Shown here piece after piece: positions 1-64,000 of a DNA stretch of 64,000 bases. Source of the stretch: Pseudomonas aeruginosa PAO1 (lineage in GTDB: Bacteria > Pseudomonadota > Gammaproteobacteria > Pseudomonadales > Pseudomonadaceae); the NCBI RefSeq assembly GCF_000006765.1, contig NC_002516.2. The stretch is one strand, 5' to 3'. A program made the position numbers and the translations under genes. The notes beneath the pieces were generated by a model that was given only the letters and a program-made list of their open reading frames with translations, was not told the DNA's origin and ran no database searches. How positions within the stretch are numbered: the first letter of the stretch is position 1; each line of letters starts with the position of its first letter.

Positions 1-1
1 C

Positions 2-157
2 TGCGCGGCCTGCGCCAGCGGCCACCCCCAGGGCGAGCCGTGTCGCGACGCCGATTGCCCCTGTGGCGGCACCACCCGGCCCCAGGTGGCGGAGGATCGC
101 CAGCTGGACGACGCGTTGAAGGAGACCTTTCCCGCCAGCGACCCGATCTCGCCCTGA
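2..157 (+). CDS. Pseudomonas-type metallothionein, 3' part (5' end outside window)
   Basis: Frame from nt 2 reads CAACASGHPQGEPCRDADCPCGGTTRPQVAEDRQLDDALKETFPASDPISP*: Cys/His cluster plus the acidic C-terminal tail typical of Pseudomonas metallothioneins. Confidence 0.85.
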   Translation, partial: CAACASGHPQGEPCRDADCPCGGTTRPQVAEDRQLDDALKETFPASDPISP

Positions 158-167
158 GGAGCGTGCC

Positions 168-716
168 ATGCCCGACCTGCAACTCGCGGACGAGGCCTCT
201 CGCCTGGTGGCCTACCTGCGTAGCGCCGACCTCAGCCTGATCACTGCGGAATCCTGTACTGCCGGGCAGATCAGCGCCGAACTGTCGGCGGTGGCCGGCA
301 GCGGCAAGGTGATGGAAGGCGGCTTCGTCGTCTATTCGCCGGCGGCCAAGCTTGCCCTGCTGGGGCTCGACCCGAACTGGCTGGAGCGTTTCAACCTGAC
401 CAGCGTGGAGGTCGCCGAGGCCATGGCCAGGGCGGCCCTGCAACGCAGTCCGGCGAGCGCCGCGCTGGCGGTCACGGGGTTGCTCGGCAGTGAAGCGAAG
501 GACGGCATCCCGCCCGGTACCGTGTGCTTCGCCTGGGCCTTCCGGTTGCCCGCCGGCCTCGCCCTGTTCTCGCGCCGCGAGCGCTTCCACGGCGACCCCG
601 CGCGGATGCGCCGGGAAGCCACCCGCTGGGCGCTGCGGCGCCTGCCCGAATTCCATCAACGCGCCTTGCGCGGCGAACGCGCCCTGAGGCGTCCGACAGA
701 GAGGAAACCACCATGA
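168..716 (+). CDS. CinA C-terminal domain / PncC-like (NMN deamidase family) protein
   Basis: TAESCTAG motif, GFVVYS..AK, GTVCFAW; GGAG RBS; stop overlaps the next ATG. Confidence 0.85.
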   Translation: MPDLQLADEASRLVAYLRSADLSLITAESCTAGQISAELSAVAGSGKVMEGGFVVYSPAAKLALLGLDPNWLERFNLTSVEVAEAMARAALQRSPASAALAVTGLLGSEAKDGIPPGTVCFAWAFRLPAGLALFSRRERFHGDPARMRREATRWALRRLPEFHQRALRGERALRRPTERKPP

Positions 717-1573
717 GCGAACAGCGACAGACCCTGCCGGCGCAGCACCAGGACCAACGTCCCGGCCACGAAAGCCAGATGCAGCCGAAGCCGGAGTTCG
801 TTTCCGCCGATTACCGTCCGGCGGCCAAGCTGGAGGGTAAGGTGGCCCTGGTCACCGGCGGCGACAGTGGTATCGGCCGCGCGGTGGCGGTGGCTTTCGC
901 CCGCGAGAAGGCGGATGTGGTGCTGGTCTACCTGGATGAGAACGAAGACGCGGCGAAGACCCGCGAGATCATCGAGTCGCTCGGCCGCCAGTGCCTGGCG
1001 TTCGCCGGCGACGTCGCCGACGCCGGCTTCTGCCGCCAGGTTGTGGACACGCTAAGGCAGAAATGGGGGCGCCTCGACGTGCTGGTCAACAACGCCGGCG
1101 AGCAGCATCCGCAGGCGCGCCTGGAGGACATCAGCGAAGAGCAGTGGGAGAAGACCTTCCGCACCAACATCTTCGGCATGTTCCAGTTGACCAAGGCGGC
1201 CCTGCCGCTGATGGGCAAGGGCGGGGCGATCATCAACACCACCTCGATCACCGCCTACAAGGGCAACCCCCAGCTGATCGACTATTCCTCGACCAAGGGC
1301 GCGATCACCTCGTTCACCCGGTCGCTGTCGATGAACCTGGTCAACCGCGGCATCCGCGTCAACGCCGTGGCCCCGGGCCCGATCTGGACGCCGCTGATCC
1401 CGTCCACCTTCAGCGCCGAGAAGGTCGCCCACTTCGGCGCGGATACGCCGATGGGCCGGCCCGGCCAGCCGGAAGAGCTGGCCGCCAGCTACGTCTACCT
1501 GGCCTGTAACGACTCGTCCTACGTCAGCGGCCAGGTGCTGCACGTCAACGGCGGTACGGTAGTCAACGGCTGA
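713..1573 (+). CDS. Short-chain dehydrogenase (YhxC/YghA-like general stress SDR), 286 aa
   Basis: TGGDSGIGRA Rossmann motif, NNAG, YSSTK catalytic motif; GAGG RBS before ATG 713. Confidence 0.92.
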   Translation: MSEQRQTLPAQHQDQRPGHESQMQPKPEFVSADYRPAAKLEGKVALVTGGDSGIGRAVAVAFAREKADVVLVYLDENEDAAKTREIIESLGRQCLAFAGDVADAGFCRQVVDTLRQKWGRLDVLVNNAGEQHPQARLEDISEEQWEKTFRTNIFGMFQLTKAALPLMGKGGAIINTTSITAYKGNPQLIDYSSTKGAITSFTRSLSMNLVNRGIRVNAVAPGPIWTPLIPSTFSAEKVAHFGADTPMGRPGQPEELAASYVYLACNDSSYVSGQVLHVNGGTVVNG

Positions 1574-1592
1574 GGCGCCCCGGCGACCGCGT

Positions 1593-1781
1593 TCACTCGC
1601 GTGCCGCCGCCGGCAGCAGGGGGTAGACCCGCACCGCGCTCAGACGCTGCGGGAACAGCAGGGGATAGCAGAGTTGCAGGCGAACGTGCGCCTCGCTGGT
1701 GCTGAGGGTTGGCGCGAAAGTGGTGAGCACGGTCCGGCCGGGTTGTCCGGCGTCTGAGAAATGAACCATGAAAGCCTGCAT
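1593..1781 (-). CDS. Small hypothetical protein, 62 aa
   Basis: MQAFMVHFSDAGQPG...; GGAG 7 nt upstream; fills an intergenic gap; GAACCG-N17-TCGGG element at 1883-1910 on the same strand. Confidence 0.6.
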   Translation of the reverse strand: MQAFMVHFSDAGQPGRTVLTTFAPTLSTSEAHVRLQLCYPLLFPQRLSAVRVYPLLPAAARE

Positions 1782-2017
1782 CGGAGCGCTCCTGCCGGGA
1801 TACGGGAAAGGTCACTGCTCAGTGAAGCTGCGCTCCAGCTCTCGCGCCAGTCCGCACACCGACCGTTGGCAACGGCATTCCTCCCGACTGACGCCGGCGC
1901 CCGGCGGTTCCGTCGTGCGGACAGGCGGGCCGCCGGCGAAAAAGAATGAACCATCGCGGCCGCCGCGACTCCGCTTCTAGGTAGCCGGAACGGCCGGCCG
2001 CGACGCAGACAAGGAGC

Positions 2018-2311
2018 ATGCCGATGAAACGCGACTGGGGGTTGATCAGGGATTTGCTGGAGCATCTGGAAAGCCTTGGCTTCGGCCAGCACTGGGAAGC
2101 ACGCGAGCTACCCGGTCATTGCCGCGAGGCGGTGGCCTACCACTTGCAGTTGCTCAACCAGGCGCAACTGCTCTGCGGCAGCGTCCAGCATTCCTGGACC
2201 GGCCAGGAGCAATGGGTGGTCCACCACCTGACCCTGGCCGGCCACGACCTGCTCGACCGCCTGCGCCAGGAAAGCGCGGCGGCCGCCGTGCCGGTACGCA
2301 AGAGCGCCTGA
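2018..2311 (+). CDS. DUF2513-like winged-helix protein
   Basis: MKRDWGLIRDLLEHLE N-terminus and LTLAGHDLLD C-terminal wing motif; AAGGAG RBS. Confidence 0.75.
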   Translation: MPMKRDWGLIRDLLEHLESLGFGQHWEARELPGHCREAVAYHLQLLNQAQLLCGSVQHSWTGQEQWVVHHLTLAGHDLLDRLRQESAAAAVPVRKSA

Positions 2312-2363
2312 GAAAACCCCGCAAGCACCGGCCTGCAGCGGCGGGCCGGAAGGAAGCCCGGCG

Positions 2364-4802
2364 ATGCCCGACAGCCAAGACCAGACCCCAAGTGCGGTCC
2401 AGACCCTGAAAGCCAGCATCCTCGCCAAACTGCGCTACAGCGTCGGCCGCGACCCATCCACCGCGTGCCCGCACGACTGGTTCGAAGCGGTGGCCCTGGC
2501 GGTGCGCGACCACATCATCGACCACTGGGAGGAGGCCACCCCGCAAGGTGAAGCGCCCGCGCGCAAGCGGGTCTACTACCTGTCCCTGGAGTTCCTCATC
2601 GGTCGCCTGTTGCTGGACAACCTCGGCAACCTCGGGCTGCTCGAGGAAACCCGCCAGGCCCTTGCCGAGCTGGGCGTCGACCTGCAGCGGATCGTTGCCC
2701 TGGAGCCGGACGCGGCGCTCGGCAACGGCGGCCTCGGACGCCTGGCGGCATGCTTCATGGAAAGCATGGCCAGCCTCGACATTCCCGCGCATGGCTATGG
2801 CATCCGCTACGAGCATGGCCTGTTCCGCCAGGTGCTGACCGACGGCTGGCAGCAGGAGCAGACCGAGACCTGGCTGGATTTCGGCAATCCCTGGGAGTTC
2901 GAACGACCCGAGGTCAGCTACTACATCGACTTCGGCGGCAGCGTGCAGGTCGACAGCGAGCACAGTGGCCGAGCCATCTGGCGGCCGGACGAGCGGATCC
3001 GGGCGATCGCCTACGACACGCCGATCGTCGGCTGGCGGCGTGCCAGCGTCAATACCCTGCGCCTGTGGCGCGCTCGCGCCGAGGAAGACCTGCAACTGGA
3101 CCGTTTCAACGCCGGCGACCATATCGGCGCGGTGGTCGACGTGGTCAAGGCGGAGAGCATCTCGCGGGTGCTGTATCCGGCCGACAGCACCGAGGCCGGT
3201 CAGGAACTGCGCCTGCGCCAGGAGTACTTCTTCGTCTCAGCCTCGCTGCAGGACCTGCTCGACCGCCACCTGCGCCATCATCACGACCTGCGTAGCCTGC
3301 CGGAACAGGTGGCGATCCAGCTCAACGACACCCACCCGGCGATCGCCGTCGCCGAGCTGATGCGGCAACTGGTAGACGTGCACCAACTGGCCTGGCCGGA
3401 CGCCTGGGCGCTGAGCGTGGCGACCTTGTCCTACACCAACCACACGCTGCTCCCGGAAGCCCTGGAATCCTGGCCGGTGGCGCTGATGGAGCGCCTGTTG
3501 CCGCGCCACATGCAGATCATCTACCTGATCAATGCCTTCCATATAGACGCGCTGCGTGCCCAGGACATCCACGACTTCGACCTGTTGCGTTCGGTCAGCC
3601 TGATCGAGGAGGGCCACGGCCGACGGGTGCGCATGGGCAACCTGGCGTTCCTCGGTTCGCACCAGATCAACGGGGTATCGGCATTGCACACCGAGCTGAT
3701 GCGCGAAACCGTGTTCCATGACCTGCATCGCCTCTATCCGCAGCGCATCAGCAACAAGACCAACGGCGTGTCGTTCCGCCGCTGGCTGTTCCAGGCCAAC
3801 CCGGGGTTGACCGAGCTGCTGGTGGAGACCCTCGGCGCCGACCTGCTGGACACCCCGGAACGGCGCCTGCCGGACCTCGAGGAACACGTCGAGGACGCCA
3901 GGCTGCGGGCACGCTTCGCCGAGCAGCGCCGGCAGAACAAGACCGCCCTGGCGCGCCTGGTGCTGGACAGCCTCGGCGTGGCGATCGAACCGGAAGCGCT
4001 GTTCGATGTGCATATCAAGCGTATCCACGAATACAAGCGGCAGTTGCTCAACCTGCTGCACACCGTGGCGCTGTACCAGGAGATCCGCAACGACCCGACC
4101 GCCGACCGCGTGCCGCGGGTGAAGATCTTCGCCGGCAAGGCTGCCGCCAGCTACCACCAGGCCAAGCTGATCATCAAGCTGGCCAACGACATCGCCCGCA
4201 CCATCAACGACGACCCCACCGTGCGCGGCCTGCTCAAGCTGGTGTTCCTGCCCAACTACAACGTCAGCCTGGCCGAGGCGATCATTCCCGCGGCGGACCT
4301 CTCCGAGCAGATTTCCACCGCCGGGCTCGAGGCCTCCGGGACCAGCAACATGAAGTTCGCCCTCAACGGCGCGCTGACCATCGGCACCCTGGACGGCGCC
4401 AACGTCGAGATGAGCCAGCGGATCGGCCTGGAACACATGTTCATCTTCGGCCTCAGCGCCCAGCAGGTGGAGCAGCGCCGGCAGGCCGGGGAGCTGGAGA
4501 TGGGCGGGGTGATCGCGGCCTCGCCGCGGCTGGAGGAAGCCCTGGAGGCGATCCGCAGCGGGCTGTTCTCGGCCGACGACCGCAGCCGCTACGAAGGGCT
4601 GGTGGACGGCCTGGTGCACGACGACCGCTTCATGCTCTGCGCCGACTTCGAGGCCTACTGGCATGCGCAGTGCCGGGTCGAGGAAGTCTGGCGCGAGCCC
4701 GATCGCTGGTGGCGCTCGGCGTTGCTCAACGTGGCGCGGATCGGCTGGTTCAGCGCCGACCGGACGATCAGCGAATACGCCCGGGATATCTGGAAGCTAT
4801 GA
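2364..4802 (+). CDS. glgP: Glycogen/maltodextrin phosphorylase, 812 aa
   Basis: LGNGGLGRLAACF, QLNDTHP, IKRIHEYKRQ and EASGTSNMK PLP-lysine motif. Confidence 0.97.
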   Translation: MPDSQDQTPSAVQTLKASILAKLRYSVGRDPSTACPHDWFEAVALAVRDHIIDHWEEATPQGEAPARKRVYYLSLEFLIGRLLLDNLGNLGLLEETRQALAELGVDLQRIVALEPDAALGNGGLGRLAACFMESMASLDIPAHGYGIRYEHGLFRQVLTDGWQQEQTETWLDFGNPWEFERPEVSYYIDFGGSVQVDSEHSGRAIWRPDERIRAIAYDTPIVGWRRASVNTLRLWRARAEEDLQLDRFNAGDHIGAVVDVVKAESISRVLYPADSTEAGQELRLRQEYFFVSASLQDLLDRHLRHHHDLRSLPEQVAIQLNDTHPAIAVAELMRQLVDVHQLAWPDAWALSVATLSYTNHTLLPEALESWPVALMERLLPRHMQIIYLINAFHIDALRAQDIHDFDLLRSVSLIEEGHGRRVRMGNLAFLGSHQINGVSALHTELMRETVFHDLHRLYPQRISNKTNGVSFRRWLFQANPGLTELLVETLGADLLDTPERRLPDLEEHVEDARLRARFAEQRRQNKTALARLVLDSLGVAIEPEALFDVHIKRIHEYKRQLLNLLHTVALYQEIRNDPTADRVPRVKIFAGKAAASYHQAKLIIKLANDIARTINDDPTVRGLLKLVFLPNYNVSLAEAIIPAADLSEQISTAGLEASGTSNMKFALNGALTIGTLDGANVEMSQRIGLEHMFIFGLSAQQVEQRRQAGELEMGGVIAASPRLEEALEAIRSGLFSADDRSRYEGLVDGLVHDDRFMLCADFEAYWHAQCRVEEVWREPDRWWRSALLNVARIGWFSADRTISEYARDIWKL

Positions 4803-4808
4803 AGGGCC

Positions 4809-5207
4809 TTACCAGAAGCCGGCCGGGTGACGGCGTTCGGGGCCCTCCAGGCGAAGGTCGAAGGCGCGGCGGAAGAATACCGCCAGCTCGCTGTCCAGCA
4901 CCATCGGGTTGATCGACGCCAGCTCGGCCGGCAGGCTGTGCCATTCCTGGGCCCCGGCCAGGTACTGGCGATGGATGACCCGCTCGCCGGGAATCGCCAG
5001 CAGGCTGTAGTGGCTTTTCTCGCCTCCCGGCTCGCCGACTTCCAGGCGCAGGCGAGGATGGCCGTCCTCGTCGAGGTCGAGGTCCACGTTGCAGTCCAGG
5101 CCGTAGCTGCGCGCCTCTTCGCAGGAGTCGACGAAAAGCGGTTTCGCCACCTGTTCCACGAGAGAAATGAAATAGTGCTGGAATCGCACTTCGTCACTGT
5201 TTTCCAT
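4809..5207 (-). CDS. Hypothetical protein (alternative start 5219)
   Basis: Open frame convergent with glgP, protein-like composition, fills the gap; no family recognised. Confidence 0.7.
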   Translation of the reverse strand: MENSDEVRFQHYFISLVEQVAKPLFVDSCEEARSYGLDCNVDLDLDEDGHPRLRLEVGEPGGEKSHYSLLAIPGERVIHRQYLAGAQEWHSLPAELASINPMVLDSELAVFFRRAFDLRLEGPERRHPAGFW

Positions 5208-5292
5208 GGCGAGTTCCATTTGTTTTAAAGTTCGACGATTAATTATTGAATGGGTCTATCGGAATGTCAGGGGTTGCAATAGAAAAGAATAA

Positions 5293-5457
5293 TTAAGTGC
5301 CTCCGCCTGGGCATTCTTCGGTATTCGCTCCATGATATTCGGGGTAGGGTTCCTGATCACTGTCTCCCGGTTCGAAATTCCATTCATGGCAATCGCGATC
5401 GGGTTCTTCGTTGCTTACCACGGGATCGCTGTAGGCCGGATGCTCGTAGGGTTTCAT
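5293..5457 (-). CDS. Small acidic Pro/Glu/Asp-rich protein, 54 aa
   Basis: GGAGGAGCACC-ATG start; MKPYEHPAYSDPVVSNEEPDRDCHEWNFEPGDSDQEPYPEYHGANTEECPGGGT*; perfect TTGACA at 5509-5514 on this strand. Confidence 0.6.
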   Translation of the reverse strand: MKPYEHPAYSDPVVSNEEPDRDCHEWNFEPGDSDQEPYPEYHGANTEECPGGGT

Positions 5458-5611
5458 GGTGCTCCTCCGAGATGTGCGGGCTTTCATCTGACGCAATTCG
5501 GGGATTCCTGTCAATGCTGGCAATGGAATAAGGCAAGGATCTTTGAACCCTATGGATTGCGCTCGAAACATGCTGGCAAAGCGCTTCGCTTTCATTCGCT
5601 GAAAATAATCT

Positions 5612-5638
5612 GAACCACTGGCGAAACACCCTCTCAGA
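5612..5638 (+). promoter_or_regulatory. AlgU(sigma22)-like promoter for the KGG protein/katE
   Basis: GAACCA-N16-TCAGA, 67 nt before ATG 5706; resembles GAACTT-N16/17-TCTGA. Confidence 0.6.
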
Positions 5639-5705
5639 GTTAGGGCATGCGCAACGCATGCGTCCATGAAATCTGTTCTGAAGAGATTATTCGGAGGAAA
5701 TAGAA

Positions 5706-5873
5706 ATGGCACAGCATCAAGGTGGTAAAGGCAACTTCGCGGAAGACCCGAAACGTGCTTCGGAGGCCGGCAAGAAGGGCGGCCAGGCCAGCGGCGGCAA
5801 CTTCAAGAACGATCCGCAGCGGGCCTCCGAGGCTGGCAAGAAAGGTGGCCAGCGCAGCCACGGCGGGAACTGA
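5706..5873 (+). CDS. KGG-repeat general stress protein (YciG/Con-10 family), 55 aa
   Basis: Not in ORF track; reads MAQHQGGKGNFAEDPKRASEAGKKGGQASGGNFKNDPQRASEAGKKGGQRSHGGN*; GGAGG RBS. Confidence 0.92.
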   Translation: MAQHQGGKGNFAEDPKRASEAGKKGGQASGGNFKNDPQRASEAGKKGGQRSHGGN

Positions 5874-5892
5874 TAACCGCGCAGTGAAGTGA

Positions 5893-5926
5893 ATGGGGCG
5901 GAGCAGGGAGGCATCCGCCCCATTTT
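5893..5926 (+). terminator. Hairpin between the KGG gene and katE (leaky terminator or mRNA stabiliser)
   Basis: ATGGGGCGGA...TCCGCCCCAT stem followed by TTT. Confidence 0.5.
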
Positions 5927-5953
5927 CATGCCCAGGATGAGGAGAGGAAACCG

Positions 5954-8083
5954 ATGAGCGAGCAGAACAACGAGCAGCGCAGCCAGGCGGCCGGCACCGA
6001 CACCGTCGACCGTGGCAACAGCAACGCCAAGCTGGAACAGCTGGAGGCCTATCGCGAGGACGCCACCGGAGAGGCCCTGAGCACCAATACCGGCACCCGC
6101 ATCGCCGATAACCAGAACACCCTGAAGGCCGGCGAGCGCGGACCGTCGTTGCTCGAAGACTTCATCATGCGCGAGAAGATCACCCACTTCGACCACGAGC
6201 GCATTCCCGAGCGCGTGGTCCACGCTCGTGGCTCGGCGGCGCATGGCTACTTCGAGGCCTACGAGGACCTCAGCGACCTGACCAAGGCCGGCTTCCTCGC
6301 CGAGGCGGGCAAGCGTACCCCGGTCTTCGTGCGTTTCTCCACCGTGCAGGGGCCGCGCGGGTCCGCGGATACGGTGCGTGACGTACGCGGCTTCGCCGTG
6401 AAGTTCTATACCGACGAAGGCAACTTCGACCTGGTCGGCAACAACATGCCGGTGTTCTTCATCCAGGATGCGATCAAGTTCCCCGACTTCGTCCATGCGG
6501 TGAAACCCGAACCGCACAACGAGATTCCCACCGGAGCGTCTGCCCACGACACCTTCTGGGACTTCGTTTCGCTGACCCCGGAGTCGGCGCACATGGTCAT
6601 GTGGCTGATGTCCGATCGCGCCATTCCGATCGCCTACCGCAACATGCAGGGCTTCGGCGTGCACACCTTCCGCCTGGTCAACGCGGCCGGCGAGAGCGTG
6701 CTGGTCAAGTTCCACTGGCGACCGAAGTCCGGGACCTGCTCGCTGGTCTGGGACGAGGCGCAGAAGCTCGCCGGCAAGGACCCCGACTTCAACCGGCGGA
6801 CCCTCTGGGAGGACATCGAGAAGGGCGACTATCCCGAATGGGAGCTGGGCCTGCAGGTGATCCCGGAGAACCAGCAGGACAGCTTCGACTTCGACCTGCT
6901 CGACCCCACCAAGCTGGTGCCCGAGGAGTTGGTGCCGGTAAGGGTGGTGGGGCGGATGGTACTCAACCGCAACCCCGACAATTTCTTCGCCGAGACCGAA
7001 CAGGTGGCGTTCCACGTCGGCCACGTGGTCCCCGGAATCGACTTCACCAACGACCCGCTGTTGCAGGGTCGGCTGTTCTCCTATACCGACACCCAACTGC
7101 TGCGCCTGAGCGGGCCGAACTTCAACGAAATCCCGATCAACCGCCCGCTGTGTCCGTTCCACAACAACCAGCGCGACGCGCCGCACCGGCAGACCATCAA
7201 CCGCGGCCGGGCTTCCTATGAACCGAACTCGATCGACGGCGGCTGGCCGAAGGAAACCCCGCCGGCGGCGCGCAACGGCGGCTTCTCCACCTACCACGAG
7301 CCGGTCAGCGGCAGCAAGCTGCGCAAGCGTGCCGACTCCTTCGCCGATCATTTCAGCCAGGCCGCATTGTTCTGGCACAGCATGAGCGAGGCCGAGCAGG
7401 CGCATATCGTCGCCGCCTACAGCTTCGAACTGTCCAAGGTCGAGCGGCAATCGATCCGTGAGCGCGAAGTCAACCAGATACTCCTCAACATCGATCCGCA
7501 ACTGGCCGCCAGGGTCGCGGCGAACGTCGGTGTGCAGCTCGCCGCGCCGGCCAACCCGACACCGCAGCCGAAGCCGTCGCCGGCGCTGAGCCAGATGAAT
7601 CTGCTGTCCGGCGACATCCGTTCGCGCAAGGTGGCGATCCTGATCGCCGACGGCGTCGCCGAGAGCGACGTCAGCGACCTGCGCGACGCGCTCCGCCAGG
7701 AGGGCGCGGACGCCAAGCTGATCGCGCCCAGCGCTTCGCCGGTGCAGGCTGAAAACGGCGCCGAACTGAGCCCTGAGGGAACCTGGGACGGCCTGCCGTC
7801 GGTAGCCTTCGACGCGGTCTTCGTGCCTGGCGGCGCGGCCAGCAGCCAGGCCATCGGCGCTGACGGGCGCGGCCTGCACTACCTGCTGGAAGCCTACAAG
7901 CACCTGAAGCCAGTGGCCTTCGCCGGCGATGCCCAGGCGCTGGCCAGCCAGCTTTCGTTGCCTGGCGACCCCGGCGTGGTGCTCGGCGCCACGGCCACCG
8001 ATGTCTTCCCCGGCCTGCGCCAGGCATTGATGCAGCACCGGATCTGGCAGCGCGAGGCGGCGACCAAGGCGATCCCCGCCTGA
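5954..8083 (+). CDS. katE: Large-subunit heme catalase HPII, 709 aa
   Basis: [38 protein letters not shown]; C-terminal DJ-1/GATase-like domain. Confidence 0.97.
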
Positions 8084-8179
8084 GGAGCGCCGCTGGCGAA
8101 TCCGATCGCACCTTCCCGTCGTCTCGTCGGTCACAGCTGGAAAGGGCGGCTGGCCGAGCGATTCGGCGGGAGGACCCGG

Positions 8180-8314
8180 ATGACCTTGCGTTGCCTGATA
8201 GGCGGTTGCGACTGGTGCCGGCAACCGGCGTTGCGACTGGGTGAGGAAACCTTCGACTGCGAGCGCTGCCTGCGTTGCGGTGCCCTGCGCTACAGCGAGA
8301 TACAACGCCGATGA
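8180..8314 (+). CDS. Cys-rich small protein, 44 aa
   Basis: GGAGG RBS; MTLRCLIGGCDWCRQPALRLGEETFDCERCLRCGALRYSEIQRR*; TGA overlaps the ATG of the next gene (ATGA). Confidence 0.7.
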   Translation: MTLRCLIGGCDWCRQPALRLGEETFDCERCLRCGALRYSEIQRR

Positions 8315-8802
8315 GCGCCTGGGAGACGTTGTGGAAGATCCTCGGCGAGGAGTTCGCCGATCTCGCCGACTTCGAGCAGACCGCCCGCGCCGCGTTGCGC
8401 CTGCTGCTGGCGGCGGCGCTCGGCGCGGTACTCGGCTACGAGCGCGAGCAGAGCGGCAAGGCCGCCGGCCTGCGCACGCACATGCTGGTAACCCTCGGCG
8501 CGGCGCTGTTCGTCATGCCGCTGCAATTGCAGAGTGGCGGGGCGGACGCGCTGAGCCGGGTGATCCAGGGCACCGTCGCCGGCATCGGCTTCCTCTGCGC
8601 CGGCACCATTCTCAAGGCAGGTCGGGAAAGCCGGGTCAGGGGCCTGACCACCGCGGCGGGACTCTGGGCCAGCACCGCCATAGGCGTCGCGGTCGGACTC
8701 GGTCACCAGGGTACCGCGGTGCTCGGGACGGTCCTGGCGCTACTGGTGCTGCATGTCCTGGCCTGCCTGAACCGTTCGCCGCCATCTTCCGATAGCCATT
8801 GA
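8311..8802 (+). CDS. MgtC/SapB family membrane protein, 163 aa
   Basis: LGYERE...AAGLRTHMLV, RVIQGTVAGIGFLCAGTI, GLTTAAGLW. Confidence 0.92.
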   Translation: MSAWETLWKILGEEFADLADFEQTARAALRLLLAAALGAVLGYEREQSGKAAGLRTHMLVTLGAALFVMPLQLQSGGADALSRVIQGTVAGIGFLCAGTILKAGRESRVRGLTTAAGLWASTAIGVAVGLGHQGTAVLGTVLALLVLHVLACLNRSPPSSDSH

Positions 8803-8815
8803 GGAGAGTTCCGTC

Positions 8816-9058
8816 ATGTTCAAGGACTTCGACGCCTGTACCGCCTGGACCGACGCGATGCAGGAGCGCTGCCAGCCGGTCGGCCTGATCCTCTATCAGC
8901 CCAAGCGGCGTGGCGCGGCGGTACGCATGCTGTGGGTAGTGACCCCGGGTTGCAGTTGCCTGAGCGACGCCGAGACCGCCGCCGACAACCTGCTCCAGCG
9001 CATCACCGACATCGCCGCCGACGGCCGCGTGCGTTACGCGGACGGCGGCACGCTGTAA
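8816..9058 (+). CDS. Hypothetical protein, 80 aa
   Basis: GAGGAG RBS; lies in line between the MgtC-family gene and ku. Confidence 0.7.
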   Translation: MFKDFDACTAWTDAMQERCQPVGLILYQPKRRGAAVRMLWVVTPGCSCLSDAETAADNLLQRITDIAADGRVRYADGGTL

Positions 9059-9080
9059 CCATCAAGAGGAGGAAACCGGC

Positions 9081-9962
9081 ATGGCGCGTGCGATCTGGAA
9101 AGGCGCGATCAGCTTCGGCCTGGTGCATATACCGGTGAGCCTGTCGGCGGCGACCTCGTCGCAGGGCATCGATTTCGACTGGCTCGACCAGCGCAGCATG
9201 GAGCCGGTCGGCTACAAGCGGGTGAACAAGGTCACCGGCAAGGAGATCGAGCGCGAGAACATCGTCAAGGGCGTGGAGTACGAAAAGGGCCGCTACGTGG
9301 TGCTGAGCGAGGAAGAAATCCGCGCGGCGCATCCCAAGTCGACCCAGACCATCGAGATCTTCGCTTTCGTCGATAGCCAGGAAATTCCCCTGCAGCACTT
9401 CGATACCCCGTACTACCTGGTCCCCGACCGGCGCGGAGGCAAGGTCTACGCGCTGCTCCGGGAGACCCTGGAGCGCACCGGCAAGGTCGCCCTGGCCAAC
9501 GTCGTCCTGCACACCCGCCAGCACCTGGCGCTCCTGCGGCCTCTGCAGGACGCCCTGGTGCTGATCACCCTGCGCTGGCCGTCGCAGGTGCGCAGCCTGG
9601 ATGGCCTGGAGCTGGACGAAAGCGTCACCGAGGCGAAACTCGACAAGCGCGAGCTGGAGATGGCCAAGCGCCTGGTGGAGGACATGGCTTCCCACTGGGA
9701 GCCGGACGAATACAAGGACAGCTTCAGCGACAAGATCATGAAGCTGGTCGAGGAAAAGGCCGCCAAGGGCCAGCTGCACGCGGTGGAGGAAGAGGAGGAG
9801 GTGGCCGGCAAGGGCGCCGACATCATCGATCTCACCGACCTTCTCAAGCGCAGCCTGCGTTCCCGCGCCGGCGGCGGCAAGGACAAGGGCAGCGAAAAGG
9901 CCGGGGCCGACGCGAAGGGTCGCGCCAAGTCCGGTGCCTCGCGTTCGCGGCGCAAGGCCTGA
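9081..9962 (+). CDS. ku: Ku DNA end-binding protein (NHEJ)
   Basis: MARAIWKGAISFGLVHIPV, PYYLVPD, basic C-terminal tail. Confidence 0.95.
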   Translation: MARAIWKGAISFGLVHIPVSLSAATSSQGIDFDWLDQRSMEPVGYKRVNKVTGKEIERENIVKGVEYEKGRYVVLSEEEIRAAHPKSTQTIEIFAFVDSQEIPLQHFDTPYYLVPDRRGGKVYALLRETLERTGKVALANVVLHTRQHLALLRPLQDALVLITLRWPSQVRSLDGLELDESVTEAKLDKRELEMAKRLVEDMASHWEPDEYKDSFSDKIMKLVEEKAAKGQLHAVEEEEEVAGKGADIIDLTDLLKRSLRSRAGGGKDKGSEKAGADAKGRAKSGASRSRRKA

Positions 9963-9987
9963 GGCGAGCCGCTGGGTAAATCAACCT

Positions 9988-10015
9988 GAACCAATCGGTC
10001 GCCGGCGGGCTCGGA
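9988..10015 (+). promoter_or_regulatory. AlgU-like promoter for glgE-treS-glgB
   Basis: GAACCA-N17-TCGGA, 90 nt before the glgE ATG. Confidence 0.5.
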
Positions 10016-10105
10016 ATCAATGACCGTCCGCGCCGCCGGCCACTCGAGGCCGGCGGAAGCCTCGCGACCCATCGCCGAACCCACGTCCCGGAGGAGCGCG
10101 CCTCG

Positions 10106-12100
10106 ATGAGTTCGATTGTCCGCAACAGCGACGATGATCCGCTGGTCATCGCCATCCAGCAGCCCCGTATCGCCATCGAGTCGGTCAGCCCTGTGGTGGA
10201 AGAGGGTGCCTATCCCGCGAAGACCGAGAGCGACCGCGACCTGCGCCTGGCCGCGCGAATCTTCGCCGATGGCCATGAGGTACTCGGTGCCGAGGTGGTC
10301 TGGCGGCGTGTCGGGGAAACCGCGGAGCGGCGCCTGCCGCTGCTGCCCGAAGGCAACGATTTCTGGAGCGCGCAGTTGCGCACGCCGCCCTGCGGCCGCC
10401 TGTACTTCCGTATCGAGGCCTGGATCGACCGTTTTGCCGGCTACCGCCGCGAATTGCGTGCCAAGCATGGCGCACGCCTGCCGCTGGACCTGGAGCTGCG
10501 CGAGGGCGACGAACTGCTGCAGCGCTGCGCCGAGCGCGGCGGTCCGGAGATCGCCGCCGCCTGTGCGCCGCTGGCCGAACGCCTGCAGGCCTGCCAGAGC
10601 GTCGAGGAGCGGGTGGCGCTGTGGCTGGCGGCGCAGACCGGCGAACTGTTGCGTCTGGTCGGCCCGCGCGAGCACCTGGTGCGCAGCCGCGAATACCCGG
10701 TGGAGGTGGAGCGACCGCTGGCGCGCTTCGCCAGTTGGTACGAGCTGTTCCCTCGCTCGGAAAGCGGCGACCCGACACGCCACGGTACCTTCGACGACGT
10801 GATCCGGCGCCTGCCGCAGATCGCCGCGATGGGCTTCGACGTTCTCTATTTCCCGCCGATCCACCCCATCGGCCGCACCCATCGCAAGGGCCGCAACAAT
10901 TCCTTGCGTGCCGAGGCCGGCGACCCCGGCAGCCCGTATGCGATCGGCAGCGAGGAGGGCGGCCACGAGGCGATCCATCCCGAACTGGGCGACCGCGAGG
11001 ATTTCCGCCGGCTGCTCGTTGCGGTGCGCGAGCACGGCATGGAACTGGCGCTGGACTTCGCCATCCAGTGCTCCCCCGACCACCCCTGGCTGCGCGAGCA
11101 TCCCGGCTGGTTCGCCTGGCGTCCGGACGGTAGCTTGCGCTACGCGGAGAACCCGCCGAAGAAGTACGAGGACATCGTCAACGTCGACTTCTACGCCGAA
11201 CAGGCCCTGCCGAGCCTGTGGGAAGCCTTGCGCGACGTGGTGCTGGGCTGGGTCGAGCAGGGCGTGACGCTGTTTCGCGTCGACAACCCGCACACCAAGC
11301 CACTGCCGTTCTGGGAGTGGCTGATCGCCGAGGTGCGCGGCCGCCATCCGCAGGTGATCTTCCTTTCCGAGGCGTTCACCCGCCCGGCGATGATGGCGCG
11401 CCTGGGCAAGGTCGGCTTCAGCCAGAGCTACACCTATTTCACCTGGCGCAACGACAAGCAGGAACTGGCGGAGTACTTCGCCGAACTCAACCAGCCACCC
11501 TGGCGCGACTGCTACCGGCCGAACTTCTTCGTCAACACCCCGGACATCAATCCCTGGTTCCTGCAACGCTCCGGCCGCCCCGGCTTCCTCATCCGTGCCG
11601 CCCTGGCGACCATGGGGTCGGGGCTGTGGGGCATGTACTCCGGCTTCGAGCTGTGCGAGGCGGCGGCCTTGCCGGGCAAGGAGGAGTACCTCGACTCGGA
11701 GAAATACCAGTTGCGTCCGCGCGACTACCAGGCGCCGGGCAACATCGTCGCCGAGATCGCCCGGCTCAACCGCATCCGCCGGGAAAACCCGGCATTGCAG
11801 ACGCACCTCGGGTTCCAGGCCTACAACGCCTGGAACGACCGCATCCTGTATTTCGGCAAGCGCACCGCGGACCTCGCCAACTTCGTCCTGGTGGCGGTCT
11901 GCCTGGACCCGCACGAAGCCCAGGAGGCGCATTTCGAACTGCCGCTGTGGGAGTTCGGCCTGCCCGACGACGCCAGCCTCCAGGGCGAGGACCTGATGAA
12001 CGGGCATCGCTGGGTCTGGCACGGCAAGGTCCAGTGGATGCGCATCGAACCCTGGCACCTGCCGTTCGGCATCTGGCGCGTGCGGCGCGTCGACGCATAA
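10106..12100 (+). CDS. glgE: Alpha-1,4-glucan:maltose-1-phosphate maltosyltransferase
   Basis: WYELFPRS, ENPPKKYEDI, FRVDNPHTKP, SEAFT, NTPDI. Confidence 0.95.
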   Translation: MSSIVRNSDDDPLVIAIQQPRIAIESVSPVVEEGAYPAKTESDRDLRLAARIFADGHEVLGAEVVWRRVGETAERRLPLLPEGNDFWSAQLRTPPCGRLYFRIEAWIDRFAGYRRELRAKHGARLPLDLELREGDELLQRCAERGGPEIAAACAPLAERLQACQSVEERVALWLAAQTGELLRLVGPREHLVRSREYPVEVERPLARFASWYELFPRSESGDPTRHGTFDDVIRRLPQIAAMGFDVLYFPPIHPIGRTHRKGRNNSLRAEAGDPGSPYAIGSEEGGHEAIHPELGDREDFRRLLVAVREHGMELALDFAIQCSPDHPWLREHPGWFAWRPDGSLRYAENPPKKYEDIVNVDFYAEQALPSLWEALRDVVLGWVEQGVTLFRVDNPHTKPLPFWEWLIAEVRGRHPQVIFLSEAFTRPAMMARLGKVGFSQSYTYFTWRNDKQELAEYFAELNQPPWRDCYRPNFFVNTPDINPWFLQRSGRPGFLIRAALATMGSGLWGMYSGFELCEAAALPGKEEYLDSEKYQLRPRDYQAPGNIVAEIARLNRIRRENPALQTHLGFQAYNAWNDRILYFGKRTADLANFVLVAVCLDPHEAQEAHFELPLWEFGLPDDASLQGEDLMNGHRWVWHGKVQWMRIEPWHLPFGIWRVRRVDA

Positions 12101-12110
12101 GGAGAAACCC

Positions 12111-15409
<3,299 letters not shown>

Positions 15410-15413
<4 letters not shown>

Positions 15414-17608
15414 GCGAACCGATGTCCGAACGCGAACGCTGGCAACTGGAGCTGGACAAGCTGCAGCGCGGCCTGCAGGGCGATCCATTCGCCTTCCTCG
15501 GCCCGCAGCGCGACCCCGGCGGCGAAGGCGGCGTGCTGCGCGCCTACCTGCCCGGCGCGCAGCGCGTCGAGCTGCTCGACGAAGACGGCGCGACGCTCGC
15601 CGAACTGGAGCAGAGCGACCCCGGCAGCGGCTTGTTCCAGCGCCACCTGGAGCGCCTGCCACCGCGCTACCGCCTGCGCGTGCACTGGCCGGACGGCGTG
15701 CAGGAAAGCGAAGACCCCTATGCCTTCGGGCCGTTGCTCGGCGAACTCGACCTCTACCTGTTCGCCGAAGGCAACCACCGCCAACTGGCCTCCTGCCTGG
15801 GCGCGCAACTGACCCGTCACGAAGGCGTGGAGGGCGTGCGCTTCGCAGTCTGGGCGCCGAACGCCGTGCGCGTCTCGGTGGTCGGCGATTTCAACGGCTG
15901 GGACGGGCGCCGTCACCCGATGCGACGACGCTATCCATCCGGCGTCTGGGAACTGTTCGTCCCGCGCCTCGGCGAGGGCGAACTGTACAAGTACGAGTTG
16001 CAGGGCCACGACGGCCTCCTGCCGCTGAAGGCCGACCCCCTGGCGCTGGCCTGCGAGACGCCGCCCGGGACTGCTTCGAAGACCTGCGCGGCGTTGCGCC
16101 ACGAGTGGCGCGACCAGGACTGGCTGGCCCGGCGCGCGGAGCGCCAGGGCTATGCGGCACCGCTGTCGATCTACGAAGTCCACGCCGGCTCCTGGCGCCA
16201 CCGCGACGGCCGGCCGCCGCACTGGTCGGAACTGGCGGAGGAGCTGATTCCCTACGTGCGCCAGCTCGGCTTCACCCATATCGAGCTGATGCCGGTGATG
16301 GAACATCCCTTCGGCGGCTCCTGGGGCTACCAGCCGCTCGGGTTGTTCGCCCCCACCGCGCGCTACGGCACGCCGGAGGACTTCGCCGCGTTCGTCGACG
16401 CCTGCCACCAGGCCGGCATCGGCGTGATCCTCGACTGGGTGCCGGCGCATTTTCCCACCGACGCCCACGGCCTGGGCCGTTTCGACGGCACGGCGCTGTA
16501 CGAGTACGAACATCCCTTCGAAGGCTTCCACCAGGACTGGGATACCTACATCTACAACCTTGGCCGCAGCGAGGTGCACGGCTTCATGCTGGCCTCGGCG
16601 CTGCACTGGCTGCGCACCTACCACGTCGACGGCCTGCGGGTGGATGCGGTGGCCTCGATGCTCTATCGCGACTATTCGCGCAAGGAAGGCGAATGGCTGC
16701 CGAACCGCCATGGCGGCCGGGAGAACCTGGAGGCCATCGACTTCCTCCATCACCTCAACCAGGTGGTCGCCAGCGAAACCCCCGGCGCGCTGGTGATCGC
16801 CGAGGAATCCACCGCCTGGCCCGGCGTCAGCCGTCCGGTGGCGGAGGGCGGCCTGGGCTTCAGCCATAAGTGGAACATGGGCTGGATGCACGACAGCCTG
16901 GCGTACATCGGCGAAGACCCGCTGCACCGGCGCTATCACCACCACCAGTTGACCTTCGGCCTGCTCTACGCCTTCTCCGAGCATTTCATCCTGCCGATCT
17001 CCCACGACGAGGTGGTACATGGCAAGCACTCGCTACTGGACAAGATGCCCGGCGACCGCTGGCAGAAGTTCGCCAACCTGCGCCTGTACCTGAGCTTCAT
17101 GTGGTCGCACCCGGGCAAGAAGCTGCTGTTCATGGGATGCGAGTTCGGCCAGTGGCGCGAGTGGAACCACGACGGCGAACTGGACTGGTACCTGCTGCGC
17201 TATCCGGAGCATCAGGGCGTACAGGACCTGGTGGCGGCCCTCAACCGGCTGTACCGCGAACTCCCCGCACTGCATGCGCGCGACGGCGAGGCGCTCGGCT
17301 TCGAATGGCTGATCGGCGACGACCAGGCGAACAGTGTCTACGCCTGGCTGCGCCACGCGGCCGGCGAGCCATCGCTGCTGGCGGTACACAATTTCACCCC
17401 GGTGCCGCGCCAGGGCTATCGGATCGGCGTACCGCAAGGCGGCGACTGGGACGTGCTGCTCAATAGCGACGCCCAGGCGTTCGCCGGTTCCGGCGCAGGC
17501 AGCCAGGGCCGCGTCTCCAGCGAGTCGTGCGGCGCCCATGGCCAGGCGCAGTCGCTGGTGCTCGACCTGCCGCCGCTGGGCACGCTGCTGCTGCGTCCGG
17601 CCGGCTGA
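15410..17608 (+). CDS. glgB: 1,4-alpha-glucan branching enzyme
   Basis: [38 protein letters not shown]. Confidence 0.96.
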
Positions 17609-17609
17609 T

Positions 17610-18605
17610 TCAGGCCTGGCCCTGGCGCAGGCGGCGCTGTTTGCGGCGCAGGCGGATCGCCCGGCGCTCCAACAGCAGGTAGACCACGCAGGCCAGCGCC
17701 AGGGGTAGGAGGAAATACAGCACCCGGTAGCCGATCAACGCGGCCAGCAGCACGCCCTGGGACAGGCGTCCCTGGAGCAGGGCGATGAACACCGCTTCGA
17801 GCACCCCGAGCCCGGCCGGGATATGGGTGATGACCCCGGCGATGCTGCTGATCAGGAGGATCGCCAGGACGCTCGGGTAATCCACGCTGTGCGGCAGCAG
17901 GCTGTACAGCAGGAGCGCCATCAGCGACCAGTTGCTCGCTCCGAGCAGGCCTTGCAGGGCCGCCAGCCGCCAGGACGGCAGGGTCAGCCGATGCTCGCGC
18001 CAGCCCCAGGCGCGGCGTCGGGCGAAACGGCAGGCCAGCAGGTAGCCTGCGGCCAGCGCCAGGAGCAGGGCGCCGATCAGGCGTAGGCCGTCGCTGCCGA
18101 GCTTCCAGCCCGGCGGCAAGGCCGGCAGGCCGCAGCTGAACAGGATGCCGGCGAGCAGCAGGTAGCCGAACCAGTTGGTCACCAGGCTGAAGGTGAGGAT
18201 CCGGGTGATATCGGCGATGTCCAGGCCGAGCCGACTGTACAGGCGATAGCGCAGCGCCACGGCGCCGACCCAGGAACTCAGGTTGAGGTTGAACGCATTG
18301 CACACGAACGCCACGGTGAAGACCCGCCGCTTGGGCAGCGAGTGGCCGATGTAGTAGCGGCTGAGCAGGTCGAAGCTGCTGAACACCGTATAGCCGGCGG
18401 CCGCCAGCAGCAGCCCGAGGAACAGGGTCGCGGGGCGATACTCGCCGAGGGCGTGGCGGACTTCCTGCCAGTCGAGATTCTTCACCAGCAGGAACAGCAG
18501 CACCGGGACCAGCACGAAGAACGCCAGGGTCAGCAGCCTGCGCAGCCAGCGCCAGTGAGAGCGGCGCGGCGGCGTCGAGGTGGCTTCGTGACCGCTGCCG
18601 TTCAT
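17610..18605 (-). CDS. YbhN-like lysylphosphatidylglycerol synthase TM-domain protein
   Basis: Multi-pass hydrophobic ORF with RYRLYS and HIPAGLGVLEAVF motifs; coupled to the cls gene. Confidence 0.85.
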   Translation of the reverse strand: MNGSGHEATSTPPRRSHWRWLRRLLTLAFFVLVPVLLFLLVKNLDWQEVRHALGEYRPATLFLGLLLAAAGYTVFSSFDLLSRYYIGHSLPKRRVFTVAFVCNAFNLNLSSWVGAVALRYRLYSRLGLDIADITRILTFSLVTNWFGYLLLAGILFSCGLPALPPGWKLGSDGLRLIGALLLALAAGYLLACRFARRRAWGWREHRLTLPSWRLAALQGLLGASNWSLMALLLYSLLPHSVDYPSVLAILLISSIAGVITHIPAGLGVLEAVFIALLQGRLSQGVLLAALIGYRVLYFLLPLALACVVYLLLERRAIRLRRKQRRLRQGQA

Positions 18606-19807
18606 GGGTTGCCCCGCTGGCCCTGGCGTTCCTGCCAGCGCCGCGACGGACGCGGCTCCAGCGATTTCAGGCGCGGCAGATGGGCGGGTACCCAACCGGC
18701 GATAGCCGGAAAGTGCCTGGAAAAGTGGAAGCCGAGGAAGATCAGCGGCGCTCGCCACCAGTAGCCGCGCCTCGCGTGGCGGCGGCTGATGCGCCGGCAG
18801 TGGCGGCGCGCCAGCTCGCGCAGGTGCTGGTAGAGCTGGCCGTTGAAGGCGACGTCGCGGATCACCAGGTTGGCCTCCAGGTTCAGCGACAGGCTGAGGG
18901 GATCGAGATTGCTCGAGCCGATGGTCGACCAGTCGTCGTCGATCACCGCGACCTTGCCGTGCAGCGGACGCTGGCAGTATTCGTGGATACGCACGCCCTC
19001 GCGCAGCAGGTAGTCGTAGAGCAGCCGGCTGCACAGGCGCACCAGCGGCATGTCCGGCATGCCCTGTAGTACCAGGTCGACGCGCACGCCGCGGCGCGCC
19101 GCATCGCGCAGCTCGCGAAGCAGGCGGTAGCCGGGGAAGAAATAGGCGTTGGCGATCAGCAGGCGTCGCCGCGCCTGGCGGATCGCCTGCAGGTACTCGC
19201 GCTCGATGTCGTCGCTGGACTGGTCGTTGTCGCGGATCACCAGGCGCACCCGCGCCGGCTGCCCGGCGCCCGACGGCCGCAACGGCGGGTAGTCGGCGTC
19301 CGGTTCGAGCAGCGCCAGGCAGGCCTGGCGGATATCGCGCACCACCGGGCCCTCGACGCGCACCGCGTAGTCCTGCTTGGCCATGTTGCCGCGACGTACC
19401 AGGTGGTCCTCGCCGTAATTGATGCCACCGACGAAGGCCTGCCGGCGATCGATCACCACCAGCTTGCGGTGCAACCGGCGAAACAGGTTGGTGCGCATGC
19501 CGAGCAGGCGCGGGCGCGGGTCGAACAGGTGCACGCGAACCCCGGAGGCGGTCAGCCTGGCCAGGTAGTCCGGGCTGAGCGAGGCGGTGCCGTAGCCGTC
19601 CACGGTGACCTGCACCTCGACACCGCGCTCGGCGGCGGCGCTGAGGGCTTCCTGCAACTGCCGGCCGACCTCGTCCTCGAAGATGATGAAGGTTTCCAGG
19701 AGGATCTCCCGGCGCGCCTCGGCGATGCACTGGAACAGGCGCGGAAAGTACTCTTCGCCGTTGATCAGCAGTTCTACGCGGTTGCCGTCGCGCCAGGGGA
19801 AGTTCAT
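18602..19807 (-). CDS. clsB: Cardiolipin synthase B (YbhO-like), 401 aa
   Basis: Two HKD motifs ([16 protein letters not shown]); GNRVELL N-terminus. Confidence 0.92.
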
Positions 19808-20541
19808 GGCTCCACCTCCACCGCCAGCGGCAGGTGGTCGGACAGGTGCGACCAGGGCCGCCGCGAGAGGATGCGCGGCTGGCGCCCGCGGGCATTGCGC
19901 AGGTAGATGCGGTCCAGCGGCAGCACCGGCCAGCGCGCCGGGAAGCTGCGCGCCGGCCGGCCCTGGGCGCCGACGAAGACTTCGCGCAGGCCGCAACCAG
20001 CGAGCAGGCGGTCGGCGCGCTGGCGCCAGTCGTTGAAGTCGCCGGCGACCACCACCGGCTCGCGCTCCGGCAGGCCCGCCACCAGCTCGCAGAGCAGTTG
20101 CAACTGGCGCTGGCGCTGCGCCTCGCGCAATCCCAGGTGCACGCAGACCGCGTGCAGCGGACGGCCGATGTCGATCACCGCATGCAACAGGCCGCGTTCC
20201 TCGTTGCCCGCCACCGAGACGTCGAGGTTGCGGTGGGCGAGGATCGGATGCTTGGAGAGCACGGCATTGCCATGGTGGCCTTCGGGATACACCGCGTTGC
20301 GCCCGTAGGCGAACTGCGGCCACATGCTGTCGGCCAGATACTCGTATTGCGGCGCCGGCGGCCAGGACGGCAGGCGCGCGGCGTGCAGGCTATGGGAGCC
20401 GAGGACCTCCTGGAGGAACACCAGGTCGGCACCGACGCTGCGCACCGCTTCGCGCAACTCCGGCAGGATGAAGCGCCGATTGAACGGGTTGAAACCCTTG
20501 TGGGTGTTCACCGTCAGCACCTGCAGGCGCGGCAGGATCAT
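19804..20541 (-). CDS. Endonuclease/exonuclease/phosphatase family protein (YbhP-like)
   Basis: [22 protein letters not shown]. Confidence 0.9.
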
Positions 20542-21476
20542 GCGGCACTCTCCCGCAGGTCATCGGGCAACTGTCCGGGCACCGTGCGCAGGCCGCCGTC
20601 GAGTTCCAGCAGCTGCAGGAGGCGCCGGGCGTCGTAGGGTGCGCGCACCTTGACGTCGTTGTCGAAGTAGCAGTACAGGTCGCGCGCCGTCGCCTTCGCC
20701 GGTGCGTCCTGGCTGGCCCGGCGCAGGTCGTCGGCCTGGCCGCCGCCGGCCCAGGCGCGGATCCGTGCCTGCCACTGGCCCAGGGCCGCTTCCGAATAGC
20801 CGCTGCGGTACAGTTCCTTGTCGCCATGCAGGCGCAGGTAGAGGAAGTCGGCGCAGACGTCGCCGAGCAGCGGCCACTTGCCGGCGGTATCGGCCACCAC
20901 CAGGGCAACCCGGTATTCGCGCAGCAGCTCGATGAACGTCGGGTCGACGAAGCTCTCATGGCGGATTTCCACGGCATGCCGCAGGCGCTGCGCCGGATCG
21001 CCGTCGAGGTAGCCCTCGCGGTGCAGGCGCGCGGCGCTGTGCCGGGCGAGCTTCTGCGCGGCGGCGCCGTCGCGCGGCAGGCGGGCGAGGAAATCGGCGA
21101 ACAGCTCGCGGTCGAAGCGCATGCTCGGCGGGAACTGCCAGAGGAACGGGCCGAGGCGCTGGCGCAGGGCGAGGGGGCCGGAGGCGAAGAAGTTCGCCAG
21201 CGGCTCGTCGATCTCGCGCAGGCGCCGCACGTGGGTGATGTAACGCGGGGCCTTGACGCTGAAAACGAAGTCCTCGGGGGTGTCCTCGGCCCAGCCGCGG
21301 AAGCGCTCGGGCGTCTGCAGGGCGTAGAAGGTGCCGTTGATCTCGATGCTGTTCACCGCCCGCGAGGCGAAGCGCAGTTCGTCCTTCTGGCGCAGCCCCT
21401 CGGGATAGAAGTCACCTCTCCAGGGGGCGTAGCGCCAGCCGGAAATGCCGATGCGCAGGCGTGCCGGTGCGCTCAT
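20538..21476 (-). CDS. DUF72 family protein
   Basis: [39 protein letters not shown]. Confidence 0.9.
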
Positions 21477-21479
21477 GCA

Positions 21480-22727
21480 TCACCCCCGGGCGCCGCTTTC
21501 CGGCGTCGGCCGGCGCGCCAGTTCGTCCACCGCGCGTTCGTCGAGGCGTTCCTCGCTGCCCTCGACCTGGCGCTTCTGCGGCACCAGTTCGACCTTGATC
21601 CAGCCGGTCTCGCGGCGGTCGAAGGCTTCGAAGGCCTCGATGGCGTCGCCGATCGGCTTCACCTGGGTGAGGATCTTCGCCGGGTCGATGCGTCCGCTGA
21701 GCACATGTTCGAGCAGCAGCGGAATGTACTTGCGGTGGTGGCAGTTGCCCATGCGGATGGTCAGGTTGCGGTTCATCGCCAGGCCGATGGGAAACTGCCG
21801 CGAGTCTTCGGCGTAGACGCCGATGATCGACAGGGTGCCGGCCTTGGCCAGGCCCTGCACCGCCCACTCCAGGGCCTGTGCGGGGGCGTTGCCGGGACTC
21901 CAGCTGGTGCCCTCCTGGCGCGGCGCCGGGGTGGCGGTGCCATGGCTGTGCTCGGCGTCCACGCCGACGGCGTCGATGGCGCGGTCCACGCCGATCCCGG
22001 CGGTCAGCCAGCGCAGGGCCTGGACCGGATCCTCGCGCTCGAAGTCGATCACTTCGGCGCCTTGCTGGCGGGCCATGTGCAGGCGGTCCGGGTGGCGGTC
22101 GATGGCGAACACCCTGGCGGCGCCGAGGAGCAACGCGCTGGCGATGGCGAACTGGCCCACCGGACCGCAGCCGAACACGGCGACGGTGTTGCCGGGGGCG
22201 ATACCGGCCAGTTCGGCGCCGAAGTAACCGGTGGGGAAGATGTCCGACAGGAGTATCGCCTGGTCGTCGCTGATGCTGCTGGGCAGGCGGATCAGGCCGA
22301 TGTTGGCATAGGGAATCCGCGCTTTCTCGGCTTGCAGCCCATGGAAGCCGCCGTTGGCCCGGGGGCCGCCGAAGAACGCGGTGCCGGCCTGGCTGCCGCC
22401 GGGGTTGGCGACGTCGCACTGGGCGTAGTAGCCGGCTCGGCAATACACGCAATTGCCGCAGGCGATGGTCGAGGGAATCACCACCCGGTCGCCGACCTGC
22501 AGGTTGCGCACTTCGTCGCCGAGCGCCTCGACGATGCCCACGCCCTCATGGCCGAGGATGGTTCCCGGACGCATGCCGCCGACGCTGCCACGGACGAAGT
22601 GCAGGTCGGTGCCGCAGATCGCCGAGGCGGTCAGCCGCACGATGGCGTCGGTGGGCTCCTGCAGGCGCGGCTCCGCCACGTCTTCCAGGCGGATGTCGCC
22701 GATGTCATGGAATACCACGGCTTTCAT
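21480..22727 (-). CDS. Zn-dependent alcohol/aldehyde dehydrogenase (YbdR/FdhA-like), 415 aa
   Basis: ICGTDLH, GHE, CGNCVYC..C, LSDIFPTG, GCGPVG. Confidence 0.9.
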   Translation of the reverse strand: MKAVVFHDIGDIRLEDVAEPRLQEPTDAIVRLTASAICGTDLHFVRGSVGGMRPGTILGHEGVGIVEALGDEVRNLQVGDRVVIPSTIACGNCVYCRAGYYAQCDVANPGGSQAGTAFFGGPRANGGFHGLQAEKARIPYANIGLIRLPSSISDDQAILLSDIFPTGYFGAELAGIAPGNTVAVFGCGPVGQFAIASALLLGAARVFAIDRHPDRLHMARQQGAEVIDFEREDPVQALRWLTAGIGVDRAIDAVGVDAEHSHGTATPAPRQEGTSWSPGNAPAQALEWAVQGLAKAGTLSIIGVYAEDSRQFPIGLAMNRNLTIRMGNCHHRKYIPLLLEHVLSGRIDPAKILTQVKPIGDAIEAFEAFDRRETGWIKVELVPQKRQVEGSEERLDERAVDELARRPTPESGARG

Positions 22728-22793
22728 GGCGTTCTCCCGGTTGGGGCCCGGCCTCGGCCGGAATGGCAAAGGCGGGCCGGGTGGAAGAAAGGC

Positions 22794-23210
22794 TCAGTAG
22801 TGGGCCTGGGCGACGCCCTGCAGGACGGTGGCGCTGGAGGCCTGGTCGCGGCAGCTGGCGATGTTGCCCAGGGAAACCACGCCGACCAGCCGCTTCTCGC
22901 GGTTGAGCACCGGCAGGCGGCGCATCTGGATGTCGGCCATGTTGCGGGCCACGTGCTGGACGTCTTCGTCTTCGAAGCAATAGTGGATGTCGCCGCTCAT
23001 GATGCGGCCCAGCGGGGTATCCCCGGACAGGCCGCCGGCCACCGCGCGGATGGCGATGTCGCGATCGGTGATCATCCCGACCAGGCGGTCGCCTTCGCCG
23101 ACCAGCAGGGCGCCGCTGTCGATCCTCGCCATGGTGGCGGCCGCCTCGCGGATGCTCTGCTGCGGGTCGGCGACCTGGACGTTGCGGGTCATGATGTCGC
23201 TGATCTTCAT
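22794..23210 (-). CDS. Tandem CBS-domain protein
   Basis: MKISDIMT, LVGMITDRDI, RRLPV..LVGVVSLG. Confidence 0.9.
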   Translation of the reverse strand: MKISDIMTRNVQVADPQQSIREAAATMARIDSGALLVGEGDRLVGMITDRDIAIRAVAGGLSGDTPLGRIMSGDIHYCFEDEDVQHVARNMADIQMRRLPVLNREKRLVGVVSLGNIASCRDQASSATVLQGVAQAHY

Positions 23211-23264
23211 GCTGTCCTCCTGTGTAGGGTGGATGTGCGGGCGCCGCGTGCGGCACCTACAGGT

Positions 23265-23291
23265 TCCGACTGGAGGTGCCGGGGGCGGTTC
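23265..23291 (-). promoter_or_regulatory. AlgU-like promoter for the CBS-ADH-DUF72-ybhP-clsB-ybhN run
   Basis: GAACCG-N16-TCGGA, 54 nt before ATG 23210. Confidence 0.55.
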
Positions 23292-23309
23292 AGCTTTTTT
23301 CCCCGCCGT

Positions 23310-25460
23310 TCATCCTTCCGCTCCGGCGCCCGGCGGTTGTAGCTCGAACAGCAGGAAACTGCGGCCGCCGACCAGGAACTCGCTGGCGAACGGGTAGCGT
23401 TCGCCGAGCGGGTCCTCCGGCCGCTGGGTATCCAGCAGGCAGGTCCAGCCGCTGCCTTCGGCCACCTCGGGAAGACGGAAGGACACCGCGTCGTGGTAGG
23501 CATTGAGGATCAGCAGCAGGGTGGCATCCTCACCGCTGCGCAGGATCCCGGTGGGTTGCGCGCGGCCATCGAGGAGCACGCCGAGACAGCGGGCATGCTC
23601 GTCGTGCCAGTGTTCCTCGGTCATCTCCTCGCCGCCGGGCGCCAGCCAGGTGACGTCCTTGACACCCAGCGCCTCGTTGTACTCGCCGACCAGGAAGCGC
23701 CCCCTGCGCAGGATCGGATAGCGTTGGCGCAGGGCCAGCAGGCGCTGGGTGAAGGCCAGCAGCGAACGGCCCTCGTCGTCCAGCCGCCAGTCGATCCAGC
23801 CCAGTTCGTTGTCCTGGCAATAGACATTGTTGTTGCCCTGCTGGGTGCGGCTGAACTCGTCGCCGGCGACCAGCATCGGGGTGCCCTGGGACAGCAGCAG
23901 GGTGGACAGCAGGTTGCGCATCTGGCGCAGGCGCAGGGCGCGGATCTCCGGGTCGTCGGTGGGGCCCTCGCAGCCGTGGTTCCAGGACAGGTTGTGGTCG
24001 CTGCCGTCGGCGTTGTTCTCGCCGTTGGCCTCGTTGTGCTTGTGATCGTAGGAAACCACGTCGCGCAGGGTGAAGCCGTCGTGGGCGGTGACGAAGTTCA
24101 CCGACGCGTAGGGCCGCCGTCCACGCTGGTCGTAGAGATCGCCGGAGGCGGTTAGGCGCCGCGCCAGTTCCGGCAGCATGCCGTCGTCGCCGCGCCAGTA
24201 GGCGCGCACGCAATCGCGGAAACGGTCGTTCCATTCCGCCCAGCCGGGCGGGAAGCCGCCTACCTGGTAGCCGCCGGGGCCGCAATCCCAGGGTTCGGCG
24301 ATCAGCTTGCACTTGCTCAGCACCGGGTCCTGGCGGCAGGCGACGAGGAAGCCGTGGCGCTCGTCGAAACCGTCCGGATGGCGGCCGAGGATGGTCGCCA
24401 GGTCGAAGCGGAAGCCGTCCACGCGCATCTCCGTGGCCCAGTAGCGCAGCGAGTCGGTGACCATCTGCAACACGCAGGGGTGGCTGAGGTCGAGGGTGTT
24501 GCCGGTGCCGGAATCGTTGATGTAGTAGCGGCGCTGGTCGGGCATCAGGCGGTAGTACGAGGCGTTGTCGATGCCGCGCATGCACAGGGTCGGACCCAGC
24601 TCGTTGCCTTCCGCGGTGTGGTTGTAGACCACGTCGAGGATCAGCTCCAGTCCGGCGTCGTGGAGGTGCGCGACCATCTCCTTGAACTCGTTGACCTGGC
24701 CGCTGGCGAGGTAGGCCGGGTGCGGGGCGAAGAAGGCGATGCTGTTGTAGCCCCAGTAATTGCTCATACCGTTTTCCAGCAGGTGCTTGTCGTCGACGAA
24801 ACCGTGGATCGGCAGCAGCTCGACGCTGGTCACCCCGAGCCGGCGGATGTGCGCCAGCAGGTCGGCGTTCATCAGCCCGGCGAAGGTCCCGCGAACCGCC
24901 TCCGGGACCTGTGGATGGCGCATGCTGAGGCCGCGCAGGTGGGCTTCGTAGATCACCGTGCGGTCCCAGGGGACGCGTACCGGCGGACGCTCGGCCCAGG
25001 TGAAGGCCGGATCGATGACCTTCGACTTGGGCACGAAGGGCGCGCTGTCGCGCTCGTCGAAGCTGAGGTCGGCGTCGGCCGAGCCGATGGTGTAGCCGAA
25101 CAGCGCCTCGGACCAGCGCAGGCGGCCGACCAACTGCTTGGCGTAGGGATCGAGGAGCAATTTGTTGGGATTGAAGCGGTGGCCGGCATCCGGCTCGTAG
25201 GGACCGTGCACCCGGTAGCCGTAGATCTGCCCCGGGTGGGCGTCGGGCAGGTAGCCGTGCCAGATCTCGTCGGTGTACTCGGGCAATTCGATGCGCTCGA
25301 TCTCCTTTTCCCCGCGCGCGTCGAACAGGCACAGCTCGACCTTGGTCGCGTGGGCCGAGAACAGCGCGAAATTGACGCCGAGACCGTCCCAGGTGGCGCC
25401 AAGGGGGAAGGGGTGCCCTTCGCTGATCCGCGAAGGAGCGGGGCTACGCTTTCTGCTCAT
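23310..25460 (-). CDS. glgX: Glycogen debranching enzyme
   Basis: GATWDGLGVNF, NYWGYN, GFRFDLA, AEPWD, FVTAHDGFTL. Confidence 0.96.
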   Translation of the reverse strand: MSRKRSPAPSRISEGHPFPLGATWDGLGVNFALFSAHATKVELCLFDARGEKEIERIELPEYTDEIWHGYLPDAHPGQIYGYRVHGPYEPDAGHRFNPNKLLLDPYAKQLVGRLRWSEALFGYTIGSADADLSFDERDSAPFVPKSKVIDPAFTWAERPPVRVPWDRTVIYEAHLRGLSMRHPQVPEAVRGTFAGLMNADLLAHIRRLGVTSVELLPIHGFVDDKHLLENGMSNYWGYNSIAFFAPHPAYLASGQVNEFKEMVAHLHDAGLELILDVVYNHTAEGNELGPTLCMRGIDNASYYRLMPDQRRYYINDSGTGNTLDLSHPCVLQMVTDSLRYWATEMRVDGFRFDLATILGRHPDGFDERHGFLVACRQDPVLSKCKLIAEPWDCGPGGYQVGGFPPGWAEWNDRFRDCVRAYWRGDDGMLPELARRLTASGDLYDQRGRRPYASVNFVTAHDGFTLRDVVSYDHKHNEANGENNADGSDHNLSWNHGCEGPTDDPEIRALRLRQMRNLLSTLLLSQGTPMLVAGDEFSRTQQGNNNVYCQDNELGWIDWRLDDEGRSLLAFTQRLLALRQRYPILRRGRFLVGEYNEALGVKDVTWLAPGGEEMTEEHWHDEHARCLGVLLDGRAQPTGILRSGEDATLLLILNAYHDAVSFRLPEVAEGSGWTCLLDTQRPEDPLGERYPFASEFLVGGRSFLLFELQPPGAGAEG

Positions 25461-25472
25461 GCACTGGACTCC

Positions 25473-25778
25473 TCATTCGCCCGCTTCGGGCTTGCGGCGG
25501 CTGCGCGGCTTGGCCGCCGCCGGTTTTTCGCTGGCGGGCCGCGCCGGGGACGCGGCCCTCGGCTTGCGCGGCTTGGCGGCCGGCGCTTGCAGCAGGGCCG
25601 GGGTTTCCTTGGCGGCCTTGGCCCGACCGCGGGTCTTCTTCGGTGCCGCCGCGGCGGCTTCCGCTTCGGCCAGTTGCCGGGCCATGGCCCAGTGGCGTTC
25701 GGCCTGGCCGTCGGGGCAGCCCTCGGATTCCCAGATCTGGTAGGCGAACTCTCGTATGCGTTTTTCGTCGGCGCTCAT
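25473..25778 (-). CDS. DUF2934 protein with Ala/Lys/Pro-rich basic tail, 101 aa
   Basis: EKRIREFAYQIWESEGCPDGQAERHWAMA; AGGAGG RBS; start overlaps the treY stop. Confidence 0.88.
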   Translation of the reverse strand: MSADEKRIREFAYQIWESEGCPDGQAERHWAMARQLAEAEAAAAAPKKTRGRAKAAKETPALLQAPAAKPRKPRAASPARPASEKPAAAKPRSRRKPEAGE

Positions 25779-28555
25779 GGGGTGTCCTCCTGGGCGAGGC
25801 GGTAAAGCAGGTTGACGGGAAAGTCGGCGAGCACTTCGGACAGGCTCAGGTGCCCGTCGCTGGGCAGCGGCATGGTGGAAAACAGGCCGCTGTAGGTGCA
25901 TTCGGAGAGACTCGGCGGCAGCAGCAGGCAGGTGTCGCCCCAGGCCTCGGCCGGCACCTGCGGCTGCGTGGCGTGGCCGAGCAGGGCGCAGGCCAGGCGC
26001 GGGACCACCACCAGCAGGCAACCGTGACGACTGCGCCGGGCGAAGGCCAGGACCCGCTCGGCATGCTCGCCGCTGACCTCCAGGGGCAGGTAGTCGCCGT
26101 CGCGGAACAGGCCCGGCTGCATCCGCCGCAGCCCCAGCACGCGGGCGATCAGGGTCTGCTTGATGCGACCGTCGCGCCAGTGCTCCAGCAGTTCCGGGAA
26201 GGGCGTCGGCGCGGCCAGGGCGGCGGCGTGCCGGGCGAAGTCCACCGGCCGCCGGTTGTCCGGGTCGACCAGGCTGAAGTCCCAGTCCTCGCGCCCCTGG
26301 TAGAGATCGGGGATACCCGGGCAGGTCAGGCGCAGCAGGCATTGGGCGAGGCCATTCAGGGCCCCGGCCGGCATCAGTCGCGCCGCCGCGTTGCCCAGCG
26401 ACTGGCGCAGGGCCTGGGCCAGCGGCGCGCGCAGGAGCTGTTCCAGATAGTCGGCGCAGGCGCGCTCGTAGTCTTCGTCGGGCGCGGTCCAGCGCGTGCG
26501 CAGCTTGGCTTCGCGCAAGGCCTTGCATTGCCATTCGCGCATCCGCGCGAGGAACGCTTGGTCCAGGGCGGCGCCGTCGCAAGGCGCGTCGAGCGGCCAA
26601 CTGCCGAGCAGGGCCTGGAACAGGATCAGCTCGTCGCCGGGACTCGGCGCCGGCCCCTCGGCGAGGTCGCGGCGCAACGGCGTGGCCAGGCTTTGCCAGT
26701 GCTCGACGTTACGCGCGAACCAGGGCGCCAGTTCACTGAGCGCCGCAAGACGGGCGCGGGCGTCCTCGCCGCGCTTGTGGTCATGGCTGGCGGTGGCCAG
26801 CAGGGCGCGCGGGCTGGCCAGGCGCCTGGCTTCGCAGGCGGCATGGAATTCCTCGGCGGAAGCGGCGAAGCGCTGCGGGTCGAAGCCGACGTCGTTGCGC
26901 GAGAGCAGGGCCGCCGAGCGATAGCAGGCGGTATCCTCCACGGCCTTGGCTGCGGTCGGCGAACTCAACTGCTGGAAGCGCGCCAGCAACTCGCCGCGCA
27001 GGCGCCGCAGCGGACCGGGCGGCAGCTCGCGCAGCGGCTGCCCGCCGAGCCAGCGTTCGAGATGGTCGAGGACCGCCCGGTCGGCTTCGTCGAGATCCTC
27101 GCGGGCCGCCTCTGCGGCATAGCGGAACACCTCGCGATCCTGCACCGAGCGACCGCAGGCCCCGGCGTAGGTACGGTAGACCGGAAAGCGCGCGAGCAAC
27201 TGGAACAGCGCGCGGCGGATACCGCCCAGGGTCAGGTCGCGGCTGGCCAGGTCGGCCCGCGCCACCCGCAAAAGACCCTGGGCGAGGTTCTCCAGGTCAC
27301 CGGCGAGGCTTCCCGCCAGGACCAGTTGGCGAGCCTGGTAGACCTCGTCGAGAAACGCCTCCGGGCGTCCGCTGACCCGCTGCCAGAGTTCGCGCAACGG
27401 TCGTTCGCCGCGCGGATCGTGCTGCAACAGGCTGACCTGGTTCATGAAGTCGTAGCCGGTGGTGCCGTCGCACAGCCAATCCTCGGGCAGGCGCTCCTCG
27501 CCACCGAGGATCTTCTCAACGTACAGCAGCATCGGCGCGCCGCCGCGATGGGCGCGGATCCGCTCGCTGCGGCGGCGCAGGCGTCGGCAATAGCCGCGCG
27601 GATCGGCCAGGCCGTCGACGTGATCGATGCGCAGGCCATCGAGCAGACCGTCCTCGAGCAACTGGAAGACCTTGCCGTGCACGGCCTCGAACACCTCGCC
27701 GCGCTCGACCCGCAGGCCGACCAGTTCGCTGATGTCGAAGAAACGGCGCCAGTTGATGTCGTCCGCCGCGGTGCGCCAACTGGCCAGGCGGTAGTGCTGC
27801 GCCTCGAGCAGGCGGTGCAGGCGTTGGCGAGCCTCCTCGTGGCGTTCCTGGAGTTCGCCCAGCGTGCGCTGGAGGGCTGCGCGCGGAGCGCTCTCGGCGA
27901 GCGCAGCCGCCAGTTGACGCTGCATCTCGCGCAAGGCCTCGCGGTCCTGCCGGCACTCGCGGAAACCGCCGGCCAGGGCTGACAGGCGCGGCTCGCCGCT
28001 GTCTTCCAGCAGCTCCGGGTAGCTGCCCGGCCAGAGGGGGAAGCGCTGCTCGCCGTGGCTCGCCAGCAGGCGGCCGGCCTCGCGGTCCAGGCTCAGGCCG
28101 ATCTCCCCGGCAGCCAGGACCTCGCCGTAGTCGCTGCGCAGGAACGGCAGCAGCACCTGGCCGCGCAACGCGGCGTCGTGGGATTCCCACTGAATGTCGA
28201 AGAAATTCGCGTAGGGACTCTCGCGCCCCCATTCGAGCACGTCCTGCCACCAGGGATTGGCGCCGCCGCCGATGCCCATGTGGTTCGGCACTATGTCCAT
28301 GAGCAGGCCCATGCCGCGTTGCCGCAGCCCCTGGATCAGGCGCAGCAGCGCCGGCTCGCCGCCCAGTTCCGGATTGATCCGGGTCGGGTCGACCACGTCG
28401 TAGCCGTGGCTGGAGCCGGGCCGCGCGCGGAACAGCGGCGAGGCGTAGAGATGGCTGATGCCCAGGTCGGCGAAATAGTCCAGCCAGGGCAGGGCATCGT
28501 CGAGGGTGAAGCCGGCGTGGAATTGCAGGCGCAGGGTAGCGCGGGGCTCAATCAT
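25775..28555 (-). CDS. treY: Malto-oligosyltrehalose synthase, 926 aa
   Basis: PRATLRLQF, HGYDVVD, DIVPNHM, LRIDHVDGL, VEKIL, ATASHDHKRGED. Confidence 0.95.
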   Translation of the reverse strand: MIEPRATLRLQFHAGFTLDDALPWLDYFADLGISHLYASPLFRARPGSSHGYDVVDPTRINPELGGEPALLRLIQGLRQRGMGLLMDIVPNHMGIGGGANPWWQDVLEWGRESPYANFFDIQWESHDAALRGQVLLPFLRSDYGEVLAAGEIGLSLDREAGRLLASHGEQRFPLWPGSYPELLEDSGEPRLSALAGGFRECRQDREALREMQRQLAAALAESAPRAALQRTLGELQERHEEARQRLHRLLEAQHYRLASWRTAADDINWRRFFDISELVGLRVERGEVFEAVHGKVFQLLEDGLLDGLRIDHVDGLADPRGYCRRLRRRSERIRAHRGGAPMLLYVEKILGGEERLPEDWLCDGTTGYDFMNQVSLLQHDPRGERPLRELWQRVSGRPEAFLDEVYQARQLVLAGSLAGDLENLAQGLLRVARADLASRDLTLGGIRRALFQLLARFPVYRTYAGACGRSVQDREVFRYAAEAAREDLDEADRAVLDHLERWLGGQPLRELPPGPLRRLRGELLARFQQLSSPTAAKAVEDTACYRSAALLSRNDVGFDPQRFAASAEEFHAACEARRLASPRALLATASHDHKRGEDARARLAALSELAPWFARNVEHWQSLATPLRRDLAEGPAPSPGDELILFQALLGSWPLDAPCDGAALDQAFLARMREWQCKALREAKLRTRWTAPDEDYERACADYLEQLLRAPLAQALRQSLGNAAARLMPAGALNGLAQCLLRLTCPGIPDLYQGREDWDFSLVDPDNRRPVDFARHAAALAAPTPFPELLEHWRDGRIKQTLIARVLGLRRMQPGLFRDGDYLPLEVSGEHAERVLAFARRSRHGCLLVVVPRLACALLGHATQPQVPAEAWGDTCLLLPPSLSECTYSGLFSTMPLPSDGHLSLSEVLADFPVNLLYRLAQEDTP

Positions 28556-30602
28556 GGGCGGCCTCCTCGGCATCCCGGCGGCTGCGTTCGAGCAGGCGCA
28601 GGCGCCGGTCGACCTGCGGCGTTCCGAGCATCTGCGCGGCGTTTTCCGGCCAGCGCCGCCGCCAGTTCGGGTGGGCGTCGCCGGGGCCGGGCAGGTTCGG
28701 CTGCTCCAGGCTGCCCAGGGCGTCCTCCAGGGGCAGTAGCACCAACGGCGCGGGGGTTGCCCCGACATAGCCGATGCAGGCGTCCAGCGGTACTTCGGCG
28801 GCGGGGTCGGGATCGACCGGCGGTTCGAGGCTGGCGGCCAGCGCCCGGCGCTCCTCGGCGCGCAGTTCCAGGTCGGCCGCGCATTCCTCGGCGCTGCGGT
28901 GTCCGGCGCGGCCGCGCCAGTGGATGTCCCGGCCCCGCCACCAGCCGGACAGGCTCGGCAGGTCGTGGGTGCTGGTGGTGGCCATGGCGTCCGCCGGCCA
29001 TTGCGCCGGGGGCACGAAGCGTTCGCCGCGCCGCTCGAAGAGCAGCACGCGGGTACCCAGCACTTGGCGGCGTGCCAGTTCCTCGCGCAGGCCTTCGGGC
29101 ACGGTGCCGAGGTCCTCGCCGATGACCAGCGCCGAGGCGCGACTGGCCTCCAGCGCCAGCAGGCGCAGCAGCTCGCGTTGCGGGTAGCGCAGGTAGGCGC
29201 CGGCGTGGGGCGGCTGGCCGCGCGGGATCAGCCAGAGACGTTGCAGGCCCATCACATGGTCGATGCGTAGCCCTCCGGGCCAGGCCAGGTTGGCCCGCAG
29301 CATCTCGCGGAATGCCCGGTAGCCGTGGCGGCGCAGGCCTTCGGGATTGAACGCGGAAACGCCCCAGTCCTGTCCGGACTGGTTGAGGATGTCCGGCGGC
29401 GCGCCGACATTCACTTCGGCGAGCAGCTCTTCCTGCCGCGACCAGGCCTGGCTGCCGCCGCCATCGGCGCCCACCGCCAGGTCGGCGACCAGACCGATGG
29501 CCATCCCGGCCTCGCGCGCCTGGCGCTGGGCATGTTGCAGGCAACGTTGGGTCAGCCACTGGCCGAAGGCACGGAAGTCCACTTCCTCGGCGTGATCGGC
29601 GCAGAACGCGGCCACCGCCGGCTCGCCGGGGCGGCGCAGCGGCTCCGGCCAGCGTCTCCAGTCGGGGCCGGCGCCCAGGTGCGCCTGCAGGGTCTCGAAG
29701 CGGCAGTGGTGCAGCAGGGCCTCGCCGGCTTCGCGGCGGAATTCGGCGAGGTCGTGGCGCAAGGGACTGGCGCGCTCGGTGAAGTCGCGGTGGAGTTGGC
29801 GCAGCAGGCGCATGCGCAGGTCCGCCGCCGCTGTCCAGTCGATCAGCTCCAGGCTCTCCAGGCGGGCCATCTCCGCGGCCAGGCCGGCGCGACGGATCGC
29901 CTGTTCCACCGCCGCCGCGCCGAGAATGGTCGCCGGCGCGGCGTGCAGGACATTGAAGAACAGCCGGCTGGACGGCGAGTAGGGGCTGTAGGCATGTCCG
30001 TTGGCCTCGGCCAGGGCGTGCAGCGGGCTGATCGCCAGCGCGTCGGCGCCATGCCGCGCGGCGCTGCGCAGCAGGTCCTCGAGGGCGGCGCTGTCGCCCA
30101 GGCCGCCGTCGCCGGGGCGGCGCAGGGCATAGACCTGGGCGGCCAGACCCCAGCGACGCGAGCGACCCGGGGCGAGGCTGGCCAGGGACGGGCAGCTCGG
30201 CGGCGCCATCGCCACCGCCCATTCCCGCTGCTCCAGCGACAGCTGCGCATAGCCGCTGCGGGCCTGCGCCGGCAGGCGGCCTTCGGCGTCCAGGCGCAGG
30301 GCGATCCGCGTGCCGTCCTCGTAGACCAGCTCGCCCGGGGTGCCGGCGGGGCCGAGCGCTTGCTCCAGCGGCTGGCCGCATTCGCCGACCAGCAGTCCGA
30401 GGTTGGCGCTGTCCTCGCGCAGCCGGGCCAGCGCGGCCAGGCTCTGTTCGATCTGTTGCGGACTCTGCGCCGGATAGCCGAGTGCTTCCAGCAGGCCGCG
30501 CTGGACCTCCGGGTCGACCCGCTGCGGCCGTCCGTTGGCGTCCTGCCAGTCGAGTTGCAGGCCCACGGCGGCGGCCAGTTCGGCCAGGCGTGCGTCACTC
30601 AT
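28548..30602 (-). CDS. malQ: 4-alpha-glucanotransferase (GH77)
   Basis: YSPYSPSSR, DLAVG, GAPPD, LRIDHVMGL, IGEDLG, TSTHD, QPNLPG. Confidence 0.95.
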   Translation of the reverse strand: MSDARLAELAAAVGLQLDWQDANGRPQRVDPEVQRGLLEALGYPAQSPQQIEQSLAALARLREDSANLGLLVGECGQPLEQALGPAGTPGELVYEDGTRIALRLDAEGRLPAQARSGYAQLSLEQREWAVAMAPPSCPSLASLAPGRSRRWGLAAQVYALRRPGDGGLGDSAALEDLLRSAARHGADALAISPLHALAEANGHAYSPYSPSSRLFFNVLHAAPATILGAAAVEQAIRRAGLAAEMARLESLELIDWTAAADLRMRLLRQLHRDFTERASPLRHDLAEFRREAGEALLHHCRFETLQAHLGAGPDWRRWPEPLRRPGEPAVAAFCADHAEEVDFRAFGQWLTQRCLQHAQRQAREAGMAIGLVADLAVGADGGGSQAWSRQEELLAEVNVGAPPDILNQSGQDWGVSAFNPEGLRRHGYRAFREMLRANLAWPGGLRIDHVMGLQRLWLIPRGQPPHAGAYLRYPQRELLRLLALEASRASALVIGEDLGTVPEGLREELARRQVLGTRVLLFERRGERFVPPAQWPADAMATTSTHDLPSLSGWWRGRDIHWRGRAGHRSAEECAADLELRAEERRALAASLEPPVDPDPAAEVPLDACIGYVGATPAPLVLLPLEDALGSLEQPNLPGPGDAHPNWRRRWPENAAQMLGTPQVDRRLRLLERSRRDAEEAAHD

Positions 30603-32346
30603 GGGCGGGCTCCAGGCTGACCGCGATGCTGCGGGGACTTAGGCGGCCGCGGCGATACTCGGCACAGGCGAGGTTGTCGAGGAACAGCACCCAGGTGGCG
30701 GCCGCCGGCGGCTCGACTTCCGCTTCGAGCGGAGAAGGGTTGAAGTCGATTCGCCAGTCACTGCCGTCACCGAGTCGCCAGCGCGCCGACAGCGCGGCGC
30801 CGGCGATGGTGGTAACGCCCAGCGAACGGGCGCCGCGCAGGCGCGGGATCAGGTGTTCATGACGGATTTCCAGCAGTTGCCGGTAGAAGCCGCGCCAGGC
30901 CGGGTCGCAATCGGCCAGGCCGGGACGCGAGCGCTCGAAGGTCTCCACCGCGTTGGGGTCGGGGAGCGAAGCCAGGGTGGCGCCCTCGCCGAAGCGGCCG
31001 AACTCGCCGAACTCCTTGCGTCGTCCCTCGCGGACCGCGTCCGCCAGTTCGCCCTGGTGATCGGTGAAATACAGGAACGGTTCGCGCGCGGCGCATTCCT
31101 CGCCCATGAACAGCAGCGGAATCATCGGCGCGAGCAGTTGCAGCGCTATCGCCAGGCGCAACGCCTGGGGTTCGGCGAGGACGCTGAGACGCTCGCCGAA
31201 GGCGCGGTTGCCGACCTGGTCGTGGTTTTGCAGAAACAGCACGAAGGCGTCCGGCGCCAGGTCGGCACTCGGTTCGCCGCGCGGCCGGCCGTGGCGGTTG
31301 GCTTCGCCCTGGTAGACGAAGCCTTCGGCCAGGCAGCGCGCCAGGCAGCGCAGCGGCTCGGGGTAGTCCTGGTAGTAGCCGTCGTTCTCGCCGGTGAGCA
31401 GGACGTGCAGCGCATGGTGGCCATCGTCGTTCCACTGTGCGTCGTAGCCCTGGCGCAGCAGGCTGGCGCGGTTGTCGTCGTTCTCCAGGACCAGGTGCAC
31501 ATGGCGCTCGGGGCCGGCGGCGCCGCGCAGGCGGCGGGCCATCTCGACGAGGAACGCGCTATCGGGAATCGCGTGCACGGCATCGAAGCGCAGGCCGTCG
31601 ACGCGATAGTCGAGCAGCCACATCAGGGCGTTCTCATAGAAGAACTCGCGGACTTCGCCGCGACGGAAATCGATGGCCTGGCCCCAGGGCGTCTGCCGGT
31701 CGTCGCGGAAGAACGCGGCGGCGTACTGCGCGAGGTAGTTGCCGTCCGGCCCGAAGTGGTTGTAGATCACGTCGACGAAGACCATCAGGCCCATGCCGTG
31801 AGCGCTGTCGATCAGATGCTTGAGTTGCTCGGGCGTGCCGTAGGCCGACGCCGGGGCGAACGGCAGCACGCCGTCGTAGCCCCAGTTGCGGCGACCGGGA
31901 AACTCGCCCAGCGGCATCAGCTCCACGGCGGTCACGCCCAGTTCCACCAGGCGCGGAAGGAAGCGCTCGACCTCGGCGTAGGAGCCGAACAGGCCGACGT
32001 GCAGCTCGTAGATCACCGCTTCGTGCCAGGGCCGCCCGCGCCACTCGTCGACGCGCCAGGCGTAGGTGCCATGGTCCAGCACCTGGCTGTGGCCATGCAC
32101 GCCGTCGGGCTGGAACTGCGAGGCCGGGTCCGGCACCCCGGGGCGACCATCGATGCGATAACGGTAGCGGGTGCCGGGCGGACAGGGCAGGGTCGCCTCG
32201 AACCAGCCGCTGTCGCTGCCTTCCAGCGGCCAGTCGCGGCCGTCGGCGGTCTCGACCCGGACCTCACGGGCGTCCGGAGCCCAGAGGCCGAAGCAGGTCC
32301 GGCCGTTGCCTTGGAACTGGGCGCCGAAGCGGCGCCGGATCGCCAT
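30595..32346 (-). CDS. treZ: Malto-oligosyltrehalose trehalohydrolase, 583 aa
   Basis: WGYDG, DVIYNHFGPDGNY, LRFDAVHA, LQNHDQVGNR; ATG overlaps the glgA stop. Confidence 0.95.
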   Translation of the reverse strand: MAIRRRFGAQFQGNGRTCFGLWAPDAREVRVETADGRDWPLEGSDSGWFEATLPCPPGTRYRYRIDGRPGVPDPASQFQPDGVHGHSQVLDHGTYAWRVDEWRGRPWHEAVIYELHVGLFGSYAEVERFLPRLVELGVTAVELMPLGEFPGRRNWGYDGVLPFAPASAYGTPEQLKHLIDSAHGMGLMVFVDVIYNHFGPDGNYLAQYAAAFFRDDRQTPWGQAIDFRRGEVREFFYENALMWLLDYRVDGLRFDAVHAIPDSAFLVEMARRLRGAAGPERHVHLVLENDDNRASLLRQGYDAQWNDDGHHALHVLLTGENDGYYQDYPEPLRCLARCLAEGFVYQGEANRHGRPRGEPSADLAPDAFVLFLQNHDQVGNRAFGERLSVLAEPQALRLAIALQLLAPMIPLLFMGEECAAREPFLYFTDHQGELADAVREGRRKEFGEFGRFGEGATLASLPDPNAVETFERSRPGLADCDPAWRGFYRQLLEIRHEHLIPRLRGARSLGVTTIAGAALSARWRLGDGSDWRIDFNPSPLEAEVEPPAAATWVLFLDNLACAEYRRGRLSPRSIAVSLEPAHE

Positions 32347-33887
32347 CACTGGCGTACCCCGCGCAGGGCCGGAGCGGTATTCCTCAACAGGCGCCGGTAC
32401 AGGCGGTTGTAAGGCTCCACCGAGTCGCTCCAGAACATCGGCGCGGCCATCGCCTTGCAACGCATGGCGTTGAGCAGCGAGGGACAGTGGTAGACGTTGA
32501 TCGCGCGCATCACCGCATCGAGGTAGCTCTGCGCGGTTTCCTCACGGAACAGGAAGCCGGTGACCCCGTCGACGATGGTATCGGCGAGGCCGCCGGTGCA
32601 GCGCGCGATCGGCAGCGAGCCGAAGCATTGCGCATAGAGCTGACTGAGCCCGCAGGGCTCATAACGCGAGGGCATGAGCAGGAAGTCGCTGCCGGCGTAG
32701 ATACGGCGGGCCTCGGTCTCGTCGAAACCGATGTGCACGCCGACCTGGCCGGGATGACGCCGGGCGAGTTCGAGCATGGCCTTCTCCAGGTTCGGCTCGC
32801 CACGGCCGATGCTGACCAGACGGCCGCCGGCCTGGAGCAGGGCATCGCTGATCTCCAGGGTCAGGTCGATGCCTTTCTGCTGCACCAGGCGCGAGACCAC
32901 CGCGAACAGCGGCCCCTTGCCCGGCTCCAGGCCGAAACGCTCCTCCACGTAGCGCGTGTTGGCGCGCTTGCCGGCCCATTGGCGGGCGCTGAAGCAGGCC
33001 ACCAGGTGCGGATCGCAGTGCGGCTGCCAGCTATCGTCGATACCGTTGACGATGCCGCTGAGCTGACGCTTCTCGACCTTGTACTTGAGGATGCCGTGCA
33101 GGCCGCAGCCGTATTCCGGGGTAGTGATTTCCTGGGCGTAGGTCTCGCTCACCGTGGTGATGTGGTGGGCATGGGCGATGCCGGCCTTGAGGAACGACAG
33201 GCGCCCGTGGAACTCCATGCTTTCGTGGCTCAGCGCTTCGTCGGGGAGGCCCAGTTCGGCGCTGCATTGCAGGTCGCAGAGGCCCTGGTAGGCGAGGTTG
33301 TGGATGGTAAACAGGCTCGGCGTGCGCACGCCGTTCCAGGCCATGTAGGCCGGCGTCAGCGCCGACGGCCAGTCGTTGGCGTGCACCAGGCCCGGTTGCC
33401 AGCCCTGGGCGCCGCGTCCACCGGCGATCTCGGCGGCGGCCAGGCACAGGCGGGCGAAGCGCAGGTGGTTGTCCGGCCAGTCGTTGCCCTGGTCGTCCAT
33501 GTACGGCGTACCCTCGCGCTCGTAGAGCAGCGGGCAGAGCACCAGCATGACTTCCAGGCCGTCGTCGAGGGTCACCAGGCCGATCTCGCAGGGCGGGATC
33601 GCCGCCCGGCCGGGCAGGCTGCCGATGATCCGCAAGTCGCGGCAGCGCTCCAGCACCTGGCGATAGCCGGGCAGCAGGACTCGCACCGAATGCTCGCGCT
33701 TGAGGACCCTCGGCAGCGCGGCGGAAAAGTCGCCGAGTCCGCCGACCTTGACGAAATCGCTGAGCTCGGCGGTAACGAAGAGTATCCGATCCCTCTGTTG
33801 CGGCGGGTCCTGCGGGTGCAGCAGCGACGGAAAAGCGGTCAGTACCGCGGGTTCTTCCAGGCAAACGCCTGCAACAGAATGTCCCAT
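32346..33887 (-). CDS. glgA: Glycogen synthase, 513 aa
   Basis: KVGGLGD (KxGG), HANDW, TIHNLAYQG, PSRYEPCGL; GGAGG upstream. Confidence 0.96.
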   Translation of the reverse strand: MGHSVAGVCLEEPAVLTAFPSLLHPQDPPQQRDRILFVTAELSDFVKVGGLGDFSAALPRVLKREHSVRVLLPGYRQVLERCRDLRIIGSLPGRAAIPPCEIGLVTLDDGLEVMLVLCPLLYEREGTPYMDDQGNDWPDNHLRFARLCLAAAEIAGGRGAQGWQPGLVHANDWPSALTPAYMAWNGVRTPSLFTIHNLAYQGLCDLQCSAELGLPDEALSHESMEFHGRLSFLKAGIAHAHHITTVSETYAQEITTPEYGCGLHGILKYKVEKRQLSGIVNGIDDSWQPHCDPHLVACFSARQWAGKRANTRYVEERFGLEPGKGPLFAVVSRLVQQKGIDLTLEISDALLQAGGRLVSIGRGEPNLEKAMLELARRHPGQVGVHIGFDETEARRIYAGSDFLLMPSRYEPCGLSQLYAQCFGSLPIARCTGGLADTIVDGVTGFLFREETAQSYLDAVMRAINVYHCPSLLNAMRCKAMAAPMFWSDSVEPYNRLYRRLLRNTAPALRGVRQ

Positions 33888-34072
33888 GTCATCCTCCGGT
33901 CGTACGTTGTCCTTGGCGTTGGTCGGTCGGACTCCGTCGCGCCGTGGCATGGGCGAAGTCCTTGCTAGGGGTGACCGGAGGGGAGCGCCGGAAGTTTAGT
34001 TTTTTTTACCGGCGGCTCGGCTTTCGAGAAGCCGCGCCAGGGGGTTGCAGGCGAGACGACGGGCGCAACGGG

Positions 34073-34196
34073 TTGCCGAATGCAAGGCTCGGCAGGGGCT
34101 TTCTTGCAAATTGCAAATATCAATTCGCCGCTTTGTTTTTCAACCTATTGATTTATAAGAAATTAATTTTCAAGAAGAATTGGTACGCCTTCTGCT
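34073..34196 (+). promoter_or_regulatory. sigma54-type promoter with IHF site and two palindromic upstream activator sites
   Basis: TGGTACGCCTTCTGCT (GG-N10-GC) at 34181-34196; AATCAATAGGTTG (WATCAA-N4-TTR, minus strand) at 34141-34153; TTGC-N5-GCAA at 34073-34085 and 34104-34116. Confidence 0.65.
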
Positions 34197-34254
34197 CGAA
34201 AGGGATGCGCCTGATTACCGGCGTCAAAGAATCTGATGAGACAGGAGGCCAGCA

Positions 34255-34620
34255 ATGCTAGATACCGATGAAAACGTGGTTGAGTACCTGGAAGAGCATT
34301 TCAAGGATGTGCGCGTCAGTTGCGAACCTCGCCCTGACGGCGCGTTGCTGGTGACCTTGCGTAATAACCAGGGCAAGCGCCTGATGAGCCGGGCGATCTC
34401 CGGCCAGGAGCAGAGCAGCCCGCTGTTGCTGAACCAGGTGCTGGAACGCATCCGCCGGGACCTGATCATCGACCAGGGGCCGTTGCAGACGCGCGACAGC
34501 GACTATTTCCGCAAGCGCATCGACCTGCTCACGTTCCGCGACAGCGACAACCAGCATCTCACTCATCGCAAGGTCCTGGTCGCCGGCGGCAAGCTGCGTA
34601 CCATGAGCCTGGCTCGCTGA
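34255..34620 (+). CDS. DUF3509-like hypothetical protein, 121 aa
   Basis: GGAGG RBS; PRPDGALLVTLRN and LNQVLERIRRDL pattern. Confidence 0.75.
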   Translation: MLDTDENVVEYLEEHFKDVRVSCEPRPDGALLVTLRNNQGKRLMSRAISGQEQSSPLLLNQVLERIRRDLIIDQGPLQTRDSDYFRKRIDLLTFRDSDNQHLTHRKVLVAGGKLRTMSLAR

Positions 34621-34737
34621 GCAGGCTGTTTCAGCTCCGGGTCGGTCAGTCGCCGACCCGGCCTTCCGACGCATGGTCCGAACCAAATCCGTCTTCGCCC
34701 CCTCCATCTAGAAGTCATCCCTACGATGGAGGCGGAC

Positions 34738-34917
34738 ATGCGTTTTCCCACTTCTGCATCATCGGGCGCGACAGCGACCACTCCACGCAACCCCTCGAGG
34801 GATCCGGACGAATATCCGGTTCCTGACCACGAAAGCCACGTCCCCCAGGAATTCCCGGAAGAGATTCCGATGGAACAGCCCAACGAAGAGCCCCTCTCGC
34901 CCATACCGGAGCCCTGA
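34738..34917 (+). CDS. Small Pro/Glu-rich peptide, 59 aa
   Basis: The ATG at 34726 carries GGAGG, the RBS for ATG 34738; MRFPTSASSGATATTPRNPSRDPDEYPVPDHESHVPQEFPEEIPMEQPNEEPLSPIPEP*. Confidence 0.6.
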   Translation: MRFPTSASSGATATTPRNPSRDPDEYPVPDHESHVPQEFPEEIPMEQPNEEPLSPIPEP

Positions 34918-34948
34918 ATGCCCGGTTTCCATCCAGGAGGAGCGGAAC

Positions 34949-36046
34949 ATGAGCGCAGACCCTCGGCAGAGACTGGTGGTGGCCCATAGTGTCGATCCCG
35001 CGGCCGCCGAACACGAAGTGCAGGGCAACCTGGCCCTGGCGCGCTGGCTGGCGGAAGTCCAGAAGCTGGAGTTCGGCGGCCGCTACGAACCCGAATTGCA
35101 CCAGCGAGGCCCCCTCTACCTGGTCCCGACCCGCACCCTGGTCGGCAGGGAGACCGCCGTGCGCCTGGGCGTGAACAGTGACGAAGATCTGCTCGGCGGT
35201 TTCGTCGAGCACGCGTTCATCGCCGGTAAGGCCATCGTCCATCCGCTGCCGCGCGGCGGCGTGGCGCCGGAAGGCTGGAACCCGCTGTTCGCGGAGAAGG
35301 TCCGCGACGTCGTGCTCAACGGCGTCAGCGTCTTCAGCCTGGCCGACGCACACCGCGCCGGCGCTCGCATGCTCGCCGAAGGACCGGTGCGGGCCAAGCT
35401 GGCGGAGGCCTGTGGCGGCCTCGGCCAGTACGTGGCGCACGACCTCGACGAACTGGACGCTTGGCTCGGCGGGCTGGAGGAGCGTCAGTTGGCGCAGGGC
35501 CTGGTACTGGAAGCCAACCTGGAGAGCATCGTCACCCACAGCGTCGGCCAGCTCCGGGTCAACGGTTTCCTGCTGAGCTACCACGGTCACCAGCACCAGA
35601 CCCGCAACGCGCGCGGCGAACTGGTCTATGCCGGCTCCGACCTGCTGGTGGCGCGCGGTGGCTACGCCGAGCTGCTGGCCCTGGACCTGGCCCGTGAGGT
35701 GCGCCAGGCCATCGAGTACGCGCGGATCTTCGACACCGCCGCGGCGATCTTCTTCCCCGGCTGCTTCGCCTCGCGGCGCAACTACGACATTGCCCAGGGC
35801 CGGGACGGCAACGGTCGGGAGCGCTTCGGCGTGCTCGAGCAGTCCTGGCGGGTCGGCGGCGCGAGCAGCGCCGAGATCGCCGCGCTGGAAGCCTTCCGCG
35901 CCGATCCGGGGCTGCCCGCGGTGCGCGCCGCGTCGTTCGAGATCCACGAAGACAAGCGCCTGCCGGACAACAGCCGGGTGATCTACCGCGGTCCCGACGA
36001 ACACGGCGACTTCCTGCTCAAGTATGCGATGACGGGGGAGGCATGA
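34949..36046 (+). CDS. DUF3182 family protein with ATP-grasp-like motifs, 365 aa
   Basis: PVRAKLAEACGGLGQYVAHDLDEL and GLVLEANL resemble ATP-grasp B-domain/hinge motifs; AGGAGG RBS. Confidence 0.75.
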   Translation: MSADPRQRLVVAHSVDPAAAEHEVQGNLALARWLAEVQKLEFGGRYEPELHQRGPLYLVPTRTLVGRETAVRLGVNSDEDLLGGFVEHAFIAGKAIVHPLPRGGVAPEGWNPLFAEKVRDVVLNGVSVFSLADAHRAGARMLAEGPVRAKLAEACGGLGQYVAHDLDELDAWLGGLEERQLAQGLVLEANLESIVTHSVGQLRVNGFLLSYHGHQHQTRNARGELVYAGSDLLVARGGYAELLALDLAREVRQAIEYARIFDTAAAIFFPGCFASRRNYDIAQGRDGNGRERFGVLEQSWRVGGASSAEIAALEAFRADPGLPAVRAASFEIHEDKRLPDNSRVIYRGPDEHGDFLLKYAMTGEA

Positions 36047-36819
36047 CGGCGAACAGCGAACGCATCCGCATCGGGGTCGGCGACGACCGGATCGAAGGCA
36101 CCTTCCTCAGCCCCCGGGCGAAGGTTCCCGGCGTGCTCTTCGTGCACGGCTGGGGCGGCAGCCAGCAGCGCGACCTGAAGCGCGCCCAGGGCATCGCCGG
36201 GCTCGGCTGCGTGTGCCTGACCTTCGACCTGCGCGGCCACGGCGCGGAAAGCGGGCGCCAGGCACTGGTGACGCGCGAGGACAACCTGCAGGACCTGCTC
36301 GCCGCCTACGACCGGCTGGTGGCCCACCCGGCCATCGACAGCGAGGCGATCGCGGTGGTCGGCACCAGCTATGGCGGCTACCTGGCGGCGATCCTCAGCC
36401 AGTTGCGCGCGGTGCGCTGGCTGGCCTTGCGGGTGCCGGCGATCTACCGCGACGAGGATTGGCTGACGCCCAAGCTGCTGCTCGACCGCGAGGATCTCAG
36501 CGAATACCGCAGCAGCCTGATCCCGGCCGCCAGCAACCGAGCCCTGCAGGCCTGCGCGGGATTCCGCGGCGATGTGCTGCTGGTGGAGTCGGAGTTCGAC
36601 AGCTATGTGCCGCACTCGACCATCATGAGTTTCCGCGCCGCCTTCCAGCAGACCCATTCGCTGACCCACCGGATCATCGACCACGCCGACCATGCGCTCA
36701 GCAGCGAGGCGGCGCAGGACGCCTATACCTCGATCCTGGTGGACTGGATCACCGAGATGGTGGTCGGCGAACGTCTCAGCATCACCCCAGCCTACGCCAC
36801 CATCCATCCGGCTTTCTGA
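36043..36819 (+). CDS. Alpha/beta hydrolase
   Basis: FVHGWGG, GTSYGG nucleophile elbow, ADHAL His; ATGA overlap with DUF3182. Confidence 0.9.
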   Translation: MTANSERIRIGVGDDRIEGTFLSPRAKVPGVLFVHGWGGSQQRDLKRAQGIAGLGCVCLTFDLRGHGAESGRQALVTREDNLQDLLAAYDRLVAHPAIDSEAIAVVGTSYGGYLAAILSQLRAVRWLALRVPAIYRDEDWLTPKLLLDREDLSEYRSSLIPAASNRALQACAGFRGDVLLVESEFDSYVPHSTIMSFRAAFQQTHSLTHRIIDHADHALSSEAAQDAYTSILVDWITEMVVGERLSITPAYATIHPAF

Positions 36820-36944
36820 ACGCTCCGCGACGGCGAGCCTCCCACCTTCCGTGGGTGCTGGTTGCTGCCCACGTTCCGTGCCGGCAGGCGCCGGCGCCGA
36901 CAGATGCGAGAAATCCCGGACAGCTCCGGGCCAAGGAGAGCGAA

Positions 36945-37397
36945 ATGAACCAGACCAACCTCGACGACACCCTCGACGTACTCAACGACCTGCTGCAAAC
37001 CAGCAAGGATGGCGAGGCCGGTTTCCACGCCTGCGCCGAGGACCTGCGCGACCCGCAGTTGAAGGCGGCGATGCTGGAGCAGAGCCGCGACTGCGCCGCG
37101 GCCGCCGACGAGCTGGAGCGGATCGTCCTGGAACTGGGTGGCAAACCCAAGGACAGCACCAGTTTCGCCGGTGACCTGCATCGGCGCTGGGTCGACCTGA
37201 AGTCACTGGTCACCGGCAAGGACGAAGAGGCGGTGCTCAACGAATGCGAGCGCGGCGAGGATGTCGCCAAGCACCGCTACCAGGCGGCGCTGGAAAAATC
37301 GCTGCCGGCGGAGATCCACCAGGTGATCGAGCGCCAATACCAGGGCGTACTCCGTCACCACGACCGGGTCCGAGCCCTGCGCGACGCCCGCGCCTGA
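36945..37397 (+). CDS. DUF2383 ferritin-like four-helix-bundle protein, 150 aa
   Basis: LNDLLQTSKDGEAGF, LHRRWVDLK, ECERGED; GAACGC-N16-TCCCA at 36818-36844. Confidence 0.88.
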   Translation: MNQTNLDDTLDVLNDLLQTSKDGEAGFHACAEDLRDPQLKAAMLEQSRDCAAAADELERIVLELGGKPKDSTSFAGDLHRRWVDLKSLVTGKDEEAVLNECERGEDVAKHRYQAALEKSLPAEIHQVIERQYQGVLRHHDRVRALRDARA

Positions 37398-37423
37398 GCC
37401 GACCCCGCGAGGAGGAGCGCGCC

Positions 37424-37633
37424 ATGAGCCAGTCCCTGGCTTTCCTGCTCATCGGCCTGGCCACGCTGGTGGGTTTCTACGACCTGTGGGCCTTCGTCAG
37501 CGTGTTCCGCAGCGATCGCAGCGTGAATTCGAAAGCCCTGTGGTCGTTGCTGATCGCGGTGCTGCCGGTGCTCGGCGTGCTGATCTGGGCGGTCGCCGGC
37601 CCGCGTGCGGCGACCGCCCGTCCTCGCGACTGA
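37424..37633 (+). CDS. PLDc_N-like small membrane protein, 69 aa
   Basis: KALWSLLIAVLPVLGVLIWAVAGP; GAGGAGG RBS. Confidence 0.8.
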   Translation: MSQSLAFLLIGLATLVGFYDLWAFVSVFRSDRSVNSKALWSLLIAVLPVLGVLIWAVAGPRAATARPRD

Positions 37634-37707
37634 ACTCGGCGGAGGAACGCGCGCTCAGCCAGAGAGAGTGCCGGAGCACTCGGATAACAAACCGATGAGG
37701 AGCGACC

Positions 37708-38178
37708 ATGAACGCCATCGAATTGCTGGTCCATGACCACGAGACCGTGAAGAAACTGCTCAACGAACTCAGCGAGACCACCGAACGGGCGCTGAAGAAG
37801 CGCAGCGAGCTGCTGGGCAGGCTGGAGCTGGAACTGGTGCTGCACACCGCCATCGAGGAAGACATCTTCTATCCGGCGATCAGGGAAAGCGGCGGCAAGG
37901 AAGAGCTGAAAATGTACTACGAGGCCAAGGAGGAACACCGCACGGTGGATTCCCTGGTCCTTCCCGACCTCAAGCGCACCCGCCCGGATACCGTGCAGTT
38001 CGCCGGCCGGGTCAAGGTGCTCAAGGAACTCCTCGAACACCACATCGAGGAGGAAGAGGGCGAACTATTCCCACGCGCCCGGCAATTGCTCGACGCCGCC
38101 GCCCTCAAGCAACTCGGCCAGGCCATGCAGCAGCACAAGAAAGAGCTGAAAGCGCGCCTGGAAAAACGGGCGGCCTGA
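37708..38178 (+). CDS. Hemerythrin/HHE cation-binding protein
   Basis: LVHDHE, HTAIEEDIFYP, EEH, HHIEEEE. Confidence 0.9.
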   Translation: MNAIELLVHDHETVKKLLNELSETTERALKKRSELLGRLELELVLHTAIEEDIFYPAIRESGGKEELKMYYEAKEEHRTVDSLVLPDLKRTRPDTVQFAGRVKVLKELLEHHIEEEEGELFPRARQLLDAAALKQLGQAMQQHKKELKARLEKRAA

Positions 38179-38181
38179 GGC

Positions 38182-39258
38182 ATGCGCGAAGAAGACCGCG
38201 CCTTGCTCGAGGAACTCCTGCTGGCACGTGGCCCCGGTGGCCAGGAAGACGAGGTCAGGGCCATCTGCCAGCGGGAACTCGAGGGCTGTTGCGACGAGGT
38301 CGGCAGCGATGCCGCCGGCAACCTGGTCGCGCGCATCAGCCCGCCGCACCTGCCGCGCGAGCAGGCGCGGCGGGCCGCGGTGCGGCTGCTCGCGCACCTC
38401 GACGAGATCGCCATGATCGTCAAGCGCGTCGAGGCCGACGGTACCCTGCGCGTAGTGGCGCTCGGCGGCGCCCAGCCGGTGAGCTTCGGCGTCTGTCCGG
38501 TACAGATCCTGGCCGGCGAGGCGGTACTCGACGGCGTGCTGTCCTACGGCAGCATGCATGCTACCGGCGAGTCGCCGCAGGGCTCCGACGTGCTCTCGGG
38601 CGCGGTGCACTGGCGCGACGTACACGTGGTCACCCGGCGCAGCGCCGAGGAGCTGGCGAACCTGGGCGTGCGACCGGGTACCCGCGTGGTGCTCAACCGT
38701 CTGTGGCGGCGCCCGTTGTACTTCCAGGATTGCGTCGCCGCGCACTTCCTCGACGACCGCGCACCGCTGCTCGCCGTGCTCGGCGTGGCTCGCGAGATCG
38801 CCCGGCGCCGCGATGAGTTGCACGGCGACCTCTACCTGGTGCTCACCACCATGGAGGAGGAGAGTAACGCCGGCGCGCTGTTCGCCGCGCGCCGACTGCC
38901 GGGCGACATCAGCATCGCGGTGGAAGTCGGCCCAACGGTAGCCGAATACGGCACCCGGCTGTGCCGCGACCCGATCGTCAACAGCGGCGACTCCAAGGGT
39001 TATTACAGCCGCCATGTCACCGACCGCCTGTTGCGCGCCGCCGAACGCTGCCAGTACCAGCCGCAGGCGGCGCTGCTGGTGGACTTCGCCTCGGACGCCA
39101 GCGCGCTGCTGAGCCACGGCGAGGCCGCGCAGGTCGGCTGCATCGGCATTCCGACCGAGAACACCCACGGTTTCGAGATCGTCCTGGAAGAGGGCATCGA
39201 GGCTTGCCGGCGGACGCTGGTCGAGTTCCTCGTGCAACCGCCGGACGACGAAGCCTGA
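38182..39258 (+). CDS. M42 family metallopeptidase
   Basis: GPGGQE, LAHLDEI, FLDDR, MEEE, ENTHGFE. Confidence 0.88.
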   Translation: MREEDRALLEELLLARGPGGQEDEVRAICQRELEGCCDEVGSDAAGNLVARISPPHLPREQARRAAVRLLAHLDEIAMIVKRVEADGTLRVVALGGAQPVSFGVCPVQILAGEAVLDGVLSYGSMHATGESPQGSDVLSGAVHWRDVHVVTRRSAEELANLGVRPGTRVVLNRLWRRPLYFQDCVAAHFLDDRAPLLAVLGVAREIARRRDELHGDLYLVLTTMEEESNAGALFAARRLPGDISIAVEVGPTVAEYGTRLCRDPIVNSGDSKGYYSRHVTDRLLRAAERCQYQPQAALLVDFASDASALLSHGEAAQVGCIGIPTENTHGFEIVLEEGIEACRRTLVEFLVQPPDDEA

Positions 39259-39284
39259 CCGATAACCGACGCAAGGAGAATTCC

Positions 39285-39635
39285 ATGAACGAATACCTGC
39301 CGACTTCGACGGCCAATGGCCTGCCGCACAACCTGCAGCGCGGCGAGCGACTCGCTTCCATCGGCGCCGGACTGGTCCTGGCCGGCTTCGGCCTGGCCCG
39401 CGGTGGCTTGCCAGGCGCCTGCAAGGCGGTCGCCGGCGGCCTGCTGGTCAGCCGCGGGTTGAGTGGGCATTGCCATGTCAAGGGCCTGCTCAATGAACCG
39501 CGGGAAGAGTTGCAGTTGCTGCGCGAAGAGGTGCAGCACCTGACCCGCCGCCTGCAGCGCCTGCAGGAGCGCCAGCGCGACGACTCGCGGCAGGACGCTG
39601 CGCTGGACGCCGAACTGCCGCCGAACCTGCCGTGA
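39285..39635 (+). CDS. DUF2892 (YgaP-like) membrane protein with coiled-coil tail, 116 aa
   Basis: NLQRGERLASIGAG...SRGLSGHC; AAGGAG RBS. Confidence 0.8.
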   Translation: MNEYLPTSTANGLPHNLQRGERLASIGAGLVLAGFGLARGGLPGACKAVAGGLLVSRGLSGHCHVKGLLNEPREELQLLREEVQHLTRRLQRLQERQRDDSRQDAALDAELPPNLP

Positions 39636-39640
39636 TAGCC

Positions 39641-39669
39641 ATGGGCCCTGCGCCTGGCGCAGGGCCCAT
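39641..39669. repeat. Perfect 13-bp inverted repeat with 3-nt loop, no U-tract
   Basis: ATGGGCCCTGCGC-CTG-GCGCAGGGCCCAT. Confidence 0.8.
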
Positions 39670-39690
39670 CGAAGAGAGGAGGGCGAGACG

Positions 39691-39912
39691 ATGGCCAGCC
39701 ATCTGTTCCTGATCAGCTACATCCTCGACGACCAGCCGATGACCTGCGAATTGCACAGCGAGGCGGATACCCTCAGCCGCGAAGAGGCCCGCCGCCACTT
39801 GGAGGCACTGCATCGACCGCACGACGCCGAGGCGATCAGCGATATCCAGGTCAGCAAGGTGGAGCGTACCCATGAGCCGGGCACCACGCCGGGACACTAC
39901 CAGCAGCCCTGA
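39691..39912 (+). CDS. Hypothetical protein, 73 aa
   Basis: GAGGAGGG RBS; protein-like ORF filling the gap. Confidence 0.7.
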   Translation: MASHLFLISYILDDQPMTCELHSEADTLSREEARRHLEALHRPHDAEAISDIQVSKVERTHEPGTTPGHYQQP

Positions 39913-39943
39913 CGGCGGGAGGGGAAAAAGAAGGGGGAGGGGC

Positions 39944-40207
39944 TCAGCCGGTGCCGGTCTGGAGTTCCGCCTCGAACTCGCCGAAGCGCCTGATTTCCTC
40001 GCGCAGGTTGAGGATGAATGCGCTGAGGTCGCTGAAGCTGCTGCTCTTCAGGAAGTCGCTGTTGGGCACGATGTAGAGCGCGCCGTGGGGGCCGTCGACG
40101 CGGCAACTGATGGTCACCGTGAAGTCGGGGTTCAGTTGGCACTGGCAGTCGTGGTCGCGCAGTTCCTCCTCGAGGATCTTCTTCAGGTACAGGTAGGAAA
40201 GGTTCAT
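39944..40207 (-). CDS. DUF1652-like small protein, 87 aa (alternative start 40252)
   Basis: GGGGAG before ATG 40207; CQCQLNPDFTVTI...LNLREEI pattern; RpoS-like CTATAGT at 40319-40325. Confidence 0.65.
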   Translation of the reverse strand: MNLSYLYLKKILEEELRDHDCQCQLNPDFTVTISCRVDGPHGALYIVPNSDFLKSSSFSDLSAFILNLREEIRRFGEFEAELQTGTG

Positions 40208-40535
40208 CTGGTCAGGTCTCCCCAGTTCGCGAAGCGCAAGAAAAAGATCCACTCCGTCCCTGGAGCGGGATTAGCCTGAATCAGAGAGAAACCGTCGATA
40301 CGTACAACGGTAGGGATAACTATAGGCGCCGCGCCGATGAAATACCGGCCACATCCAGAATCTGCGGGATAAGCTGTATCCCGCATGAGGCGCGGGATGC
40401 AGAATGCAAGAAGTCGTGCAGAACGCTCATGTCGGAGTGAGATCATGACGGGCGAAAAGCCCGTTCGGCGCTCCTTATGGGCATTCGAGAGAACTTTTCG
40501 CCCATATGGTTATATGGATTTTCTCGATATTTCCT

Positions 40536-40883
40536 CTAGGAACCTCGCCGGCTCGTTGGCGAAGAAGCCGATCTTTTTTGCCGGGTTTCCCGCATCGCCC
40601 GCCGCAATCCCCTTGCCACCCCGTAACCGAGCAGGCAGCCGAGCAGGGTAGCGCCGACCTGCAAGACCAACCCCAGGGCATTGGCCAGGCTCGGCGAGCG
40701 TGCGAGTACGCCGGCTTCGGGCCAGAACGCCAGCCATACCGCGACGAAGGCGAGCACCAGGTCGTACCAGGCGCCGCTGACCCCGCCCGGGCGGTAGCCG
40801 CGAACGAAAACGATGAAGGCGCTGAAGGCCAGGGCCAGCAGCAGGGTGCCGAAGGCCTGGCTGAGGGTATCGGGTCCGGACAT
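40536..40883 (-). CDS. Small three-TM membrane protein, 115 aa
   Basis: Three hydrophobic segments; GAGGAG RBS; directly downstream of the 40896 gene. Confidence 0.7.
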   Translation of the reverse strand: MSGPDTLSQAFGTLLLALAFSAFIVFVRGYRPGGVSGAWYDLVLAFVAVWLAFWPEAGVLARSPSLANALGLVLQVGATLLGCLLGYGVARGLRRAMRETRQKRSASSPTSRRGS

Positions 40884-40895
40884 GGCGGGTTCTCC

Positions 40896-41486
40896 TCAGG
40901 GCGCCAGGCGCAGGCACTGGCGCTTGTGCAGGCCGAGACGGACTTCGTCGAGCAGCGCTTCGGCGCAGGCGAACACCCTGGCGGCCTCCACTTCCGCGAC
41001 GTCGCCGGCGCGGCTGAAATCGTCGATGCGCAGGCCGGCGGGCAGGCTCGGGACCTCCACCAGCGTCCAGTCCAGGCCGCTGACCGTGAGGCTGCGCTCG
41101 AGCCCGGCACCCAATTGCTCCTCGCCGGCATCGCGCGGCGCCACTAGCCATTGCCAATGGCCAAGCAGGAACAGGCGCGGTACCTCGGCGCGCAGGGCGC
41201 CATCGATCAGCGCGGCGCAGATCGGCGGCAAGGCTTCGGCGGCGTAGTCGGACAACGGCGCGAACAGCAGGTCGAGACCGGCCGCCGCCTGGCTGACCTC
41301 GATCGACGACGCCAGGCTGGCTGGCTTGCAGCGCAGCCCGGGGCGCGCCTGCAGGCTGTTGAGGTCGGCTTGCAAGGCGCTGACTTCGATCTGCCGCTGC
41401 AAGGCGGCGGCGATCAGCGCCTGGCTCAGGCTGTCGTGGGGATGGAATATCCCCAGCTTCAGGGTTGCGGTTTCCAGATTGCGCAT
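40896..41486 (-). CDS. Degenerate NAD(P)-binding Rossmann-like protein (YwnB-like), 196 aa
   Basis: LKLGIF beta1, EVPRLFLLG, GLDWTLV, FACAEALLDEV resemble NAD(P)H-binding family topology; glycine-rich loop missing. Confidence 0.65.
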   Translation of the reverse strand: MRNLETATLKLGIFHPHDSLSQALIAAALQRQIEVSALQADLNSLQARPGLRCKPASLASSIEVSQAAAGLDLLFAPLSDYAAEALPPICAALIDGALRAEVPRLFLLGHWQWLVAPRDAGEEQLGAGLERSLTVSGLDWTLVEVPSLPAGLRIDDFSRAGDVAEVEAARVFACAEALLDEVRLGLHKRQCLRLAP

Positions 41487-41715
41487 GGGAACTCCGGGGT
41501 CGGTGCGGTGGAAAGGAGATGTCCCTACCTGCATATCGAAAGCCATACTCCGGACAAGGTTCCGGCGAATGGAATTCGCCGGCCGCGCCGGGGTCTTCCG
41601 AAAGGTCGGCCAAGTTCCTGGGGCGAGCCAGCGAGCGGCCGGAAGACGTTCTTCGTACTACCTTGCTGGGTGTGCCTTGCAGCCCGGGTCGAGCAGCCGA
41701 CGAGTGAACACGTCC

Positions 41716-43668
41716 ATGAAAACCACAAGAAAACCGAAAGTCCCCTTGAACCAGGCCACGCGCAACCGCCTGCTCGACGAAGCGGTCGACGACTACGCGA
41801 TCCACACCCTGGACAGCGCTGGCCATATCGCCAGCTGGAGCGCCGGCGCGGCGCGCCTGTTCGGCCACGACGCGAGCGAGATCCTCGGCCGCGACTACGC
41901 CTGCTTTCATACCCGCAAGGACCGCGACGCCGGCGTTCCGCAACAGGCGCTGCGCCAGGCGGATGCCGAGGGCCGCTTCGAGACCGAGGGCTGGCGGGTG
42001 CGCAGCAACGGCAAGCGCTTCTGGGCGCAGGTGGTGATCGACGCCATCCGCGACAGCCAGGGCCAGTTGCTCGGCTTCGCCCAGCTGATCCACGACCTCA
42101 GCGAAGGGCGCGCGGCCAAGGAGGCGCTGCGGCGCAGCCAGGAGCAGTTCCGCCTGCTGGTGCAGAGCGTTACCGACTACGCCATCTACATGCTCGACCA
42201 CCGCGGGCGGATCACCAACTGGAACCTCGGCGCCCAGCGGATCAAGGGCTACCTGCCGGAAGAGGTGATCGGCCGGCACTTCTCCTGCTTCTACACCCCC
42301 GAAGACCGCGAGGCCGGCGAACCGGCCCGCGGCCTGGCCGCCGCCGAACGCGAAGGGCGTTTCGAGAAGGAAGGCTGGCGGGTGCGCAAGGACGGCAGTC
42401 GCTTCTGGGCCAACGTGGTGATCGATCCGATCCGCGACAGCGATGGCCGGCTGATCGGCTTCGCCAAGGTAACCCGTGACATCACCCACCGGATCGAAGC
42501 CGAACGCGAACTGGAACGGGCCCGCCAGGAGCTGTTCCAGGCCCAGAAGATGGAGTCCCTGGGGCACCTCACCGGCGGCGTGGCCCACGACTTCAACAAC
42601 CTGCTGACGGTAATCATCGGCAGCCTCGGGCTGCTGAAGAAACGCCTGCCCGGCGACCAGCGCACCGCCGACCTCTTGCAGAACGCCCTGGAGGCCGCCC
42701 AGCGCGGCGCCAACCTGACCCAGCGGATGCTTTCCTTCGCCCGCAAGCAACGTCTCGATCCGCAGCCCTGCGCGATCCCCGACCTGTTGCGCGGGATGAC
42801 CGACCTGCTGATCCATTCCCTGGGACCGAGCGTATCGATCGAGACGCGCTTTCCCCTGGATCTCGACCTCGGCCTGACCGACGCCAACCAGCTCGAACTG
42901 TCCATCATCAACCTTGCCACCAACGCCCGCGACGCCATGCCCAACGGCGGGCGCATCGTCTTTTCCGCGAGCAACCAGCGGGTGCCGGCGGACAATCCCC
43001 ATCGCCTCGCACCGGGCAACTATATCTGCCTGAGCATCAGCGACACCGGCAGCGGCATGGACGAGGAAACCCTGCGCCGTGCGGTGGAACCCTTCTACAC
43101 CACCAAGGGAATTGGGCGTGGCACCGGGCTGGGCCTGTCGATCGTCGACGGCCTCGCCGAGCAGCTCGGCGGCCGGCTCACCCTGGAGAGCCAGCCGGGC
43201 GTCGGCACCACCGCGAACATCTGGATACCCGCCGTCCCGCGAACCCCGGAAAGCGCCCGTACGGGCAATGGCGCGACGCCGCAGCCGCCCAGCGAAAGCG
43301 AGCGGGTGCGCTTGTCCTGTCGAGTACTGGTGGTGGACGACGACCCGCTGGTGTTGAACAACACCGCGGCGATGCTGGAGGACCTCGGTTGCTCGGTACT
43401 CAAGGCCGACTCCGGCAGCCTGGCCCTGGAGATTCTCACGGCGACGCCGGAGCTGGACATCCTCCTGACCGACCAGGCGATGCCACGGATGAACGGCAGC
43501 CAGTTGGTGGAGCGGGTCATGGCCCAGGGCCGGCCACTGAAGATGGCCCTGGCCACCGGCTTCGCGGAAAAGATCGAAGGCGCGGCGGCACAGTTGCCCA
43601 AGCTGGCCAAGCCGTTCGGCCAGGAAGAGTTGTACCTGTTCCTGACCGGCACGCTGAAGGCCGGCTGA
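41716..43668 (+). CDS. Cytoplasmic PAS-PAS hybrid sensor kinase/receiver (start may be 41569)
   Basis: Two similar PAS-PAC repeats, GGVAHDFNNLL H-box, NLATNARDAM, DTGSGM, GTGLGL, VLVVDDD...LLTDQAMP receiver. Confidence 0.92.
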   Translation: MKTTRKPKVPLNQATRNRLLDEAVDDYAIHTLDSAGHIASWSAGAARLFGHDASEILGRDYACFHTRKDRDAGVPQQALRQADAEGRFETEGWRVRSNGKRFWAQVVIDAIRDSQGQLLGFAQLIHDLSEGRAAKEALRRSQEQFRLLVQSVTDYAIYMLDHRGRITNWNLGAQRIKGYLPEEVIGRHFSCFYTPEDREAGEPARGLAAAEREGRFEKEGWRVRKDGSRFWANVVIDPIRDSDGRLIGFAKVTRDITHRIEAERELERARQELFQAQKMESLGHLTGGVAHDFNNLLTVIIGSLGLLKKRLPGDQRTADLLQNALEAAQRGANLTQRMLSFARKQRLDPQPCAIPDLLRGMTDLLIHSLGPSVSIETRFPLDLDLGLTDANQLELSIINLATNARDAMPNGGRIVFSASNQRVPADNPHRLAPGNYICLSISDTGSGMDEETLRRAVEPFYTTKGIGRGTGLGLSIVDGLAEQLGGRLTLESQPGVGTTANIWIPAVPRTPESARTGNGATPQPPSESERVRLSCRVLVVDDDPLVLNNTAAMLEDLGCSVLKADSGSLALEILTATPELDILLTDQAMPRMNGSQLVERVMAQGRPLKMALATGFAEKIEGAAAQLPKLAKPFGQEELYLFLTGTLKAG

Positions 43669-43671
43669 GCC

Positions 43672-44280
43672 TCAGCGCAGGTACTCGCCGCTGCCGGCCA
43701 GGCTTTGCCCCCAGAGCTCGATGAAGATGAAGGCGGTGGTCAGCAGGGTCAGGAAGCCGACGCCGAGGATGCAGAAGGCGTAGAACAATGTCTGCCGCTC
43801 CTGCATGCGCATGAACAGCGGCAGGCCGGTGAACAGCAGGCGTACCGAGTAGGCGCAGGCAGCCGCCGCGGCCAGCAGCAGGAGGATCCGCCAGGGCACC
43901 AGGGCGACGATCCCGGCGAGCATCAAGGGCACGGCGATCGCCGTGGTGAAGGTCAGGCTGCCCGGTACGCTGGGGCGCGACGGCGTGCGGAACAGCACCC
44001 AGCGTACGAATAAGCCCATGATCACCACGCCGGCGACGAAGCCCAGGTAACACATCGTCGCCAGCAGCAGGGCGCTGCCGCTGGAGAGGTGTTGCACGCT
44101 GTCGTTGCCCGGCAGCGACCAGCCGACCTGGGTAGTGCCGATGAACAGGCAGGCCGCCGGCAGCAGCGGCAATAGCAACAGCGGAACGAGGAAGGCGAAA
44201 GGGTGATGGTCGTAGTCCTGGCGCAGACGAGGCCAGGCATTGGAGGGACTGATCAGTAGCCGAGCCATTTCGCGGGTCAT
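43672..44280 (-). CDS. Yip1 family membrane protein, 202 aa
   Basis: LLISPSNAW, five hydrophobic helices, YSVRLLFTGLPLFM; AGAGGTG RBS. Confidence 0.8.
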   Translation of the reverse strand: MTREMARLLISPSNAWPRLRQDYDHHPFAFLVPLLLLPLLPAACLFIGTTQVGWSLPGNDSVQHLSSGSALLLATMCYLGFVAGVVIMGLFVRWVLFRTPSRPSVPGSLTFTTAIAVPLMLAGIVALVPWRILLLLAAAAACAYSVRLLFTGLPLFMRMQERQTLFYAFCILGVGFLTLLTTAFIFIELWGQSLAGSGEYLR

Positions 44281-44440
44281 GACGGGCACCTCTTTTCTGT
44301 GGCGTTCAGGAGTCTGGACCGGCCCGGCGCGAGGGGGTTCAGGTGGCGTGCCGGGCGGTCCGCGACCGCCCATCCAGGGCCTTGAACCGGAAGACGCGGG
44401 GAGCGCCGAAAGACAAACGTCCCTGTCTTCCGGAGGAGCC

Positions 44441-44671
44441 ATGACCACCTACGAAATCCAGCACATGCGCGGCTGGCGGCGTTTCGCCCGCACCGTGCGC
44501 GCCGCCAGCCGGGCCGAGGCGGAACGCCTGTGCCTGCCCTGGGAGTGGGTGGATGACGAGGTCCTCGCGGTGATTCCGGCCGAGGCCGAGGTGGCCGAGC
44601 GCTGGCAGCGCCTGAACGAGGATCTGGTGGGGAGCCTGGAAGGCCTGGAGCGCCTCAGGCGGAACGAGTGA
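44441..44671 (+). CDS. Hypothetical protein, 76 aa
   Basis: GGAGGAGCC-ATG; MTTYEIQHMRGWRRFARTVRAASRAEAE...; 17-nt convergent overlap with the methyltransferase. Confidence 0.6.
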   Translation: MTTYEIQHMRGWRRFARTVRAASRAEAERLCLPWEWVDDEVLAVIPAEAEVAERWQRLNEDLVGSLEGLERLRRNE

Positions 44672-45605
44672 CCCGCAGGCCGACCACGGCGATCCGCTCG
44701 GCTTCGCGGTAGGCGGGGCTGTCCAACTCTTCGGCGAACACGTCCGGGTCCAGTTCCTGGTAGTCCCAGTCCCACTCCCGAGACGCCAGGCGTTCGCGGA
44801 TGCGGGCGAGGAACGGATCGCCGCCTTCGACCATCGCCACGCCGGTATACAGCAGCAGGCTGCCGCCGGCTTCCAGGCGCTCGAGGGCGGCATCGACGAT
44901 TGCCAGCGAGAGCCCGGCGCCGAGCATCCCGCCACCATGCCGGTAGGCGCGCTCCGAGGCATCCAGGAGATAGGGCGGGTTGGCCACGATCAGGTCGAAG
45001 CGACCGGGCGCCTGGCTCAGCAGGTCGCTACGCGCCAGGGTCAGGTTACCGACCCCCGCCAGCGCCGCGTTGACCCGCGCCAGGTCGAGCGCTGCCGGAT
45101 TGATATCCAGCCCGTGTACTTCGGCGTCCGGGCAGGCCATGGCGATGCGGATCGCGCCGGGGCCGGCGCCGCAGCCGATATCCGCCGCACGGCGGATGCG
45201 TGCCGGATCGGACGATGCCAGGTGGCTGCGGATCAGCCGGTCGAAGCGGTAGGTGTCGGGGCCGAAGAACACCGCGTCGGCGGCCAGGGTAGGGAAGGCC
45301 GAATGGACGAACAGTTGCTCGCCGAGGCTGGAGACGCGCACCTGGCTGCGCCAGCCGTCCGCCTCGCGGCGGATCAGGTCGGCGCCGGCAAGAAGGGTCA
45401 GCCAGTCGGCCGGCAGGCTTTCCCCGGCGAATGCCCGGCTCCAGCCGAAGATGCCGGCCAGGTCCCGGGCCATGCGGTTTTCCGGGCGGGCGTTGACGCG
45501 CTCATGGGTAGCCGGGGTGACGGTGACGAAACGGTAGTCCTGGCCTCGCAACCAGTTGCCGAGGCTGACCAGGACGTCCAGGCGCGGATCATTCAGGCTG
45601 GGCAT
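44655..45605 (-). CDS. Class I SAM-dependent methyltransferase, HemK/NPPY type, 316 aa
   Basis: ADIGCGAGPG motif I, GLDIN, DLIVANPPY motif IV, VFFGPDTYRF. Confidence 0.9.
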   Translation of the reverse strand: MPSLNDPRLDVLVSLGNWLRGQDYRFVTVTPATHERVNARPENRMARDLAGIFGWSRAFAGESLPADWLTLLAGADLIRREADGWRSQVRVSSLGEQLFVHSAFPTLAADAVFFGPDTYRFDRLIRSHLASSDPARIRRAADIGCGAGPGAIRIAMACPDAEVHGLDINPAALDLARVNAALAGVGNLTLARSDLLSQAPGRFDLIVANPPYLLDASERAYRHGGGMLGAGLSLAIVDAALERLEAGGSLLLYTGVAMVEGGDPFLARIRERLASREWDWDYQELDPDVFAEELDSPAYREAERIAVVGLRVTRSA

Positions 45606-46965
45606 GGGCGGCCCTCCAGCGCTGGCTGAACATCCGCGTGGCAAGGAGACCGGCGGGTCCGTGGTGGCGGTGCGGGGCCATCAGTTCGAGAAGGCGTGCG
45701 ACGCCCTGCTCGGGGGATAGCCGCAGCAGCTCGCGCCGCAGCGCGACCTGCTCGGCATCCACGTCTCCGCCCGCCGTCGCCGGCTCCGCCAGCGGCGCAA
45801 GCGGGTCCCTGTCCGCCGGAGCGGGGGCTTGCCAGTCGCCAGCGATCCAGTCGTACAGCAACTGCTGCTCGTAGGGAGTGAAGACTCCGAACATTGCCGC
45901 CCGGTCGCCCTCGATCAGGTTCCAGAAGCGGCTGCCGCGCGGATCGGCATGGCGCCGGATCCAGCCCTCTTCCTCCAGGCAGGCGAGAAACGCCGGGAAC
46001 CGCCCGGGCACCGCCAGCCACTGGTTCACCGTGCGCCCGCCGATCCGGCAACGATCCGAATGCATACCGGCGGCGTAGGGGCGCTTGCGCTCGAACATGG
46101 CCAGCAATTCTTCCTCGAGATCGAAGCCGTCGATTACCTGCGTAGTGCTCAGGCCGACCTCGTTCAGGCGGTAGCCGTTCCTCACCCGTTCGAGGAAGGC
46201 CGCGCGCCCGCCAAGCTGCGGCAGGTTGTCGTAGAGCGCGCGCAGGGCCTTGCGCGCATGCCCGCTGGCGGCGTTGTCGATGGTCACGTGCAACTGGAAG
46301 TAGTAGGGGTCGAAGCCCAGCTCGCGCAGCTCCTGAGTGGTGATCAACAGGTGCAGCGGCGGTTGCTCGTAGCCGAGGTTGTAGCCGATCACTTCGGGCA
46401 GGTAGTCCGCGGCGAGGTGGCCGAGGGCGAGTTGCTGGGTGCCCTGCAGGTAGTGGAGATCGCTGAGGCCTTCGACTTCCTCGCTGCCGATGCTGGCCAG
46501 CAGGCGCCGGTAGAGCAGGACGTGGTTGCGTGCCGGGACGCCGTCGCCGAGTTCTTCGAGGAAGGTCTCCAGCAGCGGCCGCAGGCGTTCCTCGCCATGA
46601 TGCGGCAACAGCCCATAGAGCCAGGCGCCGTCGACCAGCTTGGTCGGGGCCACGCTGCGAATGAAGTGCATCGCCTGGGAGGGAACCTGGAAGTAGCGTG
46701 GCCCTTCGCCGCGCCGACGTGCCCGGAGGTATTCGGCATGCGCCTCGGCGGTGCGCCGGGCACCGGCATCGAGCCAGGCCGGCCAATCGGCGGGGTCCTC
46801 CGGCAGGTCGTCGTCATGGGTGGCGGCCAGGCTCAATTGCTGGTCGAGGAACTCGCCGGCGGCTTCGAGGTGCTCGCGGGGCTCGTCGAGCAGGGCGTGG
46901 TACAGGTCGCGGACCCTGGGCGAAGGGCTTGCACTGGAGGCAGGGAGGGGCGAAGACAGGCTCAT
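45589..46965 (-). CDS. Iron-containing redox enzyme (heme-oxygenase-like diiron oxidase), 458 aa
   Basis: FLEELGDG...NHVLLY, GYNLGYEQ, YFQLHVTIDNAASGH ligand pattern; AAGGA RBS. Confidence 0.85.
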   Translation of the reverse strand: MSLSSPLPASSASPSPRVRDLYHALLDEPREHLEAAGEFLDQQLSLAATHDDDLPEDPADWPAWLDAGARRTAEAHAEYLRARRRGEGPRYFQVPSQAMHFIRSVAPTKLVDGAWLYGLLPHHGEERLRPLLETFLEELGDGVPARNHVLLYRRLLASIGSEEVEGLSDLHYLQGTQQLALGHLAADYLPEVIGYNLGYEQPPLHLLITTQELRELGFDPYYFQLHVTIDNAASGHARKALRALYDNLPQLGGRAAFLERVRNGYRLNEVGLSTTQVIDGFDLEEELLAMFERKRPYAAGMHSDRCRIGGRTVNQWLAVPGRFPAFLACLEEEGWIRRHADPRGSRFWNLIEGDRAAMFGVFTPYEQQLLYDWIAGDWQAPAPADRDPLAPLAEPATAGGDVDAEQVALRRELLRLSPEQGVARLLELMAPHRHHGPAGLLATRMFSQRWRAAHAQPE

Positions 46966-47150
46966 GTCGCGTTCCTTGTCGTGGGTTTGCGGGGGCGGCC
47001 GGGGCGACCACACATATGGGTGCGAGTGACACCAGGGGAAAAAGGTTTCACTGGCAGGATCGGCGGCGCGCCGGGGAACCTCACGGCGGAAAAAACGAAC
47101 CTCGACGGCACTCCGGCGTCTTCCCGAGACAATCCCCGGGAGCTGCGCCG

Positions 47151-48284
47151 ATGACCCACGACCTGGCCGCCAGCGGCCTTCGCTTCGGCATCGAGGAAGA
47201 ATTCTTCCTGCTCGATGCCTCCGACCTGGACATCGTCCGCTCCGCCCCCGCCGGATTCGTCGCGGCCTGCCGTGACACGCTCGGCGAGCATTTCGCCGAG
47301 GAGATGTTCGAATGCCAGGTCGAGGTGGCCAGCCCGGTGTTCTCCACCCTGGCCGAGGCCGCGCGCTTCCACGGTCAGGCCCGGCAACGCCTGGCGCATC
47401 TGGCCATGGACTTCGGCCTGCGCTCGCTCTGCGTCGGCACCCATCCCTTCGCCGACTGGCGGCGGGCGCGAAGCAACCCGGCGGCGCACTTCGCCCGCCT
47501 GTTCGAGGACCAGGGGCGGGTGGCCCGGCGCAGCCTGGTCTGCGGCCTGCACGTGCATGTGGAGATACCGCCGAGCCACGACCGCATGGCTGTGCTCCAG
47601 CGCGTGTTGCCGTGGCTGCCGCTGCTGCTGGCGTTGAGCGCATCCTCGCCGTTCCGCGGCGGCCGGCGCAGCGGCCTGGCGAGCTATCGACGGGCACTCT
47701 GCGGCGAGTGGCCGAGGATGAACATTCCTCCTGCCTTGCCCGACGAGGACGCCTATCGCCGCCACCTGGCGCTGCTGCGCGAGACCGGCTGCATCCGCGA
47801 GGATGGCCAGGTCTGGTGGATGATCCGGCCGTCATCCCATGTGCCGACCCTGGAGCTGCGTATCTGCGACGCCTGCCCGCGCCTGGCCGACGCGCTGAGC
47901 CTGGCCGGGCTGTTCAGGGCGCTGGTGGGCGAAGCGCTGGGCGCGGACCCGCGTGCGTTGCCGGTCGCGCGCGACGCCTGCCTGGAGGAAAACTACTGGC
48001 AGGCGCTGCGTTACGGTTGCGCCGGCCGCTATCTCGTCGAAGGCCGCTGCGTAGGTGCCGGGGACTGGCTGGAAATGGCCTGGCGACAGTGCCGGCCGCA
48101 GGCCCGCCAGGGCAACGAATGGGCCTACCAGCATGCCTGCGGGTTACTCGAAGAGACCTCCGCCGCCCGCCAGTTGCGGCGTTACCGGAGGTTGCGCGAA
48201 GCGGGCCAGGAGCGCCATCCGGCACTGCGCCGGCTGGTGGAGGAGCTGCTGGAGGAAAATCTCCAGCCGGCCTTGGCCGGCTAG
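47151..48284 (+). CDS. YbdK-type carboxylate-amine ligase (GCS2 family), 377 aa
   Basis: FGIEEEFFL, EMFECQVEV, CGLHVHVE, LSASSPF, WWMIRPS..PTLELRICD. Confidence 0.92.
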   Translation: MTHDLAASGLRFGIEEEFFLLDASDLDIVRSAPAGFVAACRDTLGEHFAEEMFECQVEVASPVFSTLAEAARFHGQARQRLAHLAMDFGLRSLCVGTHPFADWRRARSNPAAHFARLFEDQGRVARRSLVCGLHVHVEIPPSHDRMAVLQRVLPWLPLLLALSASSPFRGGRRSGLASYRRALCGEWPRMNIPPALPDEDAYRRHLALLRETGCIREDGQVWWMIRPSSHVPTLELRICDACPRLADALSLAGLFRALVGEALGADPRALPVARDACLEENYWQALRYGCAGRYLVEGRCVGAGDWLEMAWRQCRPQARQGNEWAYQHACGLLEETSAARQLRRYRRLREAGQERHPALRRLVEELLEENLQPALAG

Positions 48285-48285
48285 C

Positions 48286-48375
48286 GCGCCGTTCATCATT
48301 CCCTTCATCCTCGGCTACACCGCCTGCAGCTACTACGTATTTCGCGGCAAGAGCGCCGATGCCGGCTATCACTGA
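48286..48375 (+). pseudogene. 3' remnant of cytochrome bd oxidase subunit II (cydB/cioB-like)
   Basis: APFIIPFILGYTACSYYVFRGKSADAGYH*, no start codon, begins right after the ligase stop; matches the CydB/CioB C-terminal motif from memory. Confidence 0.75.
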
Positions 48376-48385
48376 GCCGGGCCGC

Positions 48386-48655
48386 TCAGGAACAGGCGCG
48401 CCCGATCCGCGGCGTACGGCGGGCACCGGCGAGGAGCAGGGCGAACTCGTCGTGAAGGACTTCGCTCATCCGGCGTACCGCCTCGTCATTGGCCAGGAGA
48501 TCGAGGGCGACTCCTGGAATGGTGATGTTTTCTTGCGGATTGACATGGCTGCTGAATTGCAAGGTGACTTCATGGGTATCGCTGATGGAAACCAGGCAGT
48601 CGTAGCCAGCCAGGTAATTTCGGAAACTGTTGGCAATCATGCGGGGCGTAGTCAT
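48386..48655 (-). CDS. DUF1652-like small protein, 89 aa
   Basis: GGAG RBS; YDCLVSISDTHEVTLQF...LHDEF. Confidence 0.65.
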   Translation of the reverse strand: MTTPRMIANSFRNYLAGYDCLVSISDTHEVTLQFSSHVNPQENITIPGVALDLLANDEAVRRMSEVLHDEFALLLAGARRTPRIGRACS

Positions 48656-48948
48656 GGCTGATACTCCAGGGTGGATCGTTACTCTGACCTTAGCCGCGAC
48701 GATACCGGCGAGCGAAACATGCAACGATGGACGGGCGCCTCTTCCAGGCAGGCGAAACGAAACGGCAAAGGCCTCGCTTTCTCCATCGCGAACCGACGAT
48801 TTCGACGGAATTGCCGAAACGCGGGTGAGGCCAGGAAATCTTCTTTCCAAGGAGACGCGCCTACGGACACGCGAGACCCTCGTCGCTCCTCGAACCACCG
48901 GCTTGCTGCGCCCGATGGCGGCTTTCGTCGCCCTCGAAGCGCGCCGGC

Positions 48949-49233
48949 TCAGTCGCGGCGTTCCGACGGCACCAGATTGCCGTGGCCGTGTCCGCTCTCC
49001 CGGCGCGGCCGGGCGCCGAAGCGCTGCCAGACACGCTCGTGGAAATAGAACGCCACGGTGTTGCAACTGGGTTCGATCAGCGCGATCAGGCCGCCGGTCA
49101 GCACCGAGCCGGTCAGCGTGTAGGCCACGCCGAAGGCGATGCTGAAGTGCAGTATGGCGAAAGTCAGGGTCTTGAGCAGGGGCGCCTGCGGGTCCGATCG
49201 CCCGCAGCACGCCCCGATCACCCTTGGGTTCAT
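48949..49233 (-). CDS. DUF2061 small membrane protein, 94 aa
   Basis: KTLTFAILHFSIAFGVAY..TGS..GGLIALIEP..NTVAFYFHERVW; ATGA overlap with the yciE-like gene. Confidence 0.85.
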   Translation of the reverse strand: MNPRVIGACCGRSDPQAPLLKTLTFAILHFSIAFGVAYTLTGSVLTGGLIALIEPSCNTVAFYFHERVWQRFGARPRRESGHGHGNLVPSERRD

Positions 49234-49739
49234 CGCTTGGCCTCGGTGTCCGGCTGAGAGTCGCGGGCAAGGAAGGCCTGGGTGAGTTCCGGCAGATGGT
49301 CGCGCAACCAGTCCGCCATGGCTTGTTCCTGGGGCAGGATGCGTTCCAGCGCGGCAAGGGTTTCGGCGTCGCCGACCTCGCGGGCGGCGGCGATCAGCAC
49401 GGTGTAGGCGGCGATCTCCATGTTTTCGAACACATAGCCGCTCATGGCGCCCTTGACCACTTCGTCGCTGACTGTCATGCCAGCCACCGCCTGGCCGAAG
49501 GCCATCAGCTTGGCGCCGATGTCCTTCAGCGTCGACGGACTGCTGTCCAGGCGCTTCAGACACTCCTCGAGCAGACGCTGCTGGCCATGGGTTTCCTCGA
49601 TGTGCTGTTCGATCCGCGTCTTCAGTTGCGGATAGTGTTCCAGCCGCGCGGCTTGCGCTTTCAGCATCTGCTCGGCCTGTTGCTCCATGGCGTGGGCATC
49701 GCGCAGCCAGTCCAGCAGGTTTTCCTGTTTGCTCGTCAT
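49230..49739 (-). CDS. yciE: YciE-like ferritin-like protein (DUF892)
   Basis: WLRDAHAMEQQAE, HIEET, ENMEIAAY, ILPQE; GAACGC-N17-TCTGA at 49770-49797. Confidence 0.88.
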   Translation of the reverse strand: MTSKQENLLDWLRDAHAMEQQAEQMLKAQAARLEHYPQLKTRIEQHIEETHGQQRLLEECLKRLDSSPSTLKDIGAKLMAFGQAVAGMTVSDEVVKGAMSGYVFENMEIAAYTVLIAAAREVGDAETLAALERILPQEQAMADWLRDHLPELTQAFLARDSQPDTEAKR

Positions 49740-49992
49740 CGCGGTTCTCCTCGGTGTGTATGTGTCTGCTCAGAGGTGGCCGCCGGGCGCAGCGTTCAGT
49801 TTCTTTTCCGACCGGTAGCAGTCAGCGCAGCGGCGCCGTTGCGCCAGGCGAGACGCGTTGGGGAAAAGTTCTGAACCATCGCCCGCTGCGGGATTCCGAG
49901 CTTCCGTGCGCAGGATGAAAGCGCCGCTTCGAATAGCCGTTGTTCGAATGTCCGTCGGAGGGAAGGTCCACGAACCCACAGAGGAACGAACC

Positions 49993-50877
49993 ATGTTCGT
50001 ACATGACAAGCGACTGCAGTACACCGTCAGGGTCGCCGCGCCCGATCCTGGCCTGGCCAACCTGCTGCTGGAGCAGTTCGGCGGGCCGCAGGGCGAGCTG
50101 GCCGCCGCCATGCGCTATTTCACCCAGGGCCTCGGCGAGTGCGATCCCGGTCGCAAGGACCTGCTGATGGACATCGCCACCGAGGAACTCAGCCACCTGG
50201 AAATCATCGGTTCGATCGTCGGCATGCTCAACAAGGGCGCCAAGGGGCGTCTGGCCGAAGCGGTGGAGGAGGAGGCCGAGCTGTACCGTTCGTTGACCGG
50301 AGGCGGCAACGACTCGCATATCACCTCGCTGCTTTACGGCGGCGGGCCCGCCCTGGTGAACTCCGGTGGCGTACCCTGGAGCGCGGCCTACATCGATACC
50401 ATCGGCGAGCCGACCGCGGACCTGCGTTCCAACATCGCCGCCGAGGCGCGTGCGAAGATCGTTTACGAACGACTGATCAACCTCACCGACGATCCCGGCA
50501 TCAAGGATGCGCTGACCTTCCTCATGACCCGCGAGCTGGCGCACCAGCTTTCCTTCGAAAAGGCCCTGCACTCGATCCAGCCGAACTTCCCGCAAGGCAA
50601 GCTGCAAGGGATGCCGGAGTTCGCCCGGCGTTACCTGAACATGTCGCGCGGCGAGGGCGACACGCGCGGTTCCTGGAACGAGGGTGATGGCTGGGAATAC
50701 GTGGAGGCGCCACAGCCGGCCCTGGATGGAGGCGACGGCACGGCCAGCGTGAACCTGTCCGAGACTGAGCAGGAGGTGTTGCAGCGAATGGCAGACCGCA
50801 CCCGCTCCGACCCCATGACCGATCCGCTGACAGGTGCGGACCTGGGCGCTGGCGCGGCTGCCGACAAAGCGCCTTGA
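49993..50877 (+). CDS. katN: Manganese (non-heme) catalase, 294 aa
   Basis: LLEQFGGPQGELAAAMRY, DIATEELSHLE, NIAAEARA, RELAH; GAACCA-N16-TCCGA at 49873-49899. Confidence 0.95.
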   Translation: MFVHDKRLQYTVRVAAPDPGLANLLLEQFGGPQGELAAAMRYFTQGLGECDPGRKDLLMDIATEELSHLEIIGSIVGMLNKGAKGRLAEAVEEEAELYRSLTGGGNDSHITSLLYGGGPALVNSGGVPWSAAYIDTIGEPTADLRSNIAAEARAKIVYERLINLTDDPGIKDALTFLMTRELAHQLSFEKALHSIQPNFPQGKLQGMPEFARRYLNMSRGEGDTRGSWNEGDGWEYVEAPQPALDGGDGTASVNLSETEQEVLQRMADRTRSDPMTDPLTGADLGAGAAADKAP

Positions 50878-50960
50878 GCGCGGATGCCCGACGTCGGCGG
50901 GCGAGTCCCGGCCTCCACGCCCGGCACCTTAGCGTGGAGGCACGGCAGAGGAGCCTCGAG

Positions 50961-51131
50961 ATGACCGCCAAGCGCGAAACACCCGAGACAGAAAACACCC
51001 CGCTGAGCCCCGCCTCGCCGACGCTACGTCCCGAGCGGGGCAAGCGCGACCAGGCGAGCGAGGCGCAACCGGAATTCGCCCCGGACGATCCCGACGTAGC
51101 GGGCCCCGGCGAAGCCCGTCGTCCCGCCTGA
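50961..51131 (+). CDS. Small hydrophilic Pro-rich protein, 56 aa
   Basis: GAGGAG RBS; MTAKRETPETENTPLSPASPTLRPE...DDPDVAGPG. Confidence 0.65.
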   Translation: MTAKRETPETENTPLSPASPTLRPERGKRDQASEAQPEFAPDDPDVAGPGEARRPA

Positions 51132-51136
51132 AGTCG

Positions 51137-51163
51137 CCGGCGCCCGCAGGGCGCCGGTCATTT
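51137..51163 (+). terminator. Hairpin after the katN unit
   Basis: CCGGCGCCC-GCA-GGGCGCCGG followed by TCATTT. Confidence 0.55.
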
Positions 51164-51235
51164 CGTCCGGTCGTTGGAAAGCCCGGCGGGGCGGGCGGTC
51201 ATCAGTAGGGAGAATGCAGCAGGGAGTCCGCCGCC

Positions 51236-51661
51236 ATGAGTTTTTCCCGTTTCGCCCAGCGCCTGTCCAACTGGGCCGGCCGCCCGCCAACCTTCGTCGT
51301 TGCCCTCGGATTGATCCTGTTGTGGGCGATCAGCGGGCCGCTCTTCGACTTCAACGATACCTGGCAACTGGTGATCAATACCTCGACCACCATTGTCACC
51401 TTCCTCATGGTCTTCCTCATCCAGAACACCCAGAACCGCGATACCGACGCGCTGCATATCAAGATCGACGAACTGTTGCGCAGCACCCGACGTGCCCACA
51501 ATGCGCTGCTCGGTCTGGACGACCTGGACGCCGATACCCTTCGCGAACTGCGTCAGCGCTACCAGCACATGGGCGAGCAGGACGGCGAGACGCCGGAAAG
51601 CGTCGCCGCCGAGGAAGAGCGCCAGTGCGGATGCGGCGAGGAGCGACGGCGCGCCGACTGA
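51236..51661 (+). CDS. Low-affinity iron permease (Fet4-like) family protein
   Basis: WQLVINTSTTIVTFLMVFLIQNTQNRD..ALHIKIDELLR. Confidence 0.9.
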   Translation: MSFSRFAQRLSNWAGRPPTFVVALGLILLWAISGPLFDFNDTWQLVINTSTTIVTFLMVFLIQNTQNRDTDALHIKIDELLRSTRRAHNALLGLDDLDADTLRELRQRYQHMGEQDGETPESVAAEEERQCGCGEERRRAD

Positions 51662-51680
51662 ACCGCCGCGCCGTGATGGC

Positions 51681-52847
51681 TCATGGGCGCAGGACGACCT
51701 TGCGGCAATCCTCGCGTTTTTCGTCGAACAGGGCGTAGCCCTCCGGTGCGTCGTCCAGACGCAGGCGGTGGCTGATGATCGCCTCGGGATGCAGGTCGCC
51801 GTTGCCGATGTGTTCGAGCAAGGCCGGCAGCAGTGCCTGTACATGGGTCTGGCCCATCTTGAAGGTCAAGCCCTTGTCGAAGGCATCGCCGAACAGGAAG
51901 CCATGGATGAAGCCGGCATACACGCCCGGCACGCTCACCGTGCCACCCCGCCGGACAGCCGCGATGCACTGGCGTAGTGCCTTGCCGCTGCTGGCTTCGA
52001 GCTTGAGCGCGGTGAGCACGGTTTCGGTGACGCTGCCCTTGGCCTCGAAGCCCACCGCGTCGATCACCGCGTCGACGCCGCGGTGCCCGTCGGTGCGCTC
52101 GATGATCGCCGCGGCGGGATCGTCCTCCTGGTCGAAGTCGATGGGAATCGCACCGTAGGTGCGCGCGGCGAAGTCCAGCCGGTAGGGATGGTGGTCGACG
52201 ATGAAGATCCGCTCGGCGCCCAACATCCGCGCGCAGGCGGCGGCCATCAGGCCGACCGGGCCGGCGCCGTAGATCGCCACGCTACTGCCCTGGCGGACGC
52301 CGGCATTGCGCACCGCCTGGTAGCCGGTGGAGAGGATGTCGCTGAGGAACAGCACGCGTTCGTCTTCCATTACGTCGGGAATCACGAAAGGCCCGCTGTT
52401 GGCCTTGGGCACCCGAACGTATTCGGCCTGGCCACCCGGCACGCCGCCGTACAGGTGGCTGTAGCCATAGAGCGCCGCGCCCGGCGGAATCTGCTTCTTG
52501 TTGAGGATCGCGCCGCGCCCCGGGTTGGTGGTCTCGCAGGCGGCGTGCAGGTTCAGGCGGCAGAAGAAGCACTCGCCGCAGGCGATGACGAAAGGCACCA
52601 CCACCCGGTCGCCCGGACGCACCGCGGTCACGGCCGAGCCGACTTCCTCGACGACGCCCATGAACTCGTGGCCGAGGATGTCGCCCTGCTCGACCATCGG
52701 GATCTTGCCCCGGTAGAGATGTAGGTCGGAGCCGCAGATGGCGGTGGCGGTCACGCGAAGCAGCAGGTCGTCGGGTTCCTGCAGGCGCGGTTCGGCAACC
52801 CGATCGATACGGACATCGTGGCTGCCGTGGAAGGTGAGGGCGCGCAT
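51681..52847 (-). CDS. Zn-dependent alcohol dehydrogenase (YbdR-like), 388 aa
   Basis: [35 protein letters not shown]. Confidence 0.92.
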
Positions 52848-53106
52848 GGCATTGCTCCTGGCTGTGGGTCGTGCAGGTGGGGCGTGCGCAGCAGCACCGG
52901 AGTTCATTCGGCGGGATGGGTGGCGCTCGATACCGGCCCCCGGAGGCCACTGCACCACGTTGAGTCGTGGAGGCCGGCGAGGAACGCAGGCCCTCGCTCC
53001 CTGGGTGCCATTCGTCGCGACGATGGCTCACGGCGGACGTACGGCAATCCTCTGTAGGGAAAGCATTGCAGACCGTCGAGGAACCGATACGGAAAGAGAG
53101 GCGAGC

Positions 53107-53661
53107 ATGTCCAAGCAGCACATCATCCATTTCACCGGGCCGATCAATTCGTCCACCTGCGGCAATCTGATCAACACTTGCGCCAAGGTCCTGCAACAGG
53201 AGGCCGAGGAGTTGCGGATCAACATCGCCACCATGGGCGGGGAATGCAGCTACGGCTTTACCCTGTACAACTTCCTGCGCGCGCTGCCGGTGCCGATACA
53301 TACCCACAACCTGGGTACCGTCGAGTCGATGGGCAACATCCTGTTCCTCGCCGGCGAGCGACGCAGCGCCAGTGCCCACAGCAAGTTCCTGTTCCATCCT
53401 TTCCACTGGACCCTGCATGGCGCGGTGGACCATGCGCGGATGGCGGAATATGCGATGAGCCTCGACTACGACCTGGAGCTTTACGCCCGGATCGTCGCCG
53501 AGAACACCCGTGATGCGCCGGAACGCCTGGACATCCCGCGCTACCTGATGGCCTATCCGCGCATCCTCGGTCCGGAAGACGCCCTGGCTTGCGGACTGAT
53601 CCATACGGTGGACGATTCGCCTATACCCGCTGCCGCCTGCCAGTGGAGTATCCATTCTTAG
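53107..53661 (+). CDS. Divergent ClpP-like (S14) protein, 184 aa
   Basis: INIATMGG, GFTLYNFL, VESMG (Ser), FLFHP (His); lacks the usual DRD motif. Confidence 0.82.
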   Translation: MSKQHIIHFTGPINSSTCGNLINTCAKVLQQEAEELRINIATMGGECSYGFTLYNFLRALPVPIHTHNLGTVESMGNILFLAGERRSASAHSKFLFHPFHWTLHGAVDHARMAEYAMSLDYDLELYARIVAENTRDAPERLDIPRYLMAYPRILGPEDALACGLIHTVDDSPIPAAACQWSIHS

Positions 53662-53836
53662 TTTCCCGCGCCGCCCAGCATATTCCGGCAAGCGGAAGGC
53701 CTTGGATCGGCTAATGATTTTTTCGTCCCAGGGCGCCCGCAAAGAGTTTGAACGATCCATCGCGCAAGCCTTCGGAGTAAGTGCACGCGGCGAAAAACGC
53801 CGCATCCCTTTCAACCCTCGAGAGGAGGACACGAGC

Positions 53837-54181
53837 ATGACCGACAAACGACAAGGCATGAGCACCAGCGAAGCCGGGCAGAAAGGCGGCGCAGCTACCT
53901 CCAGGAGCCACGGCAAGGAGTTCTACCAGGAGATCGGCCACAAGGGTGGCCAGGCCAGCGGCGGCAACTTCGCCAATGACCCGCAGCGCGCCGCCGAAGC
54001 CGGGCGCAAGGGTGGCCAGCAGAGCGGAGGCAATTTCGCCAATGACCCGGAAAGAGCCGCCGAGGCGGGCCGCAAGGGCGGCCAGCAGAGCGGCGGGAAC
54101 TTCGCCAACGATCGGGAAAAGGCCTCCGAGGCAGGACGCAAGGGTGGCCAGCACAGCCACGGCGGCGGACGCTCGTCCTGA
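53837..54181 (+). CDS. KGG-repeat general stress protein (GsiB/YciG-like), 114 aa
   Basis: GGAGG RBS; EAGQKGG, FYQEIGHKGG, three GGNFAND...EAGRKGG repeats; GAACGA-N16-TCGGA at 53750-53776. Confidence 0.92.
   Translation: MTDKRQGMSTSEAGQKGGAATSRSHGKEFYQEIGHKGGQASGGNFANDPQRAAEAGRKGGQQSGGNFANDPERAAEAGRKGGQQSGGNFANDREKASEAGRKGGQHSHGGGRSS
53959..54157 (+). repeat. Three imperfect 66-bp tandem coding repeats
   Basis: AGCGGCGGCAACTTCGCCAATGAC...CGCAAGGGTGGCCAGCAG units. Confidence 0.85.
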
Positions 54182-54203
54182 CCGTGCCGAACCGCTGAAG
54201 CGT

Positions 54204-54234
54204 ACGGCGCATCCCCAACGGGATGCGCCGTTTT
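54204..54234 (+). terminator. Intrinsic terminator between the KGG gene and exoY
   Basis: ACGGCGCATCCC-CAAC-GGGATGCGCCGT-TTT. Confidence 0.8.
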
Positions 54235-54343
54235 CACATCGGCCGAAGAGAGCCGGTCCGGGGCTTCGGAAAGTCCCGTTCGAACAGGCGGCAGGATGCC
54301 CATGCCGCCGGGGAAAGCGGGCTTTGCCAACGACCTTCGCGCA

Positions 54344-55480
54344 TCAGACCTTACGTTGGAAAAAGTCGAGCGCCTCCTGGAAGCTGGGCCGCAGCGGCAC
54401 GTTCCAGTCGGGATGGGCGGTGAAGTGATAGCCGTTGCCCTTGATGCACTCGACCAGCAAGGAAAAGCTCTTCCGATCCGCCACCACGCAGACCTCGTCG
54501 AAGCGAACGGACTCTTCTCCGACCCGATGCTCCATGGCCCGGGGAAGGTAGAAGGTGGCCGGGAAGTTGTCACCCATATGGGAGCCTGGGTTGCCCGCAT
54601 CGTCGCTGTGGTGAAACATCTCCCTGTGCTCCCCCCGGCCCAGGCAGTCATTGAGGGCGTCCACCAGTTGCCGCGTGCGCGGAGTGATGTTTCCCCTGGC
54701 CATATCCTCCCTGCCATAGAATCCGTCCTCGCTCAGGGGATCCTTTGCACCGAGGGGGGTGTATCTGACCGCGGTATTCCTTCTTGCATCGAGACCACCA
54801 CTGCCATGCGCCTCGATCGAGGGCGCTACCAGGAAGAGGTCATAATCGGCGGTCATCGCCAGCCCGCAAGCCGGGCTGGCCAGTACCTGCACCGCTTCCG
54901 ACCGCCCCAGGCGGCTGATCCTGTAGAGACCGTCCGGCTCCTGGCGGGCTTCGAACTCATAGCGTTTGCCGCTGGGGCCCTGCGCGGTCAGGAGGCGAAC
55001 CGGCCCGACACCGTCTGCCACCAGGCCGAAATTCCGCACCAGCTCCGCAAGGCGTTGCCGAGAGATGCGCAGGTCGGTCTGGGTATAGGCTCCGCCATCC
55101 ATTCCCTTCGCCACAGCCAGGTTCAGCTTGCGTATTTCCGCCGTGTCGCGGTCTTCCCGCTTGCTGAGATGCTGGTCGACACAGATGAACCCCGCCTGCG
55201 GACCCCAGTTCGAGCTTTTCCCCTTCACCGAGAAGCCCTTGGTCGGGAAACCCTCTTCGATCAGCGTGGTGACGATTCTTTCAACCGGGCGAATGCCAAA
55301 GACGGTATTCGTCTGCCTGGCCACCGCCTGCATGCGCAAGGCATGTTCGACGGGAACCCCCACCCCCTGCGCATCGAACAGGTCCTGTAGAGCCCGTGCC
55401 TGCATATCCGCAGGGCGCAGTAGCGGTCCGGGCTGTGCCGTTGCGTTAGAAACCACCTGACGATGACCGTCGATACGCAT
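54344..55480 (-). CDS. exoY: T3SS effector nucleotidyl cyclase ExoY, intact, 378 aa
   Basis: MRIDGHRQVVSN start, GFPTKGFSVKGKSS ATP-binding loop, TADYDLF metal-binding motif. Confidence 0.97.
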   Translation of the reverse strand: MRIDGHRQVVSNATAQPGPLLRPADMQARALQDLFDAQGVGVPVEHALRMQAVARQTNTVFGIRPVERIVTTLIEEGFPTKGFSVKGKSSNWGPQAGFICVDQHLSKREDRDTAEIRKLNLAVAKGMDGGAYTQTDLRISRQRLAELVRNFGLVADGVGPVRLLTAQGPSGKRYEFEARQEPDGLYRISRLGRSEAVQVLASPACGLAMTADYDLFLVAPSIEAHGSGGLDARRNTAVRYTPLGAKDPLSEDGFYGREDMARGNITPRTRQLVDALNDCLGRGEHREMFHHSDDAGNPGSHMGDNFPATFYLPRAMEHRVGEESVRFDEVCVVADRKSFSLLVECIKGNGYHFTAHPDWNVPLRPSFQEALDFFQRKV

Positions 55481-55515
55481 GGTTCGTTTTCCCGCATATG
55501 CCAAAGAAGGAGTCG

Positions 55516-55568
55516 AGAATAAGAATCCGGGCAGCGGCGAGATATCAGAAAACGCGGGCAAATTTTTT
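55516..55568 (-). promoter_or_regulatory. ExsA-dependent promoter of exoY
   Basis: A-tract (55563-55568), TGATA box (55543-55547), TATTCT -10 (55516-55521) at the ExsA spacing; the GnC position reads CGC. Confidence 0.75.
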
Positions 55569-55708
55569 GTTTTCCGCACGCTGCCCGCGCGAGCGCTAGG
55601 TAGATGGCTGCGACGCCGGGAAGAAACTTCGAACTCCCCGTATGCGGGCGATTCACAAGCAGGGAGAGCCGCGCCGAAAACGGCGCGCCGGAAGAAGGAG
55701 ACAGAACG

Positions 55709-56122
55709 ATGAAAGTCCGGGAAATCATGAGTCGCGAAGTACGTACCGTCACCCCCCAGACCACCCTCGGCGAGGCGGCGCTGCTGATGCGCCAAGCCGA
55801 TATCGGCGCCTTGCTGGTCAACGAGGGCGAGCGCCTGACCGGCGTGGTCACCGACCGCGACCTGGCGGTGCGCGGCCTCGCCGATGGACTCGGAGCCGAC
55901 CGCCCGGTGCGCGAGGTGATGAGCGGTGAACTGCGCTACTGCTTCGAGGACGAGGAAGTGGACCATGTGACGAAGAACATGGCGCAACTGGAGAAGCGCC
56001 GCTTGCCGGTAATGGATCGCAACAAGCGCCTGGTAGGCATCGTCTCGCTGGCCAACATCGCGACCTGCAACACCGACAAGCTCAGCGCCAACCTCTTGCG
56101 CGGCGTGGCCCGCGCGCACTGA
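55709..56122 (+). CDS. Tandem CBS-domain protein, 137 aa (paralog of 22794-23210)
   Basis: MKVREIMS, LTGVVTDRDL, RRLPV..LVGIVSLA; GAACTC-N16-TCACA at 55631-55657. Confidence 0.9.
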   Translation: MKVREIMSREVRTVTPQTTLGEAALLMRQADIGALLVNEGERLTGVVTDRDLAVRGLADGLGADRPVREVMSGELRYCFEDEEVDHVTKNMAQLEKRRLPVMDRNKRLVGIVSLANIATCNTDKLSANLLRGVARAH

Positions 56123-56177
56123 GTCGGACATGACGGAACGACGGGTGGTGGCGATCTGCGGCGGCAGCGCCGGGGTC

Positions 56178-56348
56178 GGGCGAGCGATACACCGGTGACG
56201 GCCAGAGGGCGTCGCCGCCAAGGCGGCGCAGGTGGTCCAGGCGCGCGACCAGGCCGGGCAGGTCACCGTCGCTGTCGGTGAACGAACGCGGGTAGACCTG
56301 GTAGATCACCGCGCGTTTCCACCAGGGCGGCTGGAAGGATTGCAGCAT
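56178..56348 (-). pseudogene. 5' remnant of a GH13 alpha-glucosidase-like gene
   Basis: GGAGG-ATG; WWKRAVIYQVYPRSFTDSDGDLPGLVARLDHLRRLGGDALWPSPVYRSP, after which similarity ends. Confidence 0.8.
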
Positions 56349-56434
56349 GGGGCCTCCACGGGTGAGCCGGCTTTGCTGCTTGGCACCCTGGGGTAGGCGC
56401 GGGTTCGACTTTTCCGCGCGAACGCCTGCACCCC

Positions 56435-56454
56435 ACCTACCAGAATTGGCAGGG
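56435..56454 (+). promoter_or_regulatory. las/rhl (lux) box of the hcn promoter
   Basis: ACCTACCAGAATTGGCAGGG fits CT-N12-AG. Confidence 0.85.
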
Positions 56455-56466
56455 GAAGATACCCAC

Positions 56467-56480
56467 CTGTCATGGATCAA
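56467..56480 (+). promoter_or_regulatory. ANR box of the hcn promoter
   Basis: CTGTCATGGATCAA, partial TTGAT-N4-ATCAA. Confidence 0.75.
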
Positions 56481-56528
56481 TGTCCGCGCCCGGCCCGACT
56501 CCTAGTGTCGCCGGCTCCCGACTCTCTC

Positions 56529-56538
56529 TCACGGATGA
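56529..56538 (+). promoter_or_regulatory. RsmA-type site overlapping the hcnA ribosome-binding region
   Basis: TCACGGATGA hairpin with GGA in the loop, 7 nt before ATG 56546. Confidence 0.7.
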
Positions 56539-56545
56539 AAGGGCA

Positions 56546-56860
56546 ATGCACCTTCTTGAACGTCAACACGATATCCAGCCCCTCTCGCGGGCAGACATGA
56601 CCATCCACCTCAATGGCCAGCCCGTCGCGGCGGCTGCCGGTGAGACCGTGCTCAACGTGCTCAATGCCGTGGGCCTGCGCCGGCTCGCGCGCAACGACCA
56701 TGGCCAGGCCAGCGGCGCCTTCTGCGGCATGGGCGTATGCCACTGCTGCCTGGTCGCCATCGACGGCCGGCCCAAGCGCCGCGCCTGCCAGACCGTCGTC
56801 CGGCCGGGCATGCGGGTGGAAACCGAAAGCAACCGCTTCGACCAGGAGGAACGGCCATGA
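56546..56860 (+). CDS. hcnA: Hydrogen cyanide synthase subunit A, 104 aa
   Basis: 2Fe-2S motif FCGMGVCHCC...RACQT. Confidence 0.96.
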   Translation: MHLLERQHDIQPLSRADMTIHLNGQPVAAAAGETVLNVLNAVGLRRLARNDHGQASGAFCGMGVCHCCLVAIDGRPKRRACQTVVRPGMRVETESNRFDQEERP

Positions 56861-58251
56861 ACCTGCGCCCGGTGATCGTCGGCGGCGGCTCGGCCGGCAT
56901 GGCCGCAGCCATCGAGCTGGCCAGGCGCGGGGTCCCCTGCGTCCTCTTCGACGAGGCCTCGCGTCCCGGCGGGGTGGTCTATCGCGGCCCCTTGCGGGCC
57001 GGCGTCGATCCGGCCTACCTCGGCGCGCGCTACACCCGGATGCTGGAAAAACTGCGGCGCGATTTCTCCGCCTGCGCCGGGCACATCGACCTGCGCCTGA
57101 ACAGCCGCGTGGTCGGTGGCGACGGCCAGCGCCTGATGGTCCTCGACGAGGCGGAACGGCTGCACGAGGTGGAGTATTCGCACCTGCTCCTGGCCACCGG
57201 CTGCCATGAGCGCAGCGTGCCGTTTCCCGGCTGGACCCTGCCCGGGGTGATGCTCCTCGGCGGCCTGCAATTGCAGATCAAGAGCGGCGTGGTGAAGCCC
57301 CTGGGCGATACCCTGATCGCCGGCAGCGGCCCGCTGCTGCCACTGGTGGCCTGCCAGCTGCATGCGGCCGGGGTACGTGTCGCCGGGGTCTACGAGGCCT
57401 GCGCGTTCGGCCGCATGGCCAGGGAAAGCCTGGCGCTGCTGAACAAGCCGCAACTGTTCCTCGACGGCCTGAGCATGCTCGGCTATCTCAAGCTCAACGG
57501 CATTCCGCTGCACTATGGCTGGGGCGTGGTGGAGGCCAGCGGCGATGGGGAACTGACGGAAGTGACGGTAGCGCCCTACGACGAAGAGTGGCGGCCCGAC
57601 CTGGAAAACGCGCGACCGGTGAAGGCCAGCACCCTGGCGGTCGGCTATGGCTTCATCCCGCGCACCCAGCTCAGCCAGCAGTTGGGTCTGGAGCACGGCT
57701 TCAGCGACGACGGATACCTGCGCGCGGAATGCAACGTCTGGCAGCAGAGCAGCCAACCGCACATCCACCTGGCCGGCGACATGGCGGGTATCCGCGGCGG
57801 CGAGGCGGCGATGATCGGCGGGCGCATCGCGGCCTTGTCGATCCTCCTGCAACGCGAGGCCATCGCGCCCGCCGAGGCCATCGAACGCCGAGAATCCCAT
57901 CTCGCCCGCCTGGAGGCGATCAAGCGCTTCCGCGCCGGAGTCGAGCGCTACACCCAGCGCGGCGCCCGCCAGGTCGAACTGGCGCGGGCCGATACGGTGA
58001 TCTGCCGCTGCGAACAGGTCACCCGTGGCGACATCGAGCGCGCGCTCGAACAGGGCGTGCAGGACATCGCCGGGCTGAAGATGCGCACCCGCGCCGGCAT
58101 GGGCGACTGCCAGGGGCGGATGTGCATCGGCTACTGCAGCGATCGCCTGCGCCGTGCCACCGGACGCCACGACGTCGGCTGGCTGCGGCCGCGTTTCCCG
58201 ATCGATCCGATCCCGTTTTCCGCATTCCAGAACCTCGGTACGGAAGCCTGA
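56857..58251 (+). CDS. hcnB: Hydrogen cyanide synthase subunit B, 464 aa
   Basis: GGGSAG FAD motif, ATGCHER, ICRCE, GMGDCQGRMC. Confidence 0.96.
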   Translation: MNLRPVIVGGGSAGMAAAIELARRGVPCVLFDEASRPGGVVYRGPLRAGVDPAYLGARYTRMLEKLRRDFSACAGHIDLRLNSRVVGGDGQRLMVLDEAERLHEVEYSHLLLATGCHERSVPFPGWTLPGVMLLGGLQLQIKSGVVKPLGDTLIAGSGPLLPLVACQLHAAGVRVAGVYEACAFGRMARESLALLNKPQLFLDGLSMLGYLKLNGIPLHYGWGVVEASGDGELTEVTVAPYDEEWRPDLENARPVKASTLAVGYGFIPRTQLSQQLGLEHGFSDDGYLRAECNVWQQSSQPHIHLAGDMAGIRGGEAAMIGGRIAALSILLQREAIAPAEAIERRESHLARLEAIKRFRAGVERYTQRGARQVELARADTVICRCEQVTRGDIERALEQGVQDIAGLKMRTRAGMGDCQGRMCIGYCSDRLRRATGRHDVGWLRPRFPIDPIPFSAFQNLGTEA

Positions 58252-58253
58252 AC

Positions 58254-59507
58254 ATGAACAGAACCTATGACATCGTGATTGCCGGCGGCGGCGTGATCGG
58301 CGCGTCCTGCGCCTACCAACTGTCCAGGCGCGGCAACCTGCGCATCGCCGTGGTCGACGACAAGCGACCGGGCAACGCCACCCGCGCCTCGGCCGGCGGC
58401 CTCTGGGCCATCGGCGAATCGGTGGGACTGGGCTGCGGGGTGATCTTCTTCCGCATGATGTCCTCCCGCAACCGGCGCGAGGCCCAGGGCGCGGCGGTGG
58501 CGGTGGACGCGAGCACGCCGCACATCCTGCCGCCGGCGTTCTTCGACCTCGCCCTGCAATCCAACGCGCTGTACCCGGAACTGCACCGAGAACTGATCGA
58601 ACGCCACGGGATGGACTTCAAGTTCGAGCGCACCGGGCTGAAATACGTGATCCAGGACGACGAGGATCGCCAGTACGCCGAGCACATCGTGGCGCAGATC
58701 CCGCATCTGGCCGAGCAGGTGCGCTGGCTGGACCGCGAGGAACTGCGTCGTGCCGAGCCGGCGGTCAGCCACGCGGCCCACGGCGCGCTGGAATTCCTCT
58801 GCGACCACCAGGTCAGCCCGTTCCGCCTGGCCGACGCCTACCTGGAGGCGGCGCGCCAGAACGGCGTCGAGCTGTTGCCGGGAACCAACGTCACCGGCGT
58901 GCTGCGCCAGGGCCGGCGGATCAGCGGGGTGCGCACGGACAATGCCGGGGTGCTGCATTGCCGCACCCTGATCAACGCCGCCGGCGCCTGGGCCGCGGAG
59001 CTCAGCGAAATGGCCACCGGCCGGCGCATCCCGGTGAAGCCGGTGAAGGGCCAGATCGTCCTCACCGAGCGCATGCCACGACTGCTGAACGGTTGCCTGA
59101 CCACCAGCGACTGCTACATGGCGCAGAAGGACAATGGCGAGATCCTGATCGGCAGCACCACCGAGGACAAGGGCTTCGACGTCAGCAACACCTTCCCGGA
59201 AATCGCCGGCCTGGTGCAGGGCGCGGTGCGTTGCGTGCCGGAGCTGCAACAGGTCAACCTCAAGCGCACCTGGGCCGGCCTGCGCCCAGGCTCGCCGGAC
59301 GAACTGCCGATTCTCGGTCCGGTGGCGGAAGTGGAGGGCTACCTGAATGCCTGCGGGCATTTCCGCACCGGCATCCTCACGTCGGCGATCACCGGGGTGC
59401 TGCTCGACCGGCTGGTCCACGAAGAGACGCTGCCGCTGGACATCGCGCCGTTCCTCGCCGCGCGCTTCCAGCCGGAGCCTGCCGCCGTGGCGGTCGCGGC
59501 CTGCTAG
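58254..59507 (+). CDS. hcnC: Hydrogen cyanide synthase subunit C, 417 aa
   Basis: GGGVIG, ATRASAGG, WAGLRPGSPD, GHFRTG. Confidence 0.96.
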   Translation: MNRTYDIVIAGGGVIGASCAYQLSRRGNLRIAVVDDKRPGNATRASAGGLWAIGESVGLGCGVIFFRMMSSRNRREAQGAAVAVDASTPHILPPAFFDLALQSNALYPELHRELIERHGMDFKFERTGLKYVIQDDEDRQYAEHIVAQIPHLAEQVRWLDREELRRAEPAVSHAAHGALEFLCDHQVSPFRLADAYLEAARQNGVELLPGTNVTGVLRQGRRISGVRTDNAGVLHCRTLINAAGAWAAELSEMATGRRIPVKPVKGQIVLTERMPRLLNGCLTTSDCYMAQKDNGEILIGSTTEDKGFDVSNTFPEIAGLVQGAVRCVPELQQVNLKRTWAGLRPGSPDELPILGPVAEVEGYLNACGHFRTGILTSAITGVLLDRLVHEETLPLDIAPFLAARFQPEPAAVAVAAC

Positions 59508-59598
59508 GTCCGCGAGGGGTAAATCCGCGGAGCGGGGCGGGCGCCGGACCGGCGTCCGCTCCGCACGGTTCCCGACAGCGGCGCAGTTGCCGTCGGCG

Positions 59599-59639
59599 CT
59601 ATACTCATGGCTTCGAATTGTTTCTAGACGACTGGTCTA
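59599..59639 (+). promoter_or_regulatory. -10 element and NemR-like palindromic operator
   Basis: CTATACT at 59599-59605; TAGACGACTGGTCTA at 59625-59639. Confidence 0.75.
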
Positions 59640-59660
59640 ATTCAAGCTACCGTGCGCCCC

Positions 59661-60245
59661 ATGAAAACCAGCTACGACGACACCCGCCAGCATCTGCTCG
59701 ATACCGGATACCGGATCATGGCGGTCAAAGGCTTCTCCGGAGTCGGCCTCAACGAAATCCTGCAGAGCGCGGGCGTTCCCAAGGGCTCGTTCTACCATTA
59801 CTTCAAATCCAAGGAACAGTTCGGCCAGGCCCTGCTGGAGGACTACTTCCGCGTCTACCTGGCGGACATGGACCAACGCTTCTCCGCGCCAGGGCTGAAT
59901 GCCCGCGAACGACTGATGAGCTACTGGCAGAAGTGGCTGGACAACGCCTGCCCGCCCTGCGACGAGCAGCGCTGCCTGGTGGTCAAGCTCAGCGCCGAGG
60001 TCGCGGACCTTTCGGAAAGCATGCGCATCACCCTGCGCGACGGCTCCGACGGGATCATCGAACGCCTGGTCGGCTGCCTCGGGCAGGGCCGCGACGACGG
60101 CTCCCTCGCGCCCTGCGATGCCCGGCACATGGCCAGCGCGCTGTACCAGTTGTGGCTCGGCGCGAGCCTGCTGAGCAAGCTGCACCGCAGCCCGGGACCG
60201 CTGGAAACAGCCATGCAGACCACCCGCAGCCTGCTGGAAATCTGA
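59661..60245 (+). CDS. TetR family regulator, NemR-like (GTG 59652 possible)
   Basis: KGFSGVGLNEILQSAGVPKGSFYHYFKSKE HTH; CLVVKLSAEV, LYQLWLGA. Confidence 0.92.
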   Translation: MKTSYDDTRQHLLDTGYRIMAVKGFSGVGLNEILQSAGVPKGSFYHYFKSKEQFGQALLEDYFRVYLADMDQRFSAPGLNARERLMSYWQKWLDNACPPCDEQRCLVVKLSAEVADLSESMRITLRDGSDGIIERLVGCLGQGRDDGSLAPCDARHMASALYQLWLGASLLSKLHRSPGPLETAMQTTRSLLEI

Positions 60246-60262
60246 GGTTCCGCCAGGAAATA

Positions 60263-60290
60263 CCCGCCCCGCGAGAGGCGGGTGTTTTTT
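60263..60290 (+). terminator. Intrinsic terminator after the TetR gene
   Basis: CCCGCC...GGCGGG stem followed by TGTTTTTT. Confidence 0.75.
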
Positions 60291-60301
60291 CGACCCGTCA
60301 G

Positions 60302-60316
60302 TAGTTGACTGGTCTA
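60302..60316 (+). promoter_or_regulatory. Second NemR-like operator, before the oxidoreductase operon
   Basis: TAGTTGACTGGTCTA, same right half-site and following ATTT as 59625. Confidence 0.7.
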
Positions 60317-60375
60317 ATTTGCCCGGCGCACGGTATGAGCCGTTCGCCACGTTCGTCAGACAGAGGAGTCTGGAA

Positions 60376-61413
60376 ATGTCCCAATCCACGCAGGTCAACC
60401 GCCGCATCGTCCTCGCCTCGCGCCCCCACGGCGCCCCGACCCGGGATAACTTCCGCATCGAGCAGGTTCCGCTTCCTGAGCCCGGCGCGGGCCAGGTGCT
60501 GCTGCGCACCGTCTACCTGTCGCTCGATCCCTACATGCGCGGACGGATGAGCGACGCGCCGTCCTACGCGCCGCCGGTGGAACTCGGCGCGGTCATGGTC
60601 GGCGGCACGGTCAGCCGGGTGGAAGCCTCGAACCATCCCGGGTTCAAGGTCGGCGACTGGGTGCTCTCGGCCAACGGCTGGCAGGACTACGCGCTATCCG
60701 ACGGCAGCGGCCTGGCGCGCCTGGGCGAGTCGCCGGAGCATCCGTCCTACGCCCTGGGCCTGCTCGGCATGCCCGGCTTCACCGCCTACATGGGCCTGCT
60801 CGACATCGGCAAGCCCCAGGCCGGCGAGACCCTGGTGGTGGCCGCCGCCACCGGGCCGGTCGGCGCCACCGTCGGACAGATCGGCAAGCTCAAGGGCTGC
60901 CGAGTGGTCGGCGTCGCCGGCGGTGCGGAAAAATGCCGCCACGCCGTGCAGGTGCTCGGCTTCGATGCCTGCCTCGACCACCATGCCGCGGACTTCGCCG
61001 AACGACTGGCCGAGGCCTGCCCGGACGGCATCGACATCTATTACGAGAACGTCGGCGGCAAGGTCTTCGACGCTGTCTTCCCGCTGCTCAACGCCAAGGC
61101 CCGGATCCCGGTCTGCGGCATCGTCGCCCACTACAACGACACCGAGCTGCCACCCGGGCCGGACCGCTTGCCGGCGCTGATGGGCACGATCCTGCGCAAG
61201 CGCATCAAGGTGCAGGGCTTCATCATCTTCGACGACTACGGCCATCGCTACGATGAATTCCAGCGCGACATGTCGAAGTGGTTCGCCGACGGCCTCATCC
61301 AGTACCGCGAAGAGCGGGTCGACGGCCTGGAGAATGCCCCCGAGGCCTTCTTCGGCCTGCTCCAGGGACGCAATTTCGGCAAGCTGGTGGTGCGCGTCGG
61401 AGCCGACGCATGA
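60376..61413 (+). CDS. NADP-dependent oxidoreductase (CurA/PTGR family), 345 aa
   Basis: YLSLDPYMRGRM, GMPGFTAY, AATGPVG, YYENVGG, NFGKLVV. Confidence 0.93.
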   Translation: MSQSTQVNRRIVLASRPHGAPTRDNFRIEQVPLPEPGAGQVLLRTVYLSLDPYMRGRMSDAPSYAPPVELGAVMVGGTVSRVEASNHPGFKVGDWVLSANGWQDYALSDGSGLARLGESPEHPSYALGLLGMPGFTAYMGLLDIGKPQAGETLVVAAATGPVGATVGQIGKLKGCRVVGVAGGAEKCRHAVQVLGFDACLDHHAADFAERLAEACPDGIDIYYENVGGKVFDAVFPLLNAKARIPVCGIVAHYNDTELPPGPDRLPALMGTILRKRIKVQGFIIFDDYGHRYDEFQRDMSKWFADGLIQYREERVDGLENAPEAFFGLLQGRNFGKLVVRVGADA

Positions 61414-61754
61414 ACCAGGCGGTCCGTGTGGTAGCGCTGTTGCAGGCGCGCGAGGGCAGGGCGGCGGAGGTCGAGCGGCTGCTGCTGGCCTGCGTGCAGC
61501 CGTCGCGGGCCGAGGACGGCTGCCTGTCCTATGTCCTGCACCGGAGCCTCGACGAGGCCGGGCGCTTCGTCTTCGTCGAGCGCTGGGCCGACCGCGACGC
61601 CATCGAGCGGCACCGACGGATGCCGCACTACAGGGCGATGGCCGATGCCGTCGCCGATCTCCTGGCGGACCGCCAGGTGTTCCTCCTCGAGGAACTGCCA
61701 GCGGCCAGCCTGTCTCCGGTAGATCCGGAACCTACAAGACCCCACGAGGAGTGA
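61410..61754 (+). CDS. ABM/putative quinol monooxygenase
   Basis: SRAEDGCLSY, FVFVERW, H...PHY. Confidence 0.88.
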   Translation: MNQAVRVVALLQAREGRAAEVERLLLACVQPSRAEDGCLSYVLHRSLDEAGRFVFVERWADRDAIERHRRMPHYRAMADAVADLLADRQVFLLEELPAASLSPVDPEPTRPHEE

Positions 61755-61759
61755 AACGG

Positions 61760-62635
61760 ATGAAAGTCGGATTTCTGGGCCTGGGCGGCATGGGCGCCGC
61801 CATGGCCACCCGCCTGGTGCAGGCGGGGCTCGAAGTGACGGTGTGGAACCGTTCCGCGGCGGCCTGCGAGCCCCTGGTGGCGCTGGGCGCTGCCAGGGCG
61901 GAGGAGGTCGGCGAGCTGTTCGGCCTCGACGTGGTCATCAGCATGCTGGCGGACGACCAGGCGATTCGCGGCGTGCTGCTCGACAGCGGCGCGCTCGAAC
62001 GGGCGAGGCCGGGTCTCATCCACCTGAGCATGTCGACCCTGTCGCTCGATTGCGTCGAGGCGCTCGACCAGGCGCACCAGCGCCAGGGCCTCGCGTTCGT
62101 CGCCGCGCCGGTGTTCGGCCGCACCGACGTGGCGGAGGCCGGCAAGCTGAACATCGTCGTCGGCGGTCCGGAGGAAGCCATCGAGCAAGTCAAGGCGCTG
62201 CTGGAAATTATGGGACAGAAGACATGGTTTTTCGGAAAAGACCCGCGCGGGGCAATGGCGGTGAAGATCTCTGGTAACTTCATGATCGCCAGCGCCATCG
62301 AAAGCATGGGCGAAAGCGTCGCCCTGGTGAAGCGCCTGGGCGTCGAGCCCGGCCGGTTCATGGAGCTCATGTCCTCGACGCTTTTCGATGCGCCTGTCTA
62401 TCGCAACTACGGCCCGCAGATCGTCGAGCAGCGTTTCACCCCGGCCAGGTTCCGCCTGGTCCTCGGGTTGAAGGATGTCGATCTGGCGCTGTCCGCCGGC
62501 AAGCGCCACAACGTGCCGCTGCCGCTGGCCAGCCTGTTGCACGACGTGTTGCTCGAAGCCATCGCCCATGGCGACGGGGAATCGGACTGGACGGCGCTGG
62601 CGAAGGTAGCGTTGTCACGATCGGGACAAATCTGA
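61760..62635 (+). CDS. NAD(P)-dependent beta-hydroxyacid dehydrogenase family protein, 291 aa
   Basis: GFLGLGGMG, WNRS, APVFG, VKISGN, LGLKD. Confidence 0.9.
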   Translation: MKVGFLGLGGMGAAMATRLVQAGLEVTVWNRSAAACEPLVALGAARAEEVGELFGLDVVISMLADDQAIRGVLLDSGALERARPGLIHLSMSTLSLDCVEALDQAHQRQGLAFVAAPVFGRTDVAEAGKLNIVVGGPEEAIEQVKALLEIMGQKTWFFGKDPRGAMAVKISGNFMIASAIESMGESVALVKRLGVEPGRFMELMSSTLFDAPVYRNYGPQIVEQRFTPARFRLVLGLKDVDLALSAGKRHNVPLPLASLLHDVLLEAIAHGDGESDWTALAKVALSRSGQI

Positions 62636-62722
62636 AAAGGTTCTGCGCACGGCCCGGCAGGGCCCGTGAAGCTGTTCGGCAATCTGGCGTGCTTTCCATG
62701 GATTCATTAGGCGGAAGAAGGT

Positions 62723-64000
62723 ATGTCCGAGCGTGGAACGGCTGCAGAAGGCCGGATCAACTGGCGACGCATCCTGCCGATACTGCTCACCACCACCCTG
62801 GTGGGCGGTGTCTGTGGGATCTTCGTCATCAACGAACTGGATCGCCAGCACGACGGCGCGCACCTGCGCTCGTACACCGAGAGGGCGCTGGAGCGGGCAC
62901 TGGAGATTTCCTCCGCGGCGGACCAGATGCTCCGCGAGATGAACGCCGGCAGCGCGCCGGCCTGCAGCGACCGGGATCTGGAAATGCTGCGTTCCATCGT
63001 GCTCGAGTCGCGCTTCATGAGCGACGTTGGCAGGATCAGCGGCGACCGGGTCATGTGCACGGGCGTCCGGGGCCGGCTGCGCGCGCCCTGGGGATTGTCC
63101 GCGCCCGACCGGGTAGATGCCGCCGGCACCCGCTTCTGGTCGGAGGGCATGCCCCTGCCGTTGCAGGCGCTGCCCACCGGGCTGGTCAGTCGCGGCAACG
63201 CCGTCGTATTCATTGCCCCGCACGCCTATTTCGATGTCGACCACCCGGCCCCGGGCATCTCGGCGGCGGCCGTCAGCAGTGGCGGCGACTACATCTACCA
63301 CCGTTTCGCCTGGGACGACGATCAGCCCCTCGAGGCGCTCGGCCGGCCCGGCTGGCCGCGCTTCATCGGCGCCCGGCAGATAAGCCTGTGCGACCCGACG
63401 CAGGACATCTGCGTGGTCTCCCTTCTCCGCGAACGCGGCCTGCTTGGCACCGAGCCCGGACGCGCGGCCATGGCCGCGGCGATCGGCGGCGGGCTGTTGT
63501 TCGGCGTCATGCTGCTGCTCAGCTACCTGTTCGGCTTCCTCAACGACGAAAAACTGCCGGCCAGGCTGCTGCGCGCGTTGAAGCGCGAGGCCCTGGAGGT
63601 GCACTACCAGCCCATCGTGCGCCTGGCCAGCGGCCGCTGCGCCGGGGTCGAGGCCCTGGCGCGCTGGACCGATAGCAGCCTGGGGCGGGTTTCCCCGGAT
63701 GTCTTCATCGGCGCCCTGGAGGAGAGCGGCGACATCGAACTGCTGACCCGTTTCGTCTTCCGCCGCGCCCTGAAGCAGCTCGGGCCGTTGCTGAGGGAAC
63801 AGCGGAGCTTCTACGTCAGCGTCAACGTCACCGGCAAGGACATCGCCGACCCCGGTTTCATCGATTTCGCCATGCGCCAGATGGCCAGGGAAAGCGTGCG
63901 CCCGGAACAGGTCGCGCTGGAACTGACCGAGCGCACCACCGAGGCCCAGGGCTGCCTGCTGGCCGGGATGAACCGCCTGCGCGAACTCGGCCTGAAGATC
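62723..64000 (+). CDS. CSS-type periplasmic sensor + EAL c-di-GMP phosphodiesterase (3' truncated by window)
   Basis: Not in ORF track (no stop); MSERGTAAEGRINWRRILPILL TM, periplasmic Cys residues, second TM, then HYQPIV...GVEALARW, SVNV, ALELTE. Confidence 0.9.
   Translation, partial: MSERGTAAEGRINWRRILPILLTTTLVGGVCGIFVINELDRQHDGAHLRSYTERALERALEISSAADQMLREMNAGSAPACSDRDLEMLRSIVLESRFMSDVGRISGDRVMCTGVRGRLRAPWGLSAPDRVDAAGTRFWSEGMPLPLQALPTGLVSRGNAVVFIAPHAYFDVDHPAPGISAAAVSSGGDYIYHRFAWDDDQPLEALGRPGWPRFIGARQISLCDPTQDICVVSLLRERGLLGTEPGRAAMAAAIGGGLLFGVMLLLSYLFGFLNDEKLPARLLRALKREALEVHYQPIVRLASGRCAGVEALARWTDSSLGRVSPDVFIGALEESGDIELLTRFVFRRALKQLGPLLREQRSFYVSVNVTGKDIADPGFIDFAMRQMARESVRPEQVALELTERTTEAQGCLLAGMNRLRELGLKI

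What the first reader, a model, noticed from the sequence alone, without database searches (positions are those of the whole stretch)
34738..36819. Peptide + ATP-grasp-like DUF3182 + alpha/beta hydrolase: possible RiPP or writer/eraser system
Seen: a 59-aa ORF with a Thr/Ser-rich N-half (TSASSGATATT) and Asp/Glu/Pro-rich C-half ends 31 nt before DUF3182, which is coupled (ATGA) to a Ser hydrolase. DUF3182 shows ATP-grasp-like K-x5-GG-x-G and LVLE motifs. Known: ATP-grasp ligases crosslink Ser/Thr/Lys to Asp/Glu in graspetides or add Glu tails (RimK). Inference: the peptide is the ligase substrate and the hydrolase removes a leader or reverses the ester/amide bond. Alternatively the pair makes and degrades a storage polyamide.
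Basis: partly seen in the sequence, partly recalled or inferred. Interest (0 to 1): 0.7.

Follow-up and report, generated by a model that had tools for sequence, protein, structure and literature searches.

The report
Stress-induced ATP-grasp ligase plus hydrolase pair
The three genes are real, but the small acidic peptide joined a widely conserved, still uncharacterised ligase-plus-hydrolase gene pair only in the Pseudomonas aeruginosa lineage, so this is very unlikely to be a peptide natural-product (RiPP) system.

Summary
A 59-aa ORF (34738-34917) ends 31 nt before DUF3182 (34949-36046), which overlaps an alpha/beta hydrolase (36043-36819) by ATGA. The window matches the P. aeruginosa PA2166-PA2172 stress island.

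- **DUF3182 is an ATP-grasp enzyme.** The AlphaFold model has pLDDT 96 and all top-50 PDB neighbours are ATP-grasp. This was already published in 2015.
- **The hydrolase is its constant partner.** It lies directly downstream in 91/91 Pseudomonas loci, 4/4 alpha/beta-proteobacterial replicons and 59/61 metagenome loci. Its Ser-Asp-His triad is invariant.
- **The small ORF is a real gene.** Codon-position differences are 7/7/24, there is an in-frame indel, and a 22-aa core is conserved across species.
- **The small ORF is not tied to DUF3182.** It is absent upstream of DUF3182 in every other taxon checked. In five related lineages its 44-46-aa core homologue, without the Thr/Ser-rich segment, follows a PAS hybrid kinase. 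In two of these no DUF3182 lies within 10 kb.

Best reading: an AlgU/RpoS stress-induced two-enzyme module (ATP-dependent ligase plus serine hydrolase) with an unknown, probably non-peptide, substrate. The relocated small acidic stress-protein gene is now its first cistron.

The parts
34637..34661 (+). GC-rich hairpin (9-bp perfect stem CCGGGTCGG/CCGACCCGG, 7-nt loop) after the DUF3509 gene. It may act as a terminator or insulator, but it has no U-tract.
   Evidence: the terminator scan found none with a T-run
34680..34707 (+). Candidate AlgU (sigma-22/sigma-E type) promoter GAACCA-N17-TCCAT. Both boxes are invariant and the 17-nt spacer is variable between the window and the divergent clade L005. 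A GAACC(A/T) box also precedes the small-protein gene in four other lineages.
   Evidence: The PA2167(-500/+50)-lacZ fusion gave 72:21:470 Miller units in WT:algT:mucA backgrounds (PMC3372973). The consensus is recalled from memory and the transcription start is not mapped: inference.
34698..34735 (+). Inverted repeat CCCCCTCCATC / GATGGAGGCGG that would sequester the Shine-Dalgarno sequence of the small ORF if it is transcribed. This is an alternative or additional reason for conservation of the -10-like block.
   Evidence: RNA fold -19.2 kcal/mol, z = -3.0; analogous CCTCCGC/GCGGAGG pairing is visible in L089
34738..34917 (+). Gene for a 59-aa acidic, Pro/Glu-rich, probably disordered small protein. 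Its conserved core is (R/H)ES-x-(V/I)P-x-(E/D)FPEE(V/I)PM-x-QP-x-EEP. The N-terminal Thr/Ser-rich 20 residues are lineage-specific.
34949..36046 (+). DUF3182 (PF11379) ATP-grasp enzyme, the PA2167 orthologue. It has the ATP-binding Lys150, the Gly-rich loop 156-159, the hinge Glu188, and the SRRNYD 275-280 and LEQSWRVGG 296-304 motifs.
   Evidence: PMC4431377
36043..36819 (+). Cytoplasmic alpha/beta-fold serine hydrolase, the PA2168 orthologue, translationally coupled by ATGA. It has an HGWGG oxyanion motif and the triad Ser109 (GTSYGG), Asp186 and His217.
41716..43668 (+). PAS-PAS-HisKA-HATPase-REC hybrid kinase (PA2177-like). In five related lineages the small-protein gene lies immediately downstream of this gene; here that slot is empty.
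43672..44280 (-). Yip1-family membrane protein gene, convergent on the kinase. It is the other constant neighbour of the small-protein gene in relatives.

Best explanation
The functional unit is a two-gene module. It consists of a DUF3182 ATP-grasp enzyme and a translationally coupled cytoplasmic Ser-Asp-His alpha/beta hydrolase, conserved as an adjacent pair across gamma-, beta- and alpha-proteobacteria.

In P. aeruginosa these are PA2167-PA2168. They lie in the PA2134-2192 stress island and are switched on by the envelope-stress sigma factor AlgU (sigma-22), together with RpoS/quorum-sensing-linked stress genes.

Mechanism (inferred). The ATP-grasp enzyme uses ATP to activate a carboxylate as an acyl-phosphate and joins it to an amine, or another nucleophile, on a small molecule or on a generic cellular target. 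The hydrolase either reverses or turns over that bond, or supplies or trims the substrate. This logic resembles glutathionylspermidine synthetase/amidase more than a RiPP system.

The 59-aa peptide is a genuine but independent gene. It encodes a small, acidic, proline-rich, probably disordered stress protein restricted to the P. aeruginosa/nitroreducens/jinjuensis lineage. Ancestrally it lies behind the PA2177-type hybrid kinase with its own sigma-E-like promoter box. In P. aeruginosa it moved in front of PA2167, where it is now probably the first cistron of the AlgU-driven transcript.

Shown: the gene identities, the fold, the conservation of the pair, the coding status and mobility of the small gene, and the regulation (from the literature). 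Inferred: the chemistry, the promoter assignment and co-transcription.
For: **Fold**
- PF11379 match of 484 bits.
- AF2 model with pLDDT 96.2 and pTM 0.93.
- All top-50 Foldseek PDB hits are ATP-grasp enzymes: biotin carboxylase, Ddl, PurK, LysX/ArgX, RimK, CPS and PGM1.
- hhalign places K150, the Gly loop and E188 on the ATP-binding strand, loop and hinge of DdlB and biotin carboxylase.
- Published recognition of the fold: PMC4431377.

**The conserved pair**
- The hydrolase starts -4, -11 or -14 nt relative to the end of DUF3182 in 87 of 91 Pseudomonas loci, and 13 nt after it in the other 4.
- It is adjacent in Microvirga, Agrobacterium, Sphingobium and Burkholderia.
- It is adjacent in 59/61 diverse metagenome loci.
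- No third gene recurs in more than 6 of 84 loci.
- The triad and the HGWGG motif are invariant in 9 orthologues.
- PDB 3KSR is a close homologue, E = 3e-79.

**Peptide independence**.

**Peptide is coding**.

**Regulation**
- The PA2167 promoter fusion is AlgU-dependent and induced 20.7-fold by D-cycloserine at 60 min (PMC3372973).
- PA2167 is induced 15-22-fold and PA2168 21-29-fold by a LolCDE inhibitor, and the authors note PA2167-PA2173 as a co-induced cluster (PMC7685553).
- PA2167 and PA2168 change together in the pppA-ppkA study (PMC3224232).
Against: - No substrate, product or activity is known, so the chemistry is pure inference from the fold class.
- In P. aeruginosa the peptide is adjacent and probably co-transcribed, and in three of the five relatives it lies within 3-5 kb of the module. 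A lineage-specific functional link therefore cannot be excluded.
- The AlgU promoter assignment rests on a consensus recalled from memory and on a conservation pattern. The same conserved block also forms an SD-sequestering hairpin, which would require a transcription start further upstream.
- PA2167 transposon mutants showed no major phenotype in the one study read.
- One distant DUF3182 (37% identity) lacks the hydrolase and sits beside a radical-SAM gene, a LanM gene and LanA-like ORFs. GECCO weights PF11379 as associated with biosynthetic gene clusters.
Confidence: 0.6

Rival explanations
1. aeruginosa lineage. The small acidic protein is a substrate or carrier of the DUF3182 ligase: graspetide-like Ser/Thr-to-Asp/Glu esters, RimK-like Glu addition, or a LysW-like amino-group carrier. 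The hydrolase removes a leader, releases the product or erases the mark.
For: - The peptide is immediately adjacent (31 nt) and probably co-transcribed in thousands of P. aeruginosa contigs.
- In three of the five related lineages it lies in the same stress island, 3-5 kb from the module.
- It is very acidic, with a conserved Glu/Pro-rich core.
- Small acidic proteins next to ATP-grasp ligases have precedent (LysW/LysX, S6/RimK; from general knowledge).
- LysX/ArgX and RimK are among the structural neighbours.
Against: - The module is conserved without any such peptide in more than 200 loci.
- The peptide family's constant neighbours are a hybrid kinase and Yip1, and two lineages have no DUF3182 within 10 kb.
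- The Thr/Ser-rich half is absent from the 44-46-aa core of the homologues, and there is no Lys.
- The C-terminus is not conserved: PEP, PER, PEQ and PPQRH.
- There is no Cys for a LysW-type zinc ribbon.
- No graspetide ligase is listed among the top-50 structural neighbours.
Confidence: 0.1
2. DUF3182 is a carboxylase-type ATP-grasp enzyme (biotin carboxylase/PurK/CPS-like) that activates bicarbonate as carboxyphosphate, rather than an amide ligase. The hydrolase processes the carboxylated or carbamoylated product.
For: - The best Foldseek hit is biotin carboxylase, and several databases name homologues 'biotin carboxylase'.
- Burroughs et al. report sequence affinity to the carbamoyl-phosphate synthase/BtrJ clade.
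- The E297-x-S-x-R301 motif resembles the E-x-N-x-R of that clade (the motif comparison is from memory).
Against: - No biotin carrier, carboxyltransferase or amidotransferase partner lies nearby in any locus.
- TM-scores to Ddl, PGM1, PurK and biotin carboxylase are all similar, 0.45-0.58.
- The same clade contains true amide ligases (BtrJ, L-amino-acid ligases; general knowledge).
Confidence: 0.12
3. The pair synthesises and degrades a storage or protective polyamide, cyanophycin-like or poly-amino-acid, during stress.
For: - The ligase-plus-hydrolase pairing is conserved.
- The pair lies next to glycogen/trehalose storage genes and is expressed in stationary phase and under stress.
Against: - DUF3182 is a single 365-aa ATP-grasp domain without the Mur-ligase-like second module of cyanophycin synthetase.
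- The hydrolase is an S9/dienelactone-hydrolase-like alpha/beta hydrolase, not an S51 cyanophycinase.
- The glycogen-gene neighbourhood is confined to the P. aeruginosa group.
Confidence: 0.05

Closest known systems
DUF3182 / PF11379 (IPR021519), recognised as an ATP-grasp family by Burroughs, Zhang & Aravind 2015 (PMC4431377)
   Same: There is a full-length match of 484 bits. The predicted fold, the ATP-binding Lys, the Gly-rich loop and the hinge Glu all agree.
   Different: Nothing differs: this protein is a member. The family has no known substrate, and its invariant hydrolase partner is not mentioned in the text I read.
PDB 3KSR, 'putative serine hydrolase' (structural-genomics entry)
   Same: It aligns with the window hydrolase over residues 3-248 (E = 3e-79) and shares the HGWGG, SYGGYL, VE-E-D and ADHAL motifs.
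   Different: 3KSR has a solved structure, but the entry name gives no function. So it adds a fold and no chemistry.
Graspetides (omega-ester-containing RiPPs such as microviridins; ATP-grasp MdnB/MdnC type), from general knowledge
   Same: An ATP-grasp enzyme is encoded next to a short ORF containing Ser/Thr and Asp/Glu.
   Different: - The short ORF is not conserved with the enzyme.
- The Ser/Thr segment is not conserved.
- The enzyme's nearest structural neighbours are biotin carboxylase, Ddl, PurK and LysX rather than graspetide ligases.
- The partner is a hydrolase, not a leader peptidase/transporter or GNAT.
Glutathionylspermidine synthetase/amidase (GspSA), from general knowledge
   Same: An ATP-grasp amide ligase is obligatorily coupled to a hydrolase that reverses the bond, and the system is used in stress physiology. 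This is the closest functional analogy for a ligase/hydrolase module.
   Different: In GspSA the two activities are fused in one protein and the hydrolase is a CHAP-type Cys amidase. Here there are two overlapping genes and a Ser alpha/beta hydrolase. No sequence relationship beyond the ATP-grasp fold was shown.
LysW/LysX (ArgX) amino-group carrier system and RimK/ribosomal protein S6, from general knowledge
   Same: A small, very acidic protein is encoded next to an ATP-grasp ligase. LysX/ArgX and RimK appear among the structural neighbours.
   Different: The peptide has no zinc ribbon (no Cys) and no conserved C-terminal Glu tail, and it is not linked to the ligase outside P. aeruginosa.

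Membership tests
ATP-grasp superfamily (DUF3182, PF11379) | Match to the family HMM above the gathering score | tested here: met
   484.1 bits against a cut-off of 26, covering profile positions 1-354 of 354
ATP-grasp superfamily (DUF3182, PF11379) | Three-domain ATP-grasp fold | tested here: met
   The AF2 model has pLDDT 96.2. All 50 best PDB matches are ATP-grasp enzymes, with probability 1.00 and E down to 7e-10.
ATP-grasp superfamily (DUF3182, PF11379) | ATP-binding Lys on a beta-strand, followed by a Gly-rich flexible loop and a hinge Glu | tested here: met
   K150 and E188 are invariant and G157 is at least 90% conserved in 71 homologues. hhalign aligns them with PVIVK..GSSVG/..IEKWL of DdlB and PVIIK..GGGGRG/..MEKYLE of biotin carboxylase (low hhalign probability, E = 0.05 and 0.004).
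ATP-grasp superfamily (DUF3182, PF11379) | Mg2+/acyl-phosphate site (an E-x-N-x-R-like motif plus an upstream acidic residue) | tested here: inconclusive
   D280, E297 and S299 are at least 90% conserved and R301 is invariant. Equating them with the canonical motif rests on memory, not on a superposition.
ATP-grasp superfamily (DUF3182, PF11379) | ATP-dependent carboxylate-nucleophile ligation | not testable with these tools
   This needs an enzyme assay.
Graspetide (ATP-grasp-modified RiPP) | The precursor peptide gene co-occurs with the ATP-grasp gene in homologous clusters | tested here: not met
   No homologue and no recurrent acidic small ORF lies upstream of DUF3182 in 80 Pseudomonas species loci, P. 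jinjuensis, four plasmid/chromid loci or 71 metagenome loci. Peptide homologues occur without DUF3182 within 10 kb.
Graspetide (ATP-grasp-modified RiPP) | Conserved core motif with Ser/Thr (or Lys) donors and Asp/Glu acceptors | tested here: not met
   The Thr/Ser-rich residues 2-20 vary within P. aeruginosa clades and are absent from the 44-46-aa core of the homologues, which have 1-2 Ser, 0 Thr and 0 Lys.
Graspetide (ATP-grasp-modified RiPP) | Ligase of the MdnB/MdnC type | tested here: inconclusive
   No entry described as a graspetide ligase appears in the top-50 structural neighbours. No direct comparison was run.
Graspetide (ATP-grasp-modified RiPP) | Dehydrative macrocyclisation (-18 Da steps) of the peptide | not testable with these tools
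   This needs mass spectrometry.
RimK/S6 or LysX/LysW-type protein-tail ligase systems | Acceptor protein with a conserved C-terminal Glu tail (and, for LysW, a zinc ribbon) | tested here: not met
   The C-termini differ...PIPEP...PMPER...PRPEQ and ...PPQRH. There is no Cys.
Cyanophycin synthetase/cyanophycinase | CphA architecture (ATP-grasp plus a Mur-ligase-like module) with an S51 peptidase partner | tested here: not met
   The protein is a single 365-aa PF11379 domain. The partner matches Peptidase_S9, Abhydrolase_6, Hydrolase_4 and DLH, not S51.
Alpha/beta-hydrolase fold serine hydrolases | Family HMM matches, a G-x-S-x-G nucleophile elbow and a Ser-Asp-His triad | tested here: met
   Peptidase_S9 scores 48.6 bits (cut-off 22.6), and Abhydrolase_6, Hydrolase_4 and Abhydrolase_1 are also above their cut-offs. 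S109 in GTSYGG, D186 and H217 are invariant in 9 orthologues from gamma-, beta- and alpha-proteobacteria. The protein is homologous to PDB 3KSR, E = 3e-79.

The most novel reading that the evidence does not exclude
In the P. aeruginosa lineage the relocated 59-aa acidic protein has been recruited as a dedicated acceptor or carrier for the DUF3182 ligase. This would be a protein-templated modification or a LysW-like carrier pathway induced by envelope stress, with PA2168 as the releasing or erasing hydrolase. It would be a new kind of ATP-grasp/small-protein system that evolved by gene relocation.
Probability: 0.08. Interest if true: 0.8.

Novelty: new member of a known kind. Interest (0 to 1): 0.35.

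Why it matters
PA2167-PA2168 are among the more strongly induced unknown genes when the P. aeruginosa cell envelope is damaged: 15-29-fold with a LolCDE inhibitor, and AlgU-dependent. The same ligase-hydrolase pair is conserved across three classes of proteobacteria, yet it has no known substrate.

Three results sharpen how the system should be studied.
- The pair is the conserved unit.
- It is an ATP-grasp enzyme plus a Ser hydrolase.
- The neighbouring peptide is a separate, mobile small-protein gene.

The practical consequence is to look for a stress metabolite or a generic protein mark by metabolomics or proteomics of the two deletion mutants, not for a RiPP.

The work also documents a real small-protein family that is inconsistently annotated. 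It is 44-59 aa, acidic and proline-rich, has no Pfam model, and is associated with the PA2177-type hybrid kinase locus.

Tried and rejected
- **Single-sequence AF2 of DUF3182.** It gave a useless model (pLDDT 33). Repeating it with a 71-sequence alignment gave pLDDT 96.
- **First genome-contig scan with the single protein.** It found nothing. The alignment-based scan worked but returned only Pseudomonas. I reached other taxa through plasmid tblastn and a metagenome scan seeded on a distant member.
- **A recurrent 38-aa ORF ('VQNAG..VVQNKTG..LA') upstream of DUF3182 in the P. fluorescens lineage, considered as an alternative precursor.** Rejected. Only two TCGTGCA(A/G)AAT repeats and a TTGGCCTGATCTCTGCAC block are conserved and the rest is free to vary, so these are DNA-level regulatory motifs.
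- **Natural DUF3182-hydrolase fusions as Rosetta-stone evidence.** The only fusions (610-623 aa) are single-contig P. aeruginosa variants, consistent with an indel at the ATGA overlap. The 617-aa distant protein P0197 has no hydrolase domain.
- **RiPP context of a distant homologue (radical SAM + LanM + LanA-like ORFs).** None of 80 further metagenome loci has LanM or radical-SAM homologues, so I treat it as an outlier.
- **Sequence and motif scans.** Sequence search of DUF3182 against the PDB found nothing, and the profile search gave only marginal hits. The Rfam and sigma-70/terminator scans of 33900-37500 found nothing relevant.
- **A third conserved neighbour.** None was found in 84 diverse loci. 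ORF calling in high-GC DNA was noisy.
- **A second copy of the peptide core in the window.** None was found.
Full report
**1. What is there**

The window around 34-39 kb is the Pseudomonas aeruginosa-type stress island next to the glycogen genes. On the minus strand lie glgA-, treZ- and malQ-like genes. On the plus strand lie:
- DUF3509, 34255-34620;
- a 59-aa ORF, 34738-34917;
- DUF3182, 34949-36046;
- an alpha/beta hydrolase, 36043-36819;
- DUF2383, a PLDc_N mini-protein, a hemerythrin and an M42 peptidase.

The closest database relatives of DUF3182 are P. aeruginosa proteins at 97-99% identity. So these are the PA2167 and PA2168 orthologues, with the small ORF in front.

- the 31-nt gap;
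- the ATGA overlap;
- K150-x5-GG-x-G and LVLE185-188;
- a GGAGG Shine-Dalgarno sequence 5 nt before ATG 34738.

**2. The small ORF is a real gene**

It is called as a 59-aa protein on more than 1000 P. aeruginosa contigs, though it is only sometimes named.

Against a divergent clade (L005, whose DUF3182 is 88% identical), the ORF is kept at 79% amino-acid identity. Differences at codon positions 1/2/3 are 7/7/24, and the only indel is 3 nt and in frame. The intergenic DNA upstream carries 9-nt and 1-nt indels.

A profile search found 44-46-aa homologues, some with longer predicted forms, in P. nitroreducens, P. jinjuensis and unnamed Pseudomonas. They share a 22-residue core, (R/H)ES-x-(V/I)P-x-(E/D)FPEE(V/I)PM-x-QP-x-EEP. 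Within this core the nucleotide differences are again concentrated at third positions, for example 4/2/17 and 3/3/14.

The protein has 14 Pro and 9 Glu, pI 4.2, no Cys and no Lys, and no Pfam or NCBIfam match. Its GC3 of 0.63 is low for this genome. I note this but consider it outweighed by the conservation evidence.

**3. DUF3182 is an ATP-grasp enzyme**

With a 71-sequence alignment, AlphaFold gave pLDDT 96.2 and pTM 0.93. All 50 best Foldseek matches in the PDB are ATP-grasp enzymes: biotin carboxylase, D-Ala-D-Ala ligase, PurK, GAR synthetase, LysX/ArgX, RimK, CPS and the peptide ligase PGM1. All have probability 1.00.

Profile alignment puts K150, the Gly-rich loop and E188 on the ATP-binding strand, loop and hinge of E. 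coli DdlB and biotin carboxylase.

K150, E188 and R301 are invariant in 71 homologues of 35-62% identity. G157, D280 and E297 are conserved in at least 90% of them.

This is not new. [quoted passage not shown]

**4. The hydrolase is the constant partner**

The downstream protein matches Peptidase_S9, Abhydrolase_6, Hydrolase_4 and Abhydrolase_1 above their thresholds. It aligns over residues 3-248 with PDB 3KSR, 'putative serine hydrolase', at E = 3e-79.

Ser109 (GTSYGG), Asp186, His217 and an HGWGG motif are invariant in nine orthologues from three proteobacterial classes.

A hydrolase orthologue follows DUF3182 directly on the same strand in:
- 91 of 91 Pseudomonas loci, with overlaps of 4, 11 or 14 nt in 87 and a 13-nt gap in 4;
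- 4 of 4 annotated replicons of Microvirga, Agrobacterium, Sphingobium and Burkholderia;
- 59 of 61 diverse metagenome loci that have enough downstream sequence.

No other gene recurs in more than 6 of 84 diverse loci. The conserved unit is therefore the two-gene module.

**5. The peptide is not part of that unit**

No homologue of the peptide lies upstream of DUF3182 in any of the following:
- 80 other Pseudomonas species and P. jinjuensis;
- four alpha/beta-proteobacterial loci;
- 71 metagenome loci.

Often there is no room for one. The intergenic region is 172 nt in P. fluorescens, and in Burkholderia the upstream gene ends 72 nt before DUF3182.

Where the peptide family exists outside P. 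aeruginosa, it always sits between a PAS-PAS-HisKA-HATPase-REC hybrid kinase and a convergent Yip1 gene. This holds in P. nitroreducens (L089-L091), P. jinjuensis (L100), a metagenome contig (L101) and two further Pseudomonas genomes (L185, L186).
- In three of these lineages the DUF3182 pair lies 3-5 kb away in the same island.
- In L185 and L186 there is no DUF3182 or hydrolase within 10 kb on either side.

In the window, the kinase orthologue (41716-43668) abuts the Yip1 orthologue (43672-44280) with three bases between them, and the window holds only one copy of the core motif. So the small gene was relocated in the P. aeruginosa lineage.

The Thr/Ser-rich N-terminal 20 residues, on which the graspetide idea depends, are specific to P. 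aeruginosa, variable between its clades, and missing from the homologues' core. The C-terminus is not conserved either.

**6. Regulation**

Literature evidence:
- A PA2167(-500/+50)-lacZ fusion, which contains the small ORF, gave 72:21:470 Miller units in wild type, algT and mucA backgrounds.
- PA2167 was induced 20.7-fold after 60 min of D-cycloserine. The PA2167 transposon mutant had no major phenotype (PMC3372973).
- PA2167 and PA2168 were induced 15-29-fold by a LolCDE inhibitor, and the authors noted that PA2167-PA2173 cluster as a possible envelope-stress operon (PMC7685553).
- Both genes change together within the PA2134-2192 locus in a pppA-ppkA mutant (PMC3224232).

Sequence evidence:
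- Upstream of the small ORF, two blocks are invariant between the window and clade L005 while the 17 nt between them vary. They read GAACCA-N17-TCCAT. This resembles the AlgU/sigma-E consensus as I recall it.
- A GAACC(A/T) box also precedes the small gene in all four other lineages examined.
- P. jinjuensis and P. nitroreducens have GAAC(T/C)(C/G)-N16-TCGAGT just upstream of DUF3182 itself.

I infer that the small gene moved together with its own stress promoter, and that this promoter now also feeds PA2167-PA2168.

There is a competing reading. The -10-like block pairs with the Shine-Dalgarno sequence of the small ORF (34698-34708 with 34725-34735; -19.2 kcal/mol, z = -3.0). That pairing would matter only on transcripts starting further upstream. 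Without a mapped transcription start I cannot decide between the two.

**7. How it most likely works**

- **Shown:** an ATP-grasp enzyme with intact ATP-site residues; an obligatory, translationally coupled, cytoplasmic Ser-Asp-His hydrolase; co-induction by envelope and stationary-phase stress.
- **Inferred:** the ligase activates a carboxylate as an acyl-phosphate and joins it to an amine or another nucleophile, on a small molecule or on a generic cellular target. The hydrolase turns the product over, or prepares or trims the substrate.

The nearest functional analogy is glutathionylspermidine synthetase/amidase (general knowledge), not a RiPP.

The neighbourhoods elsewhere are stress-flavoured but variable:
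- Hsp20, hemerythrin, DUF4142, Kup and PAS kinases;
- in 69-75 of 80 P. fluorescens-lineage loci, a DJ-1/PfpI-AraC regulator upstream and LPG-synthase-TM, PLD and EEP genes downstream.

They give no substrate clue.

**8. Rivals**

- **The peptide as a lineage-specific substrate or carrier.** It keeps about 0.1 probability because of adjacency and co-transcription in P. aeruginosa.
- **A carboxylase-type reading.** It rests on the biotin-carboxylase top hit and the CPS-clade affinity, but there is no biotin carrier or transferase partner anywhere.
- **A cyanophycin-like polymer.** It lacks the required architectures.

One distant DUF3182 (37% identity, no hydrolase partner) lies beside radical-SAM, LanM and LanA-like genes, and GECCO lists PF11379 as associated with biosynthetic gene clusters. 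None of 80 further metagenome loci repeats that context.

**9. Verdict**

The ATP-grasp identity and the ligase-hydrolase coupling are supported.

What remains is an uncharacterised but clearly delimited two-enzyme stress module (PA2167-PA2168), plus a genuine, mobile small-protein gene. This is worth a metabolomics or biochemistry follow-up but is not a surprising new kind of system. Interest is 0.35, and the novelty call is 'new member of a known kind'.

Noticed in passing
window 1-160 (+); L156 5568-5864, L163 5556-5864, L180 5656-5961: A small hydrophilic ORF running in from the left edge of the window ends '...DRQLDDALKETFPASDPISP*'. The same 'EE(T/S)FPASDP(V/I)S' motif occurs once or twice in roughly 100-aa hydrophilic ORFs just upstream of DUF3182 in 3 of 71 metagenome loci. 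It has no Pfam match, and no paper in the library contains 'FPASDP'. It may mark a widespread family of small stress proteins. Its resemblance to the E-x-FP-x-x-x-P of the 59-aa protein is too weak to call.
   Followed up: partly
L009-L088 (P. fluorescens-lineage loci), about 170 nt upstream of DUF3182: In 69-75 of 80 loci, a DJ-1/PfpI-AraC (GATR-type) regulator gene precedes DUF3182. The intergenic region holds two conserved TCGTGCA(A/G)AAT repeats and a TTGGCCTGATCTCTGCAC block with sigma-54-like GG-N10-GC spacing. The regulation there therefore differs from the AlgU-type control in P. aeruginosa.
   Followed up: partly
window 34698-34735; L089 about 5945-6000; L101 about 5975-6035: The Shine-Dalgarno sequence of the small ORF can pair with an upstream CCUCC-containing segment (z = -3.0 in the window). 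Similar anti-SD/SD pairings are visible upstream of the homologues in P. nitroreducens and in a metagenome contig. This might block translation on read-through transcripts.
   Followed up: partly
window 34738-34917: GC3 of the small ORF is 0.63, against 0.82-0.91 for all neighbouring genes. This is unusual for a conserved gene in this genome.
   Followed up: no
L094/L095 1179-2294 and flanks: A distant DUF3182 (37% identity) has no hydrolase partner. It is convergent with a radical-SAM/SPASM-like gene and lies next to two LanA-like ORFs (C-termini rich in Cys/Ser/Thr/Gly) and a LanM lanthipeptide synthetase. The context was not repeated in 80 other metagenome loci.
   Followed up: partly
proteins P0002, P0004, P0007 (P. 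aeruginosa, 610-623 aa): A few P. aeruginosa contigs encode DUF3182 fused in frame to the hydrolase, as expected from an indel at the ATGA overlap. One such protein is in NCBI under the name 'biotin carboxylase'.
   Followed up: partly
window 36043-36819 versus 34949-36046, compared with L009-L088: The hydrolase is more conserved than the ligase. It is at least 70% identical between P. aeruginosa and the other Pseudomonas loci, against 52-57% for DUF3182.
   Followed up: no
alignment A2, profile positions 24-96: The N-terminal domain profile of DUF3182 gives weak hits (E about 6e-4 to 1e-3) to the N-terminal domain of ribosomal protein uL10. This is probably a shared small alpha/beta fold or chance.
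   Followed up: no
protein P0296 (59 aa, 3 contigs): This variant of the small protein has residues 20-35 replaced by unrelated sequence while both ends are intact. The pattern fits two compensating frameshifts or an assembly error.
   Followed up: no

Follow-up and report, generated by a model that had tools for sequence, protein, structure and literature searches.

What do three neighboring genes in the PA2134-92 stress island of Pseudomonas aeruginosa PAO1 do, and do they do it together? [quoted passage not shown] The family assignments hold in profile searches (PF14518, PF05175 and PF04107, respectively). The proposed layout is also correct: the HDO stop lies over the MT start in a 17-nt overlap (45589-45605), and a 185-bp gap precedes the divergent YbdK gene. 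The locus comprises the following features.

44655-45605, minus strand: methyltransferase (MT), 316 aa, PA2179 by gene order
45589-46965, minus strand: HDO, a DtpC-family heme-oxygenase-like diiron oxidase, 458 aa, PA2180 by gene order
46966-47150, no strand assigned: divergent intergenic region between HDO and ybdK, 185 bp, with two promoter-like elements
47024-47050, minus strand: ECF-type promoter-like element upstream of HDO (TGAAACCTTT, spacer, CTC)
47097-47120, plus strand: ECF (AlgU-like) promoter-like element upstream of ybdK (GAACCT-N16-TC)
47151-48284, plus strand: YbdK-family carboxylate-amine ligase, 377 aa, PA2181 by gene order

A 76-aa ORF (44441-44671, plus strand) abuts MT. The catalase nearest to HDO, KatN, is a Mn enzyme some 3 kb off on the side away from MT.

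HDO and MT make up a single operon with translational coupling. It is conserved across Pseudomonadaceae and extends to Oxalobacteraceae, where the pair is present in Pseudoduganella. MT lies directly downstream of HDO in 73 of 80 species loci, and the distance between them (median 11 nt) is at most 30 nt, or an overlap, in 66 of 77 loci. This adjacency persists across genera with differing flanks. Since the genes are found together well beyond this island, the objection that their association might be confined to it fails. The trio is a genuine module, with HDO-MT as its core and YbdK as an accessory part: the ligase gene was found within 10 kb of HDO at 26 of the 80 loci (24 divergent, two on the same strand) and not within that distance at the remaining 54. 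MT itself is not adjacent in Halopseudomonas and some other lineages (among the HDO loci, to which the survey was confined). In other species, HDO neighbors include stress genes (LigD, Mn catalase, DUF892, hemerythrin and SDR); nothing typical of a biosynthetic cluster (substrate, product, transporter or regulator) was conserved near the HDO loci.

The ligase scored 470.8 bits against the NCBIfam equivalog NF010039 (cut-off 371, residues 2-374), 383 bits against TIGR02050 (cut-off 176.4) and 310.9 bits against PF04107. Its gamma-glutamyl ligase activity is putative, being assumed from the family name. In a metagenome scan, HDO and MT lay beside seven of seven YbdK loci at ≥46% identity and beside none of the 72 at ≤39%. 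All five sampled homologues at 45-49% identity belong to HDO-MT-YbdK operons in which the genes are -8 to +16 nt apart. There is, then, a dedicated YbdK clade (≥43% identity), seen only beside HDO-MT, either divergently or as an operon, whereas YbdK homologues of 31-39% identity show no such tie to the pair. Named YbdK/GCS2 relatives that invite comparison are E. coli YbdK and EgtA of ergothioneine synthesis. EgtA is a GCS2 ligase whose partners in making an antioxidant are a methyltransferase and a non-heme iron oxidase, which makes it a functional analogy to the trio, although HDO and MT are unrelated to EgtB and EgtD. Gene frequencies that bear on this comparison are available (PMC13674229).

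HDO matched PF14518 with 105.9 bits (cut-off 28.9, residues 100-267), and its AF2 model (pLDDT 86.9) has the seven-helix heme-oxygenase-like fold. When the model was compared with the PDB using Foldseek, HDOs accounted for 18 of the top 20 matches, and the closest solved structures (RohS, SznF, HrmI, PolF and BesC) are all small-molecule HDOs. The putative metal ligands E138, H148, E200, H226, D230 and H236 do not vary among 30 relatives and are kept in nearly all full-length representatives. They would provide a 3-His/3-carboxylate set on core helices 1-3, the geometry of the site being deduced from conservation. The core spans approximately residues 95-300 and has an N-terminal helical part (18-84). 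The extra C-terminal domain reported at first pass is real; it comprises about 160 residues, is conserved out to Acinetobacter, and contains a weak MarR-like winged-helix signal (residues 318-372, E = 0.078). Residues that are invariant among pseudomonad HDOs are 77-89% retained in MT-less homologues.

The SznE/SznF and BesA/BesC pairs, on which the trio had been modeled, turn out to be analogies and not relatives, with HDO being 14-21% identical to solved HDOs. The N-oxygenating enzymes SznF, RohS and HrmI share the heme-oxygenase-like diiron fold and are the best structural matches. SznF acts after the methyltransferase SznE in one pathway (streptozotocin). However, the TM score of HDO is ∼0.33 with SznF (0.62, normalized, with RohS), HDO has no cupin domain, and its helix 3 ligand spacing, H-x3-D-x5-H, differs from that of SznF-type HDOs; unlike SznE, the MT belongs to the NPPY (AerE/GenN/HemK-like) enzymes. 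BesC, which matches HDO only distantly in structure (Foldseek E = 0.32), shares one amino-acid pathway, the β-ethynylserine pathway BesA-BesE, with a glutamylation step (PMC8341276); in contrast to BesA-BesE, the locus here has no halogenase or PLP enzymes.

[quoted passage not shown] In dried cells, DtpC keeps H2O2 accumulation and mutagenesis down, and its residues E143, H153 and H232 are essential (PMC13232832). The comparison was made through orthologues from A. radioresistens and A. terrae/terrestris, which stand in for the A. baumannii protein. P0155 (A. radioresistens) aligned to HDO with E = 2e-84 and 38% identity, and P0157/P0272 (A. terrae/terrestris) with E = 7e-82 and 36% identity; the alignments start at HDO residue 35 or 40 and run to residue 448 of 458, C-terminal part included. 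E143, H153 and H232 of DtpC correspond to E138, H148 and H226 of HDO (P0157 has exactly the DtpC numbering), and all six putative metal ligands are held in common. Judged by these alignments, HDO is a full-length homologue of DtpC, with 36-38% identity to the Acinetobacter orthologues. The two also share a general-stress gene cluster setting with catalase genes nearby. Acinetobacter dtpC is co-transcribed with katE (PMC13232832), and the orthologues used here likewise lie upstream of katE. There is no such katE operon in P. aeruginosa, where MT directly follows HDO instead; conversely, Acinetobacter dtpC has no adjacent methyltransferase or YbdK. DtpC supplies a phenotype for the HDO family; for PA2180, the record is one of expression in stress regulons.

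MT matches PF05175 ("MTS") and carries NPPY at residues 209-212. A Rossmann domain, which contains the GPD(T)Y motif (D117), follows an N-terminal domain (approximately 1-125), and the loop formed by residues 214-224 is conserved but modeled with low confidence (AF2 pLDDT of MT, 90). The best Foldseek match was AerE, the aeronamide/proteusin Asn N-methyltransferase (E = 3e-16, TM 0.67-0.70, 370-379 columns), and GenN, the gentamicin 3''-N-methyltransferase, also matched (E = 2e-15, TM ∼0.6), the full-length two-domain fold being common to all. AerE, GenN and MT share GPDxY with the catalytic Asp, NPP(Y/F) and then a Gly-rich loop. AerE D141 and N231 correspond to the invariant D117 and N209 of MT, while AerE Y137 corresponds to F113, a Phe in 24 of 24 relatives. 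Identity to AerE and GenN is only ∼20%, and the MT locus lacks their RiPP or aminoglycoside gene context. Three other assignments, to protein Gln-N5 or rRNA G-N2 methyltransferases, were rejected, as the matches were confined to the Rossmann core and fell below the cut-offs: PrmC (TIGR03534, 69.1 bits versus 199.1), PrmB (TIGR03533, 54.1 versus 229.7) and RsmC (NF007023, 33.5 versus 295). The first-pass view of MT as an enzyme of the amide- or amine-N-methylating kind therefore stands; it resembles AerE and GenN and is no orthologue of PrmC, PrmB or RsmC.

Both divergent transcription units carry conserved motifs that resemble ECF (AlgU-like) promoters. On the HDO side, (T/G)GAA(T/A)yyTT...CTC precedes the gene at 59 of 81 loci, some of them from lineages that lack MT or YbdK, and it occurs once in the window. 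On the ybdK side, the GAACCT-N16-TC element listed at first pass is present (GAACCT at 47097-47102, TC at 47119-47120), but it ends at 47120 and not 47123, and the bare pattern is at chance level in the window (one found versus 1.08 expected). The related motif GAAC-N16-19-GTC/TCAA, which was defined after the data were seen, recurs at the same position ahead of ybdK in 25 of 25 divergent loci versus 0.54 in shuffles. The AlgU consensus is GAACTT-N16/17-TCTNN (PMC7641640). A second GAACCT lies at 47076-47081. PA2178-81 move together in expression within the PA2134-92 stress locus, and PA2180 is up 8-14-fold in lipoprotein-transport stress, which activates AlgU.

We read the locus as a stress-induced module built around a DtpC-type oxidase that makes or tailors a protective metabolite that is N-methylated, amide-linked and oxidized. 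We put the probability of this reading at roughly 0.45, a value just short of even odds. HDO would use O2 at its 3-His/3-carboxylate diiron site to oxidize a small amine or amide substrate, most likely amino-acid-derived. The AerE/GenN-like MT would place a methyl group on a nitrogen, amide or amine, of the same molecule. In loci that have it, the YbdK ligase would join a carboxylate and an amine at the expense of ATP, and the resulting amide bond would create or cap the molecule. Like DtpC in Acinetobacter, the product may curb iron-dependent oxidative damage when cells are in stationary phase, under envelope stress or drying out. The HDO step would be essential, with methylation and ligation as lineage-specific tailoring. 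The suggestion of a stress protectant fits because HDO is a DtpC homologue, belongs to a stress regulon and has stress-gene neighbors elsewhere. The claim that all three enzymes serve one product is harder to sustain: the conserved linkage speaks for it, but it is weakened because DtpC acts in Acinetobacter without adjacent partners. Together with the MT-less lineages, this indicates that HDO can work alone and need not supply the other two. More tentative is the broader proposal that DtpC-type HDOs start a new pathway whose end product is a small protectant acting inside the cell against iron-driven oxidative damage, the pseudomonad product being N-methylated by MT and amide-linked by the YbdK clade. 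Such a product could be, for instance, an amide, N-oxygenated and N-methylated (hydroxamate-like or gamma-glutamyl-type), with radical-scavenging or iron-binding properties.

The same independence of DtpC from adjacent partners makes direct protection by HDO a serious rival, albeit one we consider unlikely. HDO itself would consume O2-derived species or hold iron, in the manner of Dps or rubrerythrin. MT and the ligase would have HDO or other proteins as their targets, with amide N-methylation or side-chain amide ligation as possible modifications, and there would be no small-molecule product. In Acinetobacter, survival of drying is recovered with DtpC alone, the dtpC mutant can be rescued with an iron chelator, and the options left open by the DtpC authors were iron binding or sequestration, scavenging and small-molecule synthesis (PMC13232832). 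HDO stands alone in several lineages, and its tight translational coupling to MT also suits a protein complex. The NPPY enzymes PrmC and AerE act on peptide side-chain amides, and the MarR-like signal could mean a macromolecular partner. On the other hand, the substrates of characterized HDOs are without exception small molecules or the enzymes' own side chains, and no scavenger is among them (PMC13108848). Against acute H2O2, DtpC offered no protection (PMC13232832), two iron atoms per protein would make for poor sequestration, and the dedicated ligase clade is hard to account for on this basis.

A RiPP-like pathway, in which MT would N-methylate Asn/Gln side chains of a ribosomal precursor that HDO oxidizes, appears improbable. 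AerE, the best structural match to MT, acts on a proteusin peptide, HDOs have been linked to the modification of ribosomal peptides (PMC13108848), and the 76-aa ORF abutting MT could be viewed as a precursor. However, that ORF is confined to P. aeruginosa and P. paraeruginosa (one of 80 loci), and no small ORF is conserved beside the pair, the recurrent small-ORF clusters being alternative-frame shadows of HDO and MT. Genes for an epimerase, protease and exporter are absent, and the MT family has Phe in place of AerE Tyr137. The mixed stress functions of the flanking genes, and the two thirds of HDO loci without YbdK, might instead suggest unrelated functions brought together only by the pile-up of stress genes in the island. 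This is highly improbable and already disfavored, as HDO-MT gaps of ≤30 nt recur across genera with different flanks and YbdK joins the pair in two independent arrangements, its clade never being seen elsewhere. Least credible of all is a toxin or antibiotic module for an N-nitroso, nitro or hydroxamate natural product like those of the SznF and RohS pathways, an option raised at first pass for which we found no support: the closest solved folds are N-oxygenases of antibiotic pathways, but HDO is only 14-21% identical to them, resistance, export and further tailoring genes are absent, the regulon and neighbors are protective, and the sole known phenotype of the family is self-protection (PMC13232832).

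The HDO-MT linkage and the private ligase clade are the first independent evidence to favor the small-molecule option for DtpC, which thereby gains a testable chemical outline. Were the protectant pathway to prove true, it would explain the drying-survival phenotype of DtpC and would be the first physiological role for YbdK enzymes, for which the module offers a physiological context. In biofilms, in wounds and under envelope stress the PA2134-92 island is switched on, and cystic-fibrosis lineages have lost it repeatedly; three "hypothetical" genes of this much-cited island now gain annotation. The finding bears on a practical problem, namely how P. aeruginosa and Acinetobacter persist on dry surfaces in hospitals.

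[quoted passage not shown] The arrangement of the trio, read from its open reading frames, and of two further features is as follows.

44441-44671, plus strand: 76-aa ORF, convergent to MT and overlapping its 3' end by 17 nt
44655-45605, minus strand: MT, 316 aa
45589-46965, minus strand: HDO, 458 aa, overlapping the MT start by 17 nt
46966-47150: 185-bp gap between HDO and YbdK
47151-48284, plus strand: YbdK ligase, 377 aa
about 54344-55480, minus strand: exoY-type gene (PF03497, 378 aa) for an adenylate-cyclase effector delivered by type III secretion; distance to the trio ~7 kb

Profile searches agreed with the families that the first-pass annotation had assigned to all three genes. HDO matched PF14518, MT matched PF05175 and carries the NPPY motif, and the YbdK ligase matched PF04107 and exceeded the cut-off of the NCBIfam equivalog NF010039. 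NCBIfam yielded no model for HDO, and Pfam at E = 10 gave nothing in the N-terminal or C-terminal pieces of HDO or in the N-terminal domain of MT. More than 1000 contigs of P. aeruginosa encode the HDO protein in identical or 99% identical form. From gene order we infer that MT is PA2179, HDO is PA2180 and YbdK is PA2181; the numbering was anchored on a hybrid PAS sensor kinase (PA2177; PMC3372973), a DUF892 protein (PA2184), a Mn catalase (katN), a Zn alcohol dehydrogenase (PA2188) and, further on, the exoY-type gene.

Linkage was analyzed in 80 species-level loci carrying an HDO relative at 46-86% identity, drawn from a species set with at least 590 such stretches. MT lies downstream of HDO in 73 of these, and one further locus stops at a contig edge. 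The spacing has a median of 11 nt, and in 66 of 77 loci the two genes are within 30 nt or overlap. The flanks of the pair vary among genera, and it is present also in the betaproteobacterium Pseudoduganella; MT is absent next to HDO in Halopseudomonas and a few other lineages. YbdK occurs within 10 kb of HDO in 26/80 loci (24 divergent upstream, two directly downstream of MT). Linkage seen from the ligase side is much tighter. A metagenome scan found HDO and MT at all seven YbdK loci of at least 46% identity and at none of the 72 at 39% or below. Five YbdK homologues (45-49% identity), labelled P. chlororaphis, putida-like metagenome, P. fluorescens, 'Pantoea sp.' and Paucimonas MAG, were picked blind to context, and all five lie in an HDO-MT-YbdK operon whose genes are spaced by -8 to +16 nt. 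On the strength of these counts from both sides, HDO-MT is the core, to which a dedicated YbdK clade is accessory; within our sampling, that clade is found only with the core. Loci with linked YbdK are spread over several clades of a rough tree of HDO, with YbdK-less loci interspersed. The trio proposed in the first-pass annotation is therefore a real association that recurs outside the P. aeruginosa stress island PA2134-92, and coincidental adjacency of the three genes keeps only a minor share of the probability.

Two observations concern individual loci. On P. aeruginosa contig CM130021.1 (L090), a Tn3-family mercury-resistance transposon adjoins the module; ybdK is short of its final 24 codons, and HDO and MT are intact. 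Four loci labelled Gordonia sp. (L080), Verrucomicrobiaceae (L011), Armatimonadota (L040) and Abditibacteriota (L069) have HDO loci of Pseudomonas or Paucimonas type, L080 falling within the P. fluorescens clade, and these labels probably reflect contamination or mis-binning.

The AF2 model of HDO (pLDDT 86.9) found its best solved-structure matches exclusively among HDOs (RohS, SznF, HrmI, PolF and BesC), at 14-21% identity. A profile of the family found no significant relative in the PDB (best, a MarR protein at E = 0.078; RohS, E = 0.12), and the tie to solved HDOs comes through comparison of the predicted fold only. The putative metal ligands E138, H148, E200, H226, D230 and H236 are invariant in 30 relatives and retained in nearly all full-length representatives. 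The family is of moderate size, with 940 clusters (50% identity) at E ≤ 0.001 and 135 at E ≤ 1e-30. A profile signal toward three winged-helix proteins of the MarR family in the C-terminal part, at residues 318-372 (about 45850-46014), has E values from 0.078 to 1.4 and is too weak to call. Y195, within a GYNLGYE motif, does not vary among the 30 Pseudomonadaceae relatives; the six distant homologues checked, Acinetobacter DtpC orthologues among them, all have Phe there. Dozens of metagenomic proteins of 640-1028 aa (P0172, P0201-P0270 among the family representatives) contain a DtpC-like HDO domain that is 35-42% identical and retains each of the six ligands. They were rejected as HDO-MT fusions: PF14518 was the sole match, save for a trypsin domain in one, and the extra regions otherwise lack a Pfam match. 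The single genomic context inspected was uninformative.

On sequence comparison, HDO is a homologue of desiccation tolerance protein C (DtpC, ABUW_2437) of Acinetobacter baumannii, an HDO-like protein that is co-transcribed with katE (PMC13232832). Either dtpC or katE alone is enough for survival of drying, and DtpC curbs both H2O2 accumulation and mutagenesis in cells that have been dried. Its protection is lost with each of E143A, H153A and H232A, and the dtpC mutant is rescued by an iron chelator (PMC13232832). An earlier preprint noted that ABUW_2437 is 40% identical to a Pseudomonas stutzeri protein. In our representative list, Acinetobacter proteins align with the PAO1 HDO over nearly the whole length at 36-38% identity, and one cluster has E143, H153 and H232 at exactly the DtpC numbering. 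The HDO gene is directly upstream of katE in A. terrae and close to katE in A. radioresistens, in agreement with PMC13232832. Among the 107 residues invariant in pseudomonad HDOs, 77-89% are kept in Acinetobacter and other distant homologues, which argues for a shared chemistry.

The GAACCT-N16-TC element picked out by the first-pass annotation between HDO and ybdK is, as a bare pattern, at chance level in 64 kb; what stands is a wider conserved element upstream of ybdK. Defined post hoc as GAAC-N16-19-GTC/TCAA, this element precedes ybdK by 32-56 nt in 25/25 divergent loci, compared with 0.54 in shuffles. A second GAACCT (47076-47081), 21 nt upstream of the first, lacks conservation in P. paraeruginosa. 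HDO has an upstream element of its own, (T/G)GAA(T/A)yyTT followed about 13-15 nt on by CTC (47024-47050, minus strand), which occurs in 59 of 81 loci, lineages lacking MT or YbdK included. A regulon search found this single copy in the window, and no sigma-70-type promoter was found in 44300-48700. The two elements are each similar to the AlgU consensus GAACTT-N16/17-TCTNN (PMC7641640) and are candidate ECF-type promoters. Published transcriptomes fit this: oxidative stress shifts PA2178-PA2181 in concert with the PA2134-92 locus, and a block in lipoprotein transport, which induces AlgU-dependent genes, raises PA2180 8-14-fold. [quoted passage not shown] An Azotobacter AlgU proteome paper makes no mention of HDO, MT or YbdK proteins. 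Cystic-fibrosis lineages show convergent loss of the PA2134-92 locus.

The AF2 model of MT (pLDDT 90) has as its best full-length structural matches two natural-product enzymes: AerE, the N-methyltransferase for D-Asn side-chain amides in a proteusin peptide, and GenN, the gentamicin 3''-N-methyltransferase. RsmC, METTL5 and PrmC, by contrast, match in the Rossmann part only. Profile alignment pairs AerE Y137-I-G-P-D141 with MT F113-F-G-P-D117, and AerE N231-P-P-F with MT N209-P-P-Y. AerE D141, which is essential and touches the substrate amide, thus aligns with D117; D117 and N209 are invariant, and the residue aligned to the AerE Tyr is Phe in all relatives. Loop 214-224, after NPPY, is highly conserved with low model confidence and would fit a substrate lid. 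MT was rejected as an orthologue of PrmC, PrmB or RsmC, with scores far under the cut-offs. The earlier statement that planar amide or amine nitrogens are the methylation sites of NPPY enzymes holds, and a small molecule or peptide is a more likely target than a release factor or rRNA.

HDO-MT is a predicted co-transcribed, stress-induced pair with an optional private ligase, and the genetic phenotype of the HDO family is protection from drying-linked oxidative damage, which requires the diiron ligands. We tentatively propose, with a probability of roughly 0.45, that the trio is a small-molecule pathway. HDO would oxidize an amine- or amide-bearing small substrate, MT would N-methylate it, and the YbdK ligase would make an amide that builds or caps the molecule. 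This chemistry is coherent: a carboxylate-amine ligase yields the type of amide nitrogen methylated by AerE-/HemK-type enzymes, and the nearest HDO folds are N-oxygenases.

The main weakness of this proposal is that DtpC is active without adjacent partners. DtpC-type loci in Acinetobacter have neither an adjacent MT of this kind nor YbdK, whereas the PAO1 HDO adjoins both; HDO may therefore complete its task without further steps. HDO would then be the protective agent and its partners protein-directed, a reading that we consider unlikely yet rank first among the alternatives.

Peptide modification by the module was given a smaller share. The 76-aa ORF has no family match and was seen in P. 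aeruginosa and P. paraeruginosa only (one of the 80 loci). A conserved small ORF near HDO-MT, as a peptide precursor, was rejected, the recurrent small ORFs being frame shadows. Outside P. aeruginosa, HDO-MT is surrounded by stress genes rather than biosynthetic genes: LigD, Mn catalase, DUF892, hemerythrin, SDR, DUF4142 and CinA, with trehalose genes among the neighbours of Acinetobacter HDO loci. LigD, an NHEJ ligase that likewise acts in stationary-phase and desiccation repair, follows HDO-MT in 31 loci of the P. fluorescens group (L007-L080; e.g., 12360-14951 of L049). In Pseudoduganella umbonata (L087, 6341-13521), the genes after HDO-MT, in the same orientation, encode isoaspartyl peptidase, cyanophycinase and cyanophycin synthetase. 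A Yip1-domain membrane protein lies immediately beyond the module in P. aeruginosa (43672-44280, minus strand) and, convergently oriented, in L035 and L172, two loci of the P. fluorescens group, and may be a recurrent neighbour. The toxin that the first-pass annotation had offered as a product was rejected for want of any supporting gene, and its synthesis likewise keeps a small share.

HDO-based cassettes and the DtpC phenotype were already known; the literature searched gave no description of a DtpC-type HDO coupled to an AerE-like MT and a private YbdK clade. Iron binding, scavenging and small-molecule synthesis are the options put forward for DtpC (PMC13232832), and the HDO-MT-YbdK coupling bears on the choice among them.
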